Below, piece after piece: positions 1-64,000 of a DNA stretch of 64,000 nt. This DNA is from Sphagnum compactum. Lineage: Eukaryota. Where the stretch lies: contig OZ234493.1 of the NCBI GenBank assembly GCA_965153455.1, positions 34,772,213 to 34,836,212 of the forward strand. Reading direction: 5' to 3'. The translations under genes were made by a program, and so were the position numbers. Each line of letters starts with the position of its first letter. The first letter of the stretch is position 1. The notes beneath the pieces are model-generated. The model was given only the letters and a program-made list of their open reading frames with translations, searched no databases and was not told the DNA's origin.

Positions 1-31
1 TCCATGCTGAGTGTTGGTGGAGATGCTCTTA
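1..31. mobile_element. Right end of a Tourist/PIF-Harbinger-like MITE (truncated by the window edge)
   Basis: GGAGATGCTC (19-28) is followed by TTA (29-31). Its reverse complement GAGCATCTCC is a typical Tourist-type TIR with a TTA/TAA target site, and it also opens an element at 3737. Confidence 0.5.
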
Positions 32-202
32 CACTTCTTGCACTAATAATGTCAGGGCTAAAAGCCCAACTTGTTCAACAAGTTGGCTTCCATAGTGCAA
101 ACCTTGTTTTCTTCCTCACCTTAGTACTATGTTTTTTTGCCTTTGGGGTTCTCTTTGCCCTAAACCCTAAACCCTAAACCTATTGTAAAGCACAAGGGGA
201 AC

Positions 203-389
203 CTTATCATGAACCTAAACATTCATAGACCACAAGGTGTAGGAGGAAGATAGGTCTTATGCCTATTCCTTAAGAGTGGGAGGAATCTTACACCTATAAT
301 AAGCATAATTCCCTTCCACTCTTAACGACTAGGTGTAAAATCCGTCCCCTTCTTTAGGAGGGTTGTGTTCTAATATAGGGTGCCCTCCA
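203..389. repeat. Dispersed repeat, copy 1 (copy 2 at ~39452-39640)
   Basis: Shared blocks TTATCATGAACC, TCTTATGCCTA, AGTGGGAGG..TCTTACACCTAT, GCATAATT and GGTGCCCTCCA occur in the same order and with similar spacing in both copies. Confidence 0.75.
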
Positions 390-399
390 AATGAACTTT

Positions 400-1560
400 A
401 TCCATGTGCTATAGCAGCAGCATGAATGTGAGTGTCATGGCATAATGGGCACATGTAATAATGGCAATGGAAATTATAAATGCATTGACATTTGAAGCCT
501 CCATAAGTCATTTGGGCCATTGACTTTGGGTGTCATTTGGGGCCCCCATAGGTCATTTGGGGGCCTATTGCTTTGTCTAGTCCAAGATGGAAGTCTAGTT
601 TGCAAGGCAAAAGTTGAAAGACATGATGTTGGGTGAAATATTTGATTGATGCCAATGGAGACATTGATTCCTTAATGGCTTTGTCTCCAAAGCTTAAAGG
701 CACTCATGACCAAACCCTAAAGGTAGACTAAAAGTTTGCCAAGGAATATGGGGGAGGATTGAAGGCTCATCAAATTGTTTGAAATTTGTGAACATTTTAC
801 CAACGGACTCAAAAGAACAATGGGTGTTGATGAGAACATTGGTTGTACCTCATATTCTAATGTGAAAAAAAGTTCTGGACCCAATGTTGTGTATGTGATA
901 TAAACACACAAGGATTCATGAAAAAGGATTGTCCCAAACAAATCATGGTGAAGTGTTCGCCCCATGATGAGGTCAAGTAGGTCATGGCATTTAATCCTTA
1001 GCTTCAAAACCTAAGCATATGACATGCATGTGATTCAGGCACAAAGGTCTAACTAAGGGCTTGACAAGGAACATTGTGGTGAAGGAGAGCTGCTTCACCA
1101 AACCAAAGTCAAATTGGCAAGCATATGGAGACACAACATTCCCAAAGTTATCTTGAGAAATGGGTTCCCTTCATATGTTAGGTTAGGTTTTTGTGCCGGA
1201 TTTTGTAGGCTTTTGAGAGGTTTTCAACAACTTGTCACCATGAATGCTGAATCCTTTTTGGGTTGCGTTCCAATAGTGCTTCTTCATCACCAAAATGGAA
1301 AAAAAAAAAGCTTGTTCCTAAGGAATTATTAGACTTTCCTTCCAAACACATTCTAAAATGGGAGAGGACATTCATTTAAGATTTGTTCCATAAATTTGGG
1401 AAGTTTCCATGAAGACTAAAGTGTGTCAATCTCCTCAAGAGTTGGAACAATACAAGGAGTCAGGACATGGCCATTTGCAATTACACAACACAAAGGATCA
1501 AAACTTGGTGATGCCTGGGTAAGAGTGCCATGTGTCAACTATGTTTCAATTATGAATTAA
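400..1560 (+). mobile_element. Possible highly degraded LINE ORF2 remnant
   Basis: Around 735-770 the sequence reads LPRNMGGGLK, resembling the PKxxGGLG motif downstream of the RT domain in plant L1 elements. All frames are interrupted, so the boundaries are approximate. Confidence 0.3.
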
Positions 1561-2347
1561 CATCAAGGAATTAACATTGGTAACATTTCATTGACCAAAA
1601 TACAATGTCATTTGGAATTTGTTTTAGGGGGGAAAAAAACACCAAGATGCTTTTGTGAAGCTATTTTCAAAAAGGGGAAAACTAACAAATTTATGACTAG
1701 AAACTCTTGAAAACTTCCTAACCACCATTTAGATGAAACAACTACCATGTTAACATAATCAAATTTTTTATAATTAATTGGTGAAATGTTTTAAAATACA
1801 CAACATAGGTTGAATTATTGAAAATGCCAACTAGGAAGTTCTTTGTTTTTTTGTGTTCGCTGAAATAATCAAATTTTGCAAATGCACAAACTAAGCAGCT
1901 CCAATGTTAAATTAAAATGAAGAGGATTAATGCAACAACTCTCTCTATGGGTTTCGTTTTTTGCCACTAATTTTTTTCTTCACCTTATGCTTCTTATGGA
2001 TATCATAATTGCAATAGTGATAGTAGAAATCTTGTTGCCTTTTTTGAAGCTTTTTGGGGATTTTATTGCAAGTGCATGTGATATTGTCATGAATATGGCA
2101 CATGGACAATGTTGAATAGGTATAGCCTTATGAAAAATCAAACTCTTCACAATAGAATTATCCGTAAGGTAAGGGAAAGACAGCAACAGAACCTTGAGTT
2201 TGGCCCTGAGTTTGGTCATAAAGGGCGTGAGATTCAGGGAAAAACCTGTAAAAATGTACAATAGCATTCAAGGGGGGTGAAACTCAGAAAATCATCAATT
2301 TTCGTGGTCAACTGAATTTCATCATGTCTTACCCTTTTCCTGAGCGC

Positions 2348-2545
2348 CTCCACTGCTGCTACATAAACTTTCACTGCTCCTAAGTGTACAGCTTCGATAA
2401 CTACTCTCGAACCTTGTGCATTAAATGCTGAGTTTTAGCATTTCATACCCAGATTTAATAAAATTTTCCTTACTTTACGGATGAAAGAGGGTTTTTGGGA
2501 GCTGAAAGGAGGCCCAAAGACAGGGTGAAGACAGAGTCACTTTAC
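2348..2545. repeat. Dispersed ~190-bp repeat, copy 1 (copy 2 at 49859-50045)
   Basis: Near-identical stretches are shared: CTCTCGAACC(T/C)TGTGCATTAAATGCTGAGTTT(T/C)AGCATTTCATAC, AGATTTAATAAAATTT and GAAAGGAGGCCCAAAGACAGG. Confidence 0.9.
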
Positions 2546-2906
2546 GGATAACTCTAATATATGGACTATTTTGCTTTTTCATTTTGCACAATGACAGGCT
2601 TTTCAGGTTCTCAATAAAACTCAAGGCCAAGTGGCCCAATCGAAGTCAGCCACAATTGCTAAAACCTAGCCTACCAAACCATTTCAATTACCCAAATTTA
2701 CCACCCCCCCTCCAATAATCCTTCACCCAATTACCTAATCCCCCCAAGAAAACAAAATTCCTGAACACAATTAGAAGATAAAAATAAAGAAGAAAGAGTT
2801 CCCCAATCAATTAGATCTGGGGATGAAGTGAGGTTTAAGGCAAACACTAAACTGGAGCAACAAATTAAATGCAGGTCAATCTCCAAAGCAAAAAGTACAC
2901 ACAACC

Positions 2907-3152
2907 AGTGTGCTATTTTTTTTAATGGCTAAATTTTTATTTAATTTTTTTGGTTTTCTAGTTGCCATATTTCAACAAATTATTTTGATAAATTGCTAAT
3001 TTTCTCTATTGGGTTCTAGTATGTAGCCAAAAGTGTGAAGGTTTCTTTTTCTTTTAATTACTTTTATATCTGGTCTATAGCCAAATTTGGCTAAATCTTC
3101 TTGTGGTGAATTGCCAATTTGGCAACATCACAAAATTGGGGAAAAAAGACCC
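2907..3152. mobile_element. MITE-like repeat, same family as 41388-41655 and 41721-42011 (opposite orientation)
   Basis: Contains TAGCCAAATTTGGCTAAATCTTC and GTAGCCAAAA, whose reverse complements match GATTTTGCCAAAATTTGGCTA and TTTTTGGCTAC at ~41780-41852. Confidence 0.6.
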
Positions 3153-3736
3153 TAATGAATGTACACCAAGGGTGCATAAGTGATTGATCAAGTTCATAAC
3201 AGTAATCAAGAGATAAGCATAAGTCAATATTTATCACCTACCGATAAATGGATGTTCAGCACTTCTTTGCTGAATATTTATTATTTTAAAAAAAAAAGGT
3301 TCAACAGTTACAAATCTAATTTTTAAAATTTTCGACAATTGAGGAACAAGTCTGCAAAGTACATCTTTTTTGTCGTGTATTTGTTGTAATAGTAATCCAA
3401 CAGTTTGGAACAAAAATGTTTTTTTCACAAGTTGGGTGTTTGATTCTCAACAAAGTTTCGAAAAATATCAATAAAAATTTCCCTTTTTTTTTTTTTTCCA
3501 GCTATACCTTTTGAAAATTATTTTTTCATTGACCATTGGTAAAAGAGTTCCAGCAGAGAGGAAGGGAGAAAAAAAAGAAAAAAAGAAAAAAAAAAAGTCT
3601 AATAAAATATTCTTCAATGGGTTTTGCTCTTTCTTTCTTTGTAAAGTATAATCAATATTCAACAATCCTGACATATAGATCAGTCAGCTCAGAGTTAGCT
3701 ACCATGGACTGGAGAAGTGTATACAATGTACGAACG

Positions 3737-3875
3737 AGCATCTCCAGCGGTGCTCGGTCTTTAGTTATATACTCTTTTGCAACCTCACCCATAAAACTAA
3801 AACTGGGACAGCAAATAGGTGGGGAACTACTAATAGCAAACCACTTCGACCAATCATTATGATGGACCAATCGTA
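3737..3875. mobile_element. Tourist-like MITE left portion
   Basis: Starts with GAGCATCTCCAG, the reverse complement of the TIR at window positions 19-28. The right TIR was not located. Confidence 0.4.
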
Positions 3876-6800
3876 TCTATGATGACACTCTTTTCTGCAC
3901 GTGCACATCATTGCTGTTGCGCCTTTTACAAGCCACCATAAGCTAGGCAATTTATGCTGAGCCAAAACCATTTTCCTGAGCCAAACATGCATGTTTTGAC
4001 TTTCCTTCATCCAATTTTACTCTGCAGGATCACATACTGGAGCTTCTTTGGGGTAGTAGCCTTAAGACTTTTAGTGCTAAAGATTGTTAGTGAAGGATGG
4101 AACCAAGAGTTTCTAGTTTTGGAAATGTGATGCAGCTCAAGAGTTAAGATGGAAGATTGATGCTTAAGTCCGCATCTTCTTTCTCAAAACAAACAATGCA
4201 TAACAATTCATAACCACAAAAATAAATGCTCTCCATAGTTGATGAATATATATATAACTTATTCAACAACTAGAAATAGTAGACAATCCCAGATTCTTAA
4301 CAAAATCTGTATCCTTTCTGAAATCTATGATGAGTGCTTAAATCCTAAACCCTAAAAACCACCTGATGGAGAAAGTAGCCAGAAGGGGGGACATGATCTG
4401 ATCACAGTCACATCACCAGACAGCTTGAAGAAAGATATTCAGAATTGCAGAAGTACCCAGATTGCAAAACTCTGCAATTGATCTGATTCTGCAATTGATC
4501 TGATTGATTGAGCTACTCCCCATACCCGTGTACACAAATTTCCGCAAGAAAACAAGAGTGAAGTAAGTAGGTAAGTCGGTAGGTAGTGCTTACTTTTGTT
4601 CGCTGGAGCTTGACTAGTTATATGGGGCCAGGTTCAGTGCACTGGATGTAATGCTTCTTGCTTGCAGGCTGCTTTCTGGAGTGCCAGAAAGCTCAGACAA
4701 GTCGTGTGCACTTTCAGACTGCCAGTTCTTTTGTCGGGCTTGGGGGCCACCCCCTGCCATCAGTTAGATCCTACCCATGTACTACAGTATCATTTTGTCA
4801 GTCACAAAAGGATTGGATCCTCGCAGCTATATGGTGCTTGCTACCTGCTGGGGAGCATCCATCATCAGCTGTTGTATGGCAAATTGATGATGAGAGGCTA
4901 TGTACCTGCGCTGTAGATGTTGACAAACAATCCAAATTAGTTCTACCCACTTAATGCCTCCTCACTGATAGCTAAAACCCTGGTTTTGATGAGCAAATTC
5001 AGGTTGACAGACACTACTGACCATAATTTCATTCATATATTTGCAAGCAATCAAAGCTTGTGGAAGTCTCTTGGCCTTCCAAAGCGCCCAAAAAGCCATA
5101 ATCACAGAAGAGAATCTAGTGCAAAGTAGTCTTGACATTACCAACCCTAAATTAGTCTTCAGCGTTCTGTATGTGTAATGGGTCAGTGCCAAGGCTTCAA
5201 GCAGTAACTTTCTCCGTCATATCACTTGGAGTTTCTACATGATTTTCAATCAATTCCCAGCTCATGTACTGAGGGAAGTCTGGCCATGGCTGGGCTATTA
5301 TGCCAACAGCTCTGCATGGGGCTTCAAATGACTGTCATGTTCTGCATGCAGAAAGATGAATGGTACAAGATTTAAGCTCTTCAAGTACTGGGTGCTTGCA
5401 ATCCTGTACTTGAGGGCCATCACAAGTCTCCAAAGTGGTATTCACAACAATGCCCACTATTGAGTTCATGCTGAAATTGTTTGTAATCAGACTGTCTCAT
5501 GAAGCTCTCTTTCTCTGGAACCGGATGCTGGATTACAGTGCTCGTCCCTCAAGAAATTGAAACCTGAGGAGAGCTACACAACAGCACAACATGAAGGCTT
5601 TAGCATAGCAAGCTGAGTCTTTGATCCTTGTGATGAGTAGAATGTTTAATTTACATGCAGCTGGAATACATTTCTACACTTTCTCCCAGGTTCTGCAAAA
5701 GTCTCCCCAGTGGTTTTGATTTTGTAGCAAACGATATGTCTCTAAGACCATAGAAGTCTACCAGAGTGCTTGACCTGCAAATCCAATTAATTTGTTTGCC
5801 CAAGGGTGTTTCTACCTGCAAATCCAATCAATCTGTTTGCCCGAGGGTGTTTCTACCTCAGAGAAGATAGGCATGTTGTGGGCAATGCCTCCTGTCTGAA
5901 GCCTATTCATGAAGAATGCATCCAACCTGAAACTTCCACTTAATTGTCAGAAGATAGAATTTGTATAAGTCTCCTGCCAGGCACACACCCTACCTCTACT
6001 GAATCGTCCTGAAAGGCATGAAATTCATGAATCATTCTGAATCTTCTGAATCATCTGATACACAAGAAAAACAAGGATGACATCTCTTATGATGATTGAG
6101 CCCGGAAACTCTCCTTGCAAGAGGATGTCCTAAGTCCTGACCTCATGACAAAAAGTTTGCCTGACCCAACTCTATCTATATTTTATCAACTGGCAATGTG
6201 AGAGCAGAAAGTCATGCATGATGCCCTAGCTGCATGAAGAGAGTATATACCAGAATGGACTCACTAACACCCAGAATCTCCTCAACGCGTGCAGGCCTCA
6301 GTTGCCTTCCAGCCTCCTTCTGTAGCAAATGCAGAATATGATATATAGTGTTCGTAAGAACATGACCAGTGGCTCAATCTAGTGCAGAGCATGACTGCTG
6401 AAGATTTATGCAAAGCAATGGACAACAAGAGTTTGCTTTCATTTTACTTAGACTGTTTGTACATTTTCTAGATCACCATCAAAGTGTTCAACTGTGAGGC
6501 ATCAACAAAACATGCATCCAAGGTATCTCTACCCTCCATAAATCATATTAACTTCCCAAAATCCACAGATACATCCAATACAGAATGTTTTGAAGTTCTG
6601 CAAGAGAAACACAAGAGACCTGGCTGGCACTGGCAACAGATCATGGAAAGTATAGACCCCTTTGTGTATGGCAGCTTTGGATCAATGTGGTGACATTTGT
6701 TCAGTGTTCCTTGATCATAGTCCTTGATGTAATCGGTAGCTGCTCTTGACATGCTTTACTTATGCCTGGAATCACAAAGACCCATAATAAACCTTATCTA

Positions 6801-7075
6801 TCCAACTGCAGAGAAAAAACTCCACAACAAAATTTCGAAGGTGAACCACAAACAACGACCAAGTGTGGTCATATAGGTAACCTTACAACAGTCACCACTG
6901 TTGTTCCACAAAAGTGTCCTGGAACACTCATGCTCATCATGAATAGCAGTGAGCAGCAGCTCATCAGTGAGTCCCCACTGACTTCATCAGCCCCATGACT
7001 GTCGGTGTAGATTTCAAGTATACAACAATCCACCCAAATCCTCAAGAGTGAAACATCATACAAAACAACTGCATT

Positions 7076-7541
7076 CTGAGTTCCTGTTGCATTCCAGAAG
7101 CACAAAGAAGAAGACTCCATCACACTGGTATAAACCCTAGAACAGTATACACAAAGTGATCCATTAGTATTGTAAATCAAATCAATTCAGCTGCATAATG
7201 GGTACTCAGATTTGAAGCTCAAACCCTTAACCTGAGTTTCTGTTGCATTCTGGAAGTGCAAAGACGAAGACTCCAATCACACTGGTATATACCCTAGAAC
7301 AATATGCACAAAGTGATCCAATAGTATTGTAATCAAATCAATTCAGCTGCATAACAGGTACTCAGATTTGAAGCTTAAACCCTAAACCTGAGTTTCTGTT
7401 GCATTCTGGAAAGCCCAAAGAAGAAGACTCCATCACACTGGTATAACCCTTAGAACAGTATACACAAAGCAATCCAATAGTATTGGAAATCAAATCAATC
7501 CAGCCGCATAATGGGTACTCAGATTCAAAGCTTAAACCCTT
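7076..7541. repeat. Tandem repeat, 3 x 156 bp
   Basis: Units start at 7076, 7232 and 7388 with CTGAGTT(C/T)CTGTTGCATTC, and each contains GAAGACTCCA(A)TCACACTGGTATA and GGTACTCAGATT. Confidence 0.95.
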
Positions 7542-7827
7542 GTCGCTGCCGCTCTTTTTCCAATTTTGGATTGCCGAAGGCTCTGCAGCATTCTGGACAG
7601 CACAATTTGTGACCAATAAATTCAATAAATTCATCAGTGTATTCAATTACTCTCCATGCTCTGCCAAGAACAACTTCCTGTTCTACTCCACAAAGATTGT
7701 CCATGCATACGCTGATGTGTGATGTTTGTAAGGAGTTGATAGATCTGCTCTCTCTCCACACATATGGAAAATACAAATGTAAAGTCAAGACACAAAATTT
7801 ACACACAACAATCAGGCATCTGCAGTA

Positions 7828-8400
7828 GTGATGGCACAGAAAAAAGTTCTGAAACACATGCAAAAAAGAAAACGGGCAGTGATGATGATGATGATACCAC
7901 AGAAGAATGTGCAATCTTCTCCAAAGAAACATCTGAAACAGATGTGCAAAAAGAAAAACTGTGGTGATGATGATGATGGCACAGAATCCTGTTTTCTCCA
8001 AACTTCAGATGGCACAGGCCATCAGAAGTTTTCTCCTAACTTCTTCTTCTGTGCCATCATCATCAACAGAGTTTTCTTTTTGCATTTGTGATTCGGAAGT
8101 TTGTTTGGAGAAGATTTCGCATTCTTCTGTGGCATCATCATCTGACATCAACAGAGTTTTCTTTTTGCATATGTGTTTCAGGAGTTTGTTTGGAGAAGAT
8201 TGCACATTCTTCTGTGGCATCATCATCTGACATCAACACAGTTTTCTTTTTGCATGTGTGTTTCAGAAGTTTGTTTGGAGAAGATTGCACATTCTATGGC
8301 ATCATCATCATCAACACAGTTTTCTTTTGCACGTGTTTTCAGAAGTTTGTTTGGAGAAGTTTGCATTCTGTTGCCACCACCATCATCATCATCACCACTT
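7828..8400. repeat. ~85-bp tandem array (4 copies) preceded by ~1.5-2 inverted copies of the same unit
   Basis: GTTTGTTTGGAGAAG recurs at 8099, 8184, 8269 and 8345. The segment 7890-7987 is the reverse complement of 8047-8140. Confidence 0.9.
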
Positions 8401-8832
8401 TTGTTTCCTTTTCTTTTTCTTCATGTGTCTCAGAAACAAGACCTCATCTTGTTTCGGATCAGGCAAACCAGGCACGCAACGAACCATTTTCTTCACGAAA
8501 GATGGAGACGGAGACGGAGATAATAGTGAGCGCAAACGCCAATCCTAAGGTTGTCTCTTCTGTGTGTTCGTCATACCTGCTGGTGCACAGAGGCTTCCTA
8601 GTTCTTGTAGCGATTCCGAACAATGTCCATGCCAAAGAGATCTCGACTCTCCGTTGCAACGTCTTCACCGTGGAATCCGGAAGCAGAAGAATAAGAAGAG
8701 GAGGCTTTTGTGTGGAGAAGAATTGTGCAGATTTGAGCTTTGTGAGAGTAGACTGTCTGTCAGAACTCGTGCAATTGTTTCTCCAATCTGTTTCTCGCAG
8801 TTCAATTTGCAGCTTATTTCACCATCCTCAAG

Positions 8833-8952
8833 CTGCGGGTCGGTCTTGCAATCTGCAGGACAAAGGAGTCGTCAGAAGAATTGCAAAGGATTTGTCATCG
8901 CCTTCTTCTTCTCCTTCTTTCTCGACTGTGGTACGAAATCACTGCGCCTGAA

Positions 8953-8983
<31 letters not shown>

Positions 8984-9358
8984 GTTGAGCAATTTTCTGT
9001 TTCTTTATTGGTTCGTCAAGTCCAGATCTCTGGGAATTGAAGCTTAGAATTCTTTGCTGCTTGATGTGCAGATTTGTGCTTGAAGATTGTGTAGATTTGA
9101 GAGCCGCGGTCGCTTTTCCAATCTGCAGGACAAAAGGAGTTGTCAGAAGAATCGCAAAGAGTCGTCATCGCTTTCTTCTTCTCGGCTTTGGTACGAGATC
9201 AGTGCGCCTCTCTCTCTCTTTCGCTCTCTGTCTCTGTGTCTCTCTTTCTCACAGAGTTGAGAAGATTTTTGTTTCTTTTTTGGTTCAGCAAGTCGAGATC
9301 TCTGGAGAGAACTGGAATTGAAGCTTGGAATTCTTTGCTGCTTGATGATGTGCACAGA
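8833..9358. repeat. Diverged tandem duplication (~240-260 bp x2) upstream of the SOUL ATG
   Basis: 8833-9071 and 9102-9358 share CAATCTGCAGGACAAA, GTCAGAAGAAT, TGGTACGA, a CT-tract, AGATCTCTGG and GGAATTGAAGCTT.GAATTCTTTGCTGCTTGATG. Confidence 0.85.
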
Positions 9359-9486
9359 ATTACAGAAAAGGATTTTCATCAGAAAATCTCGACTTGCGTG
9401 TTGCTGCAAAATAGCATCACGAAGCTCTTTGCGCATCGGCAGCGAGGTGGAGGACAGACTTTAGTAGAACGAGCGAAAGAAAAGGA

Positions 9487-12458
9487 ATGGCGACAACAAC
9501 ATGTGCGACATGTGCGACAACAACGACCGTGGCTGGAGGAGGAGGAGGAGGAGCTCCTCAATTGCTTCTGAAAGAAACGCCAAAGGCAGGAGGAAGAGGG
9601 AAGAAGAAGCAATTCCAAGTGGTGATGAGAACTGCTGCAACAACGCTGGAGAACACACGCATCTCTTTGTTGCGAGCACTGTCAACGCAAGCTGCTTCCC
9701 AGTCTCGACGCTGTAAGCATTCCAATCTCTCTGTCTCTGTCTCTGTCTCCATCATCATCTGCAAACACATCCTGTAGCCATCAAAACAACTGCCACTGAC
9801 AACTCCACAGAATCGAACTCTGGAACTCTCTCCACTCTTATTATTACACTGGAGGGTTTTTTTCCGCACATAGCAGGATGCAACACATTTTGTGTTTCTT
9901 TCTTTTCAGTAGAGTGTTTTCTGTTCCACAATAAAGAGGATGATGCAACACTTCTGTGTATTGTCAGTAAAAAGTATTCCACAGCCAGATGGAACAATTC
10001 ATGGTTTTTGCTGGAGAGGTTTTTTTCCCACATCTAGGTCTGTTTTCACAAGAGAGTTTTTTTCCACGTGAGACAAAGGATGCAACACTCTGTGGGTTTT
10101 TTCAGTAGAGGTTTTTCACATCACGATGCAACACTCGGTAGAGTCTTTGGCACATCAGGAAACTATGGATTTTTCTTCATTAGGGGTTTTTCACATCAGG
10201 ATGCAACACTCAGTAGAGTTTTTTGGCACATCAGGAAATGTGGCACTCAGAAATCTTATGAAGAGTGTTGCAAGGTTGAATGCAAGATGAGAGACTCATT
10301 TCTTTCGTTCTAAGTTGTCATGTGTACCTGTGATGGGCACAGCAATTGAAAACTTGGCAAAGGAAGTTGTCAAGTATACGAATCCAAGGAAAAGTGAGGC
10401 AAGGAATTTGGAAGAGGCACTTATGACCGGTGAGTGCAGCAGCAATCACTGCCATGCACTACCATTTTGGGGATAATAATTTTGTATCAAATTTCCTCTG
10501 AATTCAAAAACATTGAGGAAATTCTTTACAAATGTTGAGGATTGTTTACTTGAACAGTGAGGAGTCTTCTACTTTTTTGGTCAATTGATGCTTCAATATA
10601 CCTAATATCTCAATGCTTGAACATTGAGATATTCTGGTGGAGGGTTTTGCAGTTCCAGATCTAGAAACAATACCCTACACAGTGATCCGGCAAGAGCAAG
10701 ATTTTGAAATCCGAGAAGTTGAGGTGAGGGAAAAAGCTTTCCATTTTCTTGCAAGTTCAATCTATGGTTGATGATTCCAATTTCACAGTTTCAATCTCAA
10801 TCTCCATTGTAATATTGTGATTTCAATTTCAAACTTTCTATGATTGCTGAGTTTTGGAAGAAACAGTCATATGTGGTTGCAGAGACAGTGATGCCAGGGC
10901 GAAGCGGATTTGACTTTGCAGGCTCAGGTCAGGCGTTCAACACTCTTGCAGCTTACCTCTTCGGCAAGGTAATTGTCTTTTGTATCTGTTTATGTCATGT
11001 GCAGTTTAAGGATCTTTAGAATGCATATTAGCTGTTGATTTTGGTATGGGATTTGTCTGTTGTGCTCTTAAATTGGTTGCATCTGGTTTTGGTGAAGAGG
11101 GATCTACATCCTGGCAACCAAAAATGGAAGAACCAAATGCTGCTTTGTCTTTTTTTGCCATTCACATTTAACAACCTCTTTAGGTGACATTCCTTGAACT
11201 CTGTTGTTGCTCCAATTCCGCACTTTCAGCACTCTCCTTGACATGGTGTAATTGTGGGTGGTGTGTTGTAGAACACAAAGGAAACAGAAATGGCTATGAC
11301 GACTCCTGTGGTTACACAAAGGGTGCAATCTGAAGGTGTCAAAATGGAGATGACCACGCCTGTAATTCAACAAGTGAGGACAGAATCCAAACATTTGCAG
11401 ATAGACTCAATGCATTTTTGAAGATTTTCTCATCCAAGACCATATGACAAGGAACATGTGCAAAATGAAAGCAACTGCTTACATGGTTATGTTGCTGGCA
11501 CATACTATAGTACTCAGAATTGCAAGTCTCATAGCAAGTTTAGAATAGCACGTTACAGAGCAAGTTTAGAATTTCAAGTTGCAGAGGAAGTTTAGTTGTG
11601 TAGAGGATTAACCAGGATGCCTAATTTCTTTGTGCCAGGAACTAAACCATGTCTGAGTGGAAAAGATGGTCTTGATTTGCCTCTTGCAATGTATCCTGTA
11701 TATTGGTGGGTAGGCATCAGGGCAGGGACAGTGGCGAATGTCATTTGTCTTACCAGCCAAGTACAGTGAAGACACACCAATACCCAAAGACTCAACTGTC
11801 AGTATCAAGAGGATACCTGCCAAGACAGTTGCAGTCACAGTCTTTTCAGGTTACAGTTCTGAAATTGTTCCGCACATTCACATAGCAGATGGTAGAGGAG
11901 AAACTCTTGTGGATTCACTGAAAGTAACTTGGAGCTCTATGTTACAGTGGTATGACATTCAGCTTCATGTTTCTACTGACACACTTGCATCAAGCTCTGC
12001 AGCAAACGTTTAACATTGTTTTGAGCTTCATTCCATTATTGTGATTTGAAATGTGAGAAGCTCTTTGAGTAGATGGATAGAGCAGCGATAAGAGGTGCAT
12101 TGGTTTGTGGCAGGCTTTGTGACAGATGATGATGTTAGAAAGAAAGAGCAGGGGCTGCGCAGGGCTATTTTGAGGGATGGACAAGTGCGGGTGAAGGCAA
12201 ATGCACAACCAGAGGTTGCTCAGGTGGGAGGAATGCACACCTTCGTTCCTTACTTTTGTGCAAATCGTTTTGTGTTCATATGCTGATGCAATGTGCTGCA
12301 GGATTACGATCTGTAGGTAAATACAGAAAGATTATTGCTTACTACAAGAGCAGCTAACATGAGCATGTTTTTTGGTGATGTATGTGCAGTACAACCCTCC
12401 ATTCACACCACCATTCATGCGCCGGAATGAACTTGCTCTCGAAGTAGAAGAGTTGTAA
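9487..12458 (+). CDS. SOUL heme-binding family protein, plastid-type (similar to Arabidopsis At3g10130), ~300 aa, 8 exons
   Basis: Exons 9487-9712, 10343-10429, 10653-10723, 10867-10968, 11272-11373, 11714-11849, 12114-12223 and 12390-12458 are all GT-AG and in phase (903 nt). Motifs include NLEEALMTVPDLET, AFNTLAAYLFGKN, MEMTTPV, WRMSFVLPAKY and AQYNPPFTPPFMRRNE. The N-terminus is T/A/G-rich and transit-peptide-like. Confidence 0.93.
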
Positions 12459-13170
12459 GTCGGTACATGTAAAGTATATGACATAGCAGCAAACTGTTTT
12501 CTGTGTTTATATGTAAAGCTGGGGTTTGTATGAAGACATGCTTCTCTTTTCTACCAGTTTCCTGGATTGGATCTTGATGAAGATGGAACTGTACAGAAAG
12601 CACAAAAGATCAACATGAGATTACCCATTATAGTGATGATTATAGTGATGTACCTTCGCTCTCTTGTTCCAGTTGACCTCCATTTTGTTGTCAGAATCAC
12701 TAAGTGGCCTCTTAAGTCTGACAAGCACTCTCACATCTCGCATTCACAAACAGAAAAATGTGTAAAAACCCTGGATGTAAGTGGTCAATCTCTTGAGCAT
12801 TACCGCATCAGAGTATATGGCATCATGTATAATGCTCAATATTTGCATGTGACACAAATTCCAATCAGGCAGGAAAGAAAAACCATGGCTCAAAAAACCC
12901 GACACAAAAGTCAGTCAGCACATCAAGGCAAGGCTCCAGAGAATTCCACATCAAGCTTACCCCTGACAGAAGAAAACGCTTTGTTGCTATTGTTTGCAAC
13001 TTCCAACAGATTTTGGAGAGAAAAAGACAAGATCAAGTGCAAAATCTGTGTGCTATAAAAAACCACATTTTTTCTTTAGACTCAGATCAAAGACTCTCTG
13101 CTGCAGCATCATCTCTCAAACACGTTTCAATAAACCTCCAAACCCTTTTGGAGATCCAGAGATCTCTCTT

Positions 13171-13222
13171 TGTGTGTGTGTGTGTGTGTGTGTCTGTGAG
13201 AGAGGGAGAGAGAGAGAGCGAG
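13171..13222. repeat. (GT)n(GA)n compound microsatellite
   Basis: Visible directly in the sequence. Confidence 0.9.
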
Positions 13223-13672
13223 AAAGGAATCCAACTGAGTACCTGTGCTGTTGCAGCTATTGGGTACCTACCTACAAAGGGGCTTTCCAGTGGGTACCCA
13301 AACTTCTTTCATCCAGTAGGTTGCAGGGAGCCATTTGTAACTGCTGGAGCCTGGCATCCAGTAGTGGGGGGGGATTGTGTTGTGTGATGGGTGCTGGAGA
13401 GAGGAGGACGACACTCAGCATGTCATGAGCAGCACAACAGCTATGGCAGCAAGGAGGTAAAAGCCTTACCCACTTTCTTTTTTTTGCTTCATTTCCATTT
13501 GCATCACATTTTATGCTCCCCTGCTCCCCTTTTGTGTTTGCTTGGATCTGCAATGACTACAACTACTACTACTACTACTACTATTACTACAGCAGTCATT
13601 CAATCTGTGTATCCCTCCCAATAGTAGGTTGCTTGAAATGAATTCTTATCCATCACCCGTTTCTCTCTTCTT

Positions 13673-16284
13673 ATGAAGATGGGTCACCTGGAAAAAGAAG
13701 TCCTTGCTTTCATGAAGGCTTTTGTGGTGGTGGAAGTTTGCAGTTTCAGGTAGAGAAAATGTTTTGCCCTACTTTTTGCTTTCTCCTTGAGGAAGAAGAA
13801 GGAAGTTGCTGAACTCCTTCATCATCATTTCTTCTGCTCCTCCTGGTGAAGGATTTCAGCAGAGTTCAAATTTCTGCATACTGTATGTCTACCATCATCA
13901 TGATGAAGGGAGAAGACTTGGGTCATTGCAGATTTCTTGCTTTCTTGAAGGAGACCTTCTAATAGAGTGAACTGGGAAATTGGGTTCTTGTTCATGCAAG
14001 AATCATGTGCAAAACATGGCTTACATAAGGGGGATTGTGCAGGCGGGGATTCTCTGCACCTGCAGAAACTGCGAAGTTGGAGAAGGAGACCAGGGAGAAG
14101 ATGAAAAGACTGGCAGAAGTTCGTGCTGCGATGGCAACAGAGCGCCAAGTCTGCGAGGAGCTCAGGTACACTCTTGATTCCTCAACAAACAGTTTGTTTG
14201 TTTTGCTGCATTATGTTCAAAGCATTATTATTGTGTCTGTGGTTTTCAATGCAAACTCACCATTGAGTTTGAATCTATTGCCTACAAAACACACCTTCAA
14301 AGTCCAAAAAAAGAATATGTAAAATACAACATAAAGAATGCCATTTGTAAAGCACACATTAGAGGATTTTTCACAGTGATGATGCTTGTGTTCCTGTGCA
14401 GAAGAGAAGCAAGCACAAAAGGCTGGTGGAGTGCAACAATGCCAGTACACCTTTGAGTCCCAATTATCCTTTCACAGCATACATTTTACGATCTGCATTT
14501 GCATCCAAAACACATGAGCTGACTGACCCATTATGCCAATAGAAACTGTGTGTCAATGCAAATGGAGTGCATGATGTGTAATTGTGCAGAAAGGCCATCA
14601 GGAGAACATGCATGAAAAAGGGCTGAAGTCATCAACAAGGACTTTGCCAGTAGTTCCAGCCACCTCACTCAAGCTCAAACAGAGTTCCAAATCTTGTTGT
14701 CCCGTTACCAATTTTGTTGGTATCCTGCATTGTCCAGCCTTCCATAACTTTCTCATGTTGTGGGTCTGGATTTGATTCCCTTGTTTTCACCTATGGACAT
14801 CAAGTTGGAGACAGAATTGATCAACACTTCCAATCCAACTTTTGGGGGCATGAGGGAAAACCAAATAGGAAACTTGGGAGAGCCTGTTGGATTTGAGAGC
14901 CAACTAATCCACAATGTTTCAGCAAGCAGCGCATGCATATGTCCTGTTTTTTCTTCTTCAAGCATAATTCCTGAATAGCTTATATTGTGAAGGGTATTGT
15001 GTTGTTTACCATACTCAGATTGCTCTCAAGTTGAAAACAAGCTTGTGAGATCTCTGCCTGCTGCACAAGGCCCTGACATGAAGGCATTCAGAGAGTTTGA
15101 TGAAGCAGCAAGCAATGCTTCATTTGCAGGAGCACTGGCAGAATGGCGCAATTCAGGCTGCACAACAAAGACAGGCATGCAATTCATCTGTGTATTTTTC
15201 AAAAGCAGTAAGCTAACACTTAGATGTTAAGCTCACAACCAATTTCTACATCGGTTGCTTCAGTTATTGAGCATCATTTCTGCTCCTGAGTCTGTCGGTG
15301 GTCAAAGGGTCATACATACTTCTGTTCTTCTATTTTGCTATATCAGCCATGATGGGATGTTTGCAATTTTGACATAAACTGTTTACAATGGCAGAGGTGC
15401 AAACAAGATTTGAAGTTGTGCCATTGCACATAGAAACACAGCACAAACATCAATCACCCATTTCTGATACAGGTACCTTGACCCAAGCCTACACTTGAAT
15501 TTTTTTTTGGGTATGCAAAGCGTACTCAGCAGTAATGCTGCCAACCTAAGCACTTTTTACTGATAAAATTTTCTATGCCTCCTTAGAAGTCAACATCATG
15601 ACTGAGCCTTCTTCCTGTTGCTTCTGTAAAAGAGACAAACTCAGGACTCAGATATTCTATAAAACATTTCCCATATTTGTTGTTTACTTATCTGGACTCG
15701 CCATTGGGAGCTGATAACATCAATGGGTAGTAAATGCAGCTCGTTGCTGCCATTTCTGATGAAGGTGATTGTCACTAACCATATTGTTGTTCTGAAACAG
15801 AGAAGCTGACCCAAAGGATGACTCCCCCACCAACAGATCACTGCACAATGGGTATTCAGACAGAAAAACCGACAGTGGCCAACAGTGAAATTGAGAGTCC
15901 TGTTGTTCAACACACCTACTTCCAACATGTATGCCACTGACCTCAACCATTCTGGTTCCTCAAAGGTCTATGCTTGTTAGTGTGTATATCAGCAACAAAA
16001 TTTCTGTTGCTCTTGTGTTTCCGCACTTTTTTCTGAATAAATAATTGCCTTTTGTTTTGTTGCTAATTTTTAGGCCAAATTTTTGGATAGCACTTTAGTG
16101 ATTATAATCCATGGGTTCATATATATCCCCACCCAAAGTCCATCTTTGATTGTATCCACTGTGGTGTGGTGTATGTATGTCAAGGACAATATGGTGTCAT
16201 GATTCTTCCCATGTTCTTCACATGCCAAATCTCTTGTGCATTTTGTAGCTTTGCATGCAAGACTCAAGGCAGTTTCTGCCTTAG
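13673..16284 (+). CDS. ZBBX-like (zinc finger B-box domain-containing protein-related) putative flagellar/ciliary protein without a recognisable B-box
   Basis: Proposed exons 13673-13749 (start tentative), 14043-14165, 14402-14444, 14590-14719, 15019-15174 (GC donor, or GT donor at 15208), 15395-15472, 15801-15928 and 16249-16284 keep one open frame. The peptide blocks LEKETREKMKRLAEVR, REASTKGWWSA, FDEAASNASFAGALAEWR, EVQTRFEVVPLHIE and TYFQHL are collinear with recalled human ZBBX motifs (LEFENQEMEKKLQEFR, RESSEYYWKSG, FDEEASAQSFQEVLSQWR, EVQTNLKIWREPLNIE, SYMEKL). Confidence 0.7.
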
Positions 16285-17084
16285 TATGGAGGCCAAGAAC
16301 TTGGGTTATATATCAAATCATCGGGAAAATGCAACTGGTATCTGAGTTTTTCATGAAAAGAATTGTATCAGTTGTAAAGGCTCGTTTTTTCTCTGCAACC
16401 TGACTTGAGAGACATGTTAATAATGCTTCCGCTCATCTAGATTCTAGTCTGAGTGCATCACCAGCTCTGAGATTTGGAGGGCCAACAACTAGAGGAATTG
16501 AGAACTGAGCAAAAATGCCTCATTTGTCGATTGCTGGTACAACAGGATTAAGCCTTGACAAGATTTTTCTCTTTGCACATGACATTATGAACTTTGATGT
16601 TCCACTTCCAAACTATGGAGGGTTCATGTCTAGTGTTTACATGGTTTGTGAGTTTTGGGTTGCCTAAGCTTGTCTAGACTCCTAAAACGATAGATCCTTT
16701 CATGAATTTCCCCCAAATTCTTAAGTAGTTTGTATATGAACAACATACAAAATGAAGTTCTTTGAAGGATTCAAATGCATTTGAAGGAAACATAACAAAT
16801 GGAGTCAAGCTTTAAATTAACATGTAAATGCATCAAGTAGAGCTAGAGAATTGAGCACATAATTTGGGTTTGAGCATGTTGGAAGATGGGCAATTCATTC
16901 TCATTCAATGGATGAAGAAAATTGTTCATTGTCCATTTTTTTTTTGTCCATAGTCGAATGCAGTTCATCCACGTTGTCCACTTTCATTCATACCACATGT
17001 TTGAGAGTTCTTTGCTTTAAGAAGGTTCTTTGGATGATTTTTTGGTTCATTACCCCAAAAAACAATTTGAGGAGGGAGGGGGTG

Positions 17085-18060
17085 AATTTGTGGGATTTCA
17101 ATTGTTCCCAACGTGTTCTCACCAAGTTCCCCATTTTTAGTTCCTAATGGCTTCCTAGCATGTTTCCCAAGTTCTCAACATGTTCCCGATACCATCTCCC
17201 TTTGTCCCATATGTTTCTTTTGCTCAACATTGTCTTCTTGGAATGTTGTTCCCTTGGAGCCTATATCGGTGGGTGAATATTGAAACTTAGGCCCCATTGG
17301 AGCTTGAAAGCCCATAATCATCAAAAATTTTAAGAAAATCCATGATTGGATGAAAAATCATTTTATGATTCAAGTTCACTTTACACAAGGTTGAAAGACA
17401 AAGAACCAAGGAAATGTAAATGGATGAAAAATTAACATTAAATGCACTATGGATGATGTTTCATGGTCTTACAAACTTTGCTACCAAGCTCACCTAATAG
17501 CAAACCTATTTTTTCTCAATTTTTTTAATAAATTTTTTTGAAGGTGGGTGTGATGTTCATTAGCCATGATTGGTTGGATGTTTTTACGTAATTCTTTTCA
17601 AATTTTTAATAGCATTTTTTTGAAGGTGAGCAAAAAGTTTGTTAACCCATTGGTCCAAAAACAAATTAAATGGCCAATTTTTTTTACATTAAATTTTCTC
17701 AACTTTTTTTAATTTTTAAAATAAATAAAAGGTGGGTGCAAAGTTTGTTAGCCCATGAGCCCAAAAAAACCATGTTTGGTCTTTTTCTTACATAATGTTT
17801 ACTTTGAATTTCTATGGGAGAGTCTTTAAATTTGTTTTGAGGGGTTTCAACATTTACATGGTCATGGTTTCCCTCATCATAGTGTAAAAGGGGGCCTTAT
17901 ATGCTTTTATGTTTGGAGTGAATATTGGCAAGTTTCCAAAGTTTCAAAAATAAATAAATTTGTGATAGGCAAATCGAAGAGGTTCATTGCAAAAAAATAT
18001 GGAACTTAAAAAGGAAACCCCAACTTATTAATGTGGATTGCACTATATCACATGAGTGCA
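17085..18060. repeat. Interrupted copy of a dispersed repeat family (related to 28797-29100)
   Basis: The GTTCCC/GTTCTC-rich block at 17090-17230 and the block at 17915-18035 (CAAAG.TT...TTTGT.AT.G.C.AATC.AAGA...CCCCA..ACT.ATTAAT) match 28800-29090. Confidence 0.55.
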
Positions 18061-19499
18061 ACTTAGTAGGTTCGTCGTTAATTGAATATGAAACGAAAAA
18101 AATCAGGACTTCTTGGAAATTATTAAAAAGTACTTAACAAGTAAAAATACACCTTAATTATGTTAGAATATTAATTAAGAGAAAATATATTAAAAATTCA
18201 ACATCAAAGTGTCAAACCTAGTAGGCTACTACATTATAGTTTTAATTCATTCTTTTCATATTCCTAATTTGTTCATGTTATGAATTGTAATTCATTTGGA
18301 TACATCTTTGTCTCCCAAAGTAGGATTCCCCCAATTGTTGGAAAGAAATGGAGAAAGAGCAAGTGTTGGATAGTGTTGCATTTTGACTAGGTTATTAATA
18401 ACCTATCAACTAGTTATTTATTTATCTTATAATTAGTTAAAATTGATAATTTCATGATATCAAAATTTCAAATTTTAATAACCTACTTGGATGATTTGAT
18501 TATTATCTAGATAAATTATCAATTTTTATACACTTATTTTTTAAATTAAAAATCAATTTTTAATTTACCAAAAACCCCTATAACTAGTGTAGGTTAACCA
18601 ATGGTTTTCAATTAGTAATTTGAAAACCTAACGTTAGCATAATCAATAGTTACTATTATACAATTTTTTAAATAATCTATCCAACACCCAATTTTTTTAT
18701 ATTGATATTAATAACCTATGTGATCCCCAAAAAAACAAAAAATAACCTACTCAATGATTATTGAAAAAATAAAATAATTGGCCAACATTATAAAAAAACC
18801 ATGCACCATAGATGACAACTTTAAATGCCTCCAAGAATTACATTGGAAACCAATATCTAGGAACAAGAAAAATTATGAGAACCTATAAGAATCTATTCCA
18901 AGGAAAAAGGGGCAAATCAAAAGGAAGGTAGATAAAAGGAGGCAAATAAATAAATAAATCTGGTTTCCTTATTTAATTGAAGGAAAAATTTGAAATTGTT
19001 CATTGTTTAGCATAACAAAATGGCTAATTTCCATGTTCGAAAACAAAAAAACATCCTTCACTATGGACCATGAATAATAAAATATTTGAGGTGGTAATGG
19101 GTGAATGGTTAACAAATGGTGGAAGTTGAGAAGTAACCAAACTCACATAATTTTTGGAGGCCTATAATTATTGGAATGCAATTGAAACCTTTTGTCTAAA
19201 ATTAACAATTAAGACTAAAAATGGAGGATCTTCAAGGCCTTTTATTCCCCACGCATTGTTAGCACAAAATTGTAAAAAAAACATAAACTTGCTTATGTAA
19301 ACCATTGAAGACTTTTATTGTTATGATGGGAAGGAAATGCCCTCTTGAGTGATGATGATTTTGGTAATCTTTTTTTTTTGTTTGGGCTATATTCTTGATG
19401 TTGCAAAACCACATGTAGACTAGGGCAAGAGGTTGTCAAAATCAATGTGAACTAGAGTCTCTAACCAAAAACAAAACACAAAAAAAAATTATGATAAGA

Positions 19500-20200
19500 A
19501 AACAGCAAGAAATCAAGGATGAAACAACTAATGCCCAACTCCCCAAGAATGTAGTCGGGGTCGTGGCAATAGAATAAATGACACCAATACTTCCTTATGA
19601 GATGAGAAGAAAAAGCTTGATGACAAGTTAAATGCCTTTGGGACCATCAAAAGATCCTAGACATATAATTTGTTTAAGGACTTGAAATAAAGATAAGTCA
19701 AAAGACACAAGAGAATTCAAAAACTCTAAATTAGAAGAGATGCACCAAAAGGAATATGAAAAAAAGTGTTGTAAAAAACAACAAATGAGAATCCCGAAAA
19801 CTACTTGAACATCACCCATTGTCAAGAATAAATATATGTACATGCTTGAGATCTTCGGACAAGAATAAACCTTTCCCTCCTTTAGTTTCTCAATCTCAAC
19901 GATCAAATAAGGTCCTAATGGAGAACCTACTAGGGTTGTAAGTTCCAACCTCTCGAGCTTGCCCACAACTCCTATCTAAGGATTCAAAGAAGCAAAAGTA
20001 ACCTGAATGCTTGTAGAAGAAACTCAAAAAAGTTTTACTCGAAAAGAAGCCCAACCCTCTAGTGGAAACTTATAAGGGCAAAAATGAAGGTCCAATTTCC
20101 TCAACAAGGCTTTAAGAACCTATGGGGGATAAGGCGTCAAGAACAGCTACATGTTTAATTCCCATGACAAACCAAACAACCCATAGACTCACTTGCATAA
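19500..20200 (-). mobile_element. Degraded non-LTR retrotransposon RT-adjacent region (CRE-like)
   Basis: Minus-strand translation gives MGDVQVVFGILICCF...LGSFDGPKG...GSIGVI...TTPTTFLGSWALV, resembling the LPxxxGGIG...AYLGSW region after RT in early-branching non-LTR elements. It contains multiple stops. Confidence 0.45.
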
Positions 20201-21153
20201 AATTGTGATCAACACCCAAAACAGACCCAAGCTTCTCAAAAACCAGCAACATGCTCATTGGATTTACAAAATGAGTGCTCAAAGACCTCAATGCTCATAC
20301 TTCATAATTTGCTGTTTTAGTGACAAGTAGCATACAAAAAGAATACACATAGCTAAAATCATGTAAATATGCACTACCAAACCTTTAAAAACTTTCAACT
20401 TGCTACTTATTCCACAAATGGGAACACTTTAGTAAAAATTGGTCTTACACAAGCAGAAAAAAGATTTTACATAATGCATGTTTTGCAAGTTTTACAAGAG
20501 AAACAAGATACGGAACACCCAAAGTTCGTAAAGCAAATTTTACATGTCAGTTGCTGGTTGTTGTATCAACTTGAACAAAACCTGGATGGATCACACCAGA
20601 CTTTGCACAATTCACATACAGGCCATGGTGATCTAACAAATCCCATTACTGCATTTGCTTCAAAGGCCTTTTAAGAGCCATGATAGCATCATGTCATTCG
20701 CATTTTGCAGTTCTCTCAAAGTGTCCAATTATTGCATGCAATCTTTGAAAAGTTTTTTTGGAATTTATAGGTTCAAAAACCAACAAAGGATGATAGGAAA
20801 ATCCCAACTTGTGCTTTCTGGAAGCTAGAGTACAAAAAACCAATTTGTTTGTGTGCTCCCACTGGGCTCATGAAAATTCCCTTGCACTGCTCCATGTCTT
20901 GCCCTGGTCATTTGTTTGCGCCCTCCTTGAAATTTCTCTGTATAACAACTGCCTGTTTTGATGTCAAAGAATCACATGGACTTACTTCATCAGCTCCAGA
21001 TGGTGGGTGTCAGTTGGTATATAATAATCTGGCCCAAATTTAGGTGAAGGATTTTGTCCAGCTACCAAACACTCAAAAGTTCTTTGAAAGTTTTACAACG
21101 TGCCACATTTGAGAAAAGGATGCTTGCTATGTATGCAGTATCTTACATTGGAA

Positions 21154-24100
21154 TTATTGTGGGTTATGTGGTCGGCCGTTGGCTGTAGCTACACGTGATC
21201 CCCACTCAAGGAGCTCCTTGCTGGTGTCATCTTTGTTGAGGATAACCTCAATGAAGCAGAGACTGTCTTTTTCTTTCTCTGCTGCCGCTATAGCTGTTAT
21301 CAAATCTGCTTCTGTCTTCACCTGCAGAAACAGCCAACCAAATTTCCCAGTTTCAAACACCCAGAAGATGCAAAAGGAACTGGAGAAGTCTCAAGATTCC
21401 AAATTTCAAAGAACCGGTGTGAAGCTGCAAAAAGAACTGATTCAGACCAAAAATTGTTGACCCAAAAAAAAGGAGCCCAGTGTGCAAGTTCTGTGTGAAG
21501 CTTCTTCTTTTTTTCTGTTGCTGTCTCTGCAGTTGTGCAATCCTTTGATGATGATATCAACTGGCATACATACATACCTTGTATGTGAATAGTTTCCCTT
21601 CCCCATTGTGAAAAGCCTCAATCAGTCCGGTGTAATTCCAGTTCTTGATGATGTTGTATGGCCCATCATGAATCTCAACTTCAATTGTATAACCCCCATT
21701 GTTGAGCAGAAAAATGATCGTATGATGCCCATATCTAATCATCGTAGAAACATCTTGTGCTGTTACCTGACATACCCATATGAAGCACGTTCAAGGATTT
21801 GAGTAACAACTCCCAAGAGAATTTCATTTGGCTCATGCATTTCAAACTCATCTGCTGCTGTTGCTGATCAGAGAACAGAATTGATTACAACTCAAATGCT
21901 AGCTGGGATCTTGCTTGAACCCATCATAAGAAGGAAATAAAACTGAGATCATAATGTCAAGTGCCAAAACACTCCACAGCAGATTTGGGTGGCATTCGAT
22001 TACCAAGCATTACCTGAAAGCTTCCATCCCCAATACAAGAAATAACACGCTTGTCCTTGCCAGCAGCTTGAGCGTAACCCAGAGTCGCACCAACAGCCCA
22101 CCCAATTGATCCATACTGCATTTGAAATTCAAACCCACATCCTTCAGGTAATCGTAGTTTTTGACAGTTGAACCATGAGTCTCCCGTCTCTGCTAAAACC
22201 ACATTCTCGGGTGTCAACATTGCCTGCAAAAAAAAAAATTGACACTCAATTTTGTAAGCCTGAATAATACACTTCACTTTGCTCCACAATAATTCTTTTC
22301 CCAAAGAAAGGGATTTGCAATTAGGGCTGCAGAAAATCTAAGGTCTTGAGTCTTGACCACATCTTTCCTTTTCCAACAGTTTTTTTCTGTACAAGTGATG
22401 ATGGTAGAGACCTGAATGTGCTTGAAGAGAGTCAGGGTTTTGATGGGCTCCCCTTCTTTCTCCTTGTGCAGGGTGCCCAGTGGAACATACATGCGCTCAT
22501 AGTTTTCAAATGATGTTGTGTTTCTTTCAACCCTCTCTGCTAACGCCTTGAAAAAGTCCCTCATCAGAATGCACCCAAATGACATACCCTCGCCAATTGT
22601 CACTCGATCTGGTTGCACAGTGATGGATTTTGATTTATGCAGCAAGAGTGAATACCCCACTGAGCTGAAACACCCCCCCAAAAAAATTCACATCTGACAT
22701 TAGCTTTCTTGATATATTTGTACTCCAACATTTACACCTGAAGGCAAATGGTGTTTGAACTACACTAGTAGGAATATACATAACTATACCCACAAAAGGA
22801 GGACAAAGAGCATATGGAACCCTAAGAGGACAAAGAGCCTCAAGCAAGGTAGGTAATCTAACATGGGTATACCTATAATCGTTGAAAACAGGTCCGGCAA
22901 AAAGGTAGCAATCAGCAGACTCAACGATTTCTGATGTGCAAGAAGAGCTCACACATCCCCAGTATGTTCCAATGAAATGAGGTAGTGCTTCAGAAATCCG
23001 ACCCTTTGCATCTGGCATCATTGCAACAGCATACCCACATGCATCGGCAAGCTTCTCAAATGCCGGACTTGCTTTTGCCACATGCAGTTTAGACCCAGCT
23101 ACGAGAACTGGTTTCACAGCTGCATTCATAACTTTGGCTGCTGCTTCCACCGCCGCATCCAAGCTGCTTTGGTTAGATTTCAAGTTACCGATCCCATAGT
23201 TCCTGGCACATATAATCATTTATGATTATTAGACTTAAACCCACACAGCACAGTGGGGGCTTGGATATACCATAGGAATTACTGTGGCTCTTTATTAGGC
23301 CTTTGCTTGTACAGTTTGATACCTATGCAAGTCGACAAAAGGTATGTATGATATTTATATCTTCAAAGGTTTAGAATTGAATCCGAGCTGCCAGAAGTGA
23401 AGTGACAAAGATAAAACCACACAGACCTTTTGAACTCAGGGCCCTGGGTGACGGAAAATGGGATAGGGTCTTTGGAAAAAGAAGGGTGTGCAACATTGGC
23501 AAGATTGCAACAAACACTAATGTAAACTGGCTTGCTTTGGAAGATCGCTGCTGAGATAGCTCTGTCAATCAGCTCCTGTGCATCATCCAAATTCTGGATT
23601 ACCACCTGCAAGAACAACAACAATGATGATGAGCCCTCCACAGTTTGTTATACAAGTCATCAGGAGGACCTCTCCCATCACCACCCCAAAAAACAAAAAG
23701 TCTCCTCAGTCAAGATCATGAATGGCATCAAGAATTTCCATCTGAGATTTGCAGAGAAATAATCTCCACAACAAACACTTCCAAGAATACAGTCATAAGC
23801 AACCTTTTGCGAGACAATTGCTCAGACAGTGTCAGACCCATCATCACCCTTCTTCATCATCATGTCTCAAAGAAAAGCAGTAATTGATAGACAAGCTGCT
23901 GCCATGAAGATTGAAGATTATGGTAGCATGGAGTTAGAGCATCTCCACTGGTGCTCAGTATGTGGCTCTGGACTAAAAATCTTGGATGAGGAGCAGGAGT
24001 GGATCCACTGGAAGACTGCTGTGACACTGGAAAAATGCACGGTGTTCAGAGCCCTGGAACAGTCTAATCAATACAGTCAATTTGTATTTATTGACTACTC

Positions 24101-24824
24101 CTTGTTTGTGATTCTCTAGATAGTCTGATTGGTCCAGGTGGGTTGCTATAAGTAGTCTCCCACCGATTTGCAGTCTCAGTTCTAGTCTTATGGAAAAAAG
24201 TAAGTAACTAAAACTTGGATGCGAGAAATATTTTTGCAGGGTCATATACTGAGCACCACTGGAGATACTCTTAGTTGAGCTTCTTGATCTGCTGCAAAAT
24301 CCAGCGAATCAAGTTCTACAATCGAAGAGGGAGGGAATTGAGAAAGTTAGATGGGATGGAATGGGTCATACCTGAGCACATGTGACCTCCTTGAAGCAAC
24401 GATATTCTTGGCTGAAATCTGGCAATCCCAAGGTGTGATGCAAGATGTGATTGGTGCCATAGTCATTGGAATTCGGACCACCCACCAAGCAGATGAGAGG
24501 CAGATTCTCGCTGTATGCACCAGCAATGGCATTGATGACACTCAAACCTCCAACTGTGAATGTGACCACACATGCTCCCACTCCCCTGCACCTGGCATAG
24601 CCATCAGCTGCATAACCTGCATTGAGCTCATTGCAGCAACCCCGTAGCTGAATCTCTGGGTCTGCCAGTAGCTCATCCAGGAGCAGCAAGTTGAAATCCC
24701 CCGGGACTGTGAACACATCATTGACCCCTATCTCTGCCAACCGTCGGGCTATGTATCTTCCCAGTGTCCATGTCTTGGCTGGGTGCAGGGGCTGCTGCTG
24801 CACTTCTTTGGTTGTTGATCCCAT
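21154..24824 (-). CDS. PDC: Pyruvate decarboxylase (TPP-dependent), ~593 aa, 7 exons
   Basis: Exons 24824-24372, 23605-23427, 23202-22873, 22664-22412, 22223-22014, 21766-21578 and 21321-21154 total 1782 nt, in phase, GT-AG. Motifs include [38 protein letters not shown], the TPP motif GDGSFQ...[13 protein letters not shown] and [14 protein letters not shown]. Confidence 0.97.
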
Positions 24825-26324
24825 TTTTTGCCTGAGGAGCACTACTACCCCAACACTTTCCTTTTCTTCAAGTACTTTGCAGAGGTCCACAGATTCCTGT
24901 CTTCTTAGCAGTTGCTGCTGCTGCTGCTTTTGCACAAAACCCAAAAACAGAAACAACCCAATTTTCAATGACAACGTTGCAGATTGCAAGAATCTCTTCT
25001 CCCTCTCTTTCTCTCTCTCTCTCAGTGTGTTATTTTCCAGCTCTAGCTTCTTCCCGACAGCCATCAACTTTGTGGATAGTGCGTGAATTTCACGAGAGAT
25101 TCCCTCCAGCTGCAAGGAAGCGCAAGATCAGCTCATCGCCACTGAATGACTTCAGACAACAAAGGAATTCCAAACCCGAAACTCTCATGCTCTGTATGTG
25201 TGTGTGTGTGTTTCTGTGTTTCTTTCACTCTCTCCAAGTGCAGAAAACACAGAATAAGAAGATGTCAAGTGCAAAGCTAGATGTAGAGAAAAAGAAACAA
25301 AGGGCTTCAAAACCAAACCCGAGATTTGGGTAGTTACTTCTGCAACAGGAGCAGAAGAGAACGAACGTCTTGATATCGATCTCTAACAAGAGAAAAACGA
25401 AAAACAAAACAGCTTTGTCAGCAGTACATACCGGAAGAACCCAAACCCTTTTTTCCTTCATACACACAAAAACCACAAAACAGACACACCCACACACACA
25501 CACACACACACATAGTAGTGTCCACAGAAGGATGCAGACAAGAGTTCCAAGAAACCCCACCTTGTTTACTTCAGCTCAGTTGCTGCAGCATACTTCTGAG
25601 CTTGTTGTTTCTGCTCGGTTGATGTTCTTTCAGTGGAGGTGGAGAGATCAACTGCCTTGTTGTTCTTGTTCTTGTTCTTGTTCTTCTTCAATGGACTGTA
25701 CAACGAGAGAAGAAGCTCACAGAAAGAAAACCAATCCAGCAACTGAAGAAATCTTTTTTGACAACAACAACAAGAACAACAATGCAATGCAGGTAGGAAA
25801 GCAGAAAGGGTTTGTGAAGCTGCATTTATGTTTGGACGGAGGAAAACAAGGGGAAAAGTGTTGGGCATCGATCGATCGATCGATCGCAGATTTTTGTTCT
25901 GTTTTTTTTTTTTGGGGGGGGGGGGGTTTGTGTGAGTCTTTTCCTGAAATCCCCACACGCATGACATGCTGCCAGACGGCAGTATCCTAGTGCAACAAAA
26001 AGCGCGAGCCAGAGCGCCAGCGCGCAAGAGAGAGAGCGAGCGAGCGAGCGTGCAAGCGCGCAGTGTTGTGGAAAGCTCTCTCTCTCTCTCTCTCTCTCAT
26101 GGATGAATGACTCTCGTCAACTGAATGAACAATAGATGGATGAATGTTGTTGTTTCTAGGTGCTTTTTTCTTTTTCCCTATTTAAATCTCTTTTTTTATT
26201 AACTCCCAATTTTATTTTTTATTTTTATTATTTTTTGTTTAAAATTTTCAATCTTTAGAATGGACTTCAAATTTATATTACAGAAATCAAAATTTTCTGC
26301 TGCCCTACTGAAAAAAGCTTGGGG

Positions 26325-26625
26325 ACCACCAGAGTACCATCCACTCACTGGATGAATGGATGCCCATCATGACTCAGTTGTGGATGAACCTTTACCCACC
26401 AGTGTGGCATCCACTGGATGGATGGATGTCCAGTATGACTCAGTTGTGGATGAACCTCACCCACCAGTGTAGCATCCACTGGATGGATGCCTGTTATGAC
26501 TCAGTTGTGGATGAGCCTCACTCTCCAGTGCACCATCCACTGGATGGATGGATGGATGGGTGGATGGATGGATGCCTGTTATGAGTTACTACAACTCAGT
26601 TGTGGATGAAATTCACCCACCAGAA
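26325..26625. repeat. Tandem array of ~4.5 x 60-65-bp units containing the CATCCACTGGATG palindrome and ATGACTCAGTTGTGGATGA
   Basis: ACTCAGTTGTGGATGA recurs four times (~26372, 26438, 26499, 26594), and CATCCACTGGATG recurs at ~26408, 26473 and 26534. Confidence 0.9.
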
Positions 26626-27888
26626 ATTTGTTTCATGACCACTTACTACTTATCATCCATGCTTGATGCACTGGTGGGTGCTGGTTCATTCTGCCCCAAA
26701 ACCTTCTTCACCACTAAGCTACCACCCACAACCAAATAGTTATCAAAAACTTAGTAAAATTTCCACTAGTGTAAAAAAAAAAAAAAAAATTTAAATCCAA
26801 AATCTTCCAAAAAATTTTGTCTAAAAAGATACCCAAAAAAAAAAATCAGGGGGGGAAAAAAAAAAAAAAAAAAAAAAAACTGCATAGAATGTGTAAAATT
26901 ATTATGAAATATGTATTTATTTAGTGGTTTAAAAAACCCAAATGTGAAAAAACCAATAACTAAAACCAATAGTGTTTATCACTTGCATTGTGTGTGGATG
27001 GATGGGCAAAGTGAACTTTCTTTTCCCCTTTCTGTGAGAATAGGTTAAGATGGGTGGGTCCAACTCCAAAGTACTTGTTAAAGTGTAAGAAGGTAGCTTG
27101 GATGTCCATTCATCCATGTAAAACAAGGTAGCTTGATGTCCATTCATCCATGTAAAACAAGTGTCTAACCACAACTGGTCTGGTGGGTGTGGGTCTCAGG
27201 TTTAAAAATCATGCATGGGTATGATGATGATGATGATGATGATGAGGAAGTAAAGCACCCACCACTCCCACCACTTCTTTCTTTCTTTCTTTCTTTCTTT
27301 CTTTACTGGGGACAACACACTTGCACAAGCCACCTCCTCATTAATAGAAAAGCTCAGGAGGCAAAGTCAAGATAGAAGGCTCATGAGTCATCATCATCAC
27401 ATGTGGAAAAAGAAAATAGAAACTAAATAAATAAATAAACGCATAAAAATAGAAAAAAAATGAAGATAGACAAAATAAGAATAGAAAAAATTAAAACATG
27501 AAACAAACATAAACAAAAAAAAAAAGTAAAAACACAAAAACTATAAAAAAGGAATGGAAACAAATGAAACAAGGAAAGGGAAATACAGTAAAATCATTTT
27601 AAAAGAGAAATTACAAAAAAGAAGAAACCAAATAAAGAGTAGAAAAATAAGAAAAAATAAAACTTATAAAAATGAAGAAAAACCCTACTTGAAAAAGAAT
27701 GAGGTGTGTCTTCTTTCTCCAAACTTCAAACTTGCATCCAAATAAACAAAAATACAAAAGTGAAAAAGAAACACTTTATTTTTATTATACAAAATAATAA
27801 TAATAACAGAAAACACATAAAAAATAAAAAAGATAAAAGTTTTAAAAAAAAAACTAAAACATGAACCAAACATTGTTGAAATAACACA

Positions 27889-27919
27889 CCTGTGCATTAG
27901 GCACGGGGTTCAAACTAGT
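27889..27919 (+). mobile_element. Helitron-type 3' terminus (element probably extends left toward ~26.1-26.2 kb)
   Basis: GC-rich hairpin CCTGTGC-ATTAG-GCACGGG (27889-27907), then a short spacer, then CTAG (27915-27918) followed by T, which is the canonical Helitron 3' end. Confidence 0.7.
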
Positions 27920-28380
27920 GAAATATAAAATTGGAAAGATCCTTGATGAGGAGAAGGCCACACTAGTTCAATAAACTTAAAAGCACCCAAGTTCCTGACA
28001 TGGTCCTCAAAGAATTCCCAAAACCCTAAACCCTAAACCCAATAGCACCACCATTAGGGCAACCCAAATGCAACATACGAAGGTATATTTTGGCTTTAGA
28101 GTGTCACTCAAATTACAATGGGTAGAAATTGATGTGTTTTTGATTCAAAGATTGTTCAAGTTCGGAGTATGTAAGTTAACCTACTTTAAGCTTCAGTGGA
28201 TGTTTTTAAACTCAAGCTTTTTTTTTTTTTAAAAACATATCTTTGATTAAGACCTTACCCTAAACCCTAAACCCATCCTATTGTTGTTAGGTTAAATCTT
28301 TTCTTTTATTCGGCTTTCAATATCATGAGGAAGAGAGTGTGTGTGTGTGTTTGTTTGTATGTGTGTGTGTGTGTACTCTT

Positions 28381-28797
28381 TAAGTGAGCTTGTTTTCATT
28401 TTGTGCATGGTTTTTTTTTTCTGTGCAACATGAGTTTGTTGGCCTTTGCCTATCCAAGGCAAGAAGGATATTGTTGTGTTTAGATTCATTATAGAGTATA
28501 GTAGCTTAAGGGATTTTTATAGGCCCCTAGGTAATAATAATAATAATAGGTCTATTTTTATTATATGAGGATTTTTGAAAGATGATATATTTTGGCTTGT
28601 GTTGAAACTTGAGATTAGTTATTATAGAGTTATAATAATATCTTGAAGGATTTTGGTTTCTTTTTGAGGATTTTTTTTGGAAGATTAGGTCTATTTTGGC
28701 CGGGTGAAATATTTGAGTTTCCATAATTCTTCTTTTGCATTAAGATAAATTTTAATGTAAATGGCAAGGCCACAATGTGACACACCTCTTGTTTTAT
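28381..28797. repeat. Direct repeat copy 1 (~350-400 bp; copy 2 at 30938-31287)
   Basis: Long near-identical runs, e.g. GTGTTTAGATTCATTATAGAGTATAGTAGCTTAAGGGATTTTTATAGGCCCCTA and ATGAGGATTTTTGAAAGATGATATATTTTGGCTTGTGTTGAAACTTGAGATTAGTTA. Confidence 0.95.
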
Positions 28798-30937
28798 TCT
28801 TCTCAATGTGTTCCCATGAAGTTCTCAATGTGTTCTCATGAATTCCCAATGGGTTCCCAACACATTCCTCAAGTTTCCCAATAGCTCCTCACTTTATCCC
28901 ATATCCTTTGCCTTAAGCTCTACTCTTGTAACTTATATAAGCAACCCAAAGGAGGAGATTACAACATATCTATTTTGGGATTGTTCAAAGCTTGTTTAAT
29001 TTTTATTTTTGTAATGGACCAATCAAAGATGCCTATCATCACAAAACCAAAAAAAAAAAACTTTGGGGGTCCCCACAACTAATTAATATGAGTCACAATA
29101 TACTATGATTACTAAACAAGTGTAATTTGTCTTTCAAAAGCAAGTTCAAGAGTTAAGTTGCAAACAACTTTCAAAACAATTAAAAATTAAATGATCATAC
29201 AACTTAATTGGAGATTATGATAATAATCGGTGCCCAATTTGTTGGTCCATGACAAGCACTCAAAGTTAGTGTTGGTTGGTTTTCCGTGAGAGCACAAGGC
29301 GTAACTACCCAAGAATTAAGTGGCTACTTGCAAGGTGTTAACATGTTAATTTCATATCAAATTTGTACAAATATGTAAAAGTGTTCAAACTCAACCCTTG
29401 TGCAATGCTTGATAATGCTTCAAACTTAACCCTTGTGCAAATGCTTGATAATGTTTCAAACCCATTTCTTCCATCATCATTGCCCCCGGGCACGATGCCA
29501 TAGTGCCGATGCAATGTAATTTGCAACAATGCAACATTTCTCATCAATCACATGAATTAAGATGCCATAAAAGAGATAGAGGAAACAAGCATTATGTGTG
29601 TCCTCTCATCCATGGTGAAGGTTTTCAATTTCAAGAGGCTAGTTACTAAAATTAGCAAGACGAGGAACAAGCATGGAACAATTAGAGGAAAAGAAAGATA
29701 AGTACATGTGAAGAGTGTGTTTTTGGGGCCCATTGGACTTCGAATACTTTTCATGGGGCCACATAAACATTCCCATATAGGCTCAAGTTCACCCAAGAAT
29801 TTACCATGAACAATTTATTAACCCTTAAGAGCCTAGACCCATTTTACAACCATTTTAACGAGTGTATTTGAGCCTTAGTTAAAAACATTGGTTTGATTTG
29901 CACATCCATGAAATCAAATTAATATTAGATTCAAAGTTTACAAACCCATAGTTCGTTACTAAAAAATTCAGCCAAAACTAAAGCAAAGATGATGAGATAA
30001 CAATGCTAGATTGAGCTCATACAAGATTGGGCAAGTGTTGTGGAAGGTTGGATTTGAAGCTTCGCCAATCAAATAAAAACTTTTAACATGCACAAAAAAT
30101 TGCACAAACCAAAACTTAGATGATCACACAATAAAGCTTTGAGGAGGTACCTATTGATTACCAAACCCATAAGACTTTTGATGAGGCATATTATCTACAA
30201 CTTGTTAACAATGGGCAACACCCATGGATGGGACGTTCGAGCAATTGAATGATCTTTAGATCTATCATGTACATAGCATAAATGTGAAGAAAGGGTGTGT
30301 GTGTGGGTTTTGATAACACTTGGAAATTCATTTTCCATAGCTATAGCATCATCTTCTTTGATGTGGTGAAAAAAAATGATAATGGTAAGTAAAAAAGGCT
30401 TAAGGAAAGGGACAATGAACCTATGACACTTTATTCTATACCTTACCCTTTTAGGGGATGGCCAAAATGGGCAAATCCCTAAATGTTCTCACAAGCCTCA
30501 AAGTAGAGATATTGGTGCATATTACCAAAAAAAATTGTGTGAAGGAAACACACCTTGAACTTTCCTTAGATACCTATTTTCTATTTAACAATTTGGAGCT
30601 TGGGCAAATGAGTTACCCCTATGAAACATATGACATCAAAGTAGCTCTCTAGACACTTCAAGGTGAGTTTCCCTTTGTATAAATAATAATATACCACCAA
30701 TACCTCTCTACTTTGATGCTTGTGAGTATAAATTTAGACATGGTCATGCACAAAAAAAGTGTGGGACAACATAATAAATTGACTACCTATAGCTTTATAC
30801 TTTATACTTCCCTTATTCCTTCTAGTTTTAAGCTTTTTTCCCCATGTTACACATAGTTTTGAACCCACAAAATAGGTATAACCTATTTTGGGACATTCCT
30901 CACTTCCAAGAGCTCCCCCTTTTCACATCTATCTATT

Positions 30938-31287
30938 AAGGAAGCTTGTTTCTTGGCCTTGCATACTACCAAGGCAAGAAGGATATTGTTGTTGTGTTTA
31001 GATTCATTATAGAGTATAGTAGCTTAAGGGATTTTTATAGGCCCCTACTAGGTAATAATAATAGGTCTATTTTTACATGAGGATTTTTGAAAGATGATAT
31101 ATTTTGGCTTGTGTTGAAACTTGAGATTAGTTACAAGAGTTATAATAACTTGAAGGATTTTGGTTTCCTTTAGAGGATTTTTGGAAGATCATATTTTTGC
31201 ATGGTGAAATTATTGGAGTTTCCATAGTTCTTCTAATGCATTAAAATACTTTTCATTGTAAGGTGTGGCACACCCCTTGTTTGTTTT
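30938..31287. repeat. Direct repeat copy 2 (copy 1 at 28381-28797)
   Basis: Same shared blocks as copy 1. Confidence 0.95.
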
Positions 31288-33004
31288 GGTTTTGTTTGTC
31301 ATGTTTAGTTCTCCCAAACCACAATGCCCCTTATAGGGCACTTTGGAGTTGTGTGGTATTGTTGAAAAGACTTCAATGAGGAGGGGGTGCAATTGAGGAA
31401 TTAGGGTTTTGGGTTTCTCAATAGCATGATCCTTGCGTGATTTCATTATAACATACCCTCTTTAGGACCTTCCGTATTGTGAAGAAATGTGTGTCTTTAT
31501 TATTTTTTAGAAAACGTCTCTATATTTTTTGGAAGCTCTAAATTAATAGATCTTAACCTCTATATAGTCTTGCCAAGTACCTATTTTGAATTATAGGTAG
31601 AAACGTTTTTGAGCATTTAAATAGTTGGTTTCAAACAAGAGGTTTTTATTTTTCACTTTTGTGAGATTCTAAGCAAAAAAATTCTAATTTTCACTATAAA
31701 AGAATTTTTTCCGTATAAAATTTCCCCAAAAATCCCAAAAAATGACACCTTTGTCTAAAAAAAAATTACTAATCCAACCATACACTAAATAAGTCACATT
31801 TTTCCTCTTACCCATTCACTAGAATAATAAATTTGGGCTCCCACTTCGCACTACCAGTGTCAATGATTAAATTATTTCGTGTGGACATAATAATTTTGTT
31901 GTAATCAATTGTCTTTTCAAAAGATAAAATTTTGTAAATTTCACTATATGTCATTTTGTTTCATTAATAATTTTTTTTTACATTTTTTATTTGCTAAGCA
32001 AAATGCCAACGAAAGTCTAATTCATTAGAAAAGTTCATAACAAGATAGAAATAGACCCAAAAAAAGAACATTGAAAAGTTGTAAAACAAACAACAAAATA
32101 CAAATAGACAAAAGCATTGAAACGGTGGTGCAAGACAAACAACAAAATACAAACAAACAAATAAACAAACAATTTTGAAATGGAATCTAATTTCTAACGA
32201 ATTATAATCCGGAACGACTCTAGAATCCTTCAAGTTCAAGTTCAAAAGGAATTCTCTGAAGCAATGCACGAATAGCATTAAACAAAGGTATACAGTAGCA
32301 CTCATCGTCTTTCTTTCCCAATACACTATCCACTGAGATCAGTACCTGATTGAAAGCTCGGTGATGTTCTCTCCAATATCTGCAGACTCTAGGAGATAAT
32401 ACACAACCCTAATTTTAACATCTGCCTGACAATCCCAATCAAGACATTGCATCAATCTCTTGGTTTACCACTTCGCATGGACAAGTCCCTCTCTATAGAA
32501 GTAGGGCACTTTGGAAAGCTTGACATACATGCAAAGTAGCACATGCCAGCAATTCAGCATGCTTCATTCTTAAAGTGTAACTTAGAACAAAATTTGTTGG
32601 CCACTATGAACGATTGTTGATTTCACATGGGAACCCCATCTTACCCCTCATGAACAATGCCAGATGTATGATCATCCATAATGTGAAACACCCACATTTG
32701 CTGAAAACTTCACTCTGGAGAGAAAAAGTGGAGAAATTCACCGACAGATTGACTTGCTACTTAAGCTGAGGGTGAATTGGGCAGACATGAAAACTGAACA
32801 CAACACAGTCCTAACAAAGCACAGAACTTGGAATAAAATCCCTTTGTCAAACATCTGTGAAAACACAAAAATCCCAATTCCATCAAAAGGATCTATGATC
32901 ATGCCATTTTGCACTCATAAACATACAAACTTGCTCTAACCTCACTGGCAAGTAGAATCTCACTAAATCAGGGGTTGCAAGTAAAACTACCAAAATTCAG
33001 AATA

Positions 33005-36000
33005 TCAATCTCCATGAATTGTGTACCGCTCCCACCTTTTTGTTGGATCATATATCTGTCACAAAGTCCAGGTTCAAGCTTCAACTTGGGATCCATTTAT
33101 GACAATGTTACAACACACTCTTGCAAGTTTCAAGATCAACTTCATCCACACTTCAAAACTGAAACTAGATTTGTAGATAAGCTCTGCACATTACCATGAA
33201 AAGGCATCTTTAACTGTGCTAGTACAATTAGAGTTTCCTGATTTTTGAGAATTAACATCCACTAGGTAACAACAAAAACTATAAGGTGATCACCATAAGG
33301 GTTTTGATTGCATATCAGATGGAAATCCCTAAATGTGTGACTAAAAACATGGCAAGACACTTCCAGTCTTGCATTAGTCTCAGGTATTCTGCAGTCTGGC
33401 AAAAATTTCTGTCTCCCCTGTTAAGCTGGGAAGGTCATGTGTTTCAGTGAAGAGCCACTACAATTGAAGAAAAGTGGTCTGAGCAGGCCTTGAACCTGCT
33501 GGCATCAAATGGTCTGGGAGAAAACTGGTCTGCCACATTGAGCTCATACATTGCACTGAAACCTACTATAATTGAAGAGAACAAAATTCAGACTAATTTA
33601 CACACAAAAATTCCCAAGCTAGGGCTAAATCATTTTGGGGTTAAAGTGTTACCTCCCATCGTGAGGCTGGAAAAATGTGCTTGTTCTTCTCATACCAATG
33701 CCGTTCCACAACTTTGCCAGCATGTGACTGAACACAGAAAAATTTAACTACTTAGTATCTTCTCAGATTTTATCTCATGTACCCAAATGGATCCCAAGTT
33801 TAAGCTTGAACCTTTTTCACTCCAGTTTAGTGCATGATGCACACAAGGATGAAGGTGATCATTGGGACAGCAATCTTCTCACACTAGCCATCTCTACCCT
33901 GCTTTATCTATATACTCCCATAAAGAAACATAAAGAAAACAGGAAAAATACCTCATCCTTCTCAATTGTAGCATCTGCAATTGTCCGAATGTCTTCATGA
34001 ACATCAAAGTGAAAGAGCTGCAAGCATGCATTTCATTGGCATTCAAGATGTTTCAATCAATCTGTTGAACTCAAATGCACCTAAGCTAAAAGCTTGCAAC
34101 AGTCTGCACGAGATAAATGTTGAGATAGAAAAATCATTTCTGCCTGAAACCTATTGAGCGAAATTTCTAGAGAGTATTTTGTAGAAACTGCAAAAGTGAA
34201 ATTTTCCTCACTTACCGGCCCGCTTTTGCCTCTTGCCTTGTTAATGATAAGCTCATAAAAGGAGTGTTGCTGTGCATCCAACATTGCAAAAACAAAGTCT
34301 TTCACTTCCCGTCCAAAATGGCCTATTGCAGTCTATGGTTTAAGAAAAATGTATGTAAGAAAAAGGCATAGATGATGGGAGGAAAATACTATATACATAT
34401 GCGAATGTATGTATTTATGTAAATTGATATCTATACATCTGTCTATGAATGAGATTGCCAGAGAGAACTCCACAAGAATGCTTTGACTGTAACTTTGTGC
34501 CAGTTCCATGTGAACCAAAACTAACATAACAAGCATGAGTGCAGTCATAACCTAGTGAGTCACTCGCAAACTATCAGACCATGATCATCATGGATGGCAG
34601 TAACAAGCTACTCCCCACTGACTCCATCAGAAATCAATAGTGGGTGTAGATGAATATAGCATAATCTGCTCAAAACTGAGGGCAAACAATTGTACAAAAT
34701 CCTGCATCCTGTTTCTCACATTTCCAGAAGCAACACAAAGTCACAATGTTGGGTTGCACTCAAGGCCTAGCTAACTGAGAATGAAAGGGAAGTAAGAAGA
34801 TAGAACTGTTGACACTTACATGAGGAATGATTAGATCTTCCTTGACATACAGCAAGTTTTCAACTGAAGCTGTACGAATTTCTCGAAATTCAGCTGCTAA
34901 CTGATGCTGTACTGCTCGTAAGAATTCAGCTATGGAGTCTCCTTTCCTGACCTGCGAACCAACCAAGACACCCCAAGACTCAGAGAAATGGATGACAGAT
35001 CTGGAAACCAGATCCACTCCAAACCCAAACTTTCTGAGAGAGAATCAAAGCAAGTAATGCAGGAAAGTACAGTAACAATATATTGAAAGCCAGGAAAACC
35101 TGGAGGACACGTCGATGACCAGCACCATCCCAGTAACTGTATGTTATCTCCAGTGGTTCATCTGCATATGAACACAGAGAACTCAAGATATTAACTGTGG
35201 AGGCCAGGATTTAGAACTTGACAGAATCATAGTTCCCATTGAATCAGCAGACTTTAGAAAAATGATAGATCCTATTTTTTATAAAATTAAATGAATTCCT
35301 CCAGACTGTGGCAGCATGCAGCTCTGCACTGTTTTTTGGAGCTGCAACACTCCAGTGACATTACTGAAAGATGGTTCTTGAATACCATCACTCCATCCTA
35401 GTCATGCAACCTCATCCACTAAGATCCCATAATGTCTGCTAAAACCCAGATACATTATTGGAGTCTCACTGGTACTGTCTAAATGAACAATTTCCATCAC
35501 TTACGAGAAACAATGTCTGAATGGAAAAAGGGAGGAAAAGGAGAGGGAAAAGAGAGTGTACTGCGAATGCGTTCCTGCTCAGTGAGCCATTGCTTGCGAA
35601 GGCGCTCCCTCTCTGCTTGTTCCTCAGCCTCACGCTCCCTGTAGTTACACTCTCCCCACCCTTCACAGTATAATCAGAATTACACATCCAACATAGCCCA
35701 GGATCCATAACTTCTTGTTGATGAAAAAAGGGAAAGTTCTGTCATAACCCACCCCCCAATTGCCATCATAAAGGACATAGCAAATTGTCCAATAACTATA
35801 ACATACTGGGGATTAACCTGATCCGGACCACTTAAACACTGAAAAGGAGATTTTGCTTAAAAAGTTGGGATTCTCTTTGTGGTCAGCTGTCCAAAGTTGT
35901 TCTATGAAACTGGACCAACAAGTTTGACCCACAGCCATAGATTTTCCAAATCCTCCTCCACTCATAAATTTGTTTGACAAGCCTGAAGGTTAGTTAAAGA

Positions 36001-38497
36001 CTAAGAAAAGTTTTATCTGTCGTACCTGTCAGGTAAAAAGCTTGTCTCCACTGCTGGGTTTTTTCCAAATTTCCCTAGCTTCTGCTGCTTTCTTGCCTCT
36101 TCTCTTTGCCTTTCTGCAAATAAACATATGGAGCCAGATGACAATAAAGAGGGACAGGGATGTGAATTGGACACAGATTGGGATCAGAAAGAAAACTTTG
36201 TCATGCTGCTGGTGACAGAGTTTTAAAAAAAAAGTCAGTAGTATCCTCATCAAGCTGCAATAAGCTTTGGAGGCTGCACTTCATTTCATTAGGGCTTGCC
36301 CTGTACATGCAAAAATATCCTGGGTAGTGGTTGTGACTTGCAACCTCCTGTACCCTCAAATTATCCTTTTAAGTACACCGAAGGTGATTCCTTGGATGCA
36401 GAACATCTGCTAAAGCCACAAGAAAACATATCTACGAGATTGCAGACAAAACTCCACATCTATGCTGCGAAGGTAAAATGACAATGAGTGTGGTCAAGTG
36501 AACTTACCAGCAGCTTCACTGTCATCCTCATCTGTGTCTGCATCAACTTCATCAGCAAATGACAAGCGAGATGGACCTTTTGCCCTCCTCTTCTTGCGCT
36601 TCAGCACCTGCCTTTGTTCCTCTCTACATACCCAACTTTCTCACAAATGAGATCAACTCCATTTAACAAACCAAGGTAGACAACATGAAACTTCATCAGA
36701 AATTGGACAATATCACCAAGATCATCTGACATGACTACTCGAGTTAAAACCAAAAATCATCCTACACAACGACCATGAAAACAAAGCTAATTACTAAACT
36801 AGCTTACTTTGTGTCAAATGGCAATCAGCAATTTCTTTGCTGATGGGTGCTAGATTGTGTGTCCCTTGATTTAGACCCCCGCACATCAGAAAGTTCTTGA
36901 TCAAACTACAAGTGTCTAAAAGATTATGATCCACATCTAGTTCTGTGATCTTACTAACCCATGGAAAGCTGTTGTGCAAATGAGCACAGATAAAAAACTT
37001 CAGAGAGGAAGGTGCTGGAAGCTTACTCTTGAGCAAGCTTTTGCTGCTTCTCTTTTTCTTCTTCTTCGAGTTTACTGCGTAAATTCACCCTCTTTAAACC
37101 CATCCATGCAAATTCCTCTATCAGTTAAGCAACTTGCTTGCTCTTGACACAAAATGACTGAGGATTCAAAAAAATGAACAGTTCTTGTTTTAGAGAACTG
37201 TGAAATATTGAAACAATCTGTGCAAGTGTTCAAACCTTTTCAACAAACTGCTCACGAGTGACAAGCCCAACTGTCTCCTTCTTGAATGCACTCTCCAGCA
37301 ACTGCAAACAAACATCACATATCACCAAACAATGTTATCACCCCATCAGATAATACAGAATACGATGACAAGCCTCGTCTCAGGAGCCATGGAAAAACTC
37401 TTGTGAGAACCAAGAAACCTCCATACACTCACAATTTAGGAAAATCAAAATGAGGTTCAAAACATTTTCTCGAAGTCAAATGAAAGAATTGCAGATAAGG
37501 AGTCAAGAACTGGGAAGAAGAAAGACACTGAAGGGTTGGAGAGCTTAAACAAAGAACAATTAAACTAGCAGTATGAACGTAAGTGACAGTCTATCACTTG
37601 TTATTTAGGGACCATCAACAGTAACATGTTAGTACAGCAAGTTCTCTATCACAACTTACCCACTGACTTCATCAGCTCTCCCTACAGTGGGTATAGGCTG
37701 TATGCCAGTGTAACCATTAACTTAGGTGCTGAGTTTCTGTTGTGAGTCAAGAAGCAACCAGAAGACTCAGCCATGATACTGGGTAGCAATTAACGACATA
37801 GAAGGGCAGAAAAAAAACATAGAGAAAGACAGAAAGAAGAAAACAGAGAGAAGACAGAGGGAAGAAAAAAAACACCCAGCAATGCAAAAAGGTCTTCCGG
37901 CCCACAAAACCCCAAACCACAAACCCTAAACCATGCAATAGGTACCAGGGCAAAAAGAGAGAATAACACAAACAAAAGGGAAGAATATGAGTCCAAGCGA
38001 AACAACATGAAACTAGACTTGGAGAAACGGAGAGAAACAAAACGGGAAGAACAAAGAAACCCGGCAATGCTAAAAGATTTTCCGAGCCCACAAAACCCTA
38101 AACCTAAATAAACGCACTATGGAAACAACACGAAACAAGAAGACTTGGGGAAAAAAGGCTGCTAGAATGCTCTTACTACTCTCCATTCCCCGCCCGGGGA
38201 AAAGAAGCAAACAAGCACAGAAAGTCCCCCGCGAAGACTAACTTATTAGGAGGAGAGAATATATTCATAAAACTTTGGTAGTAGCTTTTTTAGTGGCCAA
38301 AGATAGATAAGGGAGTGAAGAAACCAACTTACTTCTGAAGTACCAGAACCGAATTGAAGGAGACCACTTTGACCTTCAGCGGACTTCTTCTTCAGATCTT
38401 GAATGCGCTTCCTCTCCAATTCTCTCTGCTTCTCCAACCTCCGGATACGCGCCGCATCCTGCGCCGTCCCCACGTACCCATCCCCCATTCCTGACAT
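33005..38497 (-). CDS. XCT: XAP5 circadian timekeeper / FAM50 family nuclear protein, ~338 aa, 12 exons
   Basis: Exons 38497-38333, 37301-37236, 37091-37027, 36623-36508, 36113-36026, 35638-35562, 35161-35100, 34951-34820, 34269-34216, 34017-33952, 33727-33653 and 33055-33005 total 1017 nt, in phase. The protein begins [15 protein letters not shown], contains [42 protein letters not shown] and [15 protein letters not shown], and ends RYTIHGD*. Confidence 0.97.
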
Positions 38498-39317
38498 CAC
38501 AACTCCTTCCTTCCTTCCTTCCTTCCTCCTCCCTCCCCGCCGCCTCCTCCTACTAACTTCAGCTCTCCCTTTCTCTTTGTTTCTTTCTCCGCCTCCTCTC
38601 GCGATCTCTTCCTCCTTTTTCTCGTGTTCCCTTTTCTTTCCCCCCCGCAAGCAGTCGCCCTCTCTCGCCCTCCGAACAAGACCCAACAGCACACGACTGA
38701 AGTTCGTCAGTCCTGAAAGGGAGAAAGACCAGTCGGGAACTTGGGAACAATATTGGGTTCCCAACTTCCATATTGGGGGTTTTGTTTTTTTTCTAAATAT
38801 TATTTAAAAATTGTTTAAATTCTAGTTCTACCAATTCCATGTGTAATATGAATCAATATAGATTTGATTGTCGAACATAAATAAATTATATATCCATTGC
38901 TAACTTTGTGGAATGCCTTGAAAATTGATCATTCTTGTGAACATGACTTTATAAATAACTCTAATGGGGTTTATAAAATCTCTTTCATGTCCAATTGGTC
39001 ACTTATGTGTCTCCTCATGCCCCCTTTATGTTTTTCCGCAAAGCTTCAAAAAGTCATGATCCAACACAAAAACTTAACATAAACATTCATGAAGGGAACA
39101 CCAAGCACAATTTCCTTTTTAAACTATGAGTTGCAAAACTTAAGTTTATATTACATGAGTTTTTTTTGAGGTTTAGAAATATAGGGTATAAGCTCGAGGT
39201 TCACAACATTTCTAGCAAACTTGTTATAGTGTTATGAACTTCCAATTAGGTGGTTACAATCCTCCATAGATGCCAAATTCATAACACTAAGTTGCTAGGG
39301 ATTATAGGAATATAGTG

Positions 39318-39430
39318 TAGGGTAAAGCCCTAGGGTGGGGGCATTCTCAAAATAAAGGGCCTAGGATGAGGCGATAGCCAAGTTTGGCCCCCACATTTTG
39401 AGAACGTCCCCGACCCATGGGCTTTACCTA
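39318..39430. mobile_element. Short foldback/MITE-like element (~113 bp)
   Basis: The left arm TAGGGTAAAGCCCTAGGGTGGGGGCATTCTCAAAAT pairs with the right arm ATTTTGAGAACGTCCCCGACCCATGGGCTTTACCTA. Confidence 0.75.
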
Positions 39431-39451
39431 TTGTAAAGCATGAGGCAAAAT

Positions 39452-39640
39452 TTATCATGAACCAACAACCTTTGTAGATCATGAGGGGTATGAATGGGAG
39501 GGTTCTTATGCCTACTCTTCAATAGTGGGAGGGTTCTTACACCTATGAGTAGGCATAATTTTCCTCCCCCTTAGGAGTAGGCATAATATCACTCCCAATT
39601 TCTAGGAGGGAAAAATTCATGGATATAAGGTGCCCTCCAC
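39452..39640. repeat. Dispersed repeat, copy 2 (copy 1 at 203-389)
   Basis: Same shared blocks as copy 1. Confidence 0.75.
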
Positions 39641-40732
39641 ATACACTACAAATTTTCTCCAAGTGTTGCTTTATACGATTTTGGAAAGCACTTCAAAGCT
39701 TATTCTTTGCAGTTCAAACCACTTCCTTGTTGCACCAATTGAAGGGACCTTCCACCTTTCATACTTTTTGCTTCCGAAGGCCAGCTGCTCCCAGGGTCCC
39801 CCCACCCCTAATTTTTTGACCTACCAGCATTGGCACTTGTTGCGGGTAGGTAATCCTACTCACAAAGTCCAAGTCAAAAGCGTATTTGAAAGTGTCCACT
39901 TAAGATCCCTCCTCGAGAAAAAAAAATTCTTGGAAACTCATGTAAAGCCTATTATTCCTCACCAAAGTTTGGAATATCACTAAGCAAATCCCTTTTTTCC
40001 TTCAGTTTGAGAGAATTACACCCTTTTGGATACTTTGGATACCTACCTAGAATGTTGCACTATGCCTCTTAAGCCCTAAATATCTCAAGTCCATGTTAAT
40101 TCAGAGGGTCTGAATCCAGATTCCACTGGAAGTTCATTTCAGCTAGACTTGCAAGTACATCTACAAGGGGGAAGTGGGCAACACTTATTATGGCTAATTC
40201 ATTTCCAATTGACTATTTTTGCTGGATGTGTTAATGAGGACCATGACTTTTTTTTTTTCTTCCACAATCTGACCAATTGTATATTTAGAATCTTGGGCAG
40301 TGTTGTTGGCATTTGGATGTTTTGAAATTTTTTGAAATTTTTGACACAAACAAAGATTATGAGCAAGAGAAAATCAAAAATTGTAACAACTATACAAAAG
40401 TCCCAATTTGTTTAGACTTTGTGTATTTGAGCACCTGGCCCCCATAGACCTGGGGGTCATGCCTGGGAGTGCCTAAGGGAAAAGAAGAATTATGAAATTT
40501 TCAAATATTTCAGCATGCAAAAATATAATCTTCAAAAAAAAATCTGGTTTAAGATTTTTGGTTTAAGATTATCCAAAAAATAAGTGGATCCTTCAAAAAT
40601 GTTCTCTAGAGTGCTAAGTGGACATCATATGACCCTAAAATTAAAATGTAGGGATACCAAACTTTGGCATCATAGTAGTCTCTAGTCACTACCTTGATGG
40701 GTAGAGCCAATTCATGATACCGTAGTAGTAGT

Positions 40733-40931
40733 TAGTACCTTGGCCATTCCAACACATGTCCGTCGAATTAATTTCGAAAAATTCATTTCAACAAATGGAA
40801 TAATTCGTAAATTATTCACTATTATTATCCTTCACAATATATTTTTTTGATTTGGAAGAAATAATTTCTGAAAATTTCAAGCATTTCTGAAAATAATAAT
40901 ATAATTAGTGTCGAATTGGCCAAGGGTACTA
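40733..40931. mobile_element. MITE with ~23-bp TIRs
   Basis: Left TAGTACCTTGGCCATTCCAACAC versus right GTGTCGAATTGGCCAAGGGTACTA (reverse complement TAGTACCCTTGGCCAATTCGACAC), with an AT-rich interior. A related fragment lies at ~52338-52407. Confidence 0.8.
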
Positions 40932-40935
40932 GGGT

Positions 40936-41241
40936 CAAGGGTTTTTTTTTTTTTTTTTTTCCAAATTCCTCAAGTAGGTGTACTGGCGAGGATCCTCAGC
41001 ATTAATTAGCAATAAATGGCGACTGTCTTGGTGGACTAGTAGATCTTTTTTGGAATCCTGCCTAGTTCTGGCGACCTAATGGAACACACTGTCTAAATCT
41101 GGCGACTTCTAACTCTCTTTTTTTCCTCGAGATATGGCGAATTTTTTTTAAAAAATTCTCAAAAATCCCTTTGTTGGATTCACCAGCCCTTTTTTTTTTT
41201 AGCCAGGTGGCGAAAATTCGCGAAAAAAAAAAAAAACCCTG
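40936..41241. mobile_element. hAT-type MITE (306 bp) with perfect 8-bp TSD
   Basis: TSD ACTAGGGT at 40928-40935 and 41242-41249. The TIRs are CAAGGG-T(n) and A(n)-CCCTG, with multiple internal TGGCGA subterminal motifs. Confidence 0.9.
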
Positions 41242-41387
41242 ACTAGGGTATACTAGCGCTGGAGCTAATTGCTGACAAGTGCAAACAGAATATGCCAAAA
41301 TCATGGCGACTCGCCTACCTGGGTGGACCCTAACTTAACGTGCGATTTTCTCGGTTAATTGGACCCCTACCGCCCTCAGGGCGGGCG

Positions 41388-41655
41388 CAGTGGTTGTTTG
41401 TTTTTTTAAAGGGGGGGGGGGGGGGGCTTTAGGAATTATCCCTAGGAAGATTTGAGTCAATTCTGGCTACCCTTATAATCAACTTTCTATATTTATGGCT
41501 ACACTTTCTGAAAAATAAAATCTAAAAAATCTAGTGATTTTTTTACTAATTCTTTCTCACTTCTGGGGCGATTAAACCCTCCCTCCAAATTCAATTCATT
41601 TTCGAATTTTTCATTTCGTTTTATGGCGATATTTCGCTAGTTCAAAAAACGGGCT
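41388..41655. mobile_element. MITE-like element (family shared with 41721-42011 and 2907-3152)
   Basis: Ends are CAGTGG... and ...AAAAAACGGGCTG. The internal GAAGATTT..TCTGGCTAC and TTTCTATATTTATGGCTAC match the neighbouring element. No clear TSD. Confidence 0.55.
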
Positions 41656-41720
41656 GGCCCTGTGTTGCAGCGTCGACCCTGGCGAAATTTGTGCACCTGT
41701 TTATACGAGAGCGTTCACGT

Positions 41721-42011
41721 CAGCGTTTTTAAAACTTTTCGGGGCAATTTTGTGTTACGGTTAAATGATTCATGTAAAGATTTTGCCAAAATTTGGCTAA
41801 AATCAAAATGTTATAGTATATTTTTTAAAACAACTTTCTATATTTTTGGCTACCTACTTGAACAAAGTATATAAATTTTGCAAATTTTCTTAAATTTTTG
41901 GTCATTTTTTTTTATGGATATTGAAAATCTTTAAAAAGCACTTTATTTTAGCACTTTTTCATTTTTAATATAGCTTTTTGGCTATATATAGTCAGCACAG
42001 AAAAAGGGCTG
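41721..42011. mobile_element. MITE flanked by a duplicated GAGCGTTCACGT
   Basis: TIR-like ends CAGCGTTTTT and AAAAAGGGCTG. The direct repeat GAGCGTTCACGT lies at 41709-41720 and 42014-42025. Confidence 0.75.
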
Positions 42012-42019
42012 ATGAGCGT

Positions 42020-42270
42020 TCACGTGGAGAAATCGACGTTGCTGCCGCGCACGTCGGCCCTAAAGCCGCCCCTAAAATCGCGCCTGCCCTCTTCTTTGAG
42101 CATCGCTCACACTAGAGACGAGGATTGAGACGAAGAAGCTTTGGCCGGCTCTCGATCTGCTTGTTGGACTCCTTCCGCTTCCTGTAGCCCGCGTGCCGTT
42201 GCCTTCGCTCTTGTGATTCACAGATTCCTGGACGCAATCGCGCGCGCTCGCTCGCTCGCTGAGGTAAGAA
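42020..42270 (+). promoter_or_regulatory. Probable WNK core promoter, first non-coding exon and 5'-UTR intron donor
   Basis: GC-rich island with a G-box CACGTG (42021-42026) and a strong donor GAG|GTAAGA at 42264, followed by ~2 kb of T-rich intron-like sequence before the ATG at 44347. Confidence 0.55.
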
Positions 42271-44346
42271 TTCCTACTTTTCCTGTTTCCTTGTGCTGCT
42301 TCTTCTCTGAATGCTGTTTTTTTTTTGCACGTCTTGATGTGCTGGTGTTGTTGGCTAGGGTTTGGTGCTCCGTGGACCCAGTCAGTCCAGTTAAATGAAA
42401 GCTGAAACCTCGTGAGCTCGTAAATCCGTGGTCTCTCTGTGTCCGATGTTTTGGTGGTCTTTGTGTAGATTCTTCTCGTTTGTTTCTTTGCGGTCTGTGG
42501 AACTCTTGAGGGAGTGTTTCTGTGGTTTTGTAACTTGTTAGTTTCCGATTCATCGCAAGCAGGGGCCAGAAAAGCTGCTGTTTACATCTTTTTTGAAGCG
42601 ATTTGTGTTCTTAGAATAAGGGAGTCTCGTGGTTTTGAGTTTTGGCGTCTCGTTCTTTCCCTCCGCCCGGTTGTTTTGCTGGTCGGTGCCTTGTATCCCC
42701 TGTCTCGCTATCAGAAATTTACAGTTTCTCTCACTTATCGGAATTTTGCAATTGGATCGTTCAAGTCTTCCACTTACCTCAATTGTTCTCGCCTTTAGTT
42801 CCGGAGTCATTGTATTTTCTTCTGCTTTTTTCCTGCCAGCGACTTTGATAGTAAGCCTTTTTCGATACCATGTCCTCTTTTTCTGGGCATCGCCATTGAT
42901 GACTTCCTGCTTCAGTTTACACAAGGACAAAGATTAACGGATATGTTGCCTCTTTTTGTATGCCTGAAATGTGCGGTACAAGGTTTGGATTGTACATGCC
43001 AGGATTTTGATTTCTGATTGTAGCTTGCTCGTGCTTTAGATGGTGTACTTTCAGACAGTAGTTTGAAAGTCTATGTGCCCACGAAGACTTTTTCTTTGAG
43101 AAACTAGTCTTCACTCAAACCTTTTCTTGTTTCTCGGATTTGAGCTTCTACTGATTTCCTTCGACAAGCTACAGCCACTGCTGACGAGTTTATAGAAAAT
43201 GTTTTGAATTTTGTTTTCAAATCTTTTAGCTAAATTTTTTGTAGCTTGGTCAACTGAATTTTTGCATCTTTTTGTGATTGCTCACTCTCCTTGAGTGCTG
43301 TCAAGGGGAGTGAGCAATAATGGCAAACATTGTTCATGACAACAGCTTATTGTTCATTGAAAAAGATTGTGTGTCAGGATTTATGTACAAGAGTGCAAGT
43401 ATAGGTGCTGCACAAATACAGTAGGATTTGTAATTGCAAAAGGTGTTTTCCTGGATTTCTCCAGGTGTCTGCTGCATTTTAAAAGAATATATGTGTGGAA
43501 AAATGCTCTGGTGAAGGTGGTTTGAATTTTACAGTATTTCAGGGTTTTTCTCTGAATGGTGTTTTTATCTCTGTCTCACAAACTGAGCACATTTTGATGC
43601 TCTTCTTGACTTGGAAATCTCAAACATCCATGACTTGAGCAGGAATGTGGTTCTGTAAACAACTGAGATCTCTACTTTTGCATGGGTCCTTTCAAACCCA
43701 CCTCATCGAGATTGAAAGGACTTTACTGAAATGTATGTGTAAGGGATTAAAACTTGGAGTGATGGGTGTAAGGGAGATTGTGACACCTCTACTCACCATG
43801 GAAAGCAACATTTTCAGAAAAGCTGATTTTTGGAAAAACTATGTACAAGCCATGCTCATTATCATACAGTTTGAACTTTTCCTGCATAGACTGTACACGC
43901 ATCCTCTGGAACTGGTGTCACCTCTACATGCACAGTCAGGCTACACTTGGAGAGTGAAGTTGTGCATTTTCCATAACTGGGAGCACGCCAATCAAGTTCT
44001 TCTCCTGAAGTGTTATGAGTGTTCAAGAATTCGGCTCCAAGCACTAGTAGACAAGGTTGTGCTTGACCAAATGCTTAAATCCCTCAATGGCAGCATTCAT
44101 TAATGTGTTTGGATTGCTTGTGTGCAGGGGTCCAAGGTATAATATTTGATGTTCATTAACTTTATACAAGGATTTAGCTAACACGACAAGAGCACAGGGG
44201 AGGTTGAGAAAGAAAGAAGGAATATGTTCACGCACATGTTATTGTGCCTCCAGTTATATCTGCTGTGATGTTCTATGGTTCCCATGCAGTGACTGGCAAA
44301 CTGCTTCAAGCCAGCTGATCATTTTGTTTTATCCTATTCTATCAAA

Positions 44347-47300
44347 ATGCCAAATAAGCATGAAATCAAGTCTGAAGTGGACAGAAATACTTCAGCTGAT
44401 CATCCTCCTGATAATGATGGTGACGATGATGACTCAGAATTTGTTGAAGTTGATCCTACTGGTCGCTATGGGCGGGTCAGTATTGGCATGGCCATTCTCT
44501 CCAGTTCTTCTTGTCACTTTTTTCCTTTTTCTCTTACTAATGCTTCTTTTTTGTGCTGACTTTCTGAGTATCTTTGAAATTCTAATACAGTTTGTGATAT
44601 GGTGAATGCAGTATGATGATGTTCTTGGCAAAGGGGCTTTTAAGACTGTGTATCCTATTTCAGCTATTTGTAGAGAGAAATTTCAGCTATCCTAGTGTTG
44701 AAATGAATAAAAGTGATGCTTACCAGAATGACGCAAATCACAAACATTTGGGTGGAAATGATTTTGCTGTCGTAATGTCTTCATGTTGGCACTGTTAGCC
44801 TTTACTCCTTTGCAGCTACAGGGCATTTGATGAAGTGGATGGAATTGAAGTGGCATGGAATCAAGTGAAAGTTCAAGATGTTTTGAAGAGTCCTGATGAT
44901 CTGGAGCGCCTTTATTCGGAAGTTCACTTGTTGAAGACACTGAAACACAAGAACATCATTAAATTTTATAATTCTTGGGTGGACACCAAGACAAAGAATG
45001 TGAACTTCATCACTGAGATTTTTACCTCTGGCACTTTGAGGCAGTAAGTACTCTCTTTCGAACTGCTTTGGCTTCAGATGAGACACTACTTGGATTCCAG
45101 TGGGTCATAGTATAGGAATAGAAGTGGAATTAAGAAGCCTCTCCAAGGTTGGAATTATAGCTGAACTGCCTAAATATTCTTGTGCGTCAGGAGATCTATT
45201 GCATCCATGGGAAGTCTTGCATTGCAGGGGGAAAATCTCTTATTTGACTCTGCTGGATAGCTGGAAGTTGCCTGAATCTTACTCCCTTGCTGCTTTCCAA
45301 TGCTGTCCACACTTGATTTGTTTTGGAAGCCTAGGGTGTTATTACTTGAACTGGATGTTGGTGATCACTCAAGAATTGGATTTCCTTAAGAATAGGCCAG
45401 ATGAGCATTATGAGGGGGTTAAATCCATATTTAGAAATCTTGATTTGTGCCATTTCATTCACATTCTCAATGGTTTTGAGCATGGGGAACAGTCCTTGAT
45501 TGTAGAGGAAAGGTTCCAGATCTTCTATTTGAGAGGAAAACATAATATGTAAGCAGGTGATTTCTGGGTGATGTTCTTTGTCTAGGGAGATAAAATAGAA
45601 ATTTGTTGACCAATTGAGTAGGGTATTTCAGGTACCGGAAGAAACACAAGCATGTTGACATCAAGGCAGTTAAGAATTGGTCACGCCAGATTTTGCGTGG
45701 GCTCCTTTACCTGCATAGTCACGATCCACCAATCATACATCGTGACCTGAAGTGTGACAACATTTTTGTGAATGGCAATCAAGGGGAGGTCAAAATTGGG
45801 GACCTGGGACTTGCAGCCATTCTGCGACAGGCACATGCAGCTCACAGTGTCATTGGTGGGTAACCTTGTTTCCATTTTTATGTGTGGTTGTCAAATGAGC
45901 AGCTCTTTCTGAGTGGGCTTAGCACCTAAGTATCTGTACACACGAGCTCTCAGTTATGCAGGCTTTGGCTGTCATCGTTTTCTTGGTCTGTTGCTAATTA
46001 TTTCCATTATTTCTTATGCACATGATATTTGTTCACTCTCTTGTGCTACTCTGCAATTGTTGTGGATGTGGATCTGCTCCAATGAACTGAAGAGAACTGT
46101 TTAGCCCAGGTATTGAGATTGAAAATGTGAAATAGTTACTTTGAACTCTAGACAGATGAAGAAAGGTGTTTAGCTTTCTGATGCAGCCTCTGTTGTACCT
46201 GAGGTCAGGTCTCCTTTTAATAAGGAGCATGAACTTGGTGCCAATAATTATGATGCCAGTTTTGCAATCCTCAAGGCTGAGCTTACAGCTTGCCTTTCTT
46301 GGTGTGACTACTTTGTAATTCATAGGCAGCAGACTGATTAGTGTCAGAAGGGGGGGATCATATGAGATTTTTTGTTCAAATTTGTACAAGACTCATTAGA
46401 CAAGGTTGTGTACAATTAGGTTGTTTCTTATCTGAATGTTAGCTATTGGAGTGAGCCCAGCAGGGAATTGTTGTGGCAAAAAGCTGGCTCAGTCTTGTAG
46501 CTTTTTCTCATCCAATGTATGGTTAATTGTTTTGCAGGTACACCAGAGTTTATGGCCCCAGAGCTTTATGAAGAAGAATATAATGAGCTTGTTGACATAT
46601 ATTCTTTTGGAATGTGCCTTTTAGAGATGGTTACCTTTGAATATCCTTACAGTGAGTGCACCAATGCTGCACAGATCTACAAGAAGGTGACATCGGTAAG
46701 AAGCTCTGGCTTTTTGCTTCTTCTGTTAGTGTTCAGAATTATCAGCTGAGCTCTTTTGTTTTTGTGTTCCCATATTGGACATCTCTGTACAAATGCAGTG
46801 TGAATGGTGCTTCAACAGGGGAGTAGACGTTGATTCTTGAATCTTATGCAGGGCAAGAAGCCAGCTGCTCTTGAGAAAGTGAAGGACCCGGAGGTTCGAG
46901 CATTTGTTGAGAAGTGTCTGGCTGCTGCATCCATCAGGCTACCTGCAAGAGAGCTTCTAATGGACTCATTTCTCCAGTGTGAAGGTGACCGTGAAGCATT
47001 GGAATGTGGGTCATCTTTACTGATTGCAAAGTGCAGGATAGACGACATGGAAGAGCTTGGTGTGGTTTTTGAAAACCCAGTACCTTCAATGCCTCAGTTA
47101 GCAGATTTCCACACCAAACAGAAGGGTCTAGGAGATCATAGTGACAGCCATGCAGATGTTGTGAGCACATCAGAGATGCCACCACCATCGTCAGTTGCTT
47201 GGGAGCCTGAAGCAGAGGATCACCCTCAGCCCAGAAACAGTCACTTCGAACCTGACAAATACTCAGGGGAGAAGGAGCGGGCACGCAGAGACTTTAGGGT

Positions 47301-48868
47301 GAAGGGTAAAAGAGGAGATGATGACACCATTTATTTGAGACTTCGCATTGCTGATCATGATGGTGAGTTTTAGTTGGAGTCTGTGGTGGTGAATGGTCGT
47401 TTTCAAGCACCATTTTCCCATGTAAATGTGCTTTTGTTGATAGGAACACAAGTCCCACCTTTGCAGCAGTTTTTTATGAGTGTCAGAGAATATGTATTGA
47501 TAGCACTGTTGTGCCAGAGAAACTGTAACAATGTGCGATTCTTGTTTCACAGGTCACAGCCGCAACATCCACTTCCCTTTTGACATAGAGATGGACACGG
47601 CAATGAGTGTTGCAAGTGAAATGGTGGCAGAGCTTGACCTGTCTGACCAGGATGTTACCACCATTGCTGAGATGATTGATGTGGAAATCCTTGCATTGGT
47701 TCCTGAATGGAAACCAGGAGTTGCTGTTGATGATACCGGTGCCACTGATGGTGAAACTGGTGGACCAAATGAGGACAGTTATCCACAAGAACCAGATGAG
47801 TATGATCCAATCGCCACAATATCTTCTGAGGACTCTATGACTGAACAACTTGCATCCAGTTGGAAACCACGTTCTTTTTCCCCCAAGATCAGCTCCGTAG
47901 CTGGAACCTCTCCTCCAAGGGTGGTTGAGGGGACCATGCATGGACGCTTTGAGGAAGTCACATACCGTACTCGATCTGATCTTCAGCAACGTGGACCTGA
48001 AGATCCTGTGGTCTTCTCCAGTGATTCTTCTGAAGGACACATGAGAGGTGAAGAAGATTGGGAGCATGATAGATCAAAATCTGAAGCTTCTGTGGCAGAT
48101 AGTGCCTCACCTACCCGTGGATCTTTCTCATCTGGCCTAAAGCACACTGACCTTGCTGAGGAGGATTGCCACAGTGAGGCAGGATCTTTTGATGAGCTTG
48201 GTGAAGTGAGAAGTACCAGTAGTGCCCAGTTCACAGGGAGGCTTCGAGAGGAAGAGGGTGTAGAAGATAACCAAGGTTTCTATAGAAGCAATGATTGTAT
48301 CGAAAATGAAGGGTTGCTGTCAGATTGGAGCAACCATAGTGAAGATGAAGAAGCCATTACTAATCGTGAACTGGAGAGACTGGCATTACAACAAAAGGAA
48401 GAGCTTCGTGACCTCCAACACCGGCATGAGCAAGCCTTGCTTGCAATCAAGAATCGGATGTGGCAAAAACCGTCCAAGTCAATCTCATCACGTTCAGGAC
48501 ACACCCATTCTTCCAATGTAGATTTCCATCGGAGCAATATAAGGAACCAGACCTTTCAATCAACACAGCCTCGCTCAGCATCATGTGTTGATCTTCGCAG
48601 CAAGCAGTTCCTGGAAACTCAGAATGGCAAGCTGCCTTCAGAGGAGTCAGAGGTCTTAAGCAGGCTTGCTTCAAGAAAAGGTGCAGGTATGAGTGCTGGT
48701 TATGTCAAGTTCACGGATGAACCAAGAGGCTTTGGGTTAGACCACAATTTGCAAGGGCATTTTTCTCAAGAATCATCATCAGACAGTAGGTATAATAGAC
48801 GACATTCATGGAAACCAGATACAGCAATAAGAGAGCATGGGAAATTCAAAGGGCCCTACTTCTATTAG
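44347..48868 (+). CDS. WNK: WNK (With No lysine) Ser/Thr protein kinase, ~867 aa, 7 coding exons
   Basis: Exons 44347-44475, 44612-44649, 44816-45043, 45632-45855, 46538-46695, 46852-47362 and 47553-48868 total 2604 nt, in phase. Motifs include [23 protein letters not shown] (catalytic Lys in subdomain I), [26 protein letters not shown] and GTPEFMAPE, plus a regulatory RNIHFPFD...EMVAELD domain, HGRFEEV and a C-terminal coiled coil. Confidence 0.96.
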
Positions 48869-49858
48869 AAGTTTCCCAGGCTTTGGGTTAATCAATCATA
48901 AGGCTTACGATGTCAAGCACAGCTTCATAAAGGACTGCTTCAGCTAGAAATGCTGAGAAGGTTAGTAACACCTACTCCACTTTTCTTTTCCTTTACTATG
49001 ATTATATTACAGTGGTTAATTTGCCATGCCACCTTGGTTGGTGGTCAACCAGAGCACTGGCTTGTGACATGCCATTTTTCTGGATGTTCAGTTACAAACA
49101 TAGGTAGTAGATTTGAGTGTACTTTTGAGGCACATATTCAGGGCGCCAGCTTTTTATCTGGTGTATGTCATACCTAAAACTGGGTTTGATTTTATTTTCT
49201 TTTGTACTTTAGTTTGCTGTAATGTTGATAGTCTACTGCCATTAGCACAAAACTGGCCAATCTGTTGAATTGGTGTTTGCAGTCAGATTAGCTTCGTCCC
49301 TTGGTGCCAGTACTTCCAAATAGTGGGTGATTGAATATTGTGGCACAGACAATTGGAAATGACAGTTGTAGATTTTGGCGTAGATTTTGGCCAAACGGTA
49401 CTGAGTCAGTAAACATCCTAGTCAAAGAGTTTCTAACAATACAAAGTTTCTTTGACTGCTTTGAATTCTGAATTATGACTAGGAAAGGCATTTCATTTCA
49501 TGCATAGTATAAACTGTCTATAAATCTAGATCATACATGCAGCAGCTACTTATGGACAATAATAAGATTCTGCAACAAATTGTAAGGTACTTGCTTTCAA
49601 TCAGTTTACAGATCGGTCAGCACCTCCTACCAAAAGTTGTGAAAAAATAGTTCTCCCAAAACACCAAAGCTTGTGCTGAAAAAGGAAATATATCCATCAA
49701 ACAATAGAGATTTCCATAAAGTCAGATAAAGACAGCACCAGTACCCTGAGTTTGGTCATACACAGGGTGAGATTGAAAAAATACTTGCACAAGAGTACAT
49801 TACCATTCAATTTTAATGGTTTCTGAGTTTCCTCCTGTCTTTCTTCTTTCGTGTCCGG

Positions 49859-50045
49859 CTCCATTGCTGCTACATAGATTTTCACTGCTTCTACCCGTAC
49901 AGCTGCTATAATTCCTCTCGAACCCTGTGCATTAAATGCTGAGTTTCAGCATTTCATACTGAGATTTAATAAAATTTCCTTACTTTACAGAAAAGAGGGC
50001 GTGAAAGGAGGCCCAAAGACAGGCTGAAGACAGGGTGACTTTACA
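49859..50045. repeat. Dispersed ~190-bp repeat, copy 2 (copy 1 at 2348-2545)
   Basis: Same shared blocks as copy 1. It lies between the convergent WNK and H2B 3' ends. Confidence 0.9.
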
Positions 50046-50847
50046 CTGACTATTTCTCAGAAACTATTCCTGGTGTACAACATTCCTTCCAAACATGCTA
50101 AACACACTTCAGCAGGCATTGCACATAAAATAAATTTTGCTGTAACAAGAATTTGTTGCATTCTCTTCTGCACAAAATGTCAATTTCCATTATGCACAGC
50201 CAATGTTTCTTCAGTCTCTGCTCACATGGTATTCCAAACTCCACTGGAATTATTGTCTACATTAGAAGTTTGAAGAGAAGTAGATGTACATGCAAACCAA
50301 GACATACAAGAGGTTATCCTAAGAGGACCAGCAGAGGAGAGGCAAAACCCTAGTGCTTTCTGCAGAAGCAACAAAGGCAAAATCTTATTGTTGTCCATAA
50401 GAAGCAACTTGCTAAAGCACAACGCTAACTTTCAACAATAGCACAACCCAAAAGAGTAAGCTCTTCAATTCGGCAGTTCAACAATACAAATGATTTAGAA
50501 AGTCTATTTACACTAACTCTGCAAATCAGTAATCAGAGCGCATCACCACATTTGCTTAGGGATTTCACATCCAAAATCTGCCCTTCCCTGTAAACACGCT
50601 TTGCACATCACAGAATTCATCAACATGCCCTCAAAAGATTAAGTGCAGCATACCAAAAGCTCTAAAAGCCGTGATACTTACGGACCTTCGTGGAAGCTAT
50701 AAACAAGTCCACAAGATTCCATAGGGGAAGTGTCAATGCCTCTTTGATAAAAGTAATTCAAGTAGAAAATTAGTACTGGAGCTGTTGATTTGCAAAGGGA
50801 TGGTGGTGTTCATAAACACCAAGAAAAAGCGTATTTTCCCGAGAGCC

Positions 50848-51410
50848 TCAAGCACTAGTGAATTTAGTGACAGCCTTCGTTCCTTCGGAGACTGCGTGCT
50901 TAGCAAGTTCTCCAGGCAATATCAAACGCACAGCTGTTTGAATTTCCCGTGATGTAATAGTGGGCTTCTTATTATAGCGAGCAAGACGAGCCGCTTCTTG
51001 CGCTAACTTCTCAAAGATATCGTTGATGAAAGAGTTCATAATTCCCATAGCTTTCGAAGAGATCCCCGTATCGGGATGAACCTAAACAGACAGAACACAA
51101 AATAGGACATTGTTAAGAAAATCTAAACAACGTGTGCCATAAAACAAGCCACTCTCAATTCGGACAGTGAGAACTAAACAGTCTACTAAAAAAAACCCCT
51201 AAGCTTTTCGACCGTAGAGAAGCGAACAACACTGTTTACCTGCTTCAAAACTTTGTAGATGTAAATCTTATAAGTCTCGATACTCTTGGCCTTTTTCTTC
51301 TTGCTTCCCTCCTTCTTCACCGGTTTCTTCTCGGCCTTGGTCTTCACGGGCTTCTTCTCAGCCCTGGACTTCCCTCCTTTCTGCTCAGCTTCAACCGCTT
51401 TTGGCGCCAT
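50848..51410 (-). CDS. H2B: Histone H2B, 134 aa, with one 158-nt intron
   Basis: Exons 51410-51240 (MAPKA...AEKKP...[13 protein letters not shown]) and 51081-50848 ([27 protein letters not shown]...[15 protein letters not shown]). The intron is GTAAAC...TTTAG, phase 0. Confidence 0.98.
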
Positions 51411-51557
51411 CGCATACAAGGAAAACACTAAACGCAAAGCCTTGAAAACAATCTTCGAACTCTTCTAACAAATCGCTCCTTCAAACGAACTGTTCTTCAG
51501 ACCGCTCGCGAAATCGGAAAAAACAGGTTACAAGCTCATAAGTTCCGCGAGGTCGCC

Positions 51558-51785
51558 ATTTATATAGCGAGCGAGGGAAGTGGGAAAGCGTCCGTCGGGG
51601 AGGATCTCAGAGACGAGAGTATTTTTGGACCAATGGCTGTGCAGGAACTGTGTCACGCGGATCTCAATCTGACGGCATCCGTTACACCTGGGGGGTTCTA
51701 GATCGAAGGCGGCGAAATGCGTACCGGTTACGCCAATAGGAGGCTTCGCATCCGGATGCACGGATCGATTCACGATCCAACGGCG
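51558..51785 (-). promoter_or_regulatory. Plant histone gene promoter: TATA box, octamer-containing type II element, CCAAT boxes, nonamer-like motif
   Basis: TATATAAAT (minus strand, 51558-51566), TCACGCGGATC (51653-51663, containing the octamer CGCGGATC), CCAAT at ~51630 and ~51733, and GATCCAACGG at ~51774-51783. Confidence 0.85.
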
Positions 51786-51999
51786 GAGGTTAAACAAGAG
51801 GTCGTTGCTCGTCAGGACCGGTGTCGGCGGGTAAGTCTGGTAGCTACGCTGGCAAAAGACTTACCCTTGAGGGTATATATCAGGGTATATAAACACACAC
51901 ACACACACACATATACCTTCCTTGCTTGGTAAACTTCTTTGGCTACTTTCTAATTACCCGGACTTGGCTGGGCAGGTATTTCAAACTTATCCTCTCTTT

Positions 52000-54900
52000 A
52001 CTCTGCCTATACATATGCATACATATGTATATACCCGGGGGAGGGTAATTGTTTTGTACTGAGTAAAAATAGGGTATATGCCAAAATCATGAATAATCAT
52101 AATATTATGCAATTTTTTTGTATTTTGTAATGCATGTGATTATGATGGATTTTGTTTTAATTATGGTGACTAACTATTGAGTATATTAGTCATTAAATAT
52201 AGATATTGATATTGATAATCTATATTCATAAGAATGATTTAAATGTTTTTTTTTTTTTTCTAGTGATAGATTGGTTTCATTCTATCTTTGTTAATTTTTT
52301 TGATAGGATGTTTGAATTTTATTTTTTAAAATTAAAGGTGTCGAATTGAGTTTTGGAAAATTAATTAAATATTCGACAGTGGGTTGTCAAAGTGGCCCAA
52401 GTACCATGTTAGTACGTATTATAAGACATGAAGATATATGGAAATATATATGCTTGTAGAAAATGTGAATATGAATTTGTTGGTGGAAATTTATATAAAT
52501 GATCTTGAAATCGTAAAAATGGATAATATACACTACATCAACTTGTGGTTTTATAATGTGTCCAAAATATGGAAATCGTATTTAAATTGAAGACACTATC
52601 TATCACCGAATGTTTACAAAATACCCATGACTTTGAAGTTACCATAAAGTTCAATTGTGGCAATTCTCCATTTGAATATTTTTGTAATGAACTAGCATTT
52701 TGTCAATTTGGATGAAAGTTACAACCAAAGAGCATTCACATGAATGAAAAATGATTTTTTTTCATCAACCTCAATCATTGTGTTAATATGCATGAAGAAG
52801 GAACATGGGCCAATAATCTTACATAAATTGTAAATGTACAAAGGGTATATGGGTTGTGTAGATAGACAAGTTTGAATTTGGAACAAACCAATGTTAGGCA
52901 CGTATTAGAAATGGCACCAAACCCTTAATGGGTTTTAACCATGGGTATTTTTTTAAATCAAAGAACTAGTTTTCATATATAATCATGGTTCTCAAAAAGT
53001 ATAAATAAATAAATTGTAGTTCTTTACCAATTCCTTTTTGGAAATTGCGAGTTCTTTGAAGATTTTAAATAATTGGAATCAAAGGTTCTTTGATTTTGAA
53101 ACTTCTAAAAGAACTAGGACCAACAATTATTTTAAAAAATTGAATACTCACCAAAATTGGAACAAACTTGTTTCTTTGAAGTGAACTAAATGAATTGATG
53201 ATTGTCACACAACCATCAACTTGAAAAAGAAAAATGTAATGAATTCCAATTTATAATGAATACAATTGGACTTGGCTAATTGTCAATGCTTAGGAAAAGG
53301 AAAACATGTAACACATATACAATATTAACACTCTAATAATTAGGAATTTTGACACTAACAATTTTAAACACTTACAAAATTAATAAGTATTAATCTCCAT
53401 ATCCAAAAATTAATGTTTGTAAAAATAACCAATGGAATAGTATTGTATTTTCTTTCAATTCTTTTAAGCTTCATAACAAAACTCTTTAAAATATTTGAAA
53501 ATATCTTTGATTTGACTCTTCAAAAGTAGTGCACTTCAAAACAACAAATTCCCCACAAGTGCCTCAACCCTTCCCTTTGTTCTCTCCTAAATTGGGGAAG
53601 CTCTCACTCTTCAACCATAACCAAAACCTTTCACCATTTACTTTCTCTTTATTGTCATCATGACCTCAACCTAAATGCACATCCATTCACCACAAATTCA
53701 TACTTTATCTTTAGATTGCATGAAAACTTCTCATTCATCACATGCCACATTGGATTTGGTCAAGGTTAAGTTTGTGAAAATGGTCATTAGGAGCCAATGA
53801 AGTTTATGGTTAGAATTGGTTGATATTTTTAATAAACAAATTGACCTAATCAATATTAGGTGAGGAATTGCTTTTGATTAGATGATATGGATTATTACCA
53901 GTCACATTATGATGTACTTCATGTAAGGCTTATCATGATCTTAATCCATTATTCCCAACTTTAACACTTATCCAAATCATTTTATGAAGAAAGGAGTAAA
54001 ACTTTTATAAAAATTAACATTTTTTTGCGTATTTTTTGTGGGAGTACACATTTTCATGTAACATATGCATGTTTAATGCTTATAGAATTAATATTTAACC
54101 AAGTTCAATTGTATAGGACTAGCACATCCTTCTCAAATGTAGAGGTTTGTACTAGTTGATTTGTCAAGTATTTAGGCCCTTTTAATTGGCCATGGTGCAA
54201 CATTCATATCATTTTCTTCCTACCTACCATAATTTATGATCTAACGAAAAACCTTAATAACAAGGAATGTGGCACTAGGACACATTATGCTACCAATTTC
54301 ATCTAGAGAACTTGGCTTACTAATGATGATGAATGACTCATTAGAAGGTATAATGTTGTTCAAGGGTGTATTTTCTATTACATTAATTCTTCAAAGTCAT
54401 ATAAGACAATCCAATTCTTTAGTTTGGAAAGTTAATTGATGAATGATTCATTTGTAAATTTTGCTTTGTTCCTTGTGTGGTTGTGAAAACATATTCTTGG
54501 TATGTCAAATAACAATTGTGAACTTTCCAAACCCAACAAAGGAATCACAACATCTGTTTTTTTTAATTGAGAAAATGGTTGGTTATCAACAAAGGTCATG
54601 ATTATGGTGTTAAAATTTAGTTTTTGAAAAGAGGTAGATTTGAGAAAATCCTTTCCATTTCACTTTACCTGCTAATCAACTAAACAAATTTCAATAGATT
54701 TTAGTTTGGAACTATCCATGAATTGATTTATGGAACCTAAAGTTGTCTTGCCTAAACTAATTCCAATGAATCATTGTCATTCAAATTTTGAGGGTTTAAG
54801 TTTTACATCCAAAAACCTACCTTGATAATATATAAGGTGGTTACCAAGTTGGGTACAAAATGTTGGTTATTTCAAATTTGACCTTTTGCATAGTAGGTGG

Positions 54901-57900
54901 GTATTTTCTTAAAATAACTAGGAAATTGGTAACTTTGGGATATTGTTTAAACAAGCAAATTGATATTTCCTTGATGGTCCCAAAGAAATTGGAATTTGAT
55001 TATTTTTGATCACGTGTGAGATAGAAAAAATAATTTCACAAATATCAAGCCTTGTTGATTATTGAAAAAAATTGAAAATTGGCCAACATTAATCATTACC
55101 CTTGAAATATAAGAAACAAATAATCAAAGGAATTCTCGGATATGTATTATGGATTGGTTAGGTCTCACCACACCCTTCACACATATTTCCAATCATTTAA
55201 GCACAAAAACATTATAATTGGGATGTACATAACGAAAAAAATTAAGAGGAAATTATTCAACCTTGGACATCATGAGTCCTTTCACTTGGGCCTAGGTTGG
55301 AAAGTGTTAAGGTAGTTTGGGATGGGGATCACTTGTCTTTGACAAAATAAAATAATAAAAACTTGGATTGCTTTTCTTCAAAATTCTACATTTTGTTACA
55401 GAATTGTGGTTGGCCAATATCAACAACATTTGCATATGAATGATGTCTATAGTCCATTTGATGGTGATGTCAAGTACTTGAGAGAATAGGTAAAGAGTTG
55501 GAATTTGAATGGATTTAGAGTTGATGTTGGTCAAAATCACACATATCTTTGTCAAGAAAGAGGACTTTGTCACGTAGGGGAGTACTAAGAGTCAAGATTT
55601 TACACTACTTGTGTCAAATAAAGTATTGTTTGGAGGCCTTAAATGAAAGAACTAGTATTTTTTCACCCTATTATTACTTTTTTTTCAATATGCACATATT
55701 TAAGCCAAACTACATTTAATTATGATTTTTTTTTGCATTGAATTTTGATACCTCGTAATCATTTAAATTTTTAATTTTAATACTTGATCAAAATGAAAGA
55801 ACATATGACTACAACCATTTTTGAAGGTTTGAAAGCTATAGTGAAAAGCATATAACCATTTGCTCCGTAGGATGGATAAAATTTAATTCTTGCAAACAAC
55901 CATATAAATCTAATTTTCTAAGCCATCAACCATTCTATTTCATTCAAAACAAATAAAGGTAGTTTAAAACAAATGACAAACATATGATTTACTTTCTAGA
56001 AAGTGTCATGCTTGCACTTGTCACAATCAAGATTTTTGTATAAATGACATGTAAATGAAACTAGTTCACTTATTAATATTAGTTATTTTATTAACTTACT
56101 AATTGAATTGAACCTATTAACAACTAATACCTAATTTTTTTAATATACATGTTATTATTTTATTTTATTTTCCTAGTATCAAGGATTAACACAAATTTTA
56201 CATTAATTCTAAATTTATTTTTAGAATAAACATAACCCTTTCATGGAATTAATTAAAATATAGTTTCTACATGATAACCAATATATAACAACTTATATTT
56301 TCATTCACGTATTTTCTAGACTCAAAGAGGTGTGTCCCCCAAGCTTCATCACCATTTTTTTTATAGAAGGGTGTTTGGTTAACCACATTTGATAATCGTT
56401 TTTATGCAAATCAATTGTACCATAACATTCTTTCAATGTCAAATTGAGAATGTGTTTAAACATTTGAAGATGTTCTTCTATATGCATTACATTTTGAGAC
56501 AAGTGAAAAATTAAACATAATGCATGGTGCAAAGTTGAAGGTTTAGAATATCCTATTCATGTTTAGAGTTTAAGGTTTAGTCATTGTAATCTTGTAGAAA
56601 ATTGCTACACCTATGAACTTTTGCAAAAGAGTTGACAAATAAATATGTTAAAATAAGTTTGTAAGATGAATGTCAAGCAACATGTACATTATAATCTTTA
56701 TTGAAATTCCCACGACCAAAGCTTGTAAGATGTCATGTTGAAAATGCAAGTCCCTTAATCAAAAGACACCATCTAGGCTAATGAAATTCACAATACAAGA
56801 TTAAGGCAAATGAACCATTTAGGGGCCAAGTCCTCATTGGTGGGAGGAGGTGGCCCTCAAATTTGTAGATTGATGGAAAATATGATATGAATGTATAATT
56901 GTGATAGGTAAAAGACATTCTAACTACCTCAGTGGCTAAGGGTAAGGTTGCAAAACTAGCAATTAGGAGTTTGATTCCCAACTAAACCCTCAACTTTTCA
57001 TGCTTTATGAAAAGAATGATGTACTATTGTAGTTAGAATTTAGGATGTTGTTAGTGTTATCAAAAGAAAAGAAAAAGGTGGGAGCACCCATCATCAAAAT
57101 TAATAAACCCTTTCACAAACTTTTAGAATTGTTTCAAGAATACACCTTCAACACCTAGGCTAATTGCAGTGTAGCTTTTAGTTTTTGGCATTAATTACTT
57201 TCCTTTATTAATCTCTACCCCATAAAAAACATTGAATATGGGTGAAAATTCCTTGTTTTAGTTCTAGATGGTGTGATAACAAAGATTATACCATGGAACA
57301 AAATTAATTGAATGTTTTCAAGAAGAACATGGTCAATGGTGGTGCAACAAGACATTGTAAGATTCTAGAAACATTAAAAATCAAAATGGCAATTCACTCA
57401 TTCTAAAAAGTCCCAATTTTTAAAAATATATATATCACCATACATGTTTTATTCATGTAGAAGAAAATAACTTTTTTTATTGAAAAAAAGGTGCGAGTAC
57501 AGAAATAGGAACCAAAAACCATGTTAGATAGTGGTGAAAATTGTGAACTTTTTTCCATATGTTTTTTTTTTGGACATTTAAAGTTAGGTTAATCATTCCA
57601 AGTTGTGCTAAATGACTAATATGAAAGTTGAGGAATTCAAATTAAAAATTCATTAAATTAAATAAAATTGGGTTTTGATTTTTAAAAGGACGTTTAAACT
57701 TGAATAGGTGTTGCGTAAGATGTGGTCAATTTTACAAAGGAATAAGTAAAAGACTATTGTAATAACATAATTTTGATGGTAAAAAAAATTAGATGATAGC
57801 AACCCACTGCCCAAGTTCAAAAAACATTCACAATTTAAAAGATATGGGATTTTAAAATTTTCAAAATTCAAAGTATTTTTCAGATTTTTAAAACTTCAAA

Positions 57901-60900
57901 GTCATGTACCACATGTAAATGGGGTGTAATGTGCATGCCATACAAAACAAAGTTATAGTTTATGATATTAAAAAAAAAACCTAAAGTAGTTAGCATATTT
58001 TGGTATGATTCAAAATTATGATAAATTTTCAAGATGAAATGCAAAATTTGGTAGAATTCACACACTTTGAAAAATTCATATTTATTCAAAAATGATTAAC
58101 AAAGAACATTTGATCTATTGGGGCAACTACATATATTTTTAATAAACAAGTTGCAGAAGCTTTCATTCAAAAATTCTTTAATATGAAAAAGTGAAAAAGA
58201 CTAAAAAAGATTCACAATCCTTTTGTAAAGTAATCCCGTTGGCTCCTATCTATGTACTTGCACCCAAAAACCAATCTACCAAAATATGAAAAACACACCA
58301 CAACATTGCAAAGCTTGAGGCTCAAGGTGAAAAGTTAAAAAATTTCATGGTGTCACAACTTTGAAACAAACATTCTTTGTAGCCTACAAATGCCACTACA
58401 TGATTTTAGTTATGTGCAAGGAATTGCCTAGTAATTTTTTTTAAGTGGCCCAAAAAAATTTATTACATTGCTCATTTTGTCCAATTAAAGGATGACTCAT
58501 TCTTAAAGAAATATTATTTATACAATATTTTAACATTGTTGTAGGAAATTTGTTAGTATAGAGTTTGACATGTTAGTGTAATTATAAATCCTTCCTAAAT
58601 GGGACTATTTTACATTTTTCATCTTCTTAGCATGGTAATGTCAAAATGAAAATATACCCAATTTGGTATTGAAGAAGAAAGTTTGTAATATTTTGGCTCA
58701 AAAAGGGGTTTAGGATCACAAGGTAACCATTCTATAGCCAAATCTTGGAACATAATTACTTAGTGTCAAAATTCGTCCCATTACAATACAAGCATATCCC
58801 CAATCACAAACTCTTATCACATAGGTACATTTGATGCAATAATTAAATACTAAACTACAATGAAATCTAGCACAAATAAGAAAAACATTATATGATAGGA
58901 GAAACTAAGAGGGGAAGATGCCTTGCAAAGAACAAGTAAAATGTTCAAATTGACCCATTACATATGCCAATTGTCACATGAAGTTCACAAACCATTGAAT
59001 TCCTCTTTCATCAAATCAATAAATAACAACACCCAAAATGTTTATGCTTCATATTCACCATAGCTTCAACCTTTAAATGAAAGTCATGGACATTATATGT
59101 TCCAATGAAGACAAAGTCATCAAATTGGCAAGTCCTCTTACAATTGAACACAAAGGAACATGATTACCAAACATCAAGTTGCACTCCCAAACAGTGGTGT
59201 TCACAAGTTGGTCAAAACACCACTATAGTGTTACATTCAACTTCTAAAAAACTTCGAAATTTTTCTCTTGACATTCCTCCCTTCTTCCTCCTTCTCCACT
59301 ATTAACTCATCTTTTTCTTTCTAGAAAACTTTGACTATTGCAATTTCTAGCTCCTTTTATGCCTATGTTTATTCTTCAAAAGCCACTATGTTTTTGCTAT
59401 GGTGGAAATCATCATATCAATTTGTATCTCTCTCTATATAACTTCAATTATTGCAATTTCTCATTCCTTTCATGTCTATGGTTGATTGATTTAAAAAAAT
59501 TTGCTCCACTTTTTGTTGCAATTGGAAACATATATATTCAAGACACATACAGTGCATATCCAAGATGCACAAATAGAAAAACACACATGTTTTCATTGCC
59601 ATAGAAATCACTCTTCCTTTCAAAGCTCAAACCATTGCTTCTAAAAGCTTCATGTTTTTTCAAGTTTCATAGAAAAGAGGTTGCAATAAATTGATTTGAT
59701 TACAATTGTCAAAGATGCACACATTTGACATCCAATGTGCATAGATAAAGGATGACACAAATTTTCATCATCACATAAATAACTCATCCTTTTAAAATTC
59801 AAAACTTTTTTTTGAATTTTTTTGTTTCTATAGGTTCCATAAAAAAGATGCTACATTAGATTGTTCTCATTTTGTTGCAAGAAGAAATCTGGGCATGAAA
59901 AATGCATAAGGAATGTTGCAAAAGGTGGCCAAATCATACATATGTTGTAAATTGTAATTGAAACACCTCATAGGAAAAAGAAATGAAATTCTAAGAAATA
60001 ACAACAAAAGCTTATGAGCTTCTTGGGAAAGGTATGCAATCTTATTATGTGTTGAAAAACAATGCTTGTATCATTTTTGGCACTTGTATAATTGGTATAT
60101 GTAAAATGCCATATAAGATGACAATAGTGTAATAAGTGTATGGGATAACCCATTTTGGCATCCAAGATGCCACACAAAATGAGAAAAATGCCATCATCAC
60201 ATCCACAATTCTACACTTGGATAGAATTTTTTTTGTAAAATGCCATAGAGCATGAAAAGAGTGTAACAAGTGCCATGACCATAGCCAAGTGTCAAGGTCT
60301 AATATTACAAGAAAAGTCATGTTCTATTGTAGTGCTTGTAGTGAAATTAGTAGGAAAAGTAATATGTTGGGAAGAGCTTGCAAATAAATATTTTGGTTTT
60401 TTTGCATTGTATGCCATGAGATCACCCAAGTAAAGTAAGGTCTAAATAACCATGTAATCACATTCACTATTATGCATAAAAAACCCCTAGAATTGAAAAA
60501 CAAAAGAGAAACTGTGAATACAAAAGAATTCAAACTATATATATTCAAGAAATTTGAAACACTCAAACCACCTATGCTTATGTATTGGACTTATAGCACA
60601 CACCATACCCCCCTCCATGATTGTCATATGTGAAAATAATTTCCCAAAAAAATAGTCATAACAAACCAAATAAAACAAAGAGGGAGGAGGAAGATGAGTA
60701 TATGTTCCATGATGGTGTGATGCATTTCATGGAAAGAAAAAACCAAAACAAAATGCATACATGCTTGAAAAGAAAAAGTTGTTTGTGTGGGTGTTGAAAA
60801 TGCCTATGTACCCATAACCTACTACTTCAATGTGAGCTCATACACAACATAAAATTGTAGGAACCTAGTTAAGAAAAACATTGCTCTTGCAAAATGCAAA

Positions 60901-62780
60901 AAGAGATGAAGATGATGAGAGTTTCAAAATAAAAAGTGAGAAAAGGTTGAATAAATAAGTGACAAGTTGGATGGGAAAAGATATGGTTTTGGGGATTTCA
61001 TTAAAGTCAACATCCTACAAGCTGCCTCCTCAAATTATAAGAGGTGTGAGGTGACATTTGTTTGGGAATGTGTTCTAGACTTCATCGTCTGTGAGCACCT
61101 TGAGGTTGTCAACTTGATCAAATCTTCAAATCCTATAAAAGAATGAATATCAAGTTATCAACTAGGTGAGTAGTTGGCATTTGTTAGCCATATGCTAAAG
61201 GTAACAAAAAACTTAGTGTTGGAACTAATTTGTGCTTCAAGGGTGTATTTGTACCTCACAATTACGACCATACATACATGCATCATGTGAAGAAGATTAT
61301 GGAAGACAATTGAGTACTCTCAAGAGACTTGTTACTATGTGAACAAGACATCCATAATGTGGTTGGTAAGTTATCCAAAAAATTTACAAAATGGCATGAT
61401 GATTTTATGCAAAGTTAGAATGTGGGGGCACAACAACATCTAGACAATGAATTTATTTTCTAGGAAAAGTGCCATAAGCCTACAAAAGGCCTTGTTAGCT
61501 CAAAACATGCCATCCCCCATTTGCATTCAAACACGTTGGTAAATAGAAATGATGTTAACACATGGACATGAAAAAGGTGTCACTATTAATGTCACTTTCA
61601 ACATTAACAAAAACATTGTTCACCCACTTAGCTCCATGCCAATTTTGACTTCCATTTTTTCTTGTTGTTAATTAAGTTTAATGTGCCATTTGTAATTGTT
61701 GAATTATATATATAACCTTTAATTTGGTAAGTGAAGATTCCACAACTTTATCATTTAGTGTAATTTCATCATTAACATCTGTTTGAATAAAAATCCATTT
61801 AATTTGAACTTGGTCAAATTTCACATTAACATATTTAAAACTAAACCATTTTTGGTTATAAAGACATCACTACACATTATGTAAATTCATTGTCATGTGC
61901 CATGCATGCCAGATTTTGATTTTTAAATGATTTAAAAATTTGACTAAATGAAGACATCATAAATATTAAGATTTCAAGTTTAGCCCTTAGATGAACTTTT
62001 TGTAACTTTGTTTGTTGTAGATATAATTTTTATTCAATTGTGTTATTATGGTATTTATTTTTTCCACTTACTTAATTTTAGAGAAGGTTTATGTATAAAC
62101 AAATCAAACCACAAAATTCTTCTTGTCATTATGGTGAAGTTATGGCAATGGTTAATTACCTTGTATCACATGGTGATGATTGTTTTGGCTAGTTCTGCAC
62201 ATGATGATTTAAATGCTTGTTTCATTTGTGGCCTTGTTTATGTTTGGTATGTCATAGAAATTGATTTCAATTGATCATGTAATGATATTTTGTTATATGA
62301 AACCAAAGGCATTGGATGCCCATGATCTTGCCATAATTTTCAAGAAGCGTTATTTCCAAACTTGCTACAAGCTATTAAATTAGAATTGCCAACTTTATGG
62401 TTAAATGTGGATAAAAGATTAAACTCACAAAGGTCACATCCTGGTGTTGATGAAGATCGTGCAAGAGCATAATTAGAATTTCATTTATGAATACTACAAT
62501 ACGATAGTCCCAACCAATCTTTTTTTGGGTGAAAAATCAACAAAATGCAACATAATTTTTTGAAAATGGAATATTATGTCACAAATTTCCTTTTAAAAAA
62601 CTTCACCTAAAAGGTTCAAAATTTAGGGGGAGGGGGGTGTCACCACATTTATGCCTACTAGCTACAGTTTTAATAGTTCTTTGAAAGAATGTAGTTAGTT
62701 AAGTTGATGCTCAACACCCTAGCTCCATCGAGAAATTGAAAAAAAATTTGGTCTTAATGTCCAATTTGATTGGAAAAATG
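52000..62780. other. Gene-free AT-rich intergenic region of fragmented repeats/TE relics
   Basis: No spliceable conserved coding sequence was found. Fragments are shared with repeats elsewhere, e.g. TGATTATTGAAAAAA...AATTGGCCAACATT at ~55055-55090 and ~18755-18789. Confidence 0.6.
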
Positions 62781-62789
62781 TTTAGTTTT

Positions 62790-63065
62790 TTAGCTCCCCC
62801 CCCGCCCGGTCCTTCCCATTGCCCACTCCGGTTCTTTACCCCGTCGACCCCCCCCCCCCCCCCCCCCCGTTCCCCTGTTATATATAATTAACTTCCCGCC
62901 CCGTGCTGGCCCCCCCCCCCCCCCCGCCCCGTTACCAAGCCCTCTCATAGAAAATGCATTGCCCGGTTCTGCCATAGAAAATGCAGAGGCCGGTTTGCCA
63001 TAGAATTGTAGCAGAATTGTCGTGTCAGACAGACGCACAGACAGACGTAGTGATAATATATTAGA
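62790..63065 (-). mobile_element. Probable non-autonomous Helitron 5' portion
   Basis: The minus strand reads A|TCTAATATATTATCACTACGTCTGTCTGTGCGTCTGTCTG: a TC start after an A, followed by a (GTCT)n tract typical of non-autonomous Helitrons. It forms a sharp GC-rich island in AT-rich DNA. No matching 3' hairpin-CTAG was identified. Confidence 0.5.
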
Positions 63066-64000
63066 TTCAATTTTTGTCCATTTTGACCAAATGTCTTTAT
63101 TTGAGAAGATGGTCAAAATGCTCACATTAATCAACTTGTCTAGTCAAAAAACATACATGGCTAGGGCTTTGTCAACTTTTAGTCAAAATACATACCTTTG
63201 TTTCAATTGAAATGGACAAGGTGGTCAACTTGGACAACTTAAAAATTTGTTTTAACATATACAACCAAAATTTTGGGGATACTTGATAAAAGGGTGGGAA
63301 ATATGATATGTTTGCTAGGTTACAACTCATGAGTGAAAATTATAATTTTAAGCTATGTTTGTACACGAGTAATTAAACTATGACAAGTTGGGTAAAAATA
63401 CATAAAGATGGACTAAAAGCGATGGATCAAGATCCATTCTGAAAGTCCATTTTTTTTGTATTTTGAATTGTTTGAATGTATTTTAAGCCTAATGAGTTGG
63501 TACAAATGATGTTGAAGTTAATATTCTTCCCATATCCAAGTTTGAGGCAACATTTAAAACTCATTTTAAAACATTTTTTTAAAATTGAAGATTGGTCTTG
63601 AAAAATATAAATTTTAATATCAAAGAAGACTTTGTCATTGTGAAAATTTTGATTATTCAATATCTTCAAATAAGATTTACTTTGTTTTTTGACCTTAAAC
63701 GTTATAATTTTTTTCAAAGTGTTATGACCCAAAGTTACAAAGACATTGTACTTGTAACACATTGTGAAAGTTCATATTTAATTTTTTGCAATATGGGATA
63801 GTCCATCTTGAGTTTTTCTTGGATAGTTTTGTTATGATTTTTTCATTGTGAAAGATTTCACGTGTTAGCTTTACATAAATGAATCATTTTCTGACATCCA
63901 ACAAATATGTAAGAATAGTTTGAATATCTTCAAAAATTTCCATTGGGACAATCCATTTTGTTCATTGTAATTTGCAATTGCCCAACCAAGGAACAAGTTC

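Follow-up and report, generated by a model that had tools for sequence, protein, structure and literature searches.

A weakly expressed Sphagnum gene for a predicted disordered protein, a candidate B-box-less counterpart of animal ZBBX

An eight-exon gene in a Sphagnum moss

We analyzed a window of 64,000 nucleotides from Sphagnum compactum. Positions 13425–16284 (+ strand) of the window hold a nuclear gene of this moss that is real, has eight exons, and is weakly expressed. A preliminary description of this DNA had proposed eight short exons, beginning at 13673. All eight stretches are present on the + strand, with AG acceptors and with GT donors throughout except for one GC donor (15175), and when joined they give a single open frame of 771 nucleotides (256 amino acids) that ends at 16284. 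Exons 2–8 (14043–16284, + strand) correspond to P0001, a 236-amino-acid "unnamed protein product" that is annotated in Sphagnum jensenii. With this match, and with in-frame RNA junctions at four of the seven introns (see below), the description of a small multi-exon gene with one open frame holds. The gene had also been called "hidden." There is no stop-to-stop open reading frame of at least 110 amino acids on the + strand across 13673–16284, so the gene is not visible as a long frame. Nevertheless, "hidden" is an overstatement, because the gene is already annotated (as an uncharacterized protein) in the sister species S. jensenii.

The first exon of the preliminary description (13673–13749, + strand) is probably wrong and probably lies outside the gene. 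It is missing from P0001 and had zero RNA depth in all four of the runs that we compared (bin 13635–13761). It leaves the frame open, but its product is hydrophobic, unlike the N-termini of two relatives (P0005 and P0008, described below). The probable first coding exon, which is used by P0001, is at 13425–13456 (+ strand; from ATG to AGGAG, followed by the donor gtaaaa). Together with exons 2–8, it gives a frame of 726 nucleotides (241 amino acids) that matches P0001 from residue 1, with eight substitutions and one 5-residue gap, and the N-terminus that it encodes, which is short and basic, can be aligned to the one in P0005. RNA covers 13348–13548 in runs X1 and X24, in unspliced form, and no junction from 13456 was seen. 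Three first exons have been proposed so far: that of the preliminary description, that of P0001, and a fusion with the upstream SOUL gene (P0003).

The remaining exons are all on the + strand. Exon 2 (14043–14165) encodes most of a long N-terminal helix (residues about 17–51) and is supported by an RNA junction and by tblastn matches to P0001 (97.6%), P0005 (57%, E = 3e-9), and the Selaginella protein P0012 (48%). Exon 3 (14402–14444, a 100% match to P0001) encodes the end of this helix and a K-G-W-W-S motif (14418–14432). Exon 4 (14590–14719) also matches P0001 and encodes a linker that is predicted to be disordered, is rich in S, T, P, and K, and has no Cys/His zinc-finger pattern. Exon 5 (15019–15174, a 98% match to P0001) is followed by the GC donor and encodes the helix motif FDEAAS..AL.EWR (15096–15149); it is matched in tblastn by P0005 and by both repeats of a metagenome protein, P0010 (E = 6e-4 and 3e-3). 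Exon 6 (EVQT..., 15395–15472) is supported by RNA contigs and by relatives. Within it, five residues encoded by an in-frame stretch of 15 nucleotides (15407–15421) are missing from P0001 and P0002 and present in P0004. Contigs from X1–X3 run from 15174 through 12 letters equal to 15395–15406 to 15422. Exon 7 (15801–15928), which is supported by an RNA junction and by aligned relatives, encodes the motifs T-M-G-I-Q-T-E (15845–15865) and T-Y-F-Q-H. The coding part of exon 8 (16249–16284, L-C-M-Q-D-S to the stop) is supported by a contig from X2, the 3' UTR extends to at least 16577, and this C-terminal form is common to P0001 and P0005.

We rejected a later donor for exon 7 (15965): the frame meets a TGA at 15938–15940, so exon 7 must stop at 15928 (CAACAT, then the donor gtatgc). 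Alternatively, exon 7 is read through to this TGA, which gives a ...QHVCH end, as in P0002; contigs in three runs continue to 16051–16124. The Selaginella protein P0012 likewise differs from a read-through form (P0008) after TYFEH, so Selaginella seems to splice at the same place, after TYF[QE]H. We also rejected a 34-base piece (15591–15624) as an exon, as its flanks in the reads occur nowhere in the window.

Transcript evidence

Twelve runs recorded as RNA contain transcripts of the gene; most are metatranscriptomes of mosses or plants. We compared 13000–16800 to four runs, one of them a polyA run and the others metatranscriptomes of this kind. In the polyA run, only 11 reads were placed, out of about 11.9 million records. 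Contigs or reads from the four runs contain splice junctions for four of the seven introns, and every one is in frame. The junction for intron 6 (15472/15801) was seen in all four runs, although in X24 by a single read, and that for intron 5, which is GC-AG, in three. The junctions for intron 2 (14165/14402) and intron 7 were each seen in one run. For both of these, the evidence is a contig from X2; for intron 7, the contig (16249–16569) is preceded by 16 loose letters that equal the end of exon 7.

The spliced forms of introns 3 (14445–14589) and 4 (14720–15018) were never seen in the four runs, and both introns are read through by contigs from three runs and by 2 to 3 raw reads from X24. If intron 3 is retained, then the frame ends after ...MPVHL, as in the Sphagnum balticum model P0003; with introns 3 and 4 unspliced, the protein would be truncated after about 66 residues. 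The frame of the preliminary description agrees with the RNA at four introns and not in full, since introns 3 and 4 appear only unspliced and its exon 1 is uncovered. Compared to the RNA of relatives, 6 of 692 covered exonic bases differ (4 of these are synonymous), versus 15 of 855 non-exonic bases.

A small, fast-evolving family

As judged by sequence comparison, the gene is a member of a small, fast-evolving family, with proteins from Sphagnum and Selaginella, a 257-amino-acid protein (P0005), and one metagenome protein (P0010). An exhaustive phmmer search with P0001 over 1,835,955,588 proteins gave seven hits. Three of these, all distant, align over nearly their full length: Selaginella LOC9652809, the 257-amino-acid protein, and the metagenome protein. 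The other four are short. P0005 aligned at E = 7e-18 (37% identity, residues 10–233), the Selaginella protein P0008 at E = 4.6e-7, and P0010 at E = 8.1e-5, in two stretches. When we used our gene model as the query for blastp, the E values were 3e-32 (P0005), 1e-11 (P0012), and 6e-9 (P0010). Exons 2, 5, and 7 are matched, in order, by P0005 (37% identical) and by P0012. The FDEE..WR motif (15096–15149 in the window) is weaker in P0005 and unrecognizable in Selaginella; P0010 has it twice, as two FDEE..SF..AL..WR repeats.

Other searches added little. A word-indexed search, with either exon 5 or P0001, found only Sphagnum proteins. A profile search with the alignment, in which the 8000 word-richest candidates were scored, was swamped by low complexity and missed even P0001 and P0005, so it was uninformative. 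In a search of metagenome contigs with the family alignment, 593 stretches matched the pattern and none were confirmed, and a degenerate DNA pattern for the FDEE..WR motif had no matches.

The named relatives are from Sphagnum and Selaginella, which are plants with swimming sperm, and none of the seven phmmer hits is an angiosperm protein. Nor do the seven include a protein from a named fern, liverwort, hornwort, or other named moss. A distribution limited to ciliated plants rests on very few points. We found no paper that names either identifier of the Selaginella gene (LOC9652809 or SELMODRAFT_439574).

Predicted architecture and an LC8-type motif

The product, of about 241 amino acids, is predicted to be a small, mostly disordered protein with three helices. 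With an alignment of four sequences, AlphaFold2 places helices at residues 17–57, 138–154, and 222–232, and the remainder has pLDDT below 50. The N-terminal helix is the most confident (block means of 93–97 across residues 21–50), while the 10-residue blocks over residues 131–150, in the second helix, average 66 and 83. The order of the elements is the long helix, K-G-x-W, the disordered linker, the short amphipathic FDEAAS..AL.EWR helix, [TI]-Q-T-[DE], and a C-terminal T-Y-F-Q-H-L helix. In the K-G-x-W-[SW] motif, K58 and W61 are invariant across all four aligned members. The long N-terminal helix, this motif, and the FDEAAS..AL.EWR helix had all been noted in the preliminary description, and the model and the alignment bear them out. 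The linker that separates the W motif from the FDEAAS helix (residues 64–130) has pLDDT below 50 and no CxxC/H spacing.

At E values of up to 10, Pfam had no match to five exon translations or to P0001, P0005, P0008, or P0010. When the PDB was searched with the family profile, the only hits were a designed coiled-coil peptide and V-ATPase subunit E (E = 1.8 and 8). A homodimer prediction for residues 10–70 scored 0.01 and gave no model, which speaks neither for nor against pairing.

Near the C-terminus, [TI]QT[DE] is aligned in all three land-plant members (P0001, P0005, and P0012), in a stretch with pLDDT below 50, and TYF[QE]H is aligned in the same three proteins. The motif takes the forms T-M-G-I-Q-T-E (in the window), T-M-D-T-Q-T-D (P0005), and C-M-G-I-Q-T-D (Selaginella). 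In part of one study, the motif bound by LC8 is described as a TQT core within eight residues, with the canonical TQT in 49 of 91 known motifs (10.1101/2023.09.15.557927). As in LC8 clients, the Sphagnum protein has a TQT-type motif of eight residues in a region that is predicted to be disordered. Three predicted helices in a disordered chain, together with the conserved [TI]QT[DE], suggest a putative LC8-type scaffold role. A passage of the same study states that a predicted LC8 motif in human ZBBX was dropped as unconserved even in mammals (10.1101/2023.09.15.557927).

Relationship to ZBBX and alternative explanations

The preliminary description interpreted the protein as a B-box-deleted homologue of ZBBX, an animal protein. 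We think that the family is probably a B-box-less counterpart of animal ZBBX, which is itself a candidate motile-cilia protein. The link is based on a language-model search for look-alikes (ESM Atlas) and on the motifs that the preliminary description gave for ZBBX. We presume, as it did, that ZBBX has an N-terminal helix or coiled coil, a W motif, FDEE..SF..L..WR, and a ..VQT.. block. If so, the motif in P0010 agrees with that of ZBBX at three positions where the Sphagnum protein differs. We found no paper that links ZBBX to plants. ZBBX appears in a published list of ciliary candidates that have experimental validation (PMC11317154).

The main alternative, which is possible and should be taken seriously, is that this is a disordered protein of the green lineage with no common descent with ZBBX, with a generic charged helix, easily arising motifs, and a non-ciliary function. 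The ESM Atlas results bear on both readings. In a feature search with the whole protein, the top-ranked cluster was "zbbx isoform X6" (score 0.92, 201 of 256 features) and the third was "zbbx isoform X3" (0.88). For scale, between 4 and 10 of every 100 shuffled proteins also attain 0.9. Two zbbx clusters within the top three of 7.7 million argue for the ZBBX link; on the other side, a cluster from Chlorophyta reaches the same score as zbbx, 0.92. When residues 1–56 were omitted (leaving residues 57–236), there was no zbbx cluster and hypothetical proteins from Chlorophyta scored 0.88 and 0.87. Because the link is gone for residues 57–236, it may reflect only a generic charged helix. Furthermore, the seven phmmer hits include no named ZBBX and no animal protein, though the library should contain representatives of ZBBX. 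Homology is plausible, but no alignment match to a named ZBBX was obtained.

The B-box for which ZBBX is named (Pfam zf-B_box) is absent from the exons and from all four family members at E values of up to 10, so the protein does lack this zinc finger. That the B-box was deleted is another matter. P0010, the one non-plant relative, also lacks it, so original absence and deletion of the B-box are equally likely. The lack of a B-box fits a protein unrelated to ZBBX, as do the reliance on presumed ZBBX motifs and the source of the transcripts, which are mostly from metatranscriptomes of mosses or plants. Conversely, P0010 has the motif form that the preliminary description gave for ZBBX, and all of the named relatives belong to plants that have swimming sperm, with no angiosperm hit even though the Selaginella protein is detectable.

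A decaying or non-coding transcription unit, with largely unspliced or truncated transcripts and with an annotated protein that is an artefact of gene prediction, is quite unlikely. The unspliced introns 3 and 4 (in contigs from three of four runs and in reads from X24) and the read-through of exon 7 in three runs would fit this, as would the three differing first exons and four library ORFs that all end in retained introns (P0002, P0003, P0006, and P0007). However, retained introns are common in total-RNA metatranscriptomes. Also, exons 2–8 keep a frame that is conserved as far as Selaginella and P0005, splicing after TYF[QE]H seems to occur at a shared position, the 15-nucleotide indel within Sphagnum is in frame, and most of the exonic differences are synonymous.

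Least probable of all is that the exons are part of a longer read-through gene that begins with the upstream SOUL haem-binding gene (9487–12455, + strand), as in P0003 (301 amino acids, PF04832), which joins SOUL exons directly to exons 2–3 but ends in the retained intron 3, whereas P0005 and the Selaginella proteins have short N-termini of their own without a SOUL domain, and, within 13000–16800, no RNA was found that joins sequence before 13348 to exon 2.

Proposed function and comparison with known systems

Taken as a whole, the explanation that we favor, with modest confidence, is a real gene of a small family that is the counterpart of ZBBX and encodes a flagellar scaffold. The protein would serve the flagellar apparatus of swimming sperm as a scaffold or adaptor: its helices would bind partners, and the TQT-like motif would recruit an LC8-type dynein light chain. 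A broader reading, which we consider doubtful, is that the proteins from Sphagnum and Selaginella and P0010 preserve the original core of ZBBX, and that this core was an LC8-recruiting flagellar scaffold of ancient eukaryotic origin. On this view, animals would have gained the B-box later, instead of plants having lost it, and among land plants the gene would survive only in those that produce swimming sperm. The core in that reading comprises the long helix, K-G-x-W, the FDEE..WR helix, the TQT-type motif, and the YFQH tail.

Mosses are already well known to retain cilia-linked genes for their sperm, so the gain here is one family and no new principle. ZBBX itself is a candidate cilia gene about which little is understood. 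If the proposed relationship is true, then a B-box-less relative in a moss and a lycophyte shows which parts of ZBBX (the helices and short motifs) are old and probably essential, and it offers a small, knockout-friendly model for the role of ZBBX in flagella. If the link to ZBBX fails, then this is one further uncharacterized disordered plant protein, of limited interest.

The closest known protein, P0001 from S. jensenii, is the orthologue; the copy in the window carries five additional residues in exon 6. The uncharacterized protein of Selaginella moellendorffii (LOC9652809 / SELMODRAFT_439574) shares the helix, K-G-x-W, C-M-G-I-Q-T-D, and T-Y-F-E-H, but it is 25–29% identical and lacks a clear FDEE..WR motif. 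Like the clients of LC8 (DYNLL), the Sphagnum protein has a [TI]-Q-T-[DE] core, predicted disorder, and an adjoining long helix that could pair; in contrast to the canonical T-Q-T, two of the three family members have I-Q-T. The likeness to ZBBX consists of the clusters ranked first and third in the ESM Atlas search, what is presumably a shared succession of N-terminal helix, W motif, FDEE..SF..L..WR, and ..VQT.. block, and the origin of the named relatives in organisms with motile cilia or flagella (Sphagnum and Selaginella). The Sphagnum protein differs from ZBBX in having no B-box and in its size, about 240 amino acids versus 295 and 714 for the representatives of the zbbx clusters.

Gene structure

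The locus is a conserved protein-coding gene and not an artefact. It lies in ordinary plant nuclear DNA (G+C about 42% over 13000-17000). The eight plus-strand stretches proposed in the preliminary description are bounded by AG acceptors and GT donors throughout, except for one GC donor at 15175, and together they form a single open frame of 771 nt (256 amino acids) that ends at 16284. Exon 7 ends at 15928 (donor CAACAT/gtatgc). A later donor at 15965 was ruled out because the frame then meets a TGA at 15938-15940. On the plus strand, the gene region has no stop-to-stop open reading frame of at least 110 amino acids, so the gene is, as first described, undetectable as a long open reading frame.

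With exon 5 as the only query, we found P0001, an "unnamed protein product [Sphagnum jensenii]" of 236 amino acids (98% identity), which places the window in a Sphagnum moss closely related to S. jensenii; the gene is already annotated in that species, with no function given. Exons 2-8 are colinear with P0001. The first ten residues of P0001 are encoded at 13425-13456 (ATG...AGGAG/gtaaaa), versus 13673-13749 for the originally proposed exon 1, which had zero RNA depth in all four of the runs that we compared. Exons 2-8 of the original model stand, but its first exon is probably wrong. With 13425-13456 as the first exon, the model has 726 nt (241 amino acids); aligned with P0001, it shows 8 substitutions and a single gap of five residues. 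Microsatellites, (GT)n/(GA)n and (ACT)n, lie on either side of this probable first exon (13156-13231 and 13549-13597); both intervals were skipped as repeats in the RNA comparison.

Elsewhere in the window, open reading frame pieces at 22635-25127 (minus strand) carry the N-terminal and central domains of thiamine-pyrophosphate enzymes (PF02776, PF00205); this is a gene of the pyruvate decarboxylase or acetolactate synthase type. A 454-residue open stretch at 47504-48868 (plus strand) has an OSR1_C domain (PF12202, E = 1.7e-5), which occurs in the C-terminal parts of proteins of the WNK/OSR1-type kinase pathway.

RNA evidence

A search for sequencing runs returned 24, and part of the stretch was present in 23. 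Among these, twelve are RNA runs according to their records (mostly metatranscriptomes of mosses or plants), and each of the twelve held about 0.2 of the sampled words, which is roughly the exonic share. With 13000-16800 we compared three of the twelve, as contigs (X1-X3), and a polyA run, as raw reads (X24). The contigs are 95-99% alike to the window, so they come from close relatives. X24 gave only 11 reads out of about 11.9 million records, which indicates low expression in that sample.

Spliced junctions were seen in all four runs for intron 6 (15473-15800; a single read in X24), in three for the GC-AG intron 5 (15175-15394), and in one each for intron 2 (14166-14401; an X2 contig) and intron 7 (15929-16248; just 16 loose letters equal to the end of exon 7). 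No run had a spliced junction for either version of intron 1, where 13348-13548 is covered, unspliced, in X1 and X24, or for introns 3 (14445-14589) and 4 (14720-15018), which are read through in X1, X2, and X3 contigs and in two to three X24 reads. Every observed junction keeps the frame, and much of the RNA is incompletely spliced. Reading through exon 7 to 16051-16124, as in three runs, gives a ...QHVCH end that is also found in the metatranscriptome frame P0002. If intron 3 is retained, the frame stops after ...MPVHL, the same end point as in the S. balticum model P0003.

P0003 merges exons 2-3 with the upstream neighbor, a multi-exon SOUL heme-binding gene (9487-12455, plus strand; PF04832 on P0003); the fusion is probably read-through or a prediction artefact. 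Within intron 6, a piece of 31-34 bases (15591-15624, plus strand) is matched in all four runs at a depth of about 14-50. The contigs and reads that match it are abundant, but their flanking sequence resembles the window on neither side and occurs nowhere in the 64 kb, so the match is probably due to chance or to a repeat, with the transcripts coming from a strongly expressed gene at another locus.

Excluding position 15607 (in this foreign piece) and everything from 16289 on (3' UTR), 6 of 692 covered exonic bases differ from the relatives' RNA (4 of them synonymous), as do 15 of 855 non-exonic bases. Sphagnum relatives are polymorphic for an indel of five in-frame codons in exon 6 (15407-15421, 15 nt): the window and the short match P0004 have them, whereas P0001, P0002, and the RNA contigs of the relatives do not.

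Relatives and protein architecture

An exhaustive phmmer search with P0001 (1,835,955,588 representatives, E up to 0.001) gave seven matches. Fragments that look like Sphagnum proteins account for three of them (P0004, P0006, and P0007), and a fourth (P0009) is a 45-residue fragment resembling P0005. The others are P0005 itself (257 amino acids, unnamed, E = 7e-18, 37% identity over residues 10-233), Selaginella moellendorffii LOC9652809 (P0008, 302 amino acids, E = 4.6e-7), and a JGI metagenome "hypothetical protein" (P0010, 256 amino acids, two matched stretches, E = 8.1e-5). With tblastn on the window, P0005 matches exons 2, 5, and 7, in order; a second Selaginella model (P0012) matches exons 2 and 7; and both repeats of P0010 match exon 5. 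The C-terminal form created by the exon 7-exon 8 splice (...YFQH-LC.QD...) recurs in P0005, and the two Selaginella models part immediately after TYFEH, as if Selaginella had this intron at the same position.

Selaginella is as distant from a moss as angiosperms are; none of the seven matches is an angiosperm protein, though Selaginella was detectable.

AlphaFold2, run on a four-sequence alignment (mean pLDDT 54.9), predicts three helices and disorder in the remainder. The long N-terminal helix (residues 17-57) has 10-residue block means of 93-97 over residues 21-50 and lower values at both ends; the helix at 138-154 holds the FDEAAS..AL.EWR motif (66 and 83 for the blocks spanning 131-150); and the helix at 222-232 (YFQHLC...) has means of about 46-57. 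K58 and W61, in a K-G-x-W-[SW] motif, are among the residues invariant in all four members. The disordered part has a short block common to the three land-plant members (T-M-G-I-Q-T-E, T-M-D-T-Q-T-D, and C-M-G-I-Q-T-D). In the four members, Pfam recognized no family at any cut-off, nor a B-box even with E values as high as 10 allowed, and the segment from the W motif to the FDEAAS helix is disordered and free of CxxC/H spacing. The protein is therefore B-box-less, as had been claimed.

Proposed kinship with ZBBX

When the ESM Atlas was searched by features with P0001 as the query, the top cluster was "uncharacterized protein zbbx isoform X6" (Chordata; 0.92, 201 of 256 features), followed by one from Chlorophyta (0.92, 203 features) and then by "zbbx isoform X3" (0.88). 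By the atlas's own figures, a score of 0.9 is reached by 4 to 10 of 100 shuffled proteins. Residues 57-236 alone gave Chlorophyta hypotheticals (0.88 and 0.87) and no zbbx, so the link leans on the charged N-terminal helix. None of the seven phmmer matches is ZBBX, metagenome scans for relatives found nothing, and no similar entry was found in the PDB. The P0010 motif (F-D-E-E-x-S-x-Q-S-F-x-E-x-L-x-x-W-R) agrees, at three positions where Sphagnum differs, with the form ascribed to human ZBBX in the preliminary description. We lean somewhat towards kinship with ZBBX. That the B-box was deleted in the moss is not borne out: P0010, the sole non-plant relative, also lacks one, so the B-box may instead be an animal addition.

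Likely function and comparison with known systems

Sphagnum and Selaginella, the named relatives of the moss protein, both have swimming sperm. Together with the absence of angiosperm matches, this distribution fits a flagellum-linked role, with very few data points. One paper counts ZBBX itself among experimentally validated ciliary candidates (PMC11317154), and a table in another includes it with ependymal-zone-enriched genes (PMC6524006). Clients of the LC8 dynein light chain carry a TQT-core motif (10.1101/2023.09.15.557927), which the [TI]QT[DE] block in the disordered stretch fits as a candidate; the same preprint discarded the predicted LC8 motif of human ZBBX as unconserved. The protein might then be a helical scaffold of the sperm flagellar apparatus, putatively recruiting LC8.

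A literature search found no paper tying ZBBX to plants or naming the Selaginella gene. The advance is modest: plausibly, a little-known cilia family has here a new variant that lacks the B-box, in a lineage expected to keep its cilia genes. Among the closest known proteins, the uncharacterized Sphagnum and Selaginella proteins are true relatives; ZBBX is a probable but unproven one, from which the moss protein differs in its missing B-box and in size; and the likeness to LC8 clients is a functional analogy only.
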